This document shows positions 1 through 64,000 of a stretch of DNA of 64,000 bases, one piece after another. The notes beneath the pieces were generated by a model, which saw only the letters and a program-made list of their open reading frames with translations, ran no database searches and was not told the DNA's origin. The stretch's first letter is position 1; each line of letters begins with the position of its first letter. The DNA comes from Ostrea edulis (lineage: Eukaryota), in assembly GCF_947568905.1 (NCBI RefSeq), contig NC_079164.1, positions 53,444,001 through 53,508,000 of the forward strand, in the 5' to 3' direction. The position numbers and the translations under genes are program-made.

Positions 1-521
1 GTTTACCCTTTTATAATCCACTTCGCGGATGTGTGTGTGACTGCCCTTTCACCCTGTCCAGACTGCAATGAACATCTGTTGCTATTTGAAACATAACACA
101 ATAAGACTTCCCTTCATTGTCAACGACTCCATTTTAGACAATCTAGAGCCTAAAAAATAAGTTGAAGTTTCAATTTGTTATACAAAAAAAAGAGAGAAAG
201 GGGGGGGGCAGTGTACTGGGACTGCACCTGGTGAACTGCCCATGTATTATCATCTATATATTAAAAGATAGAAAGAGCATCTGGAACATCAGTTAATCTC
301 TACTAATAAAAGCAGACATGGTCACAAACTGCATACAAAAGATTCTTGTAATGACAGATAGATACTATGCTCTATGGTGCTTCAGAGGTTGATTAATATA
401 TAATGGAGCAAAATAGAGTTTCAGTTTTGATTGATATTTTTTTAACTTGGATCTGTGATTTGATGTTATAAACCTAGTAAACTCACAAGCTTAGTATTCC
501 TTTAATTAATCAGTGAATAAT

Positions 522-748
522 GAGAGAATTTCATCTCGTGGGAACGAATTTTATTTCGTGGGAACGACATCAACTTTGTGGGAAAGAATTTTAATTCGAG
601 GGAACGGATTTTATTTCGTGGAAACGAATCTAATTTCTTAGGAACAAATTCAATTTCGTGAGAACGAAATTATTCATGGGGACAAAATTAATTTCATAGG
701 GACGAATTTCATTTCGCGGGAACGAATTTTATTTCGTGGGAACGAATG
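522..748. repeat. Degenerate ~20-bp tandem repeat (GGAACGAATTTTATTTCGTG), ~11 copies
   Basis: Repeated GAACGAATTTTATTTCGTGG units with scattered substitutions, read directly. Confidence 0.85.
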
Positions 749-1908
749 TTTGAAAAAGTATCTCTTCCACCTGTCCTAAACCAGGCACCGTACGTTTAGA
801 CTGTACTATGAGCTGATTTCTAATTTTAAGAAAATGAAATTAATAAAATTAACAAAAGTATGCCCTACGCGCCTTAGTTTTTCCTACACGCGCACATCAT
901 CAAAGCTGTCACTGATTATATTTCCTCTCTTTTTCCTACACCCCTTGATTGACGTGTAAATGAAATAAAATACGTTATTGTTTAAAACGTACATGGCTCC
1001 ATCGACCGTAAGCGTCGGGCTCAAAGATGGTCGCCTGCATGGAGTTTATGGATGACATTTTAAGACGAGATAATGTTTCAGCCATGATTAGGAAATTTGA
1101 GTACCCGTCTTTGTGTGATAGCTGAAATAAATTGATTCTGTGTTTACCTTGGCAAATATTTAAAACATGCACAGCTTAAAACAGCCACCACAATCGTTTT
1201 TGTGAAATTACCTTAATGGGAATCGCAGTGTAGCGTGAATGGGAAGGCTTCTATATCGTATGTGCGTGTGAGTGATGTGGAGACAGTTTACAGCTCGCAA
1301 GACAGGGAAAACTATCTGTTATGTGAAACGTTGCTGAAGGATATATAACAACAGGTAATCCGTTTGACTTGTAAATTTCAGGGGACTATGATTGTGTCGA
1401 TGTTGTATCGATCATTTTCACTAGCCATTTTTAAAATATTAAGTACGGTATTATACGTCGTTGTGTTTTATGTATAGATTTTAATTATAAATAATTGTAT
1501 ATAAGATAATTCTGGTATACTAAAGCATATAACACTTCGTGCTACGACAGCCCAAGACATTAACAGCGTATAATGTATAACAAAAGGCACATGTGTTAGA
1601 TTGTAATTCTCTAGTTTGTTGGTGTGGCAATTTGGCAAACCCATTCTGCACAATTAACAATGACTCTTGCTGTGTACATACTGCAATTAGGTTAGCGAGT
1701 GATTCACCTGGTTTGTATTGATCGCGACAGAATATGTATTGGGTGTATTCTAAAACATTGCTCGGTATGTTTCCTAGCCAGACTTTGTTCAAGTCTTTAA
1801 ATGGTAGAGAATAAATTGTTAACTAACATTAAGATATTTGGCGTGATAAGACAAATACAAATTATTCGTTGGTCATTTTCTGGTACTGAAATTGCACTAG
1901 CTATAGTT

Positions 1909-2080
1909 CACGAACATGTAGGTAAATGATACTATAGCAGAACTAACAGAGTGCACGAACATGTAGGTAAATTATACTATAGCACAACTAACAGAGTGCA
2001 CGAACATGTAGGTAAATGATACTATAGCACAACTAACAGAGTGTACGAACATGTAGGTAAATGGTACTATAGCAGAACCC
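1909..2080. repeat. ~45-bp tandem repeat (CACGAACATGTAGGTAAATGATACTATAGCAGAACTAACAGAGTG), ~4 copies
   Basis: Four near-identical units visible directly. Confidence 0.85.
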
Positions 2081-2111
2081 ACAGGAAAAATGAGGTTCTA
2101 TTCTTTGTACA

Positions 2112-3425
2112 TTTTTAGGTCACCTGAGTTACTGCAATTGGTCGTTGCCCGTCTTCAGTGTGGTTTTTTTTTTACTTCTTAATAACTACCATTCCAATTC
2201 TTTTCAAATTTGGTATGAAGCATCTTTGATACAAGGGGGGCATCCAGGGGCCTTAGAGGCGGGACAAAAATTGCCCATTTTTCAAAAGTATTCTTCTCTA
2301 CAACTATACATGTGTAAGAAAAACTGAATGCAGGGTGATGTAGCGCAGAAAGGCTTCTACCAAAATTGTAAATTTCATAATCCCCAGGATAGAGGGGCCG
2401 GGCCAAACTTGGTGCATAGTATTTATTTGTAAAACATTTTAAAAACATCTTTAATGCTATTGATACTAAATTGAAACTAAATTGATATTTAGAATGAGCA
2501 GGAAGCCCTTTACCAAAATTGTAAATTTGATCATCCCAGGGTTTTGGTATCAGGGTGGGGCCAAAATGGTCAGTGATTAAATATGTAAACAATCGAACAT
2601 TTTTAACTTCTTGACAACTACCATTCCAATGCTTTTCGGATTTGATAAGGAGCATCTTTAGGACAAGGAAAACGTAAATTTCAGGATTTCTGCACCCCCG
2701 GGGCCTTAGGGGCAAGATAAAACTGTCAAAAATTGATCAATTTTCAAAATTCTTCTTTACAATCATCTTTAAGAAAAACTAAATGCATAGTGATATAGAG
2801 CAGAAAGGTCTCTACCAAAATTGTAGATTTCATGATCTCCGGGATCGAGGTTCTGACTCCAAACTTGATATATATATATATATATGTGTGTGTAAAACAT
2901 CTAAATGATATACATATATTCTTTAACGCTATTGATACTAAATTGAAACTGAATAGATATTAGGAAGGAGTAGGTAGTCCTTTACCAAAATTGTTTTTAT
3001 GATCCTAGCGGGTAAGGGTTTAGTGGTTCCAGGGTGGAGCCAAAATTATCATAGTGATTATTGTCTTTATCATTTGAAAGACTTCTGATACAGTATAAAA
3101 ACTAAATGCTTATATAGGAAAAGCAGAGAAGGATATACCAAATATTGATTTTTTTGCAATCCCAGGGTTTTGACTCCAGGACGGGTCCAAATTAGTCATA
3201 TCATGTTAATGTTACATATATCATATTATGTAAAGTCTTTCATTAGTGTAGGCACTTTCAGGGGCATTTAACTTTAAGAACACATTTTGTTTTATACTGT
3301 TGCTGAATATTAGAATTTAGCTTAGAATCCAGAACAGGAAGTTTTGGTAGATTCCATAGGCCTTGGGACTAGTGATACTTTTAACTAATACTCAGGTGAC
3401 CGATAGTGCCTGTGGGCCCCTTGTT
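2112..3425 (+). mobile_element. Non-autonomous Helitron/Helentron-type element (HINE-like) with internal degenerate ~165-bp monomers
   Basis: 5' TTTTAGGTCACCTGAG and 3' CTCAGGTGACC...GGCCCCTTGTT ends. Internal repeats contain CTACCAAAATTGTAAATTT...ATCCC. The same termini recur at 26131, 27928, 29473, 34656, 37696 and 41061. Confidence 0.75.
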
Positions 3426-4701
3426 AACGTACCGAAAGCTAATGGAGAACAATCTTAATTTCCTATTCAATCCGACGTAAACTGTAAACCCCCTAATGTG
3501 ACCCATGTCATTGTTGTAATATTTGGATTCACTGGGAGGGTGCAGTACAAAATTCCAGTATGACAACTTTTCATTATTGTAATATTTGTATTTACACCCA
3601 CCCAGTAAACTCAAACTTACAATATGACACCCATCTTAACTCCAAGGGCGCTCGTTTCGCAACCGGGCGGATCCATGTTCAATCTTTGGGTTCGCTAGGT
3701 CAAACCTAAGACATCAAACTATCCTTCGCCAAGCGCCCAAAATTAATAGTGAAAGTCACAGTGCTTTAAAGTGTATGCCCCGTGTCACGGTAGGCATTGA
3801 CGTGATAAAGAGCCATGCATAACTGCTACACCTTGAGCACCAAGCATAGAGAAAATGTGTGGCACTTCAATTAAAGGCTTTTGACTACTCTTATATGAGT
3901 GAAACATTTTTGAATGGGACGTAAAACGACATACTATCTACACATTGTCAATCCTTTCAATCCGTAAAACAATGTACTGTGCTTGTATATTAGGCCACCT
4001 GAGCCACTCGGGTTTTTGTCGTCCTGTGTGTGTCGAGCATTAACATTTAAACATTTGCAATTACTTTTCAGTCTACCATTGGGTTTACTACAATATTCAT
4101 GTAGCATAAATGAGGTAAAAGTGTGAATTCTAAGTTTTATTATCCATATTTCCAATGGAGGTTGGGGAAGGGGGGGGGAGTAACAGGGCCAAAACTTTAG
4201 GGGAAAATGCAACCTTACGAAACTATTCTTTATTTCGGGGCATCAACCACACATGCTGTACATAATCATTATGAGCATATGCATGGAAGCTTCTACCAAA
4301 ATTGTAAAATCTCTGGTCTAGGATCATAGGCGGGGTCTTGTTATTCATGTAATAAACATGGATACTTTCAAAAATGATATTTACTCCTGGACTCCAAGTA
4401 ACGGAACCGAATACATAGAAATAAAGAGGGGAGAAGCCTCTACCAAAATCTCTGAATTCATTCCTCTGTGCTAGGATGAAGCTGTTTGCCTTAATGAAAG
4501 TGAAAATACAGTCCTTTGTGGGGTTAGATGTACACGTATAACAAAGGTACATAACGGGCTAGCCCTTTGTGAGGTTTGATAAATGATACCAGACATGTAA
4601 AGGCATTTCTTTAAAATCTTATTATTAACTCATGGACATCAAATAATGGTAATATTGATTAGAGAATTATCCACCAGACTTGTGAAATTCAGGGACTCTA
4701 C

Positions 4702-5406
4702 CATCTTCACAAGTCAAGGGTTATTGATTCGTTACCTCGCACTAACCCTTGACATCAGTCGCTATTTAAAAGTTGGACTCAAGAAGAAGGATGACGCAAT
4801 ACGCTAAAATTAATCAGCCAATGGAATTTCTTGTTTCAGATGATAGTTTGGTAAGGGAATAAACAGAAAGTAAAAAATGGCGTCCGTTGACGAAAAGATA
4901 TGTGAAAAACATTAAATCGATCATCTGACTGAAAACCAAAAGCTTTCGATATCATGTATCAGAGAAGGAAAATATGTTTTTATTGGGACTAAAACTGGCA
5001 GTGCTAAATCGCTATCTTACGAAGTTGTTCCCATCATTTTGGAAAATTTGTTGAATTTGTTAAAACATAGTCGACAAACGTACTTCGACAATCCATCATT
5101 TTCATTCGGCTCATACCCCAAAACCTTGTCTAATTGTTTCTTCAAGCAAAACGAACTCCCGAAAATCAATCGACGGTATCTGTCTTGTACTAATTGGCCA
5201 CAAATTCTACACCATAATACCGTCGCCATGCATGTTTACTGTTTAGTTTTGTTTTCGACCGATTATAAAAGCCGTTGTCTGATTGGTTTGCAGCTTCAGG
5301 CTGCAAACCAATCATGTGCTTCTTCTCGAGCCCAACTTTTAAATAGCGACTGATGTCAAGGGTTAGTGCGAGGTAACGAATCAATAACCCTTGACTTGTG
5401 AAGATG
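4702..5406. mobile_element. Non-autonomous AcademH-like DNA transposon: ~75-88-bp TIRs, 9-bp TSD, convergent helicase and C4 zinc-finger stubs
   Basis: TIRs CATCTTCACAAGTCAAGGGTTATTGATTCG... are inverted at both ends. Perfect 9-bp TSD GGACTCTAC at 4693-4701 and 5407-5415. The + strand from ~4877 reads MASVDEKICEKH*IDHLTENQKLSISCIREGKYVFIGTKTGSAKSLSYEVVP (Q-motif/Walker A of an SF2 RecQ-like helicase). The - strand 5229-5017 reads CRICG...VCRLCFNK (zf-AD-like C4 finger). Confidence 0.75.
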
Positions 5407-6254
5407 GGACTCTACTATAGGGACAGGATGTTGAATCCACATCGTTAAATCCATTATTTCCTTTAGTTTCATGGACATCAAATATCCGTTTGTTTTACGT
5501 TCTATTCCAGACTTTTTTCACTCACGTTGAGAACCACTAGCTCTAGGTGAAATGCCATAAACTTTGGCCTATGTATGACGCTTACGGACGTAGCAGTGGT
5601 TTCTTTAGATCGTGCCAACGCTTACAGTGACAAGGAACCTCCGTTTTTAAGGTCATACCCGAAAGATTCCTGACTTTCACATCTAATGTCGAATGTTTGG
5701 CGGAGGAACAGTCACTACCTATGTTAAATGTCTTGGTGAAGGAACAGTTATTACCTATGCTAAATGTCTTGGGTTTAACGAGAACGCGTAATCGGAAGAT
5801 CGAACCCGGGGATTCACAGTTGCGAAACGAGCGCCGTAACTGTTACACAAGGCTGCCGCGACAGGTGTGTGCATCCATTGGGGGTTTTTTTGTGGGCTTT
5901 TTTTGGGGGGGGAGTGTATTTTTTTATGTATTTATTTTCAATGGAATGTTCTTATGATATCATAAACTGTTATACTAGTATTCTATACAAACCCGCGACA
6001 TCCTGATGTATACTACTTGTCATAAATTCATAATATTGTGATATGTTCATGTATATTAAACTGGTAATTGTTATTCTTACTAGTATTTGGTCATACAATT
6101 TGTTACCCACACAATTTGGCCTTAACTGGTATTCTATATGCAATTTCTGATATTTATGTTTCTTAAGTTTGTAGAATGCAATAACTATGAAATGCAATGT
6201 TCAATATACAATTTTTTCCCCGGCAAAACACGGGGTCCTAACATTTTCGATATA

Positions 6255-9200
6255 CGAGGGTTGATCTTAAAGTTCATAAAAAAAATTCCTAAATTTTATT
6301 GTGATGAAGCAATGGCATAGAATATACATAGTTATGAACCAGAGAATTTAACTAGTATGAGTAGAAAATTGTATAACTTTATGATAACAAGCAGTTTGAA
6401 AATGGTACGTTGCGAAACCAGGGGGAGGTGTCTTTGAAAGTGCCGTTTTGATATAAATTTACTAAATATATATATTTAACGTGACCACACCACAAAAACC
6501 AAACCTTTTCAAGATAGCGCTCCGCCTATTTTTATTGATTTTTATGGCGATTCACCCACATGTCATAGCATGTGTCTTAATACCACTTAAAATCAAACCC
6601 CGGAAGAATTTCCTGTGTTGCCGCTTTTAGATCCTAAGTAGTCTCAAACTGTAAACCACTTAGATCTTCCTTCACCTCGGGGAAAACGCGAAAGTCCATC
6701 GATGCAAAGTCGGTGCTATAAGGAGGTTGTTCTAATTTTTGGAAACCCAGAGGATAGAATTCAAGCTGTGTTTTCAGAGCGTTGTGGGATACGGCGTTAT
6801 CTTGCTGTGTTTTCAGAGCGTTGTGGGATACGGCGTTATCTTGCTGTGTTTTCAGAGCGTTGTGGGATACGGCGTTATCTTGCTGTGTTTTCAGAGCGTT
6901 GTGGGATACGGCGTTATCTTGCTGTGTTTTCAGGGCGTTGTGGGATACGGCGTTATCTTGCTGTGTTTTCAGGGCGTTGTGGGATACGGCGTTATCTTGC
7001 TGTGTTTTCAGGGCGTTGTGGGATACGGCGTTATCTTGCTGTGTTTTCAGGGCGTTGTGGGATACGGCGTTATCTTGCTGTGTTTTCAGAGCGTTGTGGG
7101 ATACGGCGTTATCTTGCTGTGTTTTCAGAGCGTTGTGGGATACGGCGTTATCTTGCTGTGTTTTCAGGGCGTTGTGGGATACGGCGTTATCTTGCTGTGT
7201 TTTCAGAGCGTTGTGGGATACGGCGTTATCTTGCTGTGTTTTCAGAGCGTTGTGAGATACGGCGTTATCTTGCTGTGTTTTCTGAGCGTTGTGGAATACG
7301 GCGTTATCTTGCTGTGTTTTCAGAGCGTTGTGGGATACGGCGTTATCTTGCTGTGTTTTCAGAGCGTTGTGGGATACGGCGTTATCTTGCTGTGTTTTCA
7401 GGGCGTTGTGGGATACGTCGTTATCTTGCTGTGTTTTCAGAGCGTTGTGGGATACGGCGTTATCTTGCTGTGTTTTCAGGGCGTTGTGGGATACGGCGTT
7501 ATCTTGCTGTGTTTTCAGGGCGTTGTGGGATACGGCGTTATCTTGCTGTGTTTTCAGAGCGTTGTGGGATACGGCGTTATCTTGCTGTGTTTTCAGGGCG
7601 TTGTGGGATACGGCGTTATCTTGCTGTGTTTTCAGGGCGTTGTGGGATACGGCGTTATCTTGCTGTGTTTTCAGAGCGTTGTGGGATACGGGGTTATCTT
7701 GCTGTGTTTTCAGGGCGTTGTGGGATACGGCGTTATCTTGCTGTGTTTTCAGGGCGTTGTGGGATACGGCGTTATCTTGCTGTGTTTTCAGAGCGTTGTG
7801 GGATACGGCGTTATCTTGTTGTGTTTTCAGGGCGTTGTGGGATACGGCGTTATCTTGCTGTGTTTTCAGAGCGTTGTGGGATACGGCGTTATCTTGCTGT
7901 GTTTTCTGAGCGTTGTGGAATACGGCGTTATCTTGCTGTGTTTTCAGAGCGTTGTGGGATACGGCGTTATCTTGCTGTGTTTTCAGAGCGTTGTGGGATA
8001 CGGCGTTATCTTGCTGTGTTTTCAGGGCGTTGTGGGATACGGCGTTATCTTGCTGTGTTTTCAGAGCGTTGTGGGATACGGCGTTATCTTGCTGTGTTTT
8101 CAGGGCGTTGTGGGATACGGCGTTATCTTGCTGTGTTTTCAGGGCGTTGTGGGATACGGCGTTATCTTGCTGTGTTTTCAGAGCGTTGTGGGATACGGTG
8201 TTATCTTGCTGTGTTTTCAGGGCGTTGTGGGATACGGCGTTATTTTGCTGTGTTTTCAGGGCGTTGTGGGATACGGCGTTATCTTGCTGTGTTTTCAGGG
8301 CGTTGTGGGATACGGCGTTATCTTGCTGTGTTTTCAGGGCGTTGTGGGATACGGCGTTATCTTGAAGAATAAAGTCTTCAGTGTCCAATTCTAGTAGTTT
8401 GTTTGTGTTTTGTTTTTTTAAAGAAGGAAGGAGATGAAATCTGAGGTTCTAAACATTAATATTAGAATCCATTAGAACAGATGAGGGGGGGGCGGTAACA
8501 TACTGTCATCCGGAGTTTTAATTTATCATATTAGTATTCAGTAAAACAATCATTCACATGTTTTAGAATGTATAATTGTTATTGAAAGGTTAGTTTATTC
8601 AATTTGACTTCGATTTTACATATCGCTGAATAAATGAATGTTGTGTATCAATCCTTTGATGCATTCACAGTCCGTCCCTCTGGCACCTGATGAGTAAGAA
8701 TTATCTCGCGCCAATCCATAGAGATAAACATGCGTTAGGTACAAGGATTTTTTGCTTTCTTCAATAGTGAGGATTGGTGTGTATTATATACAGCAGACTG
8801 CTTCTTTGATTTCAGGACGTAATGCTAGAGCCATGGTTATGATTTGATCAAGGAACATCACAGACATTGTCTTAAAAACTCATTATATCTCAATCCCTGA
8901 CCTAGAAAATAGTCTAGACATCTATCTCGCACTCACTATCTTCATATTCAGATCAAATTTCAAAATGCGCTCGGCTGTTCAATATGAGCTCCCAATCTCC
9001 GCCACAGTGTCCCGGTCAGATTTTGATCATCTTCCTCCTTAAAGCCGAGGTTTATAACCAGTGTTTTGCCACTTGAACACGAGTTGCTACACTTTCGTCC
9101 TGTCTCTGTCGTCGATTTATGCGTCAGAGTCAAGGTGTTCCCAAGGTTTTCACAGAACTTTTATGGATTTTCGATGTATTTCAATGATGTCATGAGAAAT

Positions 9201-9468
9201 GAATCACAAATAGAATATTTAAATAGGTCTTCTCAGTAAAATCGACAGAACTGTCTTTAAAATTTGTTACTTCGAACAATCAGTATTATGACGTCATTTT
9301 GTTTTCCTATTACATTTCGCGCGTTTTTTCTTTTAATACTTACTGAAGGTCACAAAAATGATTAAATTCATAGTAGACTGAATATTATCATGTGTAATTT
9401 TGAATCATTTCTATTGAGAAATTAAAAGAATATAGAGGAAATTTACGAACTTTTGCATCCAACCCTCG
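6255..9468 (-). mobile_element. Degenerate mariner (Tc1/mariner) transposon with TIRs and TA TSD
   Basis: TA|CGAGGGTTGATCTTAAAGTTC at the left, GAACTTTTGCATCCAACCCTCG|TA at the right. Minus-strand remnants read KFDLNMKIVSAR*, LTHQVPEGRTVNAS, FILQDNAVSH and QPPYSTDFASMDFRVFPEVK (degenerate WVPxxL, QDNA and YSPDLAPxD motifs). Stops and frameshifts are present. Confidence 0.9.
6766..8364. repeat. 39-bp minisatellite, exactly 41 copies, inside the mariner transposase
   Basis: Unit CTGTGTTTTCAG(A/G)GCGTTGTGGGATACGGCGTTATCTTG; 1599 bp = 41 x 39 with no indels. It explains the 550-580 aa repetitive ORFs in the track. Confidence 0.97.
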
Positions 9469-9649
9469 TATTACGTAGAATTCCAAAATTTTTAAAGGCC
9501 AGTTTCAAGGCTGGGCCAGATTTTAAAGAATGCCACAATATTTTGCATTAATAGGTCAACATTATGACATCATTGCAGAAGTCTTTATTCTTGATATAGG
9601 GGCATGAGAAACAATTCCTATTTCCGGAAGCATGAAGTAGACCTGTATA

Positions 9650-9950
9650 ATGGCAAATGAGGAAAACACTGCAGCAGCTGGTTGGAGTAGTTTCACAATG
9701 AGCCCTCTTCTCTGCATTTTGTCCATGGGGCTAGGTTGTTTGTCGACTCTTTTCCAAACCATAGCTTTTAGCACACATGCCTGGTTTGTTATGACGGAGT
9801 TCATGACAGACAATGATACAGGACAAATCCAAAGTGTTGAGATCTACACAGGACTATGGTACACTGTAAAGTGTCAGAACGGTGCTTGCAAATCTACAAC
9901 ACATCTAAACGGATTCATGGACGATTTAGACGCGGGCAGACACTATAAAG
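9650..9950 (+). CDS. Claudin/PMP22-superfamily tetraspan membrane protein, coding exon 1
   Basis: MANEENT...LLCILSMGLGCLSTLFQTIAF (TM1), then W...GLWYTVKCQNGAC (W-GLW-C-C signature). Donor AAAG|GTACGC at 9950/9951, phase 1. Confidence 0.85.
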
Positions 9951-10919
9951 GTACGCTCTATATTCTTGCTAGATTTAATTCTTGCCAAATGTTTTATGCG
10001 TATTAGTGCTATAACATAGTATAATAATTTCATTTTTGTGTGTGTATGTATGTGGTGGTCTTGTTGCGCTTTTGTTGAATGGGACCTTCGAAAAGTCAGT
10101 AAGCATATCGATCGTTGTTACGAGCAAATACACATGAAAGACTTTATTGTGTAAGGTAGTTGTTACCATAGAAATAGATATATTTTATTTTTATTTAATC
10201 TTGTAACTTTATCAAAAAACCAACAAATTGAAATATTGCAGAACATAAAATAACATGTTTTCACACTTTTTTGTTGTTGTTGTAAGGGACCGTCGTTGCT
10301 TGTCGCGTCCATGACTCAACATCGGCTCTTTACCACGAACAGGTGTTTAGATAATGCACTGTCTGTGTCCAGAAAATTCGTCTGATGTATGCTGTAAATG
10401 GACATTATTGAACGCTAAATCTGCGCCACCAATACAACACCAATTTCCTCCTTAGTTCATCTACGATTCACACATTATCGATATTCAATAAAAGCCGTAT
10501 ACAAGCTTTAATGACAATCTGCTAAGCATCACCACTTCTATCTATTTCCAGAAAAAAGCAGACCCCAAAGCGTTTTAGTGTGAATTGTCACGGTTTGAAA
10601 TCGGTTTACAAATCTCGAGTCCACTATTTTGAACATGAAATGTCAGACATTTTAGTATTTTTTTAAGATCGTGAATTCATTCTACATGATACCTCGATCA
10701 GTAGTAAGATGGTAAACTTGTTGGGTATCTGTAGTGCCTTTTCTGGCTATTTAAATACCAGGTAGTAGAGGCACTATAATTTCACAAAGATTACATTCAG
10801 TCTGTTGACACACACAATTACATGTATTACATACTTTTATTCACAGTCTTTAAAACTTCACGTGAGCTAAGTCACTTGGGGATCTAGTACTATCTATCGT
10901 CGTGTGTTAAGTTTTTAAC

Positions 10920-10922
<3 letters not shown>

Positions 10923-10992
<70 letters not shown>
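10923..10992. repeat. (TA)n microsatellite
   Basis: About 35 TA units followed by (TAT)n. Another long TA run lies at ~21821-21869. Confidence 0.95.
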
Positions 10993-10996
<4 letters not shown>

Positions 10997-13900
10997 TTAT
11001 TATTATTATTACATGTATTATTATTTTTCAACATTCTGTAAATTGTTCATGGTATATCTTCATAATATACACGTTATATAGAATTACAGAAGTGTTTATT
11101 TCTTTTAGAGAGAAAGAAAGAAAGAAGGAGAGAGAGCTATGAAAATATTTGGTTCCATAATATAACAATTATTTACAGTACTTCTTCTCAGAAACTGCAT
11201 AGCCAATTTTCACCAGCATAACTGTGAAACGTCTTTGGGTTAGGGGAATAAATATTATGAAATTAGTGATCCCTGTCCTTTTGGGACCCTGGAGGTAGAG
11301 CTCTACAAAGAATACAGTCTTGTAAATTATTTACTCCTTGGCATCTGGCATAAAAACTGGGTGCATGGTGATGCCGAGAATGAGAGTGTGGCCCCTTGGT
11401 TATCCGTTCTGGTCCAAGGGTTGGGTTACATTGGTCATTGAGTAAAAATAAGTAAATAAATGTTTATTCGGTATATACATACATACATATATACCAAGGA
11501 TAATCCATGAAAGCTCGAAAGCTTATTTCCAATGGGGTTCTTTGAAGCACTGATGTTTGTGCTAGGGGGTCATTTATAATGTGGGAGGAAACCGGAGGAA
11601 ACACACGTGTCCGAGCGGGCGACCACCATACCCTCTCACATACAACTCGGGTCGCAGTGGAGAGAAGCGAGAGCACTACCTCTGCGCTACCCGGACGGAG
11701 TGAAAATGGTTTGGTTTTATTTCCATTCAAATATGTGAAACACACTACAATATTAGGAGTTATATCCATAATTGTTACCCATGTTCGCCCGTCGCTGTCC
11801 TTCGCAAGTTTTGAAAAATTTTACTGCTCAGAATCTGTATAGCAAATTTTCACGAAAATTGCTGTAGGTGTATGGAAACAAAATTTAGAAATTTACCAAA
11901 ATTGTGAAATTCCTGAACTCTGGATCAAGGGTTCAGACTCCAGCGCGGGAAAATATAAATCATATAAAATACATTAAATATTTAGAAATTTTCTCTTATT
12001 CTTGACCATCCAGAAAATAGACTAGGTTCTTAGTTATATGAAGTTATCTACCGACATTGATTGTCGATCAGCCGTTCATTATTAGGGTGGGGCTATAAGA
12101 ATAATATAGTTAAAATAGAGTTGTATACATGTAAACAAATTCGACAAAGTTCAACAACCTGTAAATATTCAAAGCGTCATAGAAAATTAAAATTGTTGAG
12201 AATCAAAATCCTTGCACTATGCACATCTTCAAGTTGTTTACAAATACCCTAGCTTCTAATTGTGAGTGGAGTCATAAAGACAAACCATGTCCTTTATTTG
12301 ATATGATATTTCCTCAAAATGGACAACTTGTAATTTTCTTAAAATTTGAAGAAAATCAAAATCCTTGCCACATGCACGTCTTTCACACCCGTACCAATAC
12401 TCTGTAAAATAAGAAGGTCCTCACTTAAAAGCTGTGGAAGGAAAAATAAAAGACAAATCATATATTCTCTATGAAATATTCCCTCAAAACTTACTAAGTT
12501 CAACAACGGTAATTTTCTCAAAAATTGAAGACAATCAAAATCCTTGCCACATGCACATCTTCAATATCCATACAAACACTCTGTAAAACAAGATAGTCCT
12601 CACTTGAAAATTGTGGGAGGAGTTCGCCGGACAAATTATGTACCCTCCATATACCAATAATTTTCAAATAAAGGGGCAAAACTCCTACAAAAGAGGTCGA
12701 ATAGGTCAAAATTGCAACTAGATCTAGAGTGATCCACAAAGAAGCTACATAGCAAGTTTCAGCCTGATATGTGACAGAGAAATGATATTACAAACAGAAA
12801 ACCCCGAACGGACGGACGTACAGACGATCGTATAAAAACTGGATCTGTGGTGATGATGAGGATGAAGGCCTCTACCAAAATTCTAAAATTTATGTCCACA
12901 GGACCATGGGTTAAGACACAGGGGAAGGGCATCACGTAGGGGGGAAATGCATATTGTAGCGGGGGAAGTCGCTCTCTAGAGCCAGAAATCGGGGGGGGGG
13001 GGGGGGGGGGAGGGGTCTCACCGGCCAGGATGGGATCTATGGCTCAAAAGCGGAACATGCATTGCATCTTTAAACTACTCTATCCCTGCTTGTGACCGGA
13101 CAATGTGACATGACCCTGAACAAAGGTCGCTATTTAAAAAAGTTTATTTAATTTGTTTCCGAAACCTTTTCTGAATACTATATCATTTAATGATTATTTT
13201 CAAACAGAATGATTATGAAACTGAAAAAAGAGTGTCTGAGCCATAGCTGTCATTTAAAAATCTTCTGAAGAACCACTGGGCCCGTACAGTTGAAATATAC
13301 ATGAAAGCTTCCTGACATAGTGCAGATTCAAGTTTGTTCAAATCATGGCCCCTGGGGGGGTAGGATGGGGCCACAATAGGAAATCAAAGTTTTACATGCG
13401 AATATATAGGGAAAATCTTTAAAAATCATCTCAAGAACCACTGGGCCAGAAAGGTCAAGTCGTTTGCGTAATATTCTTCGTGCGGTCCCGCGTCAATTCA
13501 CGGTAGCTTAGGTCTTAGGGTGCTTGATTCACAACAGGGAGGTCCGAGGTAGATTCTCGATCCTGGCGGTCGTGTCAAACCCAAGACGACTAGTATAGGT
13601 ACACTTCCGGTAAGGCCCATTCCTTGAATGCCCGTCCCTAAGGCGATAAAAATGCAAAGCCGTAATTGGTGTGTAGACCGCGTTCCATTCATAGGAAGAT
13701 TATCATCTACATATCTACCTGTTCCGTGGTAACACGAGGTTGAAATTTTGTATCGTAAATATCTCCAATGCTCTAAAATTCGTCTCTCCTATGCAAATGT
13801 ATTATGATTTAATTATATCATTTATTGCTGATGGTACAAAATTATTCACGTTGTATGCAGATATTTGGAGAGTTTCTCAGATCGTAATTGTGATTAGACG

Positions 13901-14363
13901 CAATGTAATGCTCACGTATTTCATACAAATAATCAGGAGCGTAACCATTTCAGACTTTGTACAACAATTTCATTTTGTGATTTTCTCTTAAGGTATCTAA
14001 ATAAATGGTTCCTATCTCAATTCACCTGTTTATTCCTGCGTGAACTAAATAGCATTCCTGTTATTATCTTTGCAGCTTTTATTTGAATATCCTCCTAGGT
14101 TCTAACATCCATCCCAAACAACATCTTCATATCCAAGCAGTGGTCGAATGAATGAAAAGTATAATTTAACTAAAGATTCACAACATTTTTCTTCACCGCT
14201 CGCGGTGGTTCAGTGATTAGAGAGGTCATAGTTCAAAGCCCGCCTTTTGTGCGTCAAACCTTACTTAATATACCGGTAGTCAGTGACTGCTCTTAACGAG
14301 CATTTGGAAGTGGGAGTGTTTTGGATGAAACCTTAAAACCAAGCTTCCATGTCGCGGCAGGCG

Positions 14364-15350
14364 CATCGTCGCTAGCCACGGTTACTGAGTCCGGTAGTAC
14401 TTACCCTACCTCAAACCGTGGCTGCATGATCGGCGAAACCCTCGATTTTCATGAATATTTTTTAAATGACACCAATAATGTTTTTAACCAATAACAGTCA
14501 CAATAACAGATTAACGATATTTCAATGGCTGGCGCAGCAAATACAGCACCTAAAACGTGCAGTATTTCTTTACAAATAATAACGGACAAAAAAGGCTACA
14601 GATCGCTGTTTACAGAAGCAAGTAAAGTTTATAAGTAAATATTAAACGATATTCGCATTAACAGCAGTGGTTGCACTTGTAAATTCTGTGTTAATAAACT
14701 TGATCATCTTCTCAAACTTGATGAGGAAATTCGGAGTAAAGTGGATGTGTTGAAATCGGAAAGACTGAAGTTGATCGAACAATTATATAAAGAGAGCGAC
14801 GTGGTTACGCATATTATATGGTAAATTTATTACACCGGTGAAGTCAACAAAAAAACATCAATTAGTTACAACAGCTACAATGTAAAAAGTGTCCAGTTTG
14901 TTCTCAATCGGCAATCCTCGGATTATTCCGCTACGAGCACGCAATGACTTCCGAATGATTTTCTTTTCACCCCCCCCCCCCCCAAAAAATCATGGAAGCT
15001 CGCAGATTGGTTGACTAATGAACATAAATATTCATGAAGTCGAGGATTTCTGTAATCATACAGCCACGGCATTTGACGTAGTGTGAATGTAATCTCGCTT
15101 TCAAGAGATTCGACTCGGCTGAATATTTGGACTGACGCCTTCACCGAATCTCGGAGCAGTCCTTCATAATTCATGTCTGGAAATTTACTTTCAGCTTTCA
15201 CCGGTTCTAGCAATTAATGTGCACTTAGGTGACACTGCTGTTCGCTTCAAATCAGTAAGTTGACTATCAAACAAAATCTGCTGTATTACTTACCGTACAA
15301 ATGTTTGTAGAGAAGCGGAGCGGATCGTAAACCCTTGGCTAGCGAAGATG
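14364..15350. mobile_element. Second AcademH-like non-autonomous element (degenerate)
   Basis: Ends CATCGTCGCTAGCCACGG and CCCTTGGCTAGCGAAGATG resemble the CATCTTC termini of the 4702 element. The + strand from ~14525 reads MAGAANTAPKTCSISLQIITDKKGYRSLF...CTCKFCVNKLDHLLKLDEEIRSK (C4-finger-like). No TSD is recognisable. Confidence 0.5.
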
Positions 15351-16065
15351 TATAAGTATGTAAATTCCATAAAATAAACCATCACTAATTTTTCCGTTCA
15401 AATGAAGACTTCTCTGGTGCAATATTTTATCTCCCAAAATTGAAGAGTTCCTATAGTTTGTATTTTAAGTTAGCGAAATGCAAGTAGGTGTGTAGAGATA
15501 CAATGTATCAGGAACTACATAAAGCAGACTATAGGAACTCTTCAATTCCAGGAGATAAAATATTGTGCCATGGAAGTCTTCATTTGAACGAAAAATTTAG
15601 TGCCTATTTTCATTTTGAGATTTTTATACCTAGACGGTAGACAATACAAAATTAATAGTGATAGAAAGTTAATTTGATAGTCAAATCACTTATTTGAAGC
15701 GAACAGCACTGTCGCCTAAGTGCACATTAATTGCTAGAACTGGCCGAATCTCAACCAAGATTAGTGTGAATGGAGACAATAAGCATGGCTTGCGACGATG
15801 CAGCAGGCGTTGCCAAGACGAAGTACTCTCACAACTATGTTCCTGGGTGCCATGCATAGGTCTAACTATGTGGAACTTCACCCACCTACAGCTTGTCGAG
15901 TCCTTCTAATCAAATCTTTCATGAACGAACGCGAATAGACAAATACACAGGCTAAAGACAATCAGTCACTTCCTTCGGTCACGGGAACATAGATATTCCT
16001 GTTAGCGTCGTATAAAACAAATTTTACTATAACGATCTAACATGCTGTTTCTATATATATTGCAG

Positions 16066-16221
16066 AAATACAGTATTCTTTACGTGTATGGTCGCAAACA
16101 TTATCAACACTAGCTCTCATCTCCTCAGTAGTGTCTGCAGTTTCCTGTATCCCAGTCCTCTGCAAAAGTAGACGAGTTATGCGCATCCATCTAGTGATAG
16201 TAGTTTGTTCAATTATTTCAT
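16066..16221 (+). CDS. Claudin/PMP22-superfamily protein, coding exon 2 (TM2 and start of TM3); not in the ORF track
   Basis: Acceptor TATTGCAG|AA and donor TCAT|GTAAGT. 156 nt, phase 1/1, open: EIQYSLRVWSQTLSTLALISSVVSAVSCIPVLCKSRRVMRIHLVIVVCSIIS. It joins exons 1 and 3 in frame. Confidence 0.85.
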
Positions 16222-17760
16222 GTAAGTATTTGCAGTTTCTAAGTTTGTGGAAAGAGAGAGGGGTGTTGTATGTGCATTCTCACTTTTATTTGCTGTAAAC
16301 AAACTTTTATACGCGTGCGAGAAATATCAGCGGCATTTATCCGTCGTTATTTTCAAAATCAATCTGCATCAACATAATATAAGCATGCGATCAATCTGCA
16401 TCAACATAATATAAACATGCCAAATTATTTTCCAAAATCTTTTTTTAACCTTATTAAGATATTCTAGCATCGTAAAGAAAACCAACTGTAAATAAATCTG
16501 TGATCTACCCCTACTTCAAGGGTAAATTCCGACCACTTGGGAATAAGGTGGCAGGGGACAGTGTTTTTGGTTCTGAAACATGTGTGTAGGGGTACATGAA
16601 TATATTAAGGTCAGATTATGACAGACAAATAAAAAAAATCATATTACCCTACTTGTATTTCATATTGGTGTAATTGATAAATTATTACCTTAAATTACAT
16701 GCAATCCATACATACTTGTGTTGGTGCACAAAACATGCTCAGAGCAGGTGCCCCTTTCTCGCTTTGATTTTCTCTCATTTGGGCTAAATCCGCACCACCC
16801 AAACCCCATCAGAGTACCGTGCGAGAAGATTTAGACGCTGTGCACTATCTGAAGAACTCGGTCTGCCCTTCTTAAAGATATACCTTTCATCTGGGGCCAC
16901 CCACCTTCCCTCTCAGCTACAGACCTTCTGCTGGACCACACATGTTTTCACCTGAATTTCTTCAGCAACTGACCATGTGTCTTAGTTTCGTATTTGCATC
17001 CATCTATATCCTAGGAATCATGGTGACACCTACATGTTGCATATCAACATTTTCATTAAGCACTCGGCTACACTGGACATGCATCCTAAAATTATTTTAC
17101 ACATTTTGGCACAATCGCTTCAAATTCCTAAAATTATTTTACGCATTTTTACACAATTGCCTCAAATATGGGGTATTTCCATTTTTTAAGAAAGTTGTCT
17201 ATAATGCAAAACTACCCCCTGCTACCTAAACAATCTCGAAGAAAATTAAACCAACCACTGATAAAGTCTACCTATATTTAATTTGATAACCCCCCCCCCC
17301 CCCCACTAGCACTGCAATAGTTTATTCAATAGGTTATGTCGCGTCGTTTTTGATGAATATCAATACGCAACATACATTACATAACAAGAAACCAAAAATG
17401 CATAGATCACATAATTCCAGATTATCCAAGTCACATCCCCCTACATTGTGAAAACATTTAACCAGGTCAATTCATGTGCCGTAATATATATTAACAGTGA
17501 CATCTTGATCGACATAAAAGCACGGGGATCATTGTGCTAACATACAAAACAACATATACATATTGTCTTAAAGTTATGTAATCTCTTAGACGTTTGGGCG
17601 GTCCAACATTTCTTGGGTTTGTCGGGTTGGTGTGGTAGAACATTTCTTGGGTTTGTCGGGTTGGTGTGGTAGGTTTGGTCGGAACATGAACTGTCATGCT
17701 GAAAACTCTTCCCGCTCCTGAGAATGACTAGCAGCTACTCTTGAAGACTTCTGTTCCATA

Positions 17761-18092
17761 CCTCTGTACTAGATTGACCTCGGTACTAACCTCTGGACTA
17801 GATTGACCTCGGTACTAACCTCTGGACTAGATTGACCTCGGTGCTAACTTCTGGACTAGATTGACCTCGGTACTAACCCCTGGACTAGATTGACCTCGGT
17901 ACTAACTTCTGGACTAGATTGACCTCGGGACTAACTTCTGGACTAGATTGACCTCGGGACTAACTTCTGGACTAGATTGACCTCGGGACTAACTTCTGGA
18001 CTAGATTGACATCGGGACTAACTTCTGGACTAGATTGACCTCGGGACTAACTTCTGGACTAAATTGACCTCGGGACTAACTTCTGGACTAGA
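17761..18092. repeat. 29-bp tandem repeat (CTGGACTAGATTGACCTCGGGACTAACTT), ~11 copies, in the Gypsy post-integrase region
   Basis: Period of 29 read directly (e.g. 17941 and 17970). Confidence 0.92.
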
Positions 18093-18680
18093 CGGATTAG
18101 TACCAACACTTGGAGTTGTTGCCTGTGTTGAAATTACTGGGTACAACTTGCTTATTCCTTAGTAAAGAATCCTGAATCTGATCTACATGTCTTCACCTGG
18201 TGTTATCCCTAACTTGTAATCGATAAGAAACTGGTCTCGTCTGTTTCCTAACAGTTCCAGGTACCCAGTCTGACTTAGAACTGTGACAATACTCCTGCAC
18301 AATCACACTCTGTTCGGGTTCAAATACATGCACTGAACTTGACTTCTGTGCTGACATCTGAAACTGTTTATTTTTAGCATATTGTTCAATGTTTGGCCTT
18401 ATCATATCTAGTCGTGATTGCAAAGAACGGCCCAATTGAATGTGCTACGTTGCGATATGCAAGTAAACAGTTCGATAACTTGGTTCCCATGGAAACCCCA
18501 TTCTTCCATTCTTCTTGCTTGACTTCATAGTAGATTGAAAGATTGCACAAACCGTTCTACTAGTCCGTTTGAACATGGGACTGATGTTACATGTTTTATT
18601 CCATCGGTACAAACAAAGGTTACAAGTTCATCTGAAGTTAACGGAGGTCCGTTATCACTGATCAACACTGTAGGAACACC

Positions 18681-19181
18681 ATTCCTATCTCAATAGTCTT
18701 ATGGATGTCGTCTCGTGCATTCCTATCTCAATAGTCTTATGGATGTCGTCTCGTGCATTCCTATCTCAATAGTCTTATGGATGTCGTCTCGTGCATTCCT
18801 ATCTCAATAGTCTTATGGATGTCGTCTCGTGCATTCCTATTTCAATAGTCTTATGGGATGTCGTCTCGTGCATTCCTATCTCAATAGTCTTATGGATGTC
18901 GTCTCGTGCATTCCTATCTCAATAGTCTTATGGGATGTCGTCTCGTGCATTCCTGTCTCAATAGTCTTATGGGATGTCGTCTCGTGCATTCCTATCTCAA
19001 TAGTGTTATGGATGTCGTCTCGTGCATTCCTATCTCAATAGTCTTATTGGATGTCATCTCGTGCATTCCTATCTCAATAGTCTTATGGATGTCGTCTCGT
19101 GCATTCCTATCTCAATAGTCTTATTGATGTCGTCTCGTGCATTCCTATCTCAATAGTCTTATTGGATGTCGTCTCGTGCAT
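18681..19181. repeat. ~38-bp tandem repeat (ATTCCTATCTCAATAGTCTTATGGATGTCGTCTCGTGC), ~13 copies, inside the Gypsy integrase
   Basis: The unit's reverse complement continues the integrase text EVIIMHETTSNKTIEI and is followed by GVPTVLISDNG. Confidence 0.92.
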
Positions 19182-19214
19182 GATTATGACCTCAGCTATT
19201 TGCAGTGTGCATGA

Positions 19215-19500
19215 ACAAATGAAGATAACGAATAGTGATTACTCTCATAAATCCTACAAAAGATACAAAATTAATAGAAGAACAAACACGGACCCCTGGA
19301 CATGCCAGAGTTCGGATCAGGTGCCTAGGAGGAGTAAGTATCCCCTGTTGACCGTTTACACCTGCCGGGAGCCTTATATCTTGATCAGGTAAACGAAGTA
19401 ATCCGTATTCAAAATCAGTAGGTAAAGAACGGCCTAACAATCGGTTTGAAATACGTCAGACAGCATTCGACCCAGTGATAGCTTCCATAGCTATATGAAG
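19215..19500 (-). mobile_element. 3' fragment of a Penelope-like retroelement family inserted in the Gypsy relic
   Basis: Shares the GAAGATAACGAA...AAACACGGACCCCTGG...GGATCAGGTGCCTAGGAGGAGTAAG...AAAATCAGT block with the copies at 42725, 45000, 45980 and 46440. Confidence 0.65.
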
Positions 19501-21817
19501 AACATCGAGTTCCTAAACGCCCCAGCGAAGTCGACGTGAATACGTTGCAATGGCATGATGGGCCATTCCTAGAGATGACAGAGCTGCTGGAGACGAATGC
19601 TTGAATTCCTGACATCCTGACCATGCATTTGTGATCTTCTCAATATCATATCACGCCACAATGCCTTGATGTTCACTACTCCGATGTGAAAGGAAGTTCT
19701 TTCAGTATGTGATCCCTTAGCTTGGAACAGTAACTCTCATTCATCCATTGTGGGCTGTAAGCTCGTCTCTACGAGTAAAGTCGGGGTACAGCTCTTTATT
19801 ATCTGACTTCACTGAAAAGTTCCATTCATTCATGTATAGTCATACACTGTATACCTTCACAGCGACAGGGTTTCGCCTAGTACTTGTAATAGGTAATGCC
19901 TCGAATTGAGGTAGATGCATCAAATCAATATCACAATAGTCATTGTCATGTTCGCAATCAGATAGTGGTAACCTCGGCAGACTATCTGCATTACCGTGTG
20001 CCTTGATCTATTTGATTGTCATCAAAAGACAAAAACAAGTCATATACATGTATCTGCATGTGTGACGCCGTGGTTCCTGATACAACTTTGCGGGTATTGA
20101 AAATTGATAGGAGAGAGCAATGGTCGGTCAAGAGGATGAAGTGTCTCCCATATAGATACCCACTATCCATGACACGGGATAGAACATCTCCTAAACCATA
20201 AGATGAGGCATCACATACTAAGCGCACATTTGGCTGTGGGTTGTAATGTGTCAAAATATCGTCAGATACGATCAATTGTTTTATTTCAGAAAATGTCTCA
20301 TCACAGTCGCGAGACCAGGCTCATTTTTTTGGACTTTGGATAGTAGCTGCTTTAAAGGGTTCAAAAACTGGAGAGGTTAAGTAAAAATTTGCATGATCAA
20401 CACTCCCCAAAAATGACCGCAGCTCGGGGCAAAGGATAGCGGTGAACCTCGAGAGTAACCATGAATTGCATTAGAAAATTCGAATATAACGCATATCTTT
20501 CAAATCGTAAGAGGTACTGCGTTTTTGTTTGGCATGTGCATTTCTTGTGAGAAATCATTTCCAGCGGTAACAGATTTGTTGACCTTGTGAACTTGACATT
20601 GACCATTGATCTAGTTTCTGGAAATTAATAAAAAAAACAAAAAACTACAACGTCTTATAGTTCCACTTTGTTGTAATCCTGGAGCCAATTAGTGTTAAAC
20701 AAACACGTCTTGTTTCTTTGTATTATTACTTTATTTATTAAGAATTCTGTTTAAGAGCGGGATTGATATAAGACCCTAATCCCTATCTCCCTATTATATA
20801 TATATAATTTATATATCTGTACTTCATTGTTTACTTGTGATAATTATAATAAAAAGATATTGTTTAAACTAAACCAAGATTACTCATTGTAAAGGAGATC
20901 GAGATGATTATTTTAAATAGCATGAGGATGTTAGTTTTACAAAAAATCACGAATTTCGTAATATAGATGACTACCTGTATATCGAACGAAGATGACAAAT
21001 CGAGGTTAACTCAACATTCTTGTTCAGAGAGGGGGGATTTGCGTGTATAAAGTTTTGTATTCAAAAATCGGGTTTACGGGAAGTATAAAATTACATGTCT
21101 ACAATGTAACAAGACAAAAAAGGCAACGAACGTAAAATCTAACATTTTATTCAATTATGTGTACCTCTAAAATGTACACCTTACAACGAATAAATTGATA
21201 TGCAATATGAATTGGATTTTTTCTTCTTCTTTTTTTTCTTCTTTTTTGTTTTTTTTTGTTTTTTACTCACCTGAATTATAAAAGACAAAACTTATGTGAA
21301 AGATTCCTTAATGAGTGGAGATTCAAAATTGTGCAAACCATGGCTCCAGGGGGTAGGTTTGGGCCACAATGGGGGAGGGGTGAAAGTTTTACACGGGGAT
21401 GTATGGGAAAATATTCTTCTCAAGAAGAGCCTTAATTTAGTCATATCAAGATGCAACCATCCCAAGGTAATGTAGATTTAGGTTTTAATTCATGACCATA
21501 GGGGTCAAGGTTGGTAGCGTAGGGCTACAAAATGGAATCAAAGTTTTACATGGGAATACATAGGTAAAAACTTTTGAAATCTTCTCAATAATAACAAGGC
21601 CATGATTAGTCCTATTGATATACAAGCATTCGATCAGTGTAGTGCAGATTCATATTTGACAAAATAATGGCTAGGGTCTAGGGTGGGACTAAAATAGGGA
21701 TTCAAAGTTTTACATGAGAATATATGTAGGAATTTTTTTTAAAACTTCTTTTCAATAGTACCAGAATCTTTGGGGTTAAGATGGGTCTAAATCGGGTATC
21801 AAATTTTACATGATATA

Positions 21818-21870
<53 letters not shown>

Positions 21871-22060
21871 TTTTTAAAACAAAACAGCAAGGCTAGGTTA
21901 GTAATATTGATATTGAAGCATCCTGTGGATTAAAGTTCGAATAAGTCGTGACCCCAATGGGCTGAAGGGTCATAATACGGAAGCAAACTTTTTTGTTTGA
22001 ATAAACAGGGTATAAAATCTTTTAAAATACCTTCTGATGAAGAACAATAGGACTAAGGTG

Positions 22061-22599
22061 ACCCATGTGCGCGTTGTTACCCATGTGCGTGTTGTTACCC
22101 ATGTGCGTGTTGTTACATGTGCGTGTTGTTACCCATGTGCGTGTTGTTACATGTGCGTGTTGTTACCCATGTGCGTGTTGTTACCCATGTGCGTGTTGTT
22201 ACCCATGTGCGTGTTGTTACCCGTGCGTGTTGTTACCCATGTGCGTGTTGTTACCCGTGCGTATTGTTACCCATGTGCGTGTTGTTACCTGTGCGTGTTG
22301 TTACCCATGTGCGTGTTGTTACCTGTGCGTATTGTTACCCCCGTGCGTGTTGTTACCCGTGCGTGTTGTTACCCATGTGCGTGTTGTTACCCATGTGCGT
22401 GTTGTTACATGTGCGTGTTGTTACCCATGTGCGTGTTGTTACATGTGCGTGTTGTTACATGTGCGTGTTGTTACATGTGCGTGTTGTTACCCATGTGCGT
22501 GTTGTTACCCGTGCGTGTTGTTACCCATGTGCGTGTTGTTACCCGTGCGTGTTGTTACCCATGTGCGTGTTGTTACCCATGTGCGTGTTGTTACCCATG
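22061..22599. repeat. 18-bp tandem repeat (GTGCGTGTTGTTACCCAT) with 16/17-bp variants, ~30 copies, at the 3' end of a HINE-like element
   Basis: Direct reading. The array ends in CCCATGGGTCTCTTGTT, matching the HINE 3' terminus CCCATGGGCCTCTTGTT. Confidence 0.92.
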
Positions 22600-23748
22600 G
22601 GTCTCTTGTTTGTTTTATAAGAGCATCAATTTATTCAATTTTATCGAGACTTATTTTTTGTTCAGACCTAAGCGATTAATATTTTATTTCTAAAATTTCA
22701 AGAATTAATAAAATAAAATGTATTTTTAAAAAAAGAAAGGAAAAGACAGGGCCTGTCTTATGAATTAAAGGAATTGACCTTGGAAACCAATAAATGATAT
22801 GCAATGTGAAATAATGTCAGTATTTAAATAATGGGAGAGAGAGAGAGAGGTGCCATGGTGTTTGGATTTACCGGGTTGCAATAAATTAATAAAATAAATT
22901 CATAAATTTACAGTATGACAAAAATTACTGCCACCTAATTCAGTAAATGAAGAGGTTCAATCTGGCCACTTTTCGGGTGGTGTTTACAAAGAGGTCATAT
23001 AGCCTTGAATGGGCAACTGTGCGACCTCGTAAAACCTGTGTAATTCAAATCCAGAGCACATGGATAGATGGGAAGTTTAAACCCATAGTATTTACAACAC
23101 AAAGAGATGAATAAAACCAAGAATAAAAATAACATCTTATGAAACATTGACCACTAAAGGGTACTTCCAAAGAATAAAACGATCTGATGTGTGTGTACGT
23201 GAACGTACAGGATTTTTACGTCAACTTGTTAAGTCCTTGACAACGGTTCATGCAAAAACAACACTTTCTTGTGTTTGTATCAGTATGTCACCACAGAATG
23301 TAGAATTTCATGTAATTTGATAGGTTTTTACATCAGTATCTACTTTTTGAAATGGTGCAAACTTTCAGATGAATTCAAATTTCATTTGCCATACCTACTA
23401 TGTAATTCAAGTGCATAGATAAGATGTGGTCATATTTCATTTCGACTTTGACTTAGTTTAAAATCATTATAAGGAATTTCTGTGCAAAATGTAAAGATTT
23501 TGTTATCAAATATTGAAAAATATCATTTCGTATGAAATATCTCGATAAATTCTTTTTGTATGACTATCACTTGAGGCCATCTTCTCAGATTCTCAGAGAC
23601 GCTAACACTGCAGAACGGGCAAAAACAAACATACAAACAATTCAGAAACGAAGTAGAAAATGCATAGGTAGTGCAATAATAATAATAATTTGCGAAATGA
23701 TTGGCAATTGATTAATGTCAATGTTTTAGTATTGCTTTTCTTTTACAG

Positions 23749-24302
23749 TTTGTCTGTTAATGGCAGTTGTTTTCAACTGGACATCGGAAGTATCTGCAAA
23801 TGCAAAACTGAAATTAGATCCAAATAGAACATTTTCCTTTCCATGGTCGCTTCTTCTTGCCGGCTTGGGTGGATGTGGTAACCTGACGCTGGGTATAATT
23901 CATTTCGTGCTCCTATTCCGTTCTCTGGAGCCGTCAGTTTCTGTGCGCAATGACACCTTTCAACCAAACGCTTACATACAGCTGACTACTCAGACATCAG
24001 TGACGTCACAAATTACAAATGGGTCTGTGAGACATGGCTCACATAACGGAAACCATTTAACAATTGAAAAAGAAATAGCTGAAGAGAATTTCGAGGAAAA
24101 TTTAGAAGAGAATGAACAGGCTGTCCAATTGATGGAGAACCAGCTTGACTTGAAAGTAGAGAAATCGAACGTCGACGTAGATAAAGAAATAGCTGAAGAG
24201 AATTTCGAGGAAAATTTAGAAGAGAATGAACAGGCTGTCCGATTAATGGATAACCAGATTGACTTGAAATTTAAAAACTCGAACGTCGACGTAGATTTTT
24301 AG
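23749..24302 (+). CDS. Claudin/PMP22-superfamily protein, last coding exon (TM3 end, TM4, acidic duplicated tail)
   Basis: Acceptor TTTTCTTTTACAG|TT, phase 1. Reads FCLLMAVVFNW...FSFPWSLLLAGLGGCGNLTLGIIHFVLLF, with TAG at 24300-24302. The full CDS is 301+156+554 nt = 336 aa. Confidence 0.85.
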
Positions 24303-25992
24303 CCTATGTAAACAGCGCAGTCCAGCATTGTCTGTCAACATAGGACTAAAAAAATTCCGTGTTTATTTAAATCAATGGGATAAAACAAGCTTAACTTGGT
24401 CAGGATATTAAAAAACTTATCTAGGCAACGAAAGGAGACCAATGTGGAAAGGTTTGATTGTCTTGCCATTTATCATGAAGAGGATGACATATTTCACACA
24501 GTGGTAATACGTTCTTAGTAATTGAAGAAGCGATGTATGTGTTTGGAAGGTTAACGGGGCTAAAAGAAAAGAAACATGTTCTTGTAACTAGGCGAGTTTA
24601 ACGGCGTGCGAATTATTCTGTATGGCAAAGCAACAAGTATTGCTTACCATTGTCTATATAAGTAAAGAGTTGTACTTTGTTAGATTAAAGACTTTTTCAA
24701 ATCCCCCAAAAGTATAATTTCAAAACTTGATTTCATAAAGTAATCCTTCAGGTAAAGAAGATCGGACGAAAGCTGCTCATTCAGGAAAAGAGACACCTGG
24801 TCGATGTGCAGTATGCCCGAGATCTGTTAATTTTCTTCCCAAATGGACATATTTATACATTTTTTTCTACTTACACTGTACTTCTCCATTGTTACCATGA
24901 CGAAGGGTGATAGGTAAACATGTCCAACAGGGTCATTTTTGAAAAATAAAATAAAAATTATTTTGCAAACGGAATGGATAGTTCCAGGTTTTATTGTGTT
25001 GTTTTCCGTCACTTTTGAAAAAAAAAATCGCTCATATAGAGACATCAGCTGTGGGCAAAAGTACCACAAAATTTGATCAATGCATGACACGCAAGGCCGT
25101 GGCAGTAAGAGTTCATTATTATGGTTGTATCCGAATGACCCAGGACTGTCGACGCTTGTTGAAGGAATTGTCACTATCTATGTTAAACGAGGTTTCGTGA
25201 AAACTTCCTGACCTTGATTTCTTCCAATCATGGTTCAAGGGCGTAGGGTGGGGCTACAATCGGGGATAATGGTTTTACATACATATGTATAGGAAAAATC
25301 TTCTCAAGAACAACAGGGCCATGATTAGTTATAGTAATGTGCAAGCATATCCAGGTAGTGCAGATTCAAGTTTATTCAAATTGTCACCCCCAGAAGTAGG
25401 GGATCAAAATTTTAAATGGGACATATAGGTATAATCTTTAAAGATCTTCATCTCAAGAACAGGATCATGATTACTTATATTAATATGCAAATATCTCCAG
25501 GTAGTGCATATTCAAATCTGTTCAAATTTTGTACCCCAGAAGTACCGTAGGGCTACAATAGAGAATCAGTTTTACATGGTGATAAATAGGAAAACCTCAA
25601 GAACAGCAGGGTCATGATTAATCGTTTGAATCTCGAAGCATCCCTAGATAGTGCAGATCAAGTTTTTTTTACGTTGTGGGTTGGAGCCTCAATAGGTGCT
25701 CAAAGTTTTATATGAAAATATATAGGTTAACATCTTTAAAATTCTTCATCTCAACAACAGAGGGCTATGGTTAGTCCTATTAATAGCAAACATCTTCAGG
25801 TACACTAGTTGAAATTCAATTCGGGGGTAGAGTGGGGTGACAATAGATCACAGTTTTATATGGGAATATACAGGAAATTAAAACATATTCTTTTCAAACG
25901 TAGCAGGGCCACACAAGTGTATATCGAAATGCAAACGTTCCTAACTTGAATACATTCATTTCTAATTCCAAGTTGGTTAGGGTGAATCACAG

Positions 25993-26043
<51 letters not shown>

Positions 26044-26130
26044 GGAAAGAAAATCTTCTCCAGAACAGCAAAGTCATGTTAGTCGAATCTGGTACTGAGG
26101 CTTGCCCACGCCGTGTGAATTCAAGTTCGG

Positions 26131-27289
26131 TTTTTAGGTCACCTGAATTCATTCAGGTGACCTATTGCTATCTGTTTTTGTCCGTCGTCGTTCGTCGTGC
26201 GTTAACATTTGAACATTTTCAGCTTCTTCTCTGAAACCCCTGAACCAATTTTAACCAATTTTGGCATATAGCATCTGTGGGTGGAGGGGAACAAAAATTG
26301 TGAAATTCGTGGTCCCTGCCCCCCTGGGGCCTGAGGGGTGTGGCAAAAACCATCAAAATGAGTGTAATTTTATAAAATCTTCTTCTTTACTCCTGGACAT
26401 CAAGAAGCCAAACTGTGGGCATAATTATAATGAGCGTTGAGCCCTCTACCAAAATTGTGAAATTCATGGCCCCTGGGGCAGGGGTTCTTGTGTTAGGGTG
26501 GGGCTCTATTGGTCATATAGTGAAAATGTAGAAATTCTTTGAAAATCTTCTGCTCTGTCTCTGGGTATTAAGTAGACAAATTAATAGCATGGTAATGATG
26601 AGCAAGGATGCCTCTTTATAACCCCCACAACTTGTTGTGGGGGGGGGGGGTATACTGGAATCGGGCTGTCCATCCGTCCGTCTGTCTGTAGACGCAATGG
26701 TTTCCGGGCTCTAAAGCATTATCCTTTCCACCTACCGTCACCATATCATATATATGGACTACCCATGGGATGAAGATGTTCCCTATCGATTTTGGGGTCA
26801 AAAGGTCAAAGGTCAAGCACACTGGACATCGAAGTAGCAATATGGTTTCCGGGCTCTAAAGTGTTATCCTTTCCACCTACAGTCACCATATCATACATAT
26901 GGACTACCCATGGGATGAAGATGTTCCCTATCGATTTTGGGGTCAAAAGGTCAAAGGTCAAGCGCACTGGACATTGAAGTAGCAATATGGTTTCCGGGCT
27001 CTAAAGCGTTATCCTTTCCACCTACCGTCACCATATCATACATATGGACTACCCATGGGATGAAGATGTTCCCTATCGATTTTGGGGTCAAAAGGTCAAA
27101 GGTCATGCGCACTGGACATCGAAGTAGCAACACTCAGAAAAGAGGTAGTTTATACCTATTACCAACACCCTTTGGGAGATTGGGTTAAGCGGGGGGTATT
27201 CTTAGTGAGCATTGCTCACAGTACCTCTTGTTAAAAATTGTGAAATTCATGGCCCCTGGATCAGGGGTTCTGGTGCTAGGGTGGGGCTC

Positions 27290-27339
<50 letters not shown>

Positions 27340-27769
27340 GTCCTTGGGTATTAAGTAGACAAACCAATACCATGGTTATGATGAGCAAGGATGCCTCTTT
27401 CAAAATTGTGAAATTCATGGCCCCTGGGTCAGGGGTTCTGGTATTAGGGTGGGGCCCTATTGATCATATAGTGAAAATGCATTTTATTTCTTTGAAAATC
27501 TTCTCCTCTGCTGCTGGGTATTAAGTAGACAAACTAATAGTATGATAATGATGATCAAGGATGCTTCTTTCAAAACTGAAATTTATGGCCCCTGGGTCAG
27601 GGGTTCTGGTGCAAAGGCGGGGCTGACCACATAGCTATTCAATGTATCTTCCATCCAAAAGATACATCCAAAAGTAAGATTTTTATGTTTAAAACACAAA
27701 CCTAATTCAAACATTGGAAGGTTGTTACATGATACTCAGGTGACCTATAAGGCCCCTGGGCCTCTTGTT
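26131..27769 (+). mobile_element. HINE-like element carrying a nested second element (~26614-27231) with three ~146-bp monomers
   Basis: Outer termini TTTTTAGGTCACCTGA and CTCAGGTGACCTATAAGGCCCCTGGGCCTCTTGTT. The nested unit starts TTTATAACCCCCACAAC...(GTCC/GTCT)n and ends GGGGGGTATTCTTAGTGAGCATTGCTCACAGTACCTCTTGTT; the same end occurs at ~31776. Confidence 0.75.
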
Positions 27770-27927
27770 TCATGATCCTTTGGGGCATAATACTGTGTCA
27801 ATAATTCCATGGGAATACACATTTTCAAAAATCACAACAGCTGAATAAGAACAGGGCCAAGATAACTAATGTGAGCGATGGGCCTATTGTTATTTCACTG
27901 AAATAAACAAATCCCACACAGAAACCG

Positions 27928-28517
27928 TTTTAGCTCACCTGAGCTGAAAGCTCAAGTAAGCTTTTCTGATCACCCGTTCTCCGTCTGTCTGTAAACTTTT
28001 CACATTTTCGACTTCTTCTCCAGAACTACTGGGCCAATTTCAACCAAACTTAGCAAAAAGCATCCTTGGGTACAGAGCTTTCAATTTATTCAAATGAAGG
28101 GCCATGTTCCCTTCAAAGGGGAGATAATCACAAAAATAGGGTGGGATCATTTAAAAATCTTATCAAGAACCACTCGGCCAGAAGAGCTGAAAGCTTCCTG
28201 ACATAGTGGAGATTTGAGTTGTTTTTTTTTAAATTATGACCCCCGGAGGTAGATTCGGGCCACAATAGGGGATCAAAGTTTTACATACAAATATATAGGA
28301 AAAATCTTCTTCTCAAGAACCACTGGGTCAGAAAAGTTTACATTTACATGAAAGCTTCCTGACATAGTGCAGATTCAAGTTTGTAAAAATTATGGCCTCG
28401 GGGGTAGGTTGGAGCCAAAATAAGAATCAAAGTTTTACATGCGAATATATATAGGGAAAATCTTTTAATATGGGCCAAGGTAACTCATTGAGCGATGTGG
28501 CCCATGGGCCTCTTGTT
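27928..28517 (+). mobile_element. HINE-like element (Cg170-monomer type), short copy
   Basis: TTTTAGCTCACCTGAGCTGAAAGCTCAAG 5' end, GTCT microsatellite, and GAGCGATGTGGCCCATGGGCCTCTTGTT 3' end. Confidence 0.75.
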
Positions 28518-28869
28518 ATGAATGCCATATCACTGGTCATTATAAATGAAACTTATGATCATTTTGAGAAAAGAAATGTAGGGTGGGTATGTAGGTGGAA
28601 GTTCTGTCCACAAGCAGCTTTTGTACATAACAAAAGGGGTAAATATGGAAATGTTCAATGAAAAACACGACACATACATTGTAATGTTTTCTGATCAAAG
28701 TTTGTCTATCATTTCTGTTTTAATGGCAAAGCTTAAAATATATAACTTCCAGCGTATTCCTATTAACAAAATTCTTTATCAGAGTGTTAATGGTCCTCAA
28801 ATAGTCATAAATATAAATGGTTAGGAACATTTACCCAAGATTGAAGAAATCTATAAATCATGAAAGAGC

Positions 28870-29455
28870 CCTATGCCTTGATCAGGTACACGGAGTAATT
28901 CGTAGTCAAAATCAGTGTACCAAGAACGGCCTAATAATTGGTATGAAACACGTCAGACATCAATTGACCCAATGATATGTTGTATTGGCAAACTAGATCA
29001 TTATAACGAGCATAGAATTTGCGAAATACTGATTTTAAACGAGATTGTTGAAACCCCTGTAACATCAACTTGTTTGTCAGTAGCCTGTCTCAATTAACTG
29101 ATCATACGCAGAATAAGCTCTTGTATATCGAATCAGTTGAGAGATATAAACACCATATGCAGGTGATGATGGAATATTGCTACATAAATATGGGACGTTG
29201 ACGATGGAGAAGCTAAAATCATCCTGTTTGTCATAAAGTTGAGTGGTTAGTTTGTCCTTAATATCAATTTTCAATAAAATATCTAAGTACGAAGCAGATG
29301 TGGGGAACTCTGTGGTGTCTTTTATTTCGAGTTCACATGGATATATCGAATCGACATATGAATGAAAATGATGATTGTTAATAGATAAAACGTCGATATA
29401 TCTAAATGTCGAGTTGAAGGCCACAGCAAGAGATTTTTCCCTCTCATGTAGAAGA
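28870..29455 (-). pseudogene. Penelope-like element reverse transcriptase, C-terminal fragment
   Basis: AFNSTFRYID(D)VLSINN...IYPCELEIKDTT...ASYLD...LYDKQDDFSFSIVN...SNIPSSPAYGVYISQLIRY. It is truncated by the HINE at 29473; the start of track ORF 29077-29538 is HINE-derived. Confidence 0.8.
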
Positions 29456-29471
29456 GGTGGGATCTTTTGAA

Positions 29472-29472
<1 letters not shown>

Positions 29473-29507
<35 letters not shown>

Positions 29508-30842
29508 TCACCTTGGCCCATATCTGAAGACTTTCCATATATATTTAAATGTAAAACCTTAGTCCCCATTATGGCCACAACTACCCCTGGAGGCTACGAT
29601 TTTTGCAAACTTGAATCTACACTACGTCAGAAAGCTTTCATGTTAATGTCAACTTCTTTGGCCCAATGGTTCTTGAGAAAAAGATTTTCCCTATATTTGT
29701 ATGTAAAACTTTGCCCCCGCCCCCCACTTGTGGCCCCATCCTACACCCCGGGGGCCATGATTTGAACAAACTTGAATCTGCACTATGTCAGAAAGTTTTC
29801 TTGCAAATATCAGCTTTTTTGACTCAGTGGTTATTGAGAAGAAGATCTTAACTATATATTTGTATGTAAAACTTTGACCCCCCATGTGGCCCCATACTAC
29901 GCCCGGGGGCCATGATTTGAACAAACTTGAATCTGCACTATGTCAGAAAGTTTTCATGTAAAAATCAGCTTTTCAGGCTCAGTGGTTCTTGAGAAGAAGA
30001 TTTTTAAAAAAAATTCCTATATATTTGTATGTAAAACTTTGATCCCCTATTGTGGCCCCATCCAACCCCCGGGACCCATGATTTGAACAAACTTGCATCT
30101 GCACTATGTCAGGAAGCTTTCATGTAAATCTCAGCTTTTCTGGCTCAGTGGTTCTTGAGAAGAAGATTTTTAAAGTTTTTCCCTATATATGTGTATGTAA
30201 AACTTTGATCCCCCCTTGTGGCCCCATCCTACCCCCGGGGGTCATGATTTGAACAAACTTGAATCTGCACTATGTCAAAAGTTTTCATGTAAAAATCAGC
30301 TTTTCTGGTTCAGTGGTTCTTGAGAAGAGTTTTTCTATATATTTGTATGTAAAACTTTGATCCCCTATTGTGGCCCCATCCAACCCCCGGGACCCATGAT
30401 TTGAACAAACTTGCATCTGCACTATGTCAGGAAGCTTTCATGTAAATCTCAGCTTTTCTGGCTCAGTGGTTCTTGAGAAGAAGATTTTTAAAGTTTTTCC
30501 CTATATATTTGTATGTAAAACTTTGATCCCCCCTACCCCCGGGGGCCATGATTTGAACAAACTTGAATCTGCACTATGTCAGAAAGTTTTCGTGTAAAAA
30601 TCAGCTTTTCTGGCTCAGTGGTTCTTGAGAAGAAGATTTTTTCTATATATTTGTATGTAAAACTTTGATCCTTTATTGTGGCCCCATCCAACCCCCGGGG
30701 CCCATGATTCGAACAAACTTGAATCTGCATTATGTCAGAAAGCTTTCATGTAAATCTCTCAGCTTTTCTGGTTTAGTGGTTCTTGAGAAGATTTTTAAAA
30801 TTTCCCTATATATTTATATCCCCCGAACGAAGTTCTGGGGGG

Positions 30843-30885
<43 letters not shown>

Positions 30886-32811
30886 CTCCAGATTCGTGTC
30901 CGGGCCATAACTTCTTTGTTCTTTGACATAGGCATACCATATTTGGCACACAGGTGGATCACCATGAGACGATGTGTCAGGTACCTTCATGACCTCTATA
31001 TGACCTTGACCTTAAGGTCAAAATTAAAGTTTTTTTTACAATGGATTCGTGTCCGGGCCATAACTTCTTTGTTCTTTGACATAGGCATACCATATTTGAC
31101 ACATGAGTGTATCACCATAAGACGATGTGTCATGTACCTTCATATGACCTTGACCTCAAGGTCAAAATTAAAGGTTTTTTACAATGGATTCGTGTCCGGG
31201 CCATAACTTCTTTGTTCTTTGACATAGGCATACCATATTTGACACATGAGTGTATCACCATGAGATGATGTGTCATGTACCTTCATGACCTCCATATGAC
31301 CTTGACCTCAAGGTCAAAATTAAACGTTTTTACAATGGATTTGTGTCAGGGCCATGACTTCCTTGTTCTTTGACATAGGCATACCATATTTTACACATGA
31401 GTGTATCACCATGAGATGATGTGTCAAGTACCTTCATGACCTCTATATGACCTTGAACTTTAACCTCAAATTGATTATAGGGTTTTGACATAGTCATACC
31501 ATAAGACATGGGTGTATCACCATGAGACTATGTGTCATGTACATTTATGACCCCTTTATGACCTTGACCTTTGATCTCAAGGTCAAAATTATAGGTTTAT
31601 GGCATGGATTTGTGTTCGGACTATATCTTTCATTTTCTTCTACAAAGGCATACCATATTTTTACACTCGGGAAAGAGGTAATTTATACCTATTAACAACA
31701 CCATTTGGGAGATTGGGGTAAACGGGGGGGGGGGGGGGGGGGTATTCTTAGTGAGCATTGCTCACAGTACATCTTGTTAAATTCTGGTGATGTTTCTGAA
31801 ATATATAATACAGAGCAATTTTCATTGAATTAAATTTTTGGTGACAAAATGACAGCTATGCTCCTTTAAGATATAAGAGCATATCTTATTTTATACTTTT
31901 GCTGAATACTAGAATATTAGAATTTAGCTTCTAGATTTCATAGTCCTTGGGACTAGTAATACTTTTGTAACAGGAAGGGAAAACCAGACCGGGACTCGAA
32001 CTCGGGGCCCCCTGATTCTCTAGTCAGTTGCTCTACCAACTGAGCTATCTGGCCACCGGCGATTGAACCCGATTGACAGCTACACTTTAACTAGTACTCA
32101 GTTGACCGATATAAGGCCTTTGGGCCTCTTATTTTTTCCCCTGTCTAAAGTATGAAATATTGGAACTTTCAGGGTTGTCCATGTGCAACCTTTACTTATA
32201 TGTGAAAGAAATTATAGACTAATAGATACACAATTTATGTGTGTGTGTGGGGGGGGGGGGGTAGTAGAACTCAGAAAAGGCCTACTTTTATACAGCCAGT
32301 GCTTCATTTGGGAGACTTTACAATCAGTAGATTAAAATCATATCTTGTTGTATGTAAAACTTTGATCCCCCTTGTGGCCCCATCCTACCCCCGGGGGCCA
32401 TGATTTGAACAAACTTGCATCTGCACTATGTCAGGAAGCTTTCATGTAAATCTCAGCTTTTCTGGCTTAGTGGTTCTTGAGAAGAAGATTTTTAAAGTTT
32501 TCCGCTATATATTTGTATGTAAAACTTTGATCCCCCCTTGTGGCCCCATCCTACCCCTGGGGGCCATGATTTGAACAAACTTGAATCTGCAATATGTCAG
32601 GAAGCTTTCATGTAATTTTCAGCTCTTCTGGCCCAGTGGTTCTTGAGAAGAAGATTTTTAAATGACCCCACCCTATTTTTGCATTTTTGTGATTATCTCC
32701 CCTTTGAAAGGGACACGGCCCTTCATTTGAACAAACTTGAAAGCCCTTTACCCAAGAATGCTTTTGGGCAAGTTTGGTTGAAATTGGCCTAGTGGTTCTT
32801 GAGAAGAAGTC

Positions 32812-32842
<31 letters not shown>

Positions 32843-32908
32843 AGACGTACGATGGACAAAATGTGATCAGAAAAGCACACTTGAACCTTCGGTTCAGGTG
32901 AGATAAAA
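29473..32908 (-). repeat. Composite HINE/Cg170-like satellite block: ~166-bp monomer arrays (29540-30810, 32350-32660) plus nested element (30820-31776)
   Basis: Monomer CTATATATTTGTATGTAAAACTTTGATCCCC...GGCCCCATCC...CATGATTTGAACAAACTTG...CAGGAAGCTTTCATG...GTGGTTCTTGAGAAGAAG is repeated. Termini are AACAAGAGGCCCATGGGCCACATCGCTCACCTGAG and CAGGTGAGATAAAAA. Confidence 0.85.
31982..32054 (-). other. tRNA-like sequence (SINE head or tRNA pseudogene) with an 8-nt anticodon loop
   Basis: Minus strand GGCCAGA TA GCTC AGTTGGTA GAGC AA CTGA CTAGAGAA TCAG GGGGC CCCGAG TTCGAGT CCCGG TCTGGTT. Acceptor, D and T arms pair and A/B boxes are present; it sits inside a repeat end. Confidence 0.6.
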
Positions 32909-33274
32909 ACATAAGAATAAAAAAAACAGGTCAGCTAGCAAAGGAGCACAATTCGTGCCCATGGGAATTCCAACAGACTGATTACCAAAGACTCCGAAGA
33001 TATTGTCAATGAGGAACTCCAGCATATTTTTCATTTCAACTTCAGAGTATTAGTACGTTGAATCAGAGTGGTGTTTAACAAAGTAATACTTCTTGTCAAC
33101 AATGCAGAAATGCTAACCTAAGTCACGAGCTGAGGTTCCTGTTTATTTTCAAGAAAAAATGTAAAAACATCAAAGTTACCGAAAGTGGAAGGTTCTGAGA
33201 TTACAACGTTACAAATAAATGAGTCCTTGTTATCTAAAATTAAAATTGCTGAACTTCCAAACAGTGTCTTCCTT

Positions 33275-33442
33275 TTACAATAATTCAGGTCTGATTTTAT
33301 CTTTTATCAGAATTTTATCCCATTCTCTTGAATTCAGTTTCATGGCATCAAGATTCGGAAATGGACTGGGTTCTGTGATCCTATGTAGATCTCCTGCTTT
33401 CCAAACAGCAACTGGTTTTAATACTTTATCGAGAACTCGAAC
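33275..33442 (-). CDS. COG3964-type amidohydrolase (dihydroorotase-like deacetylase), coding exon 6 (last)
   Basis: Acceptor TTTTTAG|GTT, phase 0. VRVLDKVLKPVAVWKAGDLHRITEPSPFPNLD...RPELL*, TAA at 33277-33275. AATAAA lies on the minus strand at 33147-33142. Confidence 0.9.
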   Translation of the reverse strand, partial: VRVLDKVLKPVAVWKAGDLHRITEPSPFPNLDAMKLNSREWDKILIKDKIRPELL

Positions 33443-33548
33443 CTAAAAAGTTGAGATCACAGACATTTACATGTGTAATCTGTCAGATCTACTAACTGAG
33501 GAACATATACATTACTGCATTAATTTTCTGACTACGTGAATAACAAAC

Positions 33549-34015
33549 CTGCGATTGGCAGTCTTCCAGCATAATTGGATCTTCCATCAATTTTAGAACT
33601 GTGATATCGGCTTCTTTCCCAGGTGTCAAACTTCCTATTTTACTTTCCCAACCGATTGCCTTTGCAGGAGTTGACGTCACAGCACGAATGACTTCGGTAA
33701 GAGGCATGCCAAGGTGTAAAAACTTTGACATTACTGTAGGAAGATCGTATGCGGGCCCAACATGATTCCCGGTGTGAAGGTCGGTACTAATGGTGTCTGG
33801 ATAAAAGTTGCATTGCGCGCATATTTCCGCCACTGTCCACCCAAATGAGCCTTGCCCGTGGCCAACGTCAAATAGCACTCTCTTCTCTCTCGCGTTGAGG
33901 ACATCTTGGTGAATAGTCCTGGTACTTGGGTCTAAGATACATGATCTATATGGATGAAACGTGTGGGTATAGAGATCACCTGCTCTCAGGTCGCGGGGGC
34001 ATCCTAATTCGCTAC
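33549..34015 (-). CDS. COG3964-type amidohydrolase, coding exon 5
   Basis: Acceptor TTCTTTAG|GT and donor CAG|GTTTGT; 467 nt. GDLYTHTFH...VLFDVGHGQGSF...PDTISTDLH...FLHLGMPLTEVIRAVTSTPAKAIG...GSLTPGKEADITVL. Confidence 0.95.
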
Positions 34016-34147
34016 CTAAAGAAATTAAGGTAACACTTTACACAAAGCAATCACTGTTCCTGAAGTCTATCAGATTCAGCTTCATTTTTTTTAATCCTAA
34101 ACAGCTCTATGAAAATATTTCAGCCCCTGTCTACCACACATACATAC

Positions 34148-34233
34148 CATTATCAACTTGTGTTTGCACAACAGACATAGAATGGTGAACCATTAGAGGG
34201 ACTCCTGCTTTCTCCGAGGCACGTATAGCCCGT
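34148..34233 (-). CDS. COG3964-type amidohydrolase, coding exon 4
   Basis: Acceptor TTCACCAG|A and donor G|GTATGT; 86 nt, phase 2/1. RRAIRASEKAGVPLMVHHSMS (beta-5 His). Confidence 0.92.
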
Positions 34234-34655
34234 CTGGTGAAGAACAATAAATCTTTTACAGGTACATATTATAATTTGGACTAACTGAGACAACAGCATG
34301 GACCTAAGGGCTGTGTTGCTATGCTTACTCGGGTATCTCCAATCTCTCCCGGGTCTCGTATAGAAAATAACAGGAATATTAATAATTTAGTAAAAGGCTA
34401 GGAAACGAAAGCATGGCTAGAAGAAGTTTGAAATCAAAACAAAGGGATGGAATTACACTGGCAGAACTCCATATGTTTATCCTGTGAGAAAACCGAGCGA
34501 CCGGGAATGTGAACCGAACACTTTGTGAAGATATCTTAGTTTTTCCGGGCATCTTCGAGAGAAATGTTATAATTAAATCGTATCTCTTTGAACACAAAAA
34601 GAGAAGTGCTGATATCCAAACACAAAAACACAAAATAGCAAATATTTGGTAACAT

Positions 34656-36461
34656 ACAAGAGGCCCACAGGTCTTATCTGAGTGTTAGTTAAACGTATCA
34701 GTAGTACCAGGGGCTATGAAATCTAGAACAAATTTCCTTTTCAGCATATCAAAGGCAAATTCTGATATTAGCAACAGTGTCAAACAAAATGTGTTCTTAC
34801 AACTGAAGAAAGACTACATAATTATATGTAGCATTAGCATGATATGACTATTATGGACTCATCCTTGAGTCATAACCCTGGGGTTGCGAAATTCACAAAT
34901 TTGGTATCATGCTTTTCTAAATATGCATTTAGTTTTTATACCGTATCAGCACACTTAAATAAGTCTTTCAAATGATAAAGACAGTAATCACTACTATAAT
35001 TTTGGCCCCACCCTGGAAACAAAACCCTTACCTCCTGGGATCATGCAATTTATAATTCTGATAAGGACTACCTACTCCTTCAAAATACATCTTTAGTTTC
35101 AATTTAGTATCAATATCATTAAAGATGATTTTATTTTACACATTAACACTATATATAACAAGTTTGGCCCGCCCTGCAGTCAGAGCCTACCCCAGGGATT
35201 ATGAAATTTACAATTTTGGTAAAGGCTTTCCTGCTCTGCATCATATGCATTTAGTTTTTCTTACAGATGTTAAGTTGTAGAGATGATTTGTGAAACTTAA
35301 TCAATTTTTGACAGTTTTTGTCCCAACCTTGATGCAGGAGTCCTGAAATTTACAATTTATGTTACACTTGCCCCAAAGATACTTCATACAATTTTAAAAG
35401 AATTGGAAGGGTAATTATGAAGAAGTAAAAATTGTTCAATTATTAACACATTTAATCACTGATCATTTTGGTCCCAACCTGATACCAAAACCCCCACCCC
35501 TAAAATCATCAAACTTACAAATTTGGTAAAGGACTACTTACTCTTTCTAAATATCTATTAAGTTTCATCTATTACACATAAACACTATATACCAAGTCAA
35601 AGCCTCTACCCGAATCATGAAATATAAATTTTGGTAGACGCCTTCCAGCTCTGTGTCACTATGTGTGCGGTTGTAGAGATGAAATATAAATTTTGGTAGA
35701 CGCCTTCCAGCTCTGTGTCACTATGTGTGCGGTTGTAGAGATGAAATATAAATTTTGGTAGACGCCTTCCAGCTCTGTGCCACTATGTGTGCGGTTGTAG
35801 AGATGAAATATAAATTTTGGTAGACGCCTTCCAGCTCTGTGTCACTATGTGTGCGGTTGTAGAGATGAAATATAAATTTTGGTAGACGCCTTCCAGCTCT
35901 GTGTCACTATGTGTTGTAGAGATTGGTTGATTGTATATCGTTTAATGTCCCGTTTCAGAATTTTTCGCTCACAGGGAGACATCACCACTGCCGGTGAAGG
36001 GTTGCAAAATTTAGGCCTACGCTCGGCGCTTACGGCCTTTGAACAAGGAGGGATCTTTATCATGCCACACCTGGTGTGACACGGAGCTTCGATTTTGTGG
36101 TCTCATCTGAAGGAACACCCCCATTTAGTCGCCTCTTAGGACAAGCAAGGGATACGGAGGACCTACTCTAACCCGGATCCCCGAGTATATATATGGTACG
36201 CATTTAGTTTTTCTTAAAGATATGCAGGTGTAAAAAGATTTTTGACAATTGGTCAATTTTTGGCAGTTTTTGCCCAGCCCCTAAGGCCCCAGGGATACAG
36301 GAGTCCTGCAATTTACAATTTATGTCTCCCTTGTTCCAAAGAATTTGAAATGACAGTTATCAAGAAGAAGTTAAAAATGTTCAATTGTTAACAGACAATG
36401 GACGACAACGGACGCTGACCAATTGCAGTTGGTCACCTGATTTTACCCAAGTGACCTAAAA
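34656..36461 (-). mobile_element. HINE-like element containing a 62-bp x ~5 tandem (35617-35920) and a SINE insertion (~35925-36180)
   Basis: ACAAGAGGCCCACAGG at one end and GGTCACCTGA...GTGACCTAAAA at the other. The 62-bp period is read directly (35641, 35703). Confidence 0.7.
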
Positions 36462-36576
36462 AAAAGAAGTAATGAATCCAATAGTTTTCACATCCTGCAT
36501 CGGAGCAAAAAGGTATACATATTAGAGACAAGCTGAATTTTTTGTTTTTATTAAAATATATATCATATTGCAAATA

Positions 36577-37579
36577 CAGGTGACTCTCGATAAAACTTCG
36601 AGAAATCGAAAGATCGAGATTCGGAAATTGAAGGTCCGTCGGTATGGTTCAGATTTTACAGTAATCGGAAATGTTTACCAACAAGATCATATTAAATCGT
36701 TTTGACATGTTTTCCTTCATATTCGTCAGGTAGTTAATATGATATCAAAATAACTACTAAATATCACCCGTCCTTCTCTGTGGAGGTGACACATTTGTGT
36801 ATATAATTGGCTAATTGGTCAGTTTACACCTTGCACCGGGGTTTTGGGTCTTGATGATTAAAATTATATATAATCCGACTATGAATAAAACCTATAATTT
36901 GTTTTGACGTGACAACGAGTAAGTAAGTTTTATACATAATTTAGAGATCTACAAACTGTTAAATTCATATTTATTCATAATTCATATTTTTCCCGCATAT
37001 ACCAGATACAGTACATATTATGAATCAGTATAATTGGTTATGAATACCTGTAATATATATATATATATATATATACTGTGTTTATATATAACTTAAATTT
37101 ATGCAATGACATTAAGTGTATAACGTTATGTAAGTTTATGCACTCTCTATATACTGTTCCTGTATGTATTATATCTTTATATCTACTGTACTGCCTGTGT
37201 ATATATACGTGTATGTGAATCCACTGAGCCATATGGCTCACGGAAATAAAGAAACTGAAATTTCAATTATGCAAACACCTAATTACCCCTCCGGCATTCC
37301 ACAAAATCCAGGTAAGGTCCAAGCAGAAATTATTACACGCTTGGGTAACAGTGGGTATACGCTACCACCACTTCGAGAGATCGAGAGTGAAAAACTATGA
37401 AATGTGTTTTATGGGACCCAACTTCACTTCAAGAGATCGAGAACTTCGAGAGATCGAACGTTCGAGAGATCGATAGTGAATTTGCTTTGTTATATAGAGA
37501 AAAAAATTGGGACCATGATTTCACTTCGAGAGACCGAGAACTTCGAGATCCCCAAGTTCGAGCCATCGAGAGTCACCTG
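36577..37579. mobile_element. Tc1/pogo-type MITE with TA TSD
   Basis: TA|CAGGTGACTCTCGAT at the left, ATCGAGAGTCACCTG|TA at the right, with subterminal TTCGAGAGATCG repeats. Confidence 0.8.
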
Positions 37580-37695
37580 TACATACTTTTTGAGCTGAAA
37601 TGTCGATAAAATCGAAACCAAGCATCAGTTCTAAGGCTAGAGTAAGAATGTGGAAAATTACAAATACAGATTTCCTAGAGTCAAATACAGGTATT

Positions 37696-38796
37696 AACAA
37701 GAGACTCATGGGCCACATCGCTCACCTGAGTCACCATTGTCCTGCTGTTGTTCACCTGTTAAAAGATTGTTTTTCAATCTTTATTCCAATAAAAAAAACT
37801 GACCCCATATTGTGGCCCCAGCCAAGACATAACGACCTTGAATTCACACAACATGGGAATGACTCAATACAAATATGAATAACATGACCTTGCTGTTCAA
37901 GAGAATGTCAAGGTAACAAAATTAAAGATCATAGTATGAAATGAAATGTCTTCCCATAAAGCATCTACACTGTATATACAAAATATGAAAGCTCTACCTT
38001 AAACAGTTCAGGAGATATTAAATGGGTTATATTTTAAAGTCCAAGGTCACAAGGTTAAAAATTTGATGCCATAAAAACGTCTTGTTACAAGGAATTCTCA
38101 AATGAAATATGAGAGTCTTTATTAATTACCATTTAAAAGTTATGAGCACGGTTAAAGTTTCAGACAAACAGGGCAAAAGCAATATGCCCCCACCCACCTA
38201 CCTCCACCCCCGACTATAGTCGCAATAGAATAAAAAGAAAATTGAATCCATACAACTTGATAACATTTGTATTTTGATATGATTTAGTGTTCTTTTGCGA
38301 CCACACCCTACCCCTTGGGGTCCCTGTTGTGAACAAACATGAATTATTTTAACTATCTGTAAATGTTCGCATTTTTATCAATCTTGGTCCTGCTGTTGTT
38401 GAGATAAAGGTTTTTAGAGATGTTTCATAAATCTTATAAGATGATATATTTCTATATATTTCCATGTAAAACGTCGATCCCCTACTGGGGCCCTACAAAG
38501 TTGAAGCGGCACTACCTGGGGCTGCCTGCATATTAATATGACTGATCATGACTAATCAAGGTCCATTTGTTCTTGAGAACAAATTTTTCAAAAGATAATT
38601 CTAATATATCCCCTATTGTGTCCCCTCCCTATCCCTTGGGTACATGATTTGTACAAACTTGAATCTACTTTATGTCAGGAAGATTTCATGTAAACAATTT
38701 TTCTGGCCCAGTGGTTCTTGCTAAGAATTTTCAATTACTCCATCCTATTTTTGCCTTTTCCTGATTATCTCCCTTTGAAGGGAGCATGGCCCTTCT

Positions 38797-38831
<35 letters not shown>

Positions 38832-39749
38832 ATTTGTGACAAGTTTGATTGAAATTGAACTGGTGGTTCTTAAAAAGATTTTTTAAAATATTGATTGATT
38901 GAATATTTATTTGTTTATTGCTCGAGAATATTTCACTCATATGGAGACGTCACCACTGCCGGTGAAGGGCTGCAAAATTTAGGCCTATGCTCGGCGCTTA
39001 TGGCCATTGAGCAGGGAGGGATCGTGCCACACCTACTGTGACACGGGACCTCGGTTTTTGCGGTCTCATCCGAAGGACCGCCCCATTTAGTCACCTCTTA
39101 CGACAAGCAAGGGGGTACTGAGGACCTATTCTAACCCGGATCCCCACGGGATACCACAAAATTTTCACTCATTCTTAATAAAATCCCATGGGAATCCCGG
39201 GTTAAATCATGTCCTCCGTACCTCTAGATCTTTTTTCTTGTCATAAGAGGCGACTAATGGGGAAGTCCTTCAGATGAGACCGTAAAAACCGAGGTCCCGG
39301 CACGATAGAGATCCCTCCCTGCTCAAAAGGCTTTGCAGTCCTTCAACGGCAATGGTGACGTCTCCATGAGTGGAAAATACTCGAGCGGGACGTTAAACAA
39401 TATACAACCAATTACCCAACCTACCACTTCAAAAAGGGTTTGGCACATCATTTGAACAAACTTGAATCCCATTTACCCAACGATGATTTTTTTTATTGAA
39501 ATTGGTTCTTTAAAAGATGCAACAATTTTTTTTTTACTAATTCTTAATTATTTCCATTTCGAAAAGGGTGTGGTACTTCATTTGAACAATTTGAATCCTC
39601 GTTGTCCAAGCATGCTTTGTGGCAAGTTTGGTTGAAATTAGCCCTGTGGTTTTGGAGAAGAAGTCGAAAATGTGAAATGTTTACTGACGACTGCACGGAA
39701 TGATTAGAAAAAAAACCTCACTTGAGCTTCAAGCTCAGGTGAACTAAAA
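37696..39749 (-). mobile_element. HINE-like element with internal inverted pair of SINE copies (~38900-39410)
   Basis: Termini AACAAGAGACTCATGGGCCACATCGCTCACCTGAG and AAGCTCAGGTGAACTAAAA. The latter abuts the exon 3 splice donor. Confidence 0.7.
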
Positions 39750-39754
39750 CATAC

Positions 39755-39905
39755 CTGTAAGCTTCCATTTCGTTTTTACCACCATCAGCAATCGAATCCG
39801 ATAAACGAATTTTGATTCCAACGACGACATCTCGATTCTCCATTACACATTTAGTACATTCTTCAACCGATACAGCATTGAGTGAATCTAGTTCTCCCCC
39901 AGGCG
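39755..39905 (-). CDS. COG3964-type amidohydrolase, coding exon 3
   Basis: Acceptor TTACAG|CG and donor AG|GTATGT; 151 nt, phase 1/2. APGGELDSL...ENRDVVVGIKIRLSDS (carbamylated Lys position). Confidence 0.92.
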
Positions 39906-40282
39906 CTGTAAGTTAAAACCATATTACACTGAATTATATTTTCAAAATGATATTCTATATTACAACGTGGTGAAAATGCAAATCATTGGATGTGAACTCC
40001 CCTTCCACTTGTAAACAGCTCTCGAACCTTCCGCTCAGGTAAGCTAAAAAGAGCTCTTACGTATTTTGAAACCATAGCGAGAATCACTGGTACCGATAAC
40101 GTCATTATTATATGCAAGTTGCGTCTGTTACATGTGTTTACAATGTTGTCATTCAGTATTTACCACAAGCACTTGAAGTATGGATACTAACTACTACCCA
40201 AACCCCTTCTGATTTAATTTCTCCGAAATGTGTAGATTCCCTGTCTATCTCATCCCAAGTTCGATTGATGTAATCGTTTCAG

Positions 40283-40601
40283 ACCGCCGCGATGGACTAG
40301 AAGTAGAGCGTTTCGCCCCGCATGCGGAATGTCGGGCTTCGAATCCCGGCCGCGACAGACGGAAGTCGTTAAAACAGGTAGTGGCAGTTCCATCGCCAAA
40401 CACTTGGCATCAGGTGTGAATGTCACGGGTCCTCGGAAATTACTTTAAAAATAGATGTCCCGTGTCACAGTATGTGTGGCATGCTAAAGAACTTTCACTG
40501 CTGAATGGCCGTAAGCGTCGAACATAGGTCTAAATTTGAAGCCCTTCACTGGTATTGGTGATGTCTCCATATGAGTGAAGAATTCTCTAGAGAGACGTTA
40601 A
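40283..40601 (+). mobile_element. tRNA-derived SINE (representative copy; related copies at ~3650, ~5490, ~14195, ~35925, ~38900, ~39200, ~48823, ~55135, ~56466)
   Basis: tRNA-like head (TAGAAGTAGAGCG A-box-like, GGCTTCGAATCCCGG B-box), conserved body GTGTCACAGTA.GTGTGGCA...CCCTTCAC.GG...GGTGA.GTCTCCATATGAGTGAA, and a (CAAT)n tail displaced to 42009. Confidence 0.75.
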
Positions 40602-41369
40602 AGGGACATAGACACGTTTTGAACTGAAAATTTTCTAATTTATTTCTCTAGTTTTGAATGTTTAGAATGCTTAATTAAGGTATTCTAATGGTCAGCAAAA
40701 ATTTGAATATCGGTAGTCAAGGTACATGCTCACAATTCTTTGTTATGTAAAGAAGCCTCGTGCCAAGTTTTTTTTTTTTTTTACATAGGTTAAATATATT
40801 AGTAAAAGTTTCATCTAAAGCAGATGTTTTCAATTTACAAGTTAATTCTGAATACAATTCAATAGTTTCTAGTGTTTGGCACATCTCATTTTGTTTTAAA
40901 CATGCTATATTTCTATTAAGTAATCTATGTGTACACAAATACATGCACGAGCCTTGTTTACACAGCGAAGAATTGCGAGTGCTGTATCTCGCTTGTAACT
41001 CAACAACCGATATTCAAATATTGGTTGATTATTACAAATACTTTAAGCATTGTAAACAATAACAAGAGGCCCATGGGTCACATCGCTCACCTTAGATACC
41101 TTGGCCCATATTTCAAGATTTCCCTATATATATTCGCATGTAATTTTTTATCCCTATTGTGGCCCCAACCTACCCCCTGGGGCCATGATTTTTACAAACT
41201 TGAATCTGCACTATGTCAGGAAGCTTTCATGTAAATTTCAACTCTTCGGGCCCAGTGGTTCTTGAGAACAAGATTTTTAAATGACCCTATCCTATTTTTG
41301 CATTTTTGTGATTATCTCTCCTTTGAAGGGAGCATGGCCCTTCATTCGTACAAACTTAAATCCCCTTTA

Positions 41370-41434
<65 letters not shown>

Positions 41435-41649
41435 TTTTTAAATGTCGTCAATGTATTTTCACTATTACGCTATTATCTCCCCTTGGAAGAAGGAGTGGCC
41501 ATTCATTTGAACAAACGTGATTTCCCCTCACCTAAGAAAGCTTTGTACCAAGTTTGGTTGAAATTGGCACAGTGGTTCTGGAGAAGATTTTTAAAAGTTT
41601 TTAATATATTTTCATTATTTTTCTATTATCTCCCCTTGGAGAAAAACAT

Positions 41650-41683
<34 letters not shown>

Positions 41684-41835
41684 ACCAAGGATGCTTTCTA
41701 CCAAGTTTGATAGAAATTGGCCCAGTGGTTCTGGAGAAGATTTTTAAAAGTCGTCAATACATTTTCACTATTTCGCTATTATCTCCCCTTGGAAAGGAGC
41801 GTTGCCATTCATTTGAACTAACTTGAATCCCCTTT

Positions 41836-41917
<82 letters not shown>

Positions 41918-42004
41918 ACAACGACGACGGACAACGGCTCAGATGAACTAAAAATGGAAAAATGAAATTTGAAAAGTTTCAGCTCTAATCATGTCCATGC
42001 CCCT
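40602..42004. mobile_element. TTAA-targeting (Kolobok-like) non-autonomous DNA transposon with nested HINE (41061-41953)
   Basis: TTAA|AGGGACATAGACACG ... CATGTCCATGCCCCT|TTAA. The flanks rejoin to an intact SINE tail. Confidence 0.65.
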
Positions 42005-42724
42005 TTAAACAAAATACAATCAATCAATGTAATCGTTTCACACTTTTTGTAAGTTTTAGAGATTGACCTTTTACCGGTATAATAAAATTCACAAGGTAAG
42101 AAACAAAAGTGTGTAAACAAAAAGGAGGTCCGGCTTCGGGGCACACTTTTCAAGTAATTGTAGCGTTACCTACTTGGGGTTTTGGCAAGCGGCAAGTCAG
42201 GGAGATATCATACTACAAGTCTCGTCAACTCAAAACCCACCACATCTCCTTTATTTGTCACAATCTTGCGTGCATTGATTGGACAGGGCTTCTCAAAAAG
42301 GTCACAGCATATGAATTTGTTACGCGTCGTGTGATTGGTCCACTTGTTTAGTCTCGGGATTATGTAGGAGTGGCATATTTTTCGAGCAAAAGCGCGGGAA
42401 CGTTTCTCCCCAGAAACCTCTTCGAAATAAGATATTTAAAAAATACACTTGTACAGTGGTTACTACTTATCAGATGAATACCTTCACTTGGAATATAATG
42501 TAGCCTAATTGATTTTCATTATTTTTTTTATGTAGAATAACTCATAAAATAATGCTGATAAACTTTTTTTCTAAGTTAGAATACATCTATTTTCAGAAGA
42601 AATCATTATATTCCCCCGTGAACTATATTTTCAGAGCGCATGGATAAAAGTAAACAAATCATAAATCGGTAATGTTTACCCCATTTTGAACATTTACAGC
42701 GATTAATTTCATAACAGATCTCAG

Positions 42725-43330
42725 TATGAAAGGTGAAGATAACGAACAGTGATCAATCTCATAACTCATATAAGAAATACAAATTAGAGAGTTGGGCAAA
42801 CACGGACGCCTGGGCACACCAGAGGAGGAGTAAGCATCCCCTGTCGACCGGTCACACCCGCCGTGAACCCTATATCTTAATCAAGTAAACGGAGTTACCC
42901 GTAGTCAAAATCACTATACCAAGAACGGTCTAACAATCGGTATGAAACATGTCAGGCAGCATTTGACCCAATGGTAGGTTGTATTGGTAAACTAAATCGT
43001 TATAACGACCATAGAATTTGCGAAATGCTGACTTTAAACGACTGTTGAAACCCTTGTACCATCAACTTGTTTGTCAGTAGCTTGCCTCGATTTAAAAACT
43101 GACCATACACAAAACAGGCTCTTGTGTATCGAATCAGTTGATAATATAATATTGCTATATAAATATGGGAAATTGACGATGGAGAAGTTGAAATCATCCG
43201 GTTTGTCATAAAGTTGAGTTGTTAGTTTACCGTTAATATCTCTATTCAATAAAGTATCCAAGTATGAAGCAGAAGTGGACGACTCTGTGGTGTCTTTTAT
43301 TATATATCTAATGACGTTGTCTTTCATTAT
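42725..43330 (-). pseudogene. Penelope-like element 3' fragment (RT C-terminus plus 3' region)
   Basis: IKDTTESSTSASYLD...LYDKPDDFNFSIVNFP; QLIRYTRAC...LLTNKLMVQGFQQS...FYGRYNDL...FHTDC*. Confidence 0.8.
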
Positions 43331-43699
43331 CCAGTGGGATACGAGTTGTAAGATTAGTAATATTCAAGAAAATGGATAAAATGAAAGTGGTAGTAAGTCG
43401 GCGGACAGCCATTTGAATTGGACGCTGGATAAACGAAATAAAGATTACTATATTTACGAGTGTGGGGATTTTTGCAATTCATATAATCATGTATACAAAA
43501 CCTTTTGAGTGGAGATTATTGTGGTGAAAAGGGTACGTATTTCATGCATAACAAATGGCGCATTTCGCATTGACGTTAATAATTTCAACGCGTTAGAGAT
43601 TACTCTAATGCGAATATTTCTATGTTCGCAAAACGTTGTCTATTCATTTATTGTTGACTCTAAATTTTCTTCTTCAGACTTTGAAATTTGTACACATAC

Positions 43700-43816
43700 C
43701 TCCAGAGGCACACCCTGCTGCTGCCAGTCCATGCTGTGCTATGTGTAAAAAGGACAGAACACGTGTTTTACATTTCTCTATAACATATTTTCGTAGTCCC
43801 TGGAATGTCGAAGATC
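43700..43816 (-). CDS. COG3964-type amidohydrolase, coding exon 2
   Basis: Acceptor TTTTCAG|GA and donor G|GTATGT; 117 nt, phase 1/1. GSSTFQGLRKYVIEKCKTRVLSFLHIAQHGL. Confidence 0.92.
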
Positions 43817-44579
43817 CTGAAAATGAAATACTGATATTTTAGTAAATTTTGGTTTAGATGAAGCAAAACAAGAGGTGTGTGTTTTACAGTTTTGTTAGAA
43901 GCTTTTAATGCCATGTAAGTTGTTGGTTATTTTTTTTTTTTTTATCTTCCATGCATTTTTATTATTTGAACCATAAAGCCCAACATGGTACCAAAATCTA
44001 TGACTCGGTAGCCATGGATTTCACAATTTGGAAGACTCTACTAGAAGCCTCTGAGTTATCAGATGTTTTAAACACTTGATGACATTCTTATAGGAGGGGG
44101 TTTGAATGCTAGCTGTAGATAAAAAACAATAGCAATTTATTTATATGGTGTAATGAAATAACTTGCCCTAGTATTGACCTCTCCTTCGGTTTACTCAGAC
44201 GAAGACCACGTTAGAAAATAAAGCCCTTTGTAAGCATGTTAAACAATGTCATAAATATGAAAAGGGAACCTTTAGCTCTACCTTTGATCACCTTCCTGTA
44301 CGTATGGTTCTATGTACGGGGAAAACCTGTCTTACATAAATCTTATAACTCTCTGCCAACTTGGCATAGACCAGAGGTTTATAAAATTCACGATGTCGGA
44401 CGACAAAAAACACAGAATATAGCTTTGTGTGAATGTCTTCCACACGGTATTTCTCACAAACGTTATAAAAAGAACAAGTGGACCATAGGCACGTGTTTCT
44501 AACAAAAACTTGATATTCTAGGATGAAATAAAAAATATGTTTTAAAACTGATTTTTTCAGAATTGAAACATACAAATAT

Positions 44580-45090
44580 TTCACTTTAAACTTTAAACGA
44601 GACTGTTGTAACCCCTGTACCATCAACTTGTTTGTCAGTAGCTTGCCTCGATTTAAGAACTGACCATACGCAGAACAAGCTCTTGCGTATCGAATCAGTT
44701 GAGAGACATAAACACCATATGCAGGTGAAATTTCGATCCTTTTCGGGAGAGGTTGTCTAAGTTGCTAAAACTTGTAACCAATCCCTTTGTATATCTATAC
44801 AATAAAATGTGTTCAAATCAATCGACATATGAATGAAAATTATTATTGCTAATAGATAAAATGTGGTTGATATATCTATATATCTATCATTGGGTCAAAT
44901 GCTGTCTGACATGTGGCACATATATATAGGGTTCACGGTGGGTGTGGTCGGTCGACAGCGGATGCTTACTCCTCTTAGGCACCTGATTCCACCTCTGGTA
45001 TTACCAGGGGTTCGTGTTTGCCCAAATATTTTGTATTGCTTATGAGAGATATGAGATTGATCGCTGTTCGTTATCTTCACCTTTTATTCT
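44580..45090 (-). pseudogene. Rearranged Penelope-like element fragments
   Basis: PAYGVYVSQLIRYARACS...LMVQGLQQSRLK on the minus strand, joined to an inverted 3'-end block at ~44890-45090. Confidence 0.7.
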
Positions 45091-45979
45091 ATAGGATATT
45101 GCTGTGACGTTTGATTGATTTCCAGAAGATCCTTTTGTCACGTTCCTAAGGCTTCGTTAATATCTTTAGTCGTCAGGTAGCGGCCATACTAGTATTCAGT
45201 ATTAAGCTTGTTTCTAAAGTTTTTTTGCGTTGACCCTGAGGTCGACACAGAAAATATATGAGGAAGGTTAAACCAGGTGTTATGGGGAAAGTCAGCTTGC
45301 GCATTCACTCACCGGAGCTTGATAAAGCGACCATTGTTGATTTTAACCCGACAATGTAGCACGTGACTGTACACATGAAGGGGGGGGGGGGGGTCAGGTT
45401 GCGCATGCACAAGTATATGTTTATCGAGATCGGCAAGGTTTTATAAATAATTGATAAGAGAATTTTTAATAAAAATGTTCTGTATGGTTTGCGATAAACT
45501 GATTTAGTGGGTTTTTTTTAATGTTATGGAGTCGAATTTATTCATTGATTCATAGTAACACATGCCATTATATTCACCTCGGTACTGCTCAACAAAAGAA
45601 ATAATATACTAGTAGTGTTGTTCATATCAGGAAGACAAACGACATTCAACCTTGTAAGTATCAATATTTTGTTGCCATATTTATATCATTAAGATATTTT
45701 TTGTAGCCAGATTGATATTATCTGATTATGGTATAAAACTCGAACAATACCTAGAACAGATTGGTTCATCTGTTAACTAAAACTCAAACATTACTTAGAC
45801 CAGATTGGTTCATCTGTAACTTTAAACTTTAAGATTCATATCAAATACAAGTATGGCTCTTTTAAAATTGGTCAAAGGTACAAATATTTCATATAAATTA
45901 TATATCATTACAACTCTAGCAATAAGACTTAAAGGTCGAGGTTTTCAACCGGTCGGTTTTTTCTCGGGTAAGTTAAGCA

Positions 45980-47160
45980 ATACAAAATAGAGAGTTGGGC
46001 AAACACGGACGCCCGGATATACCAGAGGTGGGATCAGGTGCCTAGGAGGAGTAAGCATCCCCTGTCGACCGGTCACACCCGCCATGAGCCCAATATCTTG
46101 ATCTGGTAAACGGAGTTATTCGTATTAAAAATCAGTGTCCCAAGAACGGTCACTGTTCGTTATCTTCACCTTTCATGTTGTGGCACAATACGTTTGGAGT
46201 TTCTCTCTCATAGCAGTTAACATTTTGGGACGATTAGGAGCTTGATAGAACATTTACTTGATTCTGCAGTGTGTCTATGTTTGTAAAGGTTTGGCGAAGG
46301 TTTGGAATCCAGTATAGGTAAAGTAACTTATATCCATTTGTCCCATTAACTGGGATATCAAATGTGCTTAAAACAGAGAGGTGATTTTGAAGAATGTCGT
46401 CTTTTGACAAGGGAATTTGGAGTATAAGTTGGATTACCAAATGAAAGGTGAAGATGACGAACAGTGATCAATCTCATAACTCCTATAAACAATACAAAAT
46501 AGAGAGTTGGGCAAACACGGACCCCTGGACACACCAGAGGTAGGATTAGGTGCCTAAGAGGAGTAAGCAATTTTTAAAAGGTTTATTAAACACAGAAGGG
46601 TCGATGGTTCTTCTTTTAACCTGTCTAATACAGGACTTTACCTTATACTTTTTATCCATTCTCACATTGTCGAGTTCTTCATTTTCATATTCAGTGCATC
46701 ATCTGGCATAATTTTCGAGAAAGTTTTGTCACAAATTGAAAAGTACGGGTTCTCTGAATGTTGGGTCTTTTGAAATAAGTTACTTCTGGTCATCATTTTT
46801 AATCATATCGACATAACCAGTGATGACACGTAATTGTTTGAAAGAAGAACATGTAGGACTTGGTATAAGATGGTCGATATCTAGGCATTGAAAAGTTTGT
46901 AGTTGAAGCGTTTGGATGCAATAGTAGAAGTATGTTTGTTAGAATTATAGAGTGTTGAATGAGGGAATAAAATACTGAACTTTGTTATAACCAAGAATGT
47001 CGTTCATGTTGACGGCATATATTTCTTTGTTATTAAATTTCAGTTTAAGGAATTAACGAGTGATAGGAAGGATTATCATCCGTAACCCAAGGTAGTTTAA
47101 AGAGGATAGACAGAGAGTATAATCAGCGTCATAATTTTTTCCAAATTTATGAAGTGCTAA
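45980..47160 (-). pseudogene. Penelope-like element fragments including the N-terminal RT region
   Basis: Minus strand reads PSPTCSSF...VITG...LISKDPTFREP and DDILQNHLSVL...LYLYWIP, interleaved with two 3'-end blocks (45980-46160, 46440-46570). Confidence 0.65.
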
Positions 47161-47569
47161 GTACATGTATACTTGAAGTTACTCTAAAGTGCTGGACATA
47201 CAATTAATATATATATATGAAAATTCACAGAGTGCTCTGAACACATGACTCTACTTGGTATGTACACTCTGACCAGTTCTTGTAAATTGTGGCGATCCTG
47301 ATGTATAAAAGCAGCTTGTACTAGATATTCGTTATCAAAAAAGGAATTGAAGGTGCGATGACTAGCAAAGGTGTAATGTGGTCACACGTCTTTGTATAAG
47401 TAATTCTTCTGTCGGTAAAGGAAATGACCGCTCCTGCGGCATTGTCTCATTATGTACTAAAAGGAATTGCGAAAGGGTGTGTCACGCAAGTATACATTTA
47501 TAATTTGAAATACTGATAAAAAATATGCACTCCCTCCTACGGTGCTGCATATTCCTAAATTCCCTATTT

Positions 47570-49570
47570 CCAGGATTTGGCCATGATGATATTTTTGGCA
47601 ACTGGTTACATTTTCTGGTGGTGGACGGAAAGAACGATTCTATGTAGGTTGTGGTGCGACAGAATGGGATTATGTAACAGTATCAATGTCCTCTCTCTGG
47701 CTGCTCATATTTGGTTAAATTGGAGAGGCAGTTCGATGACAACTGGGGAGTTGACATCCAGGTACATCATAGGCTCTGATTCGTCGTTGGCACAAAGCTC
47801 TCCCACTTCAGCCTGTTATTCATCGCTGTGACACTACTGGTCAAGCTGCAATTACTTGTCTTGAACCTAGCTGCTCTCCCACCCTAACCTGTTATTCATC
47901 ACTGTGACACTACTGGTCAAGCTGCAGTTACTTGTCATGAACCTAGCTGCTCTCCTCGGCACTACGTTTATTTTGTCGACGTTCTTGACGCAAGGTTCCC
48001 AGCTGTTAGATGCATATTCTATCTGGGTACTGACCATCGTGTTGTAGCATTTGTCCTTGATGGAAGTTGGACAGGACAAAAGGTTCCTCCGTAAGAAGAC
48101 GGTGGTGTTGTTTGCATTCTTACACCCGCTGTCTATATGATGATTCCAATGACAAGTCCTAAGTATTTGACCTTTGTGGTAACAGCCATTTCCTTCTTAT
48201 GAATGTTGTAGGGGGTAATGCGTTGTTTCCTTTTTGGCTACTGGTAATAGGAATAACCTCTGCCTAGGTTAAAGTGCATCAGCCAGTCTGTTTCCAAAAG
48301 GTGAAGGTTGTCAAGATCGCTTTGAAGTTGTCTGGTATCCACCTCTGTAGTGATGATCCTGTACAGAAGGTATAGTTGTCTTCAAATGATATGGCCCTGG
48401 AGTTGACCCTGGTGGGCAGGTCATTAATGTATGCCTGGAAGAGCAGTGGACCGAGAAACATTTGTTGGGACACTCCAGATGTGAATAGTGTGGTTGATGG
48501 GACATAGCCCTCTATCAGTACTCGTTGCGTTTGGCCAGACAACAAACTTCGGATCCAGTTGAGCAGGCAGACTTTCACATCATAATGATGCTACCAACCT
48601 CTCAGGTGGGACTTTGTCAACAGGTTTTGAAAAATGCATTACCACTATGTCAATCTGAGTGTTTTTGTCAATTTTCATAGCGATGTCCTGAATTGTTATC
48701 ATACGTGATTCAGGGAATCGCTTCTTCCTGAACCCATGTTGGTAGTCAGGTTTGGATGTTGTGCTGCTCAAAGAAGTTCATAAGGTGGTTACAGATGATG
48801 TACTTTATCACCTTATAACAAAACCGGTCGCGGTAGCTCAGTAGTAGAGTATTCGCTTTGTAACCAGGAAGGCATGAGTTCGAACCCTCTCTCTATGGCC
48901 GGGTCAAATCTAAGACGTAAATATAGGTTGTGATTGCTCCTTTTCCAAACATTTGGCATTTAGAAGTGAGAATCACGAGTCTTTCGGATATGACCTTAAA
49001 AACAGAGGTCCCGTGTTACAGAAGGCGTTGGCACGTTAAAGACCCCTCACTGATACAGCTCTGATTGCTAAGCATAGGTCGTTTGTGGTACTATTTCTGT
49101 AACCCTTTTCAGTGACTCTGATGTCGTTGAGATGGTGCTGGTGCCTAAATATGAGGAATACTTTGTGGTGAATACTGACGAAAACATTGGTTCAATGGAG
49201 AGGTTTTGGCTTGGGTTTCCATCAGAGTGAAGAGGAGCGATCAAAGTACGGTCACACTTCTTTGTCTTGAAGAAGGTTTCTTGCTGTTGGAGTCTTCCTG
49301 CACCATGTCTGATACATGAGAGTTGTAGGCTCTCTTCCACTCCAGGTGGATAAATTGCTGTAGGTGTCTAAATCGCTGTCCTTGTCCCTGCCTGATGTCT
49401 TTTACTTACTGAAGGCTCTTGGTTCTTCACTTTTCGTGATCCTTCTGTTACAACATGGCTGTTAAACCTGTTCGGAATCCACTTGGTTGGTACATGCTTC
49501 CTGATGATGTCGAGGCAGATCATCTTGTCCATAGGCTTTTTATGGTGCGTCATGTGCCAAACTGTCAAGG
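47570..49570 (-). pseudogene. Degenerate non-LTR retrotransposon (CR1/L2-group) ORF2 with a SINE inserted at ~48823-49080
   Basis: YQHGFRKKR...DIVVMHFSKPVDKVP; WIRSLLSGQTQRV...TSGVSQQMFLGPLLFQAYINDLP; CYNTMVSTQIEYAS..W...PRRAARF. Confidence 0.85.
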
Positions 49571-49758
49571 AGTTGTGTCAGATCATTGTCATTTGTCGTC
49601 TTTAAAGTACATGTATCAGCTTTTTTTCCATAAGTGAATGATTTGGTTGACTGGTTTCTGTTTGGATGCATGGTATGCACCTATGAAACAGGGAAGGGCG
49701 GTTAGTGATGAAAATATCCAGGGTGTTCGCACATCGAGTAGGAAAATTTACTAATATT

Positions 49759-50217
49759 CGTTTTTGGCACGCTGTTTTTGGCTATACATGTATTTAGCTT
49801 CAGAGACATTATTTGTCGAAATGCGCATCTGGTGCATCAAAATTGGTACCGTATAAGTTTTACATTATGACCCCTGGGTCGAGGCCTCTGCTGGTGGACT
49901 GTTAGTCCCCGAGGGTCTCTACAGCCCAGTAGCTAAGTACTTCGTTACTAGCTTGAAAATACGGATGTATATTTAATTGCTGTTACAAAATTTAGAAATT
50001 CATTTCAAAATTAAGGATTATCTCCCTCATGCATAGCTCTTATCCTTGGACGAATTTGGCTCCACGTTTTTGGCACGCTGTTTTTGGCTATATTTAGCTC
50101 TAAAACTTCATAGTTATTTCGGATTTCAAACATTTCGGTTGAGCATCACTGAAGAGACATTATTTGTCGAAATGCGCATCTGGTGCATCAAAATTGGTAC
50201 CGTATAAGTTTTACATT
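49759..50217 (+). mobile_element. Retrozyme-like head-to-tail repeat (351-nt monomer, ~1.3 copies) carrying hammerhead ribozymes
   Basis: Direct repeat 49759-49866 matches 50065-50217; the first copy has a ~45-nt deletion. Homologous cleavage positions 49829 and 50180 are 351 nt apart. Confidence 0.75.
50143..50186 (+). ncRNA. Type I minimal hammerhead ribozyme
   Basis: GCATCA (stem I) CTGAAGA (core) GACA-TTATT-TGTC (stem II) GAA ATGCGCAT (palindromic stem III) C| TGGTGC (stem I'). The cleavage triplet is AUC after 50180. Confidence 0.85.
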
Positions 50218-51424
50218 GTATAGCATTAAACATACTTAATTTCATTGATAGAGGCTATGATAAGCGCGCATATAGAGGGGAAAGTCCGACCCCACAATCC
50301 CGAGTTTGGTACAAAACAAATTCCCAGTTGTGTTATTCCCGAAAATAGAATGAAAAAATATTGCATATGGTGATCCCTCCCCCTTGGGAAAAGATTCTGG
50401 ATTATCTCATGTATGAGAGCATGCGCTCTCCGTCAACATATTACCTATGCACGATTTTGTTAATTTGATTACGACTACGTTTGTCGTAAACATGTGTTGC
50501 CATTAGACTTTGATTCCCAAGTGACCCTTTGGAACGCTCGCTGAGCTTCATACACCCCAACCCCCTTGATAATTTTACTAGTGTTATTCTAAAATATGAC
50601 TATCAATGGGTAGCGGTTGAACTGTAGCTCTCTGGTATTTATTGGGATATACCAGAGAGCTATGGATCCACTTCTTATGAAAAACTTCAATTTAAAATGA
50701 AACTTCTTTGCATCATTGAGGTCTTATTTCGCTGGTGTATACCCCCCCCCCCCCCCCCAGAAAGCTACAATTCTCCAGCTAATCGATGGAAAGATGTTAT
50801 TATCAGCATGCTTTATACACTTAAAATTATGTCTCCCTTCTTCCAAGGGGAAACATATTGTTTTTGTACTTTCTGTTTGTCTGTCCATCTGTCAGTCTAT
50901 TCATCTGTCTGTCACAAAATATTGTTAACACTTCTCCTCCAGTATGGCTTATCAGATGAACTTGAGACTTTGTATTATGCTTCGTTGCCATTTGTAAATA
51001 TGCATATTGGTGGGACGGGATGATCCAATTATTTTCCTAAAAGTTATAGTGGATTTAAGAGGGGTGGAGAATGCAGAATAGTTTGTGAACACTTCTATAT
51101 GGCTTATCGGATGGACTTGAAACATTGTACAATGCTTCATTGCCATTTGTAAATGTGCATATTGTCGGGATAGAAGAATCCCATTATTTTCCTAGAAGTT
51201 ATAGTGGATCTAAGTTGGTCGGAAATTGTAATATAGTTTGTGAATATTTCTCCTATATGGTTTATCCAATAGACTTGAAACTGTGTACAATACTTCATTA
51301 TCATGTAAGGATGTTCACATTGTTCTGAACAGGTATCTAATATTTTCTTACAATTTACAGTGGATCAAGGAGTGTTTTATACCTTGTTTTCATGTACAAG
51401 GGTATGTTCACTTTCCTACTAGTA

Positions 51425-54400
51425 CTGTGACACATGCAGACCATACGTAAAGTTCCACCGTGTGACACATACAAAACATATGTATAGAACTGTGTGACAC
51501 ATACAGAACATATGTATAGAACCATGTGACACATACAGAATATATGTATAGAACTGTGTGACACATGCAGACCATACGTAAAGTTCCACCGTGTGACACA
51601 TACAGAACATATGTATAGAACCATGTGATACATACAGAACGTATGTATAGAACTGTGTGACACATACAGAATATATGTATAGAACTGTGTGACACATACA
51701 GAACATATGTATAGAACTGTGTGACACATACAGAACATATGTATAGAATCATGTGACACATACAGAACATATGTATAGAACTGTGTGACACATACAGAAC
51801 ATATGTATAGAACTGTGTGACACATACAGAACATATGTATAGAATCATGTGACACCTACAGAACATATGTATAGAACTGTGTGACACATACAGACCATAC
51901 GTAAAGTTCCACCGTGTGACACATACAGAACATATGTATAGAACCATGTGACACATACAGAGCATACGTATAGAACCATGTGACACATACAGAGCATACG
52001 TATAGAACTGTGTGACACATACAGAGCATACGTATAGAACCATGTGACACATACAGAACATACGTATAGAACTGTGTGACACATACAGAATATACATATA
52101 GTTCAACTGTTTGACACATACAGAGCATACGTATAGAACTGTGTGACACATACAGAATATACATATAGTTCAACTGTTTGACACATACAGAGCATACGTA
52201 TAGAACTGTGTGACACATACAGAATATACATATAGTTCAACTGTTTGACACATACAGAGCATATGTATAGAACTGTGTGACACATACAGAACATATGTAT
52301 AGAACTGTGTGACACATACAGAGCATACGTATAGAACTGTGTGACACATACAGAACATATGTATAGAACCATGTGACACATACAGAACATATGTATAGAA
52401 CTGTGTGACACATGCAGACCATACATAAAGTTCCACCGTGTGACACATACAGAACATATGTATAGAACTGTGTGACACATACAGAACATATGTATAGAAC
52501 CATGTGACACATACAGAACATATGTATAGAACCATGTGACACATACAGAGCATACGTATAGAACTGTGTGACACATACAGAGCATACGTATAGAACTGTG
52601 TGACACATACAGAATATATGTATAGAACTGTGTGACACATACAGAATATATGTATAGAACTGTGTGACACATACAGAATATATGTATAGAACTGTGTGAC
52701 ACATACAGAACATATGTATAGAACTGTGTGACACATACAGAACATATGTATAGAACTGTGTGACACATACAGAATATATGTATAGAACTGTGTGACACAT
52801 ACATAGCATATGTATAGAACTGTGTAACACATACAGAACATATGTATAGAACTGTGTGACACATACAGAATATATGTATAGAACTGTGTGACACATACAG
52901 AATATATGTATAGAACTGTGTGACAAATAGAGAACATATGTATAGAACTGTGTGACACATACAGAATATATGTATAGAACTGTGTGACACATACAGAATA
53001 TATGTATAGAACTGTGTGACACATACAGAATATATGTATCGAACTGTGTGACACATACAGAACATATGTATAGAACTGTGTAACACATACAGAGAATACG
53101 TATAGAACTGTGTGACACATACAGAGCATACGTATAGAACTGTGTGACACATACAGAACATATGTATAGAACTGTGTGACACATACAGAACATATGTATA
53201 GAACTGTGTGACACATACAGAATATATGTATAGAACTGTGTGACACATACAGAATATATGTATAGAACTGTGTGACACATACAGAACATATGTATAGAAC
53301 TGTGTGACACATACAGAACATATGTATAGAACTGTGTGACACATACAGAATATATGTATAGAACTGTGTGACACATACATAGCATATGTATAGAACTGTG
53401 TAACACATACAGAACATATGTATAGAACTGTGTGACACATACAGAATATATGTATAGAACTGTGTGACACATACAGAATATATGTATAGAACTGTGTGAC
53501 AAATAGAGAACATATGTATAGAACTGTGTGACACATACAGAATATATGTATAGAACTGTGTGACACATACAGAATATATGTATAAAACTGTGTGACACAT
53601 ACAGAATATATGTATAGAACTGTGTGACACATACAGAACATATGTATAGAACTGTGTAACACATACAGAACATATGTATAGAACTGTGTGACACATGCAG
53701 ACCATACGTAAAGTTCCACCGTGTGACACATACAGAACATATGTATAGAACTGTGTGACACATACAGAACATATGTATAGAATCATGTGACACATACAGA
53801 GCATACGTATAGAACTGTGTGACACATACAGAGCATATGTATAGAACTGTGTGACACATGCAGAACATATGTATAGAACTGTGTGACACATGCAGACCAT
53901 ACGTAAAGTTCCACCGTGTGACACATACAGAACATATGTATAGAACTGTGTGACACATACAGAACATAGGTATAGAATCATGTGACACATACAGAGCATA
54001 CGTATAGAACTGTGTGACACATACAGAGCATATGTATAGAACTGTGTGACACATGCAGAACATATGTATAGAACTGTGTGACACATGCAGACCATACGTA
54101 AAGTTCCACCGTGTGACACATACAGAACATATGTATAGAACTGTGTGACACATACAGAAAATATGTATAGAACCATGTGACACATACAGAATATATGTAT
54201 AGAACTGTGTGACACATGCAGACCATACGTAAAGTTCCACCGTGTGACACATACAGAACATATGTATAGAACTGTGTGACACATACAGAGAATACGTATA
54301 GAACTGTGTGACACATACAGAGCATATGTATAGAACTGTGTGACACATACAGAACATATGTATAGAATTGTGTGACACATACAGAACATACGTATAGAAC

Positions 54401-54600
54401 TGTGTGACACATACAGAAAATATGTATAGAACTGTGTGATACATACAGAACATAAATATAGTTCCACCGTGTGACACATACAGAGCATAAATATAGTTCC
54501 ATTGTGTGACATGCTGAACATACGTAAAGAACCGTGTGACACATACAGACCATAGGTATAGTTCCACCATTTGACACATACAGAACACACGTATAGAACC
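51425..54600. repeat. 32-bp minisatellite (GTGTGACACATACAGAACATATGTATAGAACT), ~100 copies with interspersed longer variants
   Basis: Read directly. The minus strand is stop-free in long stretches, which produces the 550-806 aa Cys/His/Tyr-rich pseudo-ORFs. Confidence 0.97.
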
Positions 54601-55688
54601 GTAAGGAAAAGGTCGTGAAGTGGAGAACATCTTGTGTCATACCGACCACGTCAAACCTCATTCTCTCAACAGAGGGCGTGTTACGTGAGCTTCACTTACT
54701 CGTCTGTCAACGCTTGGAATCACGTGACAATACAGTCACATGATATAAACAGTCATTCTCGTTTCCTTTCCCTTTAAAAGTTTTGGCAACTGGTGATATA
54801 TCGGGCTCTTTTTATAGCCAACTGGCACTTTGTTACGCACATTTTTACCACTTATCTGTTAGTCTCTTATATGACCGGTTTGATCGTATTTTTACAGCCT
54901 TTTTTACTTATGATTCCATGTTTACATTAAATCTCCACCACGTGAATGCCCTATATTCATACGCATATTACGAAGTAGTTCCAAATTTGGGGTCAGAAAA
55001 CAGCGAGTTTAAACAATTTACAGTAAGCATCAATTTAATTGCACCAAAAGCATTTCATGATATGACTAAATATTTAGTCCAAAATATAAATGTTGGATAT
55101 TAGAAACTTTTACAAGATTTGTATAAAAAGCCCTTTACAGAGGTGCAGTGCTCGTCCCGCACGGAACTCTGGGTAGAGAATGGTCAAACCTTAGACGTAA
55201 AAACAGGTAGTGATTGCTCCTTCGCCAAACACTCGGCATTTAAAAGTGAGAATCACGAGTCTTTCGGATATGACCTTAAAAACGTGTCTGGACATGAGAA
55301 ATCAACGGGACGTGAAACGACCAACCCATGTTTCTAATATTAATTTTTCCGCGCGTTTGCAGCGGACCATAAATGCAACTCCGTCATATATACATTAGAT
55401 CCTTTAATGGATCAGTACTTTATGAATATCAGTATTTAATTTGCTGAAATTGTCAGATATTTCATTTTTTATAGTTTATAATACAAACGAAATTTTTGTC
55501 TTGTTTCCAACACCGAAAAAAAGTCTATTGAATACGGTGCATATAACTTTAATAAACTGAATTACAACGAAAACAGTCTGTAATATCACAAAATCTCCAT
55601 AATAGCATTTAAAAAAAAACGGATCTTCAATGTCAAGGTGATGACATCTTGAAGTTTATGATTGATTGATTGATTGTATCTTGCTTAA

Positions 55689-56461
55689 AGGGAAAGCCAA
55701 CCCTAACCACACTGTTGCCTTTATGAATAAAGTATTACTTACTGATATCGTAAATGACAGTCTTTAACAACAAATATCCTTGCTTAACAATTAAATCACT
55801 ATCAATCTATCTTATATTTCAAATTACCCGCCGCTAAGAGAGCGGCCATTGAAGTTTAATTTATTACGCCACACCGTCGGTTCCGGTTTATTTCATCAGC
55901 AGCACTGTAAACACGACAAGTCACGAACAGTTAAATTTGGAGCCGTATAGATTTGAGCCCAAGACGTTCAGTCGAGTCGCAGACCAGGTAGATGGTACTC
56001 GTTTCTTCATACATGTAAATGTCTCAAACCTCAACTTTTCATTACACAAATGATGGATCCACAGTTTACATAGTATTTTCTTGTCAAATTGGGTCAGGAA
56101 TTTGGGGGGGGGGGGACTTTTTTCACATCTTCCCTTCGCATTAGTGTAATTAACTGCTTGACAGGAAGGCATCCACCTATTTACAATGTATTCGTAAAAT
56201 CTACCACATGCACATCTTTGATATTATCAAAACCGGAATAGACGGCGTGACGTCAAAATTATTCATTTTTGTGGTCTTGAATACAAAAGAGTTCCGCATC
56301 ATGGCAGCCTCAGTAGATGATGGGAATTTCAAATTTTAACGTTTTAAAATTAGTACTGAAGCTTATCTAGACTGTATATTAAAAGAATAGTATAACAAAT
56401 CTTTATCATATTATTAATCCTATCATTTATCATGTAAAATTTTTGGGAGTTGCCTTTCCCT
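55689..56461. mobile_element. Kolobok-like non-autonomous DNA transposon with TTAA TSD, inserted in a SINE tail
   Basis: TTAA|AGGGAAAGCCAACCC ... GGGAGTTGCCTTTCCCT|TTAA. An internal stub QLNLEPYRFEPK resembles, from memory, the PYxFEP motif of Kolobok accessory ORFs. Confidence 0.7.
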
Positions 56462-56472
56462 TTAACGTCTCG

Positions 56473-56506
<34 letters not shown>

Positions 56507-56794
56507 AAGACCGGTGAAGGGCTTCAAATTTAGGCATGCTCGGCGCTTACGGCCATGGATCAGCGAGGGTTCTTTAGCGTGCCACACCTACTGTGACACG
56601 GGACATCCGTTTTTAAGGTCATCTCCGAGGACCCGTGACATTCACATCTGATGCCGAGCGTTTGGCGATGGAAGTTTATGCATTACTCCCCATATAGCAT
56701 ATTTTTCATTGAGCACATCAGATGAATAACTCCTATAATCTTTATCCCACTGATTATATAATTTGCTATATGATACACTCCTGCCTTTCACTTT

Positions 56795-57610
56795 ATTCAA
56801 TCGGACGTTTGCTATATATTACACTTCTCCCCTTTATTCAATCGGAAGTTTGCAATATCTTACACTCTTCTCCCGTTTATTCAATCGGTAGTATGCTATA
56901 TATTACACTTCTCCACTTTATTAAATCGAATGTTTGCAATATGTTACACACTTCTGCTCTTTATTCAGTCGGACGTTTGCTATATATTACACTTCTCCAC
57001 TTTATTAAATCGAATGTTTGCAATATGTTACACACTTCTGCTCTTTATTCAGTCGGAAGTTTGCTATATATTACACTTCTCGGCTTATTCATTAGGAAGT
57101 TTGCTATATATTACACTTCTCCCCTTATTCAATAGGAAGTTTGCTATATATTACAATTTTCTCCTTTATTCAATCAGAAGTTTGCAATATGTTACAATTC
57201 TCCCCTTTATTCAATTGGTAGTATGCTATATATTACACGTCTCCCCTTTATTGAATAGGAAACGCGCAATATGTTACACACTTCTCCCCTTTATTCAATC
57301 GGAAGTTTGCTGTATATTACACTCTTTCCCCTTTATTCATTCGGAGATTTGCTGCAAACTACACTTTCCCCCTTTATCCTTTATTCAATCGGTAGTTTGC
57401 TATATATTACACGTCTCCCCTTTATTCAATCATAGTTTACTATATATTACATTTCTCCCTTTATTCAATCGGTAGTTTGCAATATATTACACTTCTCCCC
57501 TTATTCAATCGAAAGTTTGCTATATGTTACACTTTTCCCCTTTATCCAATCGGTAATTTGCTATATATTACACTTCTCCCCTTTATTCAATCGAAAGTTT
57601 GCTATATGTT
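56795..57610. repeat. Degenerate ~41-bp tandem repeat (TTTATTCAATCGGAAGTTTGCTATATATTACACTTCTCCCC), ~20 copies
   Basis: Read directly. It accounts for track ORFs 56722-57135 and 56930-57475. Confidence 0.9.
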
Positions 57611-60600
57611 AAACTATGGTGGCTGATTTGTGCCACTTTACAATTTGTCGTCTTTTCGAGGCAAAACGACGACAAAACTAAATGATGACAAAATAATAAT
57701 TAGCGACTTTTCGCCCCGAAATATCGAAATGTCGAAAAGACGACAAAACGAAAAGTCGAAAAGACGACAAATTACAGGCGAAAAGACGAGAAACTAAACC
57801 CACAAATTAGCGACCTAATTTGTCGTCTTTTCGCTTGGCGAGGCGAAAAGACGACAAAACGAAAAGTCGACAAAACGACAATTAGCGACTTTTCGCCTCG
57901 AAATAATGAAAAATTGAAAAGACGACAAAATACAGATTTTCCCGTTATTTTGTTTTCTGATTTTGGAGGAATTCATAGTGAAATTTGGTGTGTTTTCGAT
58001 AATTATCAATTACATTTATAAAACGCAAACATCTAAAATTAAATTATAGTTCTTATGTACTTGTATTCTATTGACGAAATCTTTTTTATTTTTTGTAAAT
58101 GTTATACCAGGCATGTTGAATTGGAGGTTGGGGTGGGCAGGAAACCTGGTCTCTCCCCTTTTTACAATTTACTTTTCCCGTTATTTTTACATACAAATCT
58201 CATATTTTCTACATGCAAAGTTCGATTGATCCATTCAAAAGTGTATGACTAATCAAGCCGATCATGTGATGTCAACCTTACAGTTACATCTTTTCATAAA
58301 CGTAAGCACAATTTCTCTGTCATAGTAAGTTGATTCCCCCCAGCTTTCCCATGCTTATCGTCCTAAACTTAACCATTTATCTAAGACAAGGTGGGGTGGG
58401 GTGAGGTTTGTCACAAGGTTTCACATCACCGGGCTGGGTATACCAGTGAATCGAAGTAGAGCGTTTCATATAGTTATTTTGTTTTTACTTTTTTATACAG
58501 AAAACCTTCATGTTGAAGATTCTTATTTGAATATATATATATATATAATGTAAGTAAACGGATTGAATATTTAAGTCAATAACGTCTCAATAAAGTTCGC
58601 AATTTCGTGGATGTTGAAGGACAACCTTCTCGGTCTCGAAATGTTCTTTTGAAATATAAACGCCTGGTCGAAACACTAGAGACCGAGGAGGTTATCCTGA
58701 ATTATCCACGAAAACAACCGGATTTTTCATTTTTGTTCTACTACGGTTCAGAAATATACTTCGTGACGTCATGACAATTTCCGAAACGGACAAGGCCTAC
58801 ATGATTTTTGCTGACAAAAAAGGTGAGATAGCAGGATATACTAGATCTATTTTTCAAAAATATTTCAAGTATTTAGTTCGATGTTGATGGAGTATATCAA
58901 TGGCCTTAAATAAGAAAACTACATGTGTGTGGAAGAGGGTAATAATAATAAATTTGTTTTGCAACATATATTGCTCATTTTTTATGATTATAAAATTGAA
59001 TTATCAGTTATTTACTTTGCTGCATTAGCAAAACACGAAGTGCAAGTGAAATGTGTATTCATTTTCTCATAATCAGTTATTACGTATGGATGTATATCGC
59101 AGAATATTGACCGCGGCATTCCTTTGATATCTGCAATAACCATGGTAGAAGTCACGATATGCAGTGTATAGTAAATAGACTGATTTAACTTTAATATTTT
59201 ACACTTTCTACTCGGAAAATTTGGACACTTTCGAATTCGTAAAAAAGAAGAAAAAAATTAAATATACAAAAACAAAACTCTAAACTTATGATTTGCGTTA
59301 AACATTTTCAATATTTTATATATATATGCGTAAATACTTATAGTAAATATAGATCGGTAATTAAGATGAATAGAAGGAAAAAAACAAACATATGGCTTAT
59401 TGTTATGCAATCTGGAAGAATGAAATTCGCATACAACATAAAGATCTCTCCTAAAATTTACAGATCTTTCTAATGGGAACAAATGAATAATCATGGTTAT
59501 GGTTTGTCAAAATAATATACATACACAAGGGCTTCAAACTTTTATACAAGGAATAGTTGCTAATGACAGGTCTATTATTGTTGGGTAATTCCAAGTATTA
59601 GGGTACCAAGCTCCAGTTGCTCTACACCGGTTGCGGTAGACAAGAGGTTACAGTTGCTCTACACCGGTTGTGGTAGCTTATATAGATTATGATGCTTGCT
59701 TCACAACCGGGTAGCTCAGGTTCGATTTGCGATTTCCGTGCAATATTGGGCATTGGAATGATAAAGACACCCCATAGCGCCATGTCAAAATCTAAATCTG
59801 GTAATACGTTTCTACATTAGTGAAAAATTGTCGAATGTGACGCAAAATCTCTATCTACCCGATAGCTCTTACATGTGTCTCCTTTTCCTCTAAACAAAGG
59901 AAACTCTATTATATAAGTCTCCCTTTCCTCTAAACAAAGAACACTAACTCTTGTTATCTTCTCTTTCATTTTGTAGTCCCTATATTAGCGCTCAACTTGC
60001 AATAATATTGACCTATATTGAACATAAGTGATCTCTATTCAATTTGTAGCACACGCACAAGAAATATTATGAACGTGATGTTCGTATAAATTTTCATTCC
60101 ATGCCAATTACAGGACGCTCCTGAATACATGCATTATATATGGCTCTGGTGATGTCACTGTCTGTGCAGTGGCGTGTCAACAACCGGAGCGGACAAGACA
60201 ATGTTGCTTGCTTAAAAAATAAGTGAACTCACAATTTTATTCCTATTTACTATCTTAAAAGTAAAACTCGGTTATCAAATATTGTGTATAAGATTAATTT
60301 ATTTCATGCGTAGGAATATCCCGTGACGAAACAGTCGCCATCTTGCCTTACATGCACGACAAGCGTGTACAAGAGCGTCCGATTTGGAAATATTTCATTT
60401 ACCATGTTTACCTTATCCAGCGACCCATTCGACCAAAATCCATACATTTATTCATTTTTGTGGTGTACTTTATGCAGGCAGTGTTTGCAGGTTTTATGAA
60501 AAGCCATACCAGCAAGTTACAAATATCAATGTAGGGCAAATCCAAGGTCGTAAAGCGGAAGCGAAGATATGGATGTATACTCTTACTATTGTAAATTTGA

Positions 60601-61821
60601 GCACTTACACACAGGATTAAACGTATTAATACAAGAAGTACTTTTATGGTGGAGTTGATTTCTTGATAATGTTTTTAATGGACTGGAGTTACTACATACT
60701 GTGATATAATGGAATATTTGTTCATGCTCCAATATTCAAAATTCGAGGCTTCAACAATGTTTAATATCGTTTTCCATACTGTTATTCTCCTTATGGAAGT
60801 AAAATAAAAGACCCCACTATTCACAAGTGTTACAAAACTAGTAACAACATTTTAAACTGGACCGAAAATCTACATACGCACTAATATTTCCCTCATAAAA
60901 CGACGTAATAATTAACGATGACTGGATCAATCATTACAATCTCAACGTAACACATGTATTTAAACAAAAATATTGAAGTTCACTAACACGCTATGGATAG
61001 AAGGCGAGGTCGTGAAAAGTTTATTTTATTCGCTCTTTGCGGCCATTTTGAATGCTTCAAACTATTTGACCTACATTTATGTCAAGATATTGTGTGTGTG
61101 TGCACGAAAATCGTGCGTATACATACGTCTTGTTTGTACAAGTATCAACAATTACAATGAACTTTTAAATCAATCATTGAAAAATTCGAGAAAATAAAAT
61201 CCTCATTTCTTCTGGCACTAAGCATGGATTTCAGAATTTTTTTAAAAAAAGCATATAATCCCCACCACTCTGTGATTTCCTTAACCAAAATCGATACGCA
61301 GAATTAGTCAGCCAGTCAGCCCTGACAACATTTAACAAAATCGATATCATTAGCAGGACCCGTCATTGGCAAGGATATATATACGTTCTGGTTATCGGAC
61401 CAAAAAATCTGTTTCATATCGATTTCGTACCAGGGATTTACACTGTTAAATACCATGGTTCGGATAGTAACGTCTATTAATACACAGTAAAGGAATGATA
61501 TGATGTAATTGGTCGATCATACCAAACCTTACTTTTTACGATGTTCAATGGTATTTGGTAAACCACACCAAAAACCTACTTTTTACGATGTTAATGGTGT
61601 GTGTGTATGGGTGTGTGTACACATGATGACTAATGGATATACAAATATAAGTGTTGCAAGCTTTGTCCTTGATCACTAAGCGTTACGCTCTTGTATTTGC
61701 AGCTTGAAAGAAGGAAATATTCAGAATTTTTTTCCTGGGTTTAAGGGTCTAGTAAAAATACCTAAACTATATATATTGTGTGTGTGTGTATATATACTCC
61801 CCTACACCAATATTTGCCTAC

Positions 61822-62107
61822 CTGCACTCCCGGCATCAATAACAGTCGTAACCCCACGCGAAAGACAATGCTCATCGGGGTTGATCCCCAATGGTGTAGC
61901 ATACTGGTAACAGTGAACATGGCAATCAATCAGACCAGGCGTTACTAAGCAACCACCAGCATCGAAAGTCTCTTTCGCCAGAAAATGTGCATTATTGCCA
62001 ATCGACAGGATGGTTCCATTATTGACAGCAATATCAGCTACTGTGTCCAATCCATTCGCGGGATCGATTATTCTTCCGTTTTTAACCATAAAGTCAATGT
62101 GTGACAT
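61822..62107 (-). CDS. COG3964-type amidohydrolase, coding exon 1
   Basis: MSHIDFMVKNGRIIDPANGLD...GCLVTPGLIDCHVH...LSRGVTTVIDAGSAG; donor GCAG|GTAGGC. An upstream acceptor TTTATAG at 62131 suggests a 5' UTR exon. The six exons total 1275 nt = 424 aa plus stop. Confidence 0.93.
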
Positions 62108-62578
62108 GTTGTAATGGAGGTTCTTGTTATCTATAAACATATATCTTGTAGAACCGTTAGACTAACTATCTCTCTTTCTCTCAAGTTTACGTAAACTCTA
62201 GCTCTATAGCTCTACGAATTATATTTTAATGAAATGGTAATGTAAATGTCGAAGATAACAGGACAGATATATCCATCAATATAATATGTGTTTGATAACA
62301 ATAGTATGGCTAAAATATATCCTCAACGATCAGTTGATTTGTAAGACACGAAATTATAATAAAACATAAAACTATTTTTGAGATAGTCCCTGGTCGATAA
62401 TATATGATATACCATGTGACTGCAATGGGTCGAAGGTCACGTGTGCAGAATGACGTCACGACAAGCCATGAATTTTTACTACAGTGTATAGAGAATATAG
62501 CAACTGTATTTGCAATGATTGGATTTGTGTTTTATTTTGTGTCCGCATAAAATCAAACGTTATGTAGCATAACAAGAA
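62108..62578. promoter_or_regulatory. Putative bidirectional promoter between the amidohydrolase and SPEN-like genes
   Basis: Divergent start codons at 62107(-) and 62579(+). The interval has GTCACGTG (E-box, 62436-62443) and a perfect TGACGTCA (CRE, 62451-62458) and carries no recognisable transposon. Confidence 0.6.
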
Positions 62579-62661
62579 ATGGTACGAGAAACGAGGTACC
62601 TTCTTGTTGGGAATTTACCCGAGAAGACTACAGAAGATGCAGTTGGTGAACATTTTAAGCG
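62579..62661 (+). CDS. SPEN: SPEN/MINT (Msx2-interacting protein)-like, coding exon 1 (start of N-terminal RRM); not in the ORF track
   Basis: MVRETRYLLVGNLPEKTTEDAVGEHFKR closely matches the SPEN N-terminus as recalled (MVRETRHLWVGNLPE...EHFKR). Consensus donor AAGCG|GTGAGT, phase 2. The rest of the gene lies beyond or outside recognisable sequence. Confidence 0.85.
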
Positions 62662-64000
62662 GTGAGTATAGGCACACGTTGACCAAATATTCAGGTCAGC
62701 CATTTTCGTAGCGCGGATTAACATTACAGGCCTACAGTTTCAATGCATTTCCTTCTGTCGAAATCGTAGGATAATGTGCTGAATGTATTAGTATACATGT
62801 GTTGAAATGGAAAAAAAAATATCTTTACAATTTCTAATGTGTTGTTTTGTTGTACATAATACACATCGCAAGTGATAAAGCTGGAGTCTCGAGGGAACGT
62901 ATACAAATTTAAACCATGATTATGGTATGAAAGAAAATGGGGCCCAAGAAAATACGTGTGGTGAATGAGTGTAAAAATTTGCCCTCCCACCGAATTTTGT
63001 TATAACCTTTTCTGATGTTAGCATGTCACTGTGGTGTGTGTTTTAGGTACGGGTGTATTTCTTTTTAGAGAATTATTGATTTACTATAATAACTTGGTTG
63101 GTTCTTTTGGAATTGCGTAGCCTTCGTCTGTTTGAGAATCCTTTTGGGTGCAGTGCCACATATTTTGACCTTTGCTTGACACAGTACCATTAAAGGCTAT
63201 TTTATTGCACCAACATCTACTGACATGTCATTGGACATCATTTAACTATTTATTATGAAAGACCCCCGACATTGATCACTACTAGTACTTAGTGAGTGCC
63301 AGGCAGAGGAACTGTTGAACCTGTTTGAACAACTCAAGTTTTTTGCTGTTGGATGCCCTGGATTGAACCCCAGGGTTCATACAGACCTTGAAATTTTGAC
63401 CCAGTCCTTACTGAAAAGTGCTTGAAAATGCGTATATCATATGCCACAATAATGTGGAAAAGTGCTTAGATATGCATTTTAAATGCTTTATTTCTTATAG
63501 TAATATGGTGCAAGAATTCAGCATAAAAGATCATATTTATTCTCCACTGCTCCGTGTAGGGTGGAATTTTGGCCCTATTCTCAATCTCAAAATGAATCCT
63601 TACTACTTTCCTAGAATTTGGCTACATAATTTAATTCTTGATCAGAATGCAAAATATTTATTCAGAGAAAACGAACTTTATAGTCATACTTCCAAAAAAG
63701 ATTAATTTGTCCAAAACTAAAGGGAACAATAACTTGTCAGGGTTGTTAGCACCAGCCCAAACAAAACTTGGTCACAAGTAGTATCTTTTTAGTTGGTTTT
63801 ATTGACACATATTGAAATATAATGCTTCATAGAAATTTGATTTAAAAAGCTTTTTCCGATTACATCTTGGGGGGGAAAAAAAATAAAAGAGAATTTTTAT
63901 TTTATTTTATTTTTTACTTTTTCTTTTATTCAGTAAATATTTGCCTTGTACACTGGGGAACAAACTTGTACACAATACAGACATTTGTGAGCACTGACAT

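What the first reader, a model, noticed from the sequence alone, without database searches (positions are those of the whole stretch)
49759..50217. Hammerhead ribozyme in a 351-nt head-to-tail unit: candidate retrozyme / circRNA source inside a host intron
Seen: a complete type I hammerhead core (CUGAAGA, 4-bp stem II, GAAA, palindromic AUGCGCAU stem III, AUC cleavage site, closing stem I) at 50143-50186. A damaged second copy sits at 49801-49835, exactly 351 nt upstream. The monomer has several hairpins (GACCC/GGGTC, GGACT/AGTCC, AAGGAT/ATCCTT) and no ORF. Established: minimal type I hammerheads with palindromic stem III act as dimers and occur in Penelope-like elements. They also occur in small non-autonomous metazoan retrozymes, including in bivalves, that yield circular RNAs. 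Inference: this is a copy of a ~350-nt retrozyme family, possibly mobilised by the Penelope-like RT family fragmented across this window. It is antisense to the amidohydrolase pre-mRNA, so it should not cut that transcript.
Basis: partly seen in the sequence, partly recalled or inferred. Interest (0 to 1): 0.75.

Follow-up and report, generated by a model that had tools for sequence, protein, structure and literature searches.

The report
Oyster hammerhead retrozyme, one decayed copy
This is a real self-cutting hammerhead RNA motif inside one 459-base copy of a very abundant, non-coding mobile repeat of a bivalve genome. The kind is already described in mussels, corals and salamanders, and this copy has lost its second ribozyme, so the locus is genuine but ordinary.

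Summary
Window 50143-50186 (+) is a complete type I hammerhead: helix I 6 bp, helix II 4 bp, helix III 2 bp with a palindromic loop, and cleavage after C50180. Rfam RF00163 scores it 31.2 bits, just under its cut-off of 34. A truncated second copy lies exactly 351 nt upstream.

The 459-bp insertion (49759-50217) is 1.31 units of a 351-nt non-coding repeat. The exact 38-nt ribozyme occurs 6,432 times in this 895-Mb genome. Copies are 98-99% alike and form arrays of 1.2 to 5.4 units. They share a fixed 3' end about 36 nt past the cleavage site and have variable 5' truncation. No target duplication was seen, and the 5' flanks are enriched in (TA)n. These are marks of target-primed reverse transcription of the Penelope-like-element type.

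It is a member of the known animal non-LTR retrozyme class (Cervera & de la Pena 2020). This locus has only one intact ribozyme. It lies antisense within an amidohydrolase gene.

No circular RNA was shown, because only contigs were available. No partner Penelope element was identified, and none is detectable in the window.

This scan has already found and followed up the same family many times elsewhere in this genome, with the same verdict.

The parts
49759..50217 (+). Whole retrozyme insertion: 459 bp, 1.31 units (unit positions 236-351, then 1-351, then 1-37)
   Evidence: Boundaries come from alignment to 24 independent genomic copies with unique flanks and from direct repeats.
49759..49829 (+). 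5' partial unit carrying a private rearrangement (6-nt insertion, about 51 nt deleted)
   Evidence: Pairwise alignment with 50065-50180. No other locus examined shares the deletion.
49802..49835 (+). Hammerhead remnant. It keeps helix II, GAAA, helix III, the cleavage site (49829/49830) and the helix I 3' strand. It lacks the helix I 5' strand and CUGA.
49830..50180 (+). One complete 351-nt unit, cleavage site to cleavage site
   Evidence: 351-nt spacing. It is 97-99% identical to units at 30 other loci.
49869..49946 (+). GC-rich block (59% GC). It is conserved at 85-92% in a relative that is 78% identical overall. It is predicted to form a hairpin with one compensatory G-C to U-A change. It contains a B-box-like GGGTCGAGGCC at 49876-49886.
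   Evidence: The fold z-score is only -1.46.
50143..50186 (+). Intact type I hammerhead ribozyme
   Evidence: Read directly from the sequence. Pattern found once against 0/100 shuffles. RF00163 31.2 bits, E 1.2e-6. The identical 38-mer occurs 6,432 times in the genome.
50180..50181 (+). Predicted self-cleavage site (after C17 of AUC)
   Evidence: Position in the hammerhead consensus. Cleavage itself was not tested.
50181..50217 (+). 37-nt 3' tail that ends the insertion. The end is the same in 21 of 24 loci (+35 to +38).
   Evidence: The terminal 17-mer occurs 10,640 times in the genome, and only 2,443 of these continue into the unit body.
61805..62161 (-). N-terminal exon of the host amidohydrolase gene (context)
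   Evidence: Amidohydro_3 E 1.2e-5. PDB 8je0_A residues 3-95, E 4e-19.
33492..33878 (-). C-terminal-part exon of the host amidohydrolase gene (context)
   Evidence: Amidohydro_1 E 7e-12. PDB 8je0_A residues 251-361, E 2.4e-21. Genome search.

Best explanation
The feature is a 5'-truncated, slightly damaged 1.31-unit copy of a young, very abundant 351-nt non-LTR retrozyme of a bivalve (probably oyster) genome. A retrozyme is a non-coding, non-autonomous retroelement in which every unit carries a canonical metazoan type I hammerhead.

Shown here:
- the ribozyme core is intact;
- the family exists, with thousands of dispersed copies;
- the units are head-to-tail;
- the 3' end is fixed about 36 nt past the cleavage site, the 5' ends vary, target duplications are absent, and the flanks are (TA)n-rich.

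Inferred from published work on the class:
- arrays with two or more ribozymes are transcribed;
- the hammerheads, probably paired as dimers through the palindromic AUGCGCAU helix III, cut out 351-nt monomers;
- a host RNA ligase circularises the monomers;
- a Penelope-like element's reverse transcriptase copies the circular or multimeric RNA by target-primed reverse transcription. It starts at an internal site near +36 and runs round 0.x to about 5 times before stopping.

This particular copy sits antisense in an amidohydrolase intron. It has one intact ribozyme and is most likely an inert by-product. At best its transcript could be cut once, or at both sites only if the intact core acts in trans on the remnant.
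For: - Intact core and helices.
- 609 first-look candidates and 69 scored matches at 93-100% identity.
- 6,432 exact copies of the 38-nt ribozyme, against 0 for the reversed control.
- Arrays of 1.18-5.4 units at 351-nt period.
- The 3' end falls at +35 to +38 in 21 of 24 independent loci, with varied 5' starts.
- The tail 17-mer occurs 10,640 times, and only 2,443 continue into the body. So about three quarters are element termini, and most insertions are shorter than about one unit.
- No target duplication in 23 of 24 loci. A nested insertion in L007 shows at most 1-2 nt duplicated.
- (TA)n at the 5' junction in 5 of 24 loci against 2.3% of control positions, p 3e-4.
- No coding capacity.
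- The N7 position (A or C) is the only core variation seen in otherwise intact motifs.
- A marine-metagenome relative, 78% identical, keeps the ribozyme (90%) and a similar 3' end while other parts fall to 49-68%.
- Intact canonical PLEs (RVT_1 plus C-terminal GIY-YIG; ORFs of 787 and 973 aa) and 1,102 GIY-YIG candidates are present in the genome.
- RNA-library contigs cover the element but not this locus's flanks.
- Literature: PMC7229834 (mussel retrozymes of 350-390 bp, circRNAs, PLEs as likely mobilisers); PMC4209133 (helix I 6 bp, II 4 bp, short palindromic helix III, dimeric action); PMC8557442 (PLE partial tandems, 30-40-bp tail, (TA)n bias); bioRxiv 10.64898/2026.07.22.740005.
Against: - No circle junction and no cleavage-site ends could be seen, because all runs were contigs.
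- One RNA contig runs from a copy into its genomic flank (the L009 flank). Read-through transcripts or DNA in the library therefore explain part of the signal.
- The monomer is not more stable than shuffled sequence, unlike the 'highly self-paired' description of the class.
- The Rfam score is below the curated cut-off.
- Units within an array are barely more alike than units at different loci (98.6% against 97.9%). This does not favour fresh rolling-circle copies of one circle.
- Neither of the two PLE families examined shares the ribozyme or the tail.
- This locus has only one intact ribozyme.
Confidence: 0.85

Rival explanations
1. The family is the same, but the circular RNA plays no part in mobility. 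The reverse transcriptase would copy linear read-through or multimeric transcripts of existing arrays. The more-than-unit structure would arise as it does for Penelope-like elements themselves (pseudo-LTR formation or template jumping). The hammerhead would only trim transcripts, or would simply hitch-hike.
For: - PLEs of 3-4 kb form partial tandems with a 30-40-bp tail without any need for circles (PMC8557442).
- Units within an array differ by up to 2.8%, and one unit of the 5.4-unit array differs from its neighbours, as expected if a heterogeneous array was copied.
- An RNA-library contig spans a copy's 3' junction into the flank.
- No circle was shown.
Against: - Abundant circRNAs were demonstrated for the mussel counterpart (PMC7229834).
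- 3' ends scatter over +35 to +38, as expected for microhomology priming on a template that continues past that point.
- A linear hammerhead-cleaved monomer would end at position 351, not at +36.
Confidence: 0.12
2. The repeat is only the terminal repeat (pseudo-LTR) of a full-length Penelope-like element, not an independent non-autonomous element.
For: - Hammerheads sit in PLE pseudo-LTRs (PMC4209133).
- Retrozymes are related to PLE pseudo-LTRs in Xenopus (bioRxiv 10.64898/2026.07.22.740005).
- One locus (L007) has a PLE RT fragment about 180 nt from an old copy.
Against: - No PLE coding similarity lies within 1.5 kb of 23 of 24 insertions, nor anywhere in the window.
- Both flanks are unique sequence.
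- The two PLE families fetched have unrelated 3' regions.
- Arrays repeat a 351-nt unit with no ORF.
Confidence: 0.02
3. The repeat is a hammerhead-bearing satellite DNA that spreads by DNA-level mechanisms such as unequal crossing-over or segmental duplication.
For: - Tandem head-to-tail units are present.
- Two pairs of loci are segmental duplicates with shared flanks (L014/L024 and L018/L030).
Against: - There are thousands of dispersed short arrays on all chromosomes.
- The 3' end is fixed and the 5' truncation varies.
- The longest array seen has 5.4 units.
Confidence: 0.01

Closest known systems
Non-LTR retrozymes of the mussel Mytilus galloprovincialis (Cervera & de la Pena 2020, PMC7229834)
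   Same: - The host is also a bivalve.
- Units are about 350-390 bp, repeated head-to-tail, each with a type I hammerhead.
- There are thousands of copies.
- The element is non-coding.
- It coexists with PLEs.
   Different: - No sequence comparison was possible, because the paper's held supplement contains no matching sequence.
- Circular RNA and in vitro cleavage were shown for the mussel and not here.
- The fixed 3' end at +36 and the 5' truncation pattern are documented here and are not described in the sections of that paper read here.
Newt/axolotl satellite 2 and amphibian retrozymes
   Same: - Type I hammerhead with a short palindromic helix III that works as a dimer.
- Tandem units of about 330 bp.
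   Different: - The host is a vertebrate.
- Arrays and copy numbers are much larger (up to 120,000 copies).
- The sequence is unrelated.
Penelope-like element pseudo-LTR hammerheads (Cervera & de la Pena 2014, PMC4209133; Craig et al. 2021, PMC8557442)
   Same: - The hammerhead lies near the element's 3' end.
- Insertions are partial tandems with a 30-40-bp tail.
- (TA)n target bias.
- Target duplications are unclear.
   Different: - There is no RT/EN ORF.
- The unit is only 351 nt.
- The ribozyme is the canonical form (helix I 6 bp, II 4 bp), not the min-HHR with a long helix II.
- The two PLE families sampled here share no sequence with it.
Plant LTR retrozymes (Cervera et al. 2016, PMC4918200)
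   Same: - Non-autonomous and non-coding.
- Hammerhead-processed into circular RNA that is thought to be the retrotransposition template.
   Different: - Plant elements have type III hammerheads in about 350-bp LTRs, a primer-binding site, a polypurine tract and 4-bp target duplications, and are mobilised by Gypsy elements.
- None of these features is present here.

Membership tests
Hammerhead ribozyme, type I (Rfam RF00163) | Conserved catalytic core: CUGANGA, GAAA, the A15.1-U16.1 pair, H17 at the cleavage site, and the G10.1-C11.1 pair | tested here: met
   All are present at 50149-50180. Among family copies the only core variation in intact motifs is at N7.
Hammerhead ribozyme, type I (Rfam RF00163) | Three helices around the core, with helix I open (type I topology) | tested here: met
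   Helix I has 6 bp, helix II 4 bp, and helix III 2 bp with a 4-nt palindromic loop. This matches the 'canonical metazoan' architecture described in PMC4209133.
Hammerhead ribozyme, type I (Rfam RF00163) | Score at or above the Rfam gathering cut-off | tested here: not met
   31.2 bits against a cut-off of 34. E 1.2e-6 on the 81-nt stretch, over the full model. Missed in scans of the whole window and of 1.2 kb. This is a curated threshold, not a biological feature.
Hammerhead ribozyme, type I (Rfam RF00163) | Self-cleavage at the predicted site | not testable with these tools
   Only contigs were available, so no read ends could be seen.
Animal non-LTR retrozyme (Cervera & de la Pena 2020) | Short (about 170-400 bp) head-to-tail repeats, each with a type I hammerhead | tested here: met
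   351-nt units in arrays of 1.18-5.4 units at 24 loci. 18 of the 24 have two or more intact hammerheads.
Animal non-LTR retrozyme (Cervera & de la Pena 2020) | Non-coding, with no LTR, primer-binding site or polypurine-tract features | tested here: met
   The longest stop-free run in a trimer is 56 codons. No tRNA-like element. No terminal repeats other than the unit itself.
Animal non-LTR retrozyme (Cervera & de la Pena 2020) | Dispersed multicopy family | tested here: met
   6,432 exact ribozyme 38-mers and 10,640 tail 17-mers across the genome.
Animal non-LTR retrozyme (Cervera & de la Pena 2020) | Expressed as unit-length linear and circular RNA | tested here: inconclusive
   The element is held in RNA libraries, with no coverage of this locus's flanks. 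There was no back-joining contig and no raw reads, and one contig reads through into another copy's flank.
Animal non-LTR retrozyme (Cervera & de la Pena 2020) | Coexistence with autonomous Penelope-like elements | tested here: met
   1,102 GIY-YIG candidates. Intact 787-aa and 973-aa ORFs with RVT_1 plus a C-terminal GIY-YIG.
Animal non-LTR retrozyme (Cervera & de la Pena 2020) | This locus itself has two functional hammerheads flanking a unit (needed to release a monomer) | tested here: not met
   The 5' ribozyme lacks the helix I 5' strand and CUGA. This bears on the activity of this copy, not on family membership.
Penelope-like element pseudo-LTR | Physically part of an element that encodes RT (and EN) | tested here: not met
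   No PLE RT/EN similarity in the window, nor within 1.5 kb of 23 of 24 copies.

The most novel reading that the evidence does not exclude
The ribozyme plus the 36-nt tail may be the module that a bivalve Penelope-like reverse transcriptase recognises. In that reading, cDNA synthesis starts at a fixed internal site about 36 nt downstream of the cleavage site on a circular or multimeric RNA. The partner may be one of the hammerhead-less Naiad elements that dominate bivalve genomes. That would mean the hammerhead belongs to the parasite and not to the autonomous element. It would also give the first concrete retrozyme-PLE interface to test.
Probability: 0.2. Interest if true: 0.45.

Novelty: new member of a known kind. 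Interest (0 to 1): 0.2.

Why it matters
For this locus, very little. It is one damaged copy among roughly eight thousand insertions of a published class of element, lying antisense in an intron, with no sign of an effect on the host gene.

At family level the oyster repeat is a clean data set for a question the literature leaves open, namely how animal retrozymes are copied back into DNA. The uniform 3' terminus at +35 to +38, the 5' truncation, the missing target duplications and the (TA)n bias all point to Penelope-type target-primed reverse transcription from an internal start site. That hypothesis can be tested by comparing 3' termini of the genome's PLE families with the retrozyme tail.

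Tried and rejected
- Rfam at gathering threshold on the whole window, and at E<=10 on 1.2 kb, found no hammerhead. Only the 81-nt scan did.
- Search for the autonomous partner:
  - 30 GIY-YIG loci and 10 larger PLE loci were fetched.
  - Family B (973-aa ORF) has only a hammerhead-like string near its 3' end.
  - Family A (787 aa) has a core-like string with no helix II.
  - One unrelated PLE-type hammerhead lies in L068.
  - None shares sequence with the retrozyme ribozyme or tail.
I could not locate the motif there.
The idea that the Naiad 3' end resembles the retrozyme tail is therefore untested.
- Target-site duplications: none in 23 of 24 loci. The one 18-21-nt match (L005) lies in a CA-rich repeat.
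- Thermodynamic stability: no signal for the monomer (linear or circular, either strand) or for the conserved block.
- Covariation in the hammerhead: the copies are too alike, so only conservation and one C-G to U-G change were seen.
- Circle junction: no back-joining contigs in the RNA runs.
- Viral contig scan for the ribozyme: no match.
- Supplement of PMC7229834: no matching sequence.
- Pol III promoter idea for the B-box-like motif: about 0.07 such matches are expected by chance per unit (my own estimate). There is no A box upstream, and T5 runs inside the unit would terminate Pol III.
- PLE RT in the window: rejected at the sensitivity of tblastn and a two-family profile.

Full report
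OBSERVATION

On the + strand, 50143-50186 reads:
- helix I 5' strand GCATCA;
- core CTGAAGA;
- helix II GACA/TGTC closed by a 5-nt loop;
- GAAA;
- TGCGCA, which with the flanking A and U forms the palindrome AUGCGCAU;
- TC, with predicted cleavage after C50180;
- helix I 3' strand TGGTGC.

A core-pattern search finds this site once in the 64-kb window and never in 100 dinucleotide-preserving shuffles.

Rfam missed it at gathering threshold and in a 1.2-kb scan at E<=10. When only 81 nt were given, RF00163 Hammerhead_1 aligned to exactly 50143-50186 over its full length. The score was 31.2 bits against a curated cut-off of 34, with E 1.2e-6.

The architecture is helix I 6 bp, helix II 4 bp, and helix III 2 bp with a 4-nt palindromic loop. 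Cervera & de la Pena 2014 (PMC4209133) call this the canonical metazoan type I hammerhead. It is not the Penelope 'min-HHR'.

The second copy is also real. 49802-49866 is identical to 50153-50217 at a spacing of 351 nt, and 49759-49786 is identical to 50065-50092. Between these blocks the upstream copy has a 6-nt insertion and has lost about 51 nt. It therefore lacks the helix I 5' strand and CUGA, but keeps helix II, GAAA, helix III, the cleavage site and the helix I 3' strand.

However, the unit folds no better than shuffled sequence:
- linear + strand, z -0.33;
- - strand, z -1.22;
- circular, -75.0 kcal/mol, z -0.17.

A trimer of the unit has no stop-free run longer than 56 codons.

WHAT IT IS

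The window comes from an 895-Mb assembly with ten large sequences. RNA runs that hold the repeat are labelled mollusc. Earlier notes of this scan take the genome for flat oyster; I did not test the species.

A genome search with the 459-bp insertion gave 609 first-look candidates. The 69 scored matches were at 93-100% identity and lay on all large contigs. The exact 38-nt ribozyme string occurs 6,432 times, against 0 for the reversed control.

In 24 independent loci the repeat forms head-to-tail arrays of 1.18 to 5.4 units with a 351-352-nt period. Eighteen of these loci carry two or more intact hammerheads, whereas the window copy carries one. The only variation inside otherwise intact cores is at the free N7 position, which is A or C.

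A marine-metagenome contig (L072) holds a 1.2-unit copy of a relative that is 78% identical. Conservation along its unit is uneven:
- the ribozyme stays at 90%;
- a GC-rich block at unit positions 40-117 stays at 85-92%;
- other parts fall to 49-68%.

The GC-rich block is predicted to form a hairpin with one compensatory G-C to U-A change.

HOW IT SPREADS: SHOWN AND INFERRED

Shown:
- Every insertion ends at the same place. In 21 of 24 loci the family sequence stops 35-38 nt after the cleavage site, at ...GTTTTACAT(T). The 5' ends fall anywhere in the unit.
- Genome-wide, the 17-mer that ends at +36 occurs 10,640 times, and only 2,443 of these continue into the unit body. About three quarters of tails are therefore element termini.
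- It follows that there are roughly eight thousand insertions, and that most are truncated to less than about one unit.
- Target-site duplications are absent in 23 of 24 loci. A young copy nested in an older inverted copy (L007) shows at most 1-2 nt duplicated.
- 5' junctions abut (TA)n in 5 of 24 loci, against 2.3% of control positions (p 3e-4).

These features match what Craig et al. 2021 (PMC8557442) describe for Penelope-like elements: partial tandems, a 30-40-bp tail at one end, a (TA)n bias and unclear duplications.

Intact PLEs are present in the genome. There are 1,102 GIY-YIG candidates. [quoted passage not shown]

Inferred:
- The template extends past +36. The scatter of ends over +35 to +38 looks like microhomology priming on a continuous template. 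The template would then be a circular or multimeric RNA, not a hammerhead-cleaved linear monomer, which would end at position 351.
- The ribozymes probably act in pairs. Cofolding two copies gives -35.3 kcal/mol against 2 x -11.8 for monomers. The optimal dimer consists of two trans-hammerheads sharing an 8-bp helix III. This agrees with the dimer model in PMC4209133.
- Circularisation by a host ligase, and the use of circles as templates, are taken from Cervera & de la Pena 2020 (PMC7229834). That paper showed abundant circRNAs for 350-390-bp retrozymes of the mussel.

WHAT WAS NOT SHOWN

All sequencing runs offered were contigs, so no read ends and no circle junction could be seen.
- RNA-library contigs from a mollusc study and from a marine metatranscriptome cover the repeat but not this locus's flanks.
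- One of them continues into the 3' flank of another copy (the L009 locus). Read-through transcription or DNA carry-over therefore explains part of the signal.
- Units within an array are only slightly more alike than units at different loci: 98.6% against 97.9%. This gives no support to fresh rolling-circle copies and leaves room for copying of multimeric transcripts.

The partner element was not found.
- Neither PLE family examined shares the ribozyme or the tail.
- First-stage notes elsewhere in this genome suggest that Naiad-type PLE 3' ends resemble the retrozyme tail.

THIS LOCUS

The host gene is an amidohydrolase on the - strand.
- An exon at 61805-62161 matches residues 3-95 of PDB amidase 8je0_A (E 4e-19).
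- An exon at 33492-33878 matches residues 251-361 of the same chain (E 2.4e-21).

The insertion at 49759-50217 lies between these exons on the opposite strand. I did not map the middle exons, so 'intron' is inferred.

The host pre-mRNA carries only the complement of the ribozyme, and no hammerhead was found on the - strand.

With one intact ribozyme the locus is a poor source of a 351-nt RNA. In the dimer geometry the intact core could in principle cut the remnant's site at 49829/49830 in trans, but this is speculation.

No Penelope-like RT is detectable in the window. tblastn with nine PLE proteins of this genome found nothing at E<1e-3, and a profile built from five of them scored best at E 0.22. 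The only RT-like piece is a weak, generic RVT_1 fragment at 48282-48590 (-). It has about 1,300 loose relatives genome-wide.

COMPARISON AND NOVELTY

The element meets the sequence-level definition of an animal non-LTR retrozyme:
- a type I hammerhead in each unit;
- short head-to-tail units;
- no coding capacity;
- a dispersed multicopy family;
- PLEs in the same genome.

Expression as circles remains untested. The class is published (PMC7229834; PMC4209133; a 2026 preprint, 10.64898/2026.07.22.740005, argues that animal retrozymes derive from PLE pseudo-LTRs).

I found no paper that describes an oyster family specifically, so I file it as a new member of a known kind.

The same family has already been flagged many times in this genome by this scan, and followed up with the same 'real but ordinary' verdict.

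VERDICT

Interest is low (0.2).

The one thread worth pulling is at family level: the uniform 3' terminus, and whether it matches the tail of a particular PLE lineage.

Noticed in passing
window 31981-32054 (-): A tRNA match (Rfam RF00005, 48.2 bits) on the same strand as the amidohydrolase gene and inside its span. It could be a tRNA gene or a tRNA-derived repeat.
   Followed up: no
window 48282-48590 (-): A weak RVT_1 fragment (E 0.012) 1.2 kb from the retrozyme. It has about 1,300 loose relatives (30-57% identity) across the genome. This genome's PLE profile does not recognise it, so it is probably a decayed non-PLE retroelement.
   Followed up: partly
window 51426-51998, 50943-51299, and 52103-54661: Just downstream of the insertion lie a 32-nt tandem repeat (17.6 copies) and a 155-nt repeat (2.3 copies). 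Beyond them is a 2.5-kb stretch that is stop-free in several frames at once, which suggests low-complexity or tandem sequence. A similar stop-free stretch lies at 6634-8394.
   Followed up: no
window 49876-49886 (unit positions 47-57): GGGTCGAGGCC matches the Pol III B-box consensus GGTTCGANNCC at 10 of 11 places, and exactly in the L016 array variant. It is conserved in the 78%-identical relative. By my estimate about 0.07 such matches are expected by chance per unit. There is no A box, and T5 runs in the unit argue against Pol III.
   Followed up: partly
L061 (G000:C1:110499000-110508999) and table: PLE family A (787-aa ORF, preceded by an overlapping 406-aa ORF with no Pfam match) forms a direct tandem with a 3,717-bp period. 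Elsewhere it forms inverted pairs. Copies are 98-100% identical, so it looks recently active.
   Followed up: partly
L063:4008-4080: The 3' UTR of PLE family A holds a hammerhead-like string: CTGAGGA, GAAA, a palindromic GCGC, and a 5-bp helix I. It has no credible helix II. It resembles the 'HHR_core' cases of Craig et al. 2021.
   Followed up: no
L068, about position 1753 (-): A separate minimal hammerhead (helix II GCC/GGC, palindromic GTAC helix III) about 1.5 kb downstream of a family-B-like PLE ORF. It is unrelated in sequence to the retrozyme ribozyme.
   Followed up: no
L005 (G000:C10:44513827-44514241): This is the only copy flanked by an 18-21-nt direct repeat. It lies in CA-rich repeated sequence, so the repeat may be a long target duplication or just the local repeat.
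   Followed up: no
L009 3' flank (G000:C6, after 39951010) and run X1: A contig from a very small mollusc RNA library (3 million letters) runs from the retrozyme tail into the unique flank of this copy, with 30 of 30 letters identical. At least this copy is represented with its flank, either as read-through RNA or as DNA carry-over.
   Followed up: no
L072:2200-3606 (marine metagenome contig): A 469-aa open frame with no Pfam match sits 1 kb downstream of the diverged retrozyme copy on an environmental contig that is probably bivalve DNA.
   Followed up: no
run X19, window 49400-50600: Unique flanks have word depth of about 90-130, while contigs laid on the element sum to 3-9 million. The tool warns that this is not a copy number, but it suggests that related subfamilies are far more numerous than the exact-match counts.
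   Followed up: no
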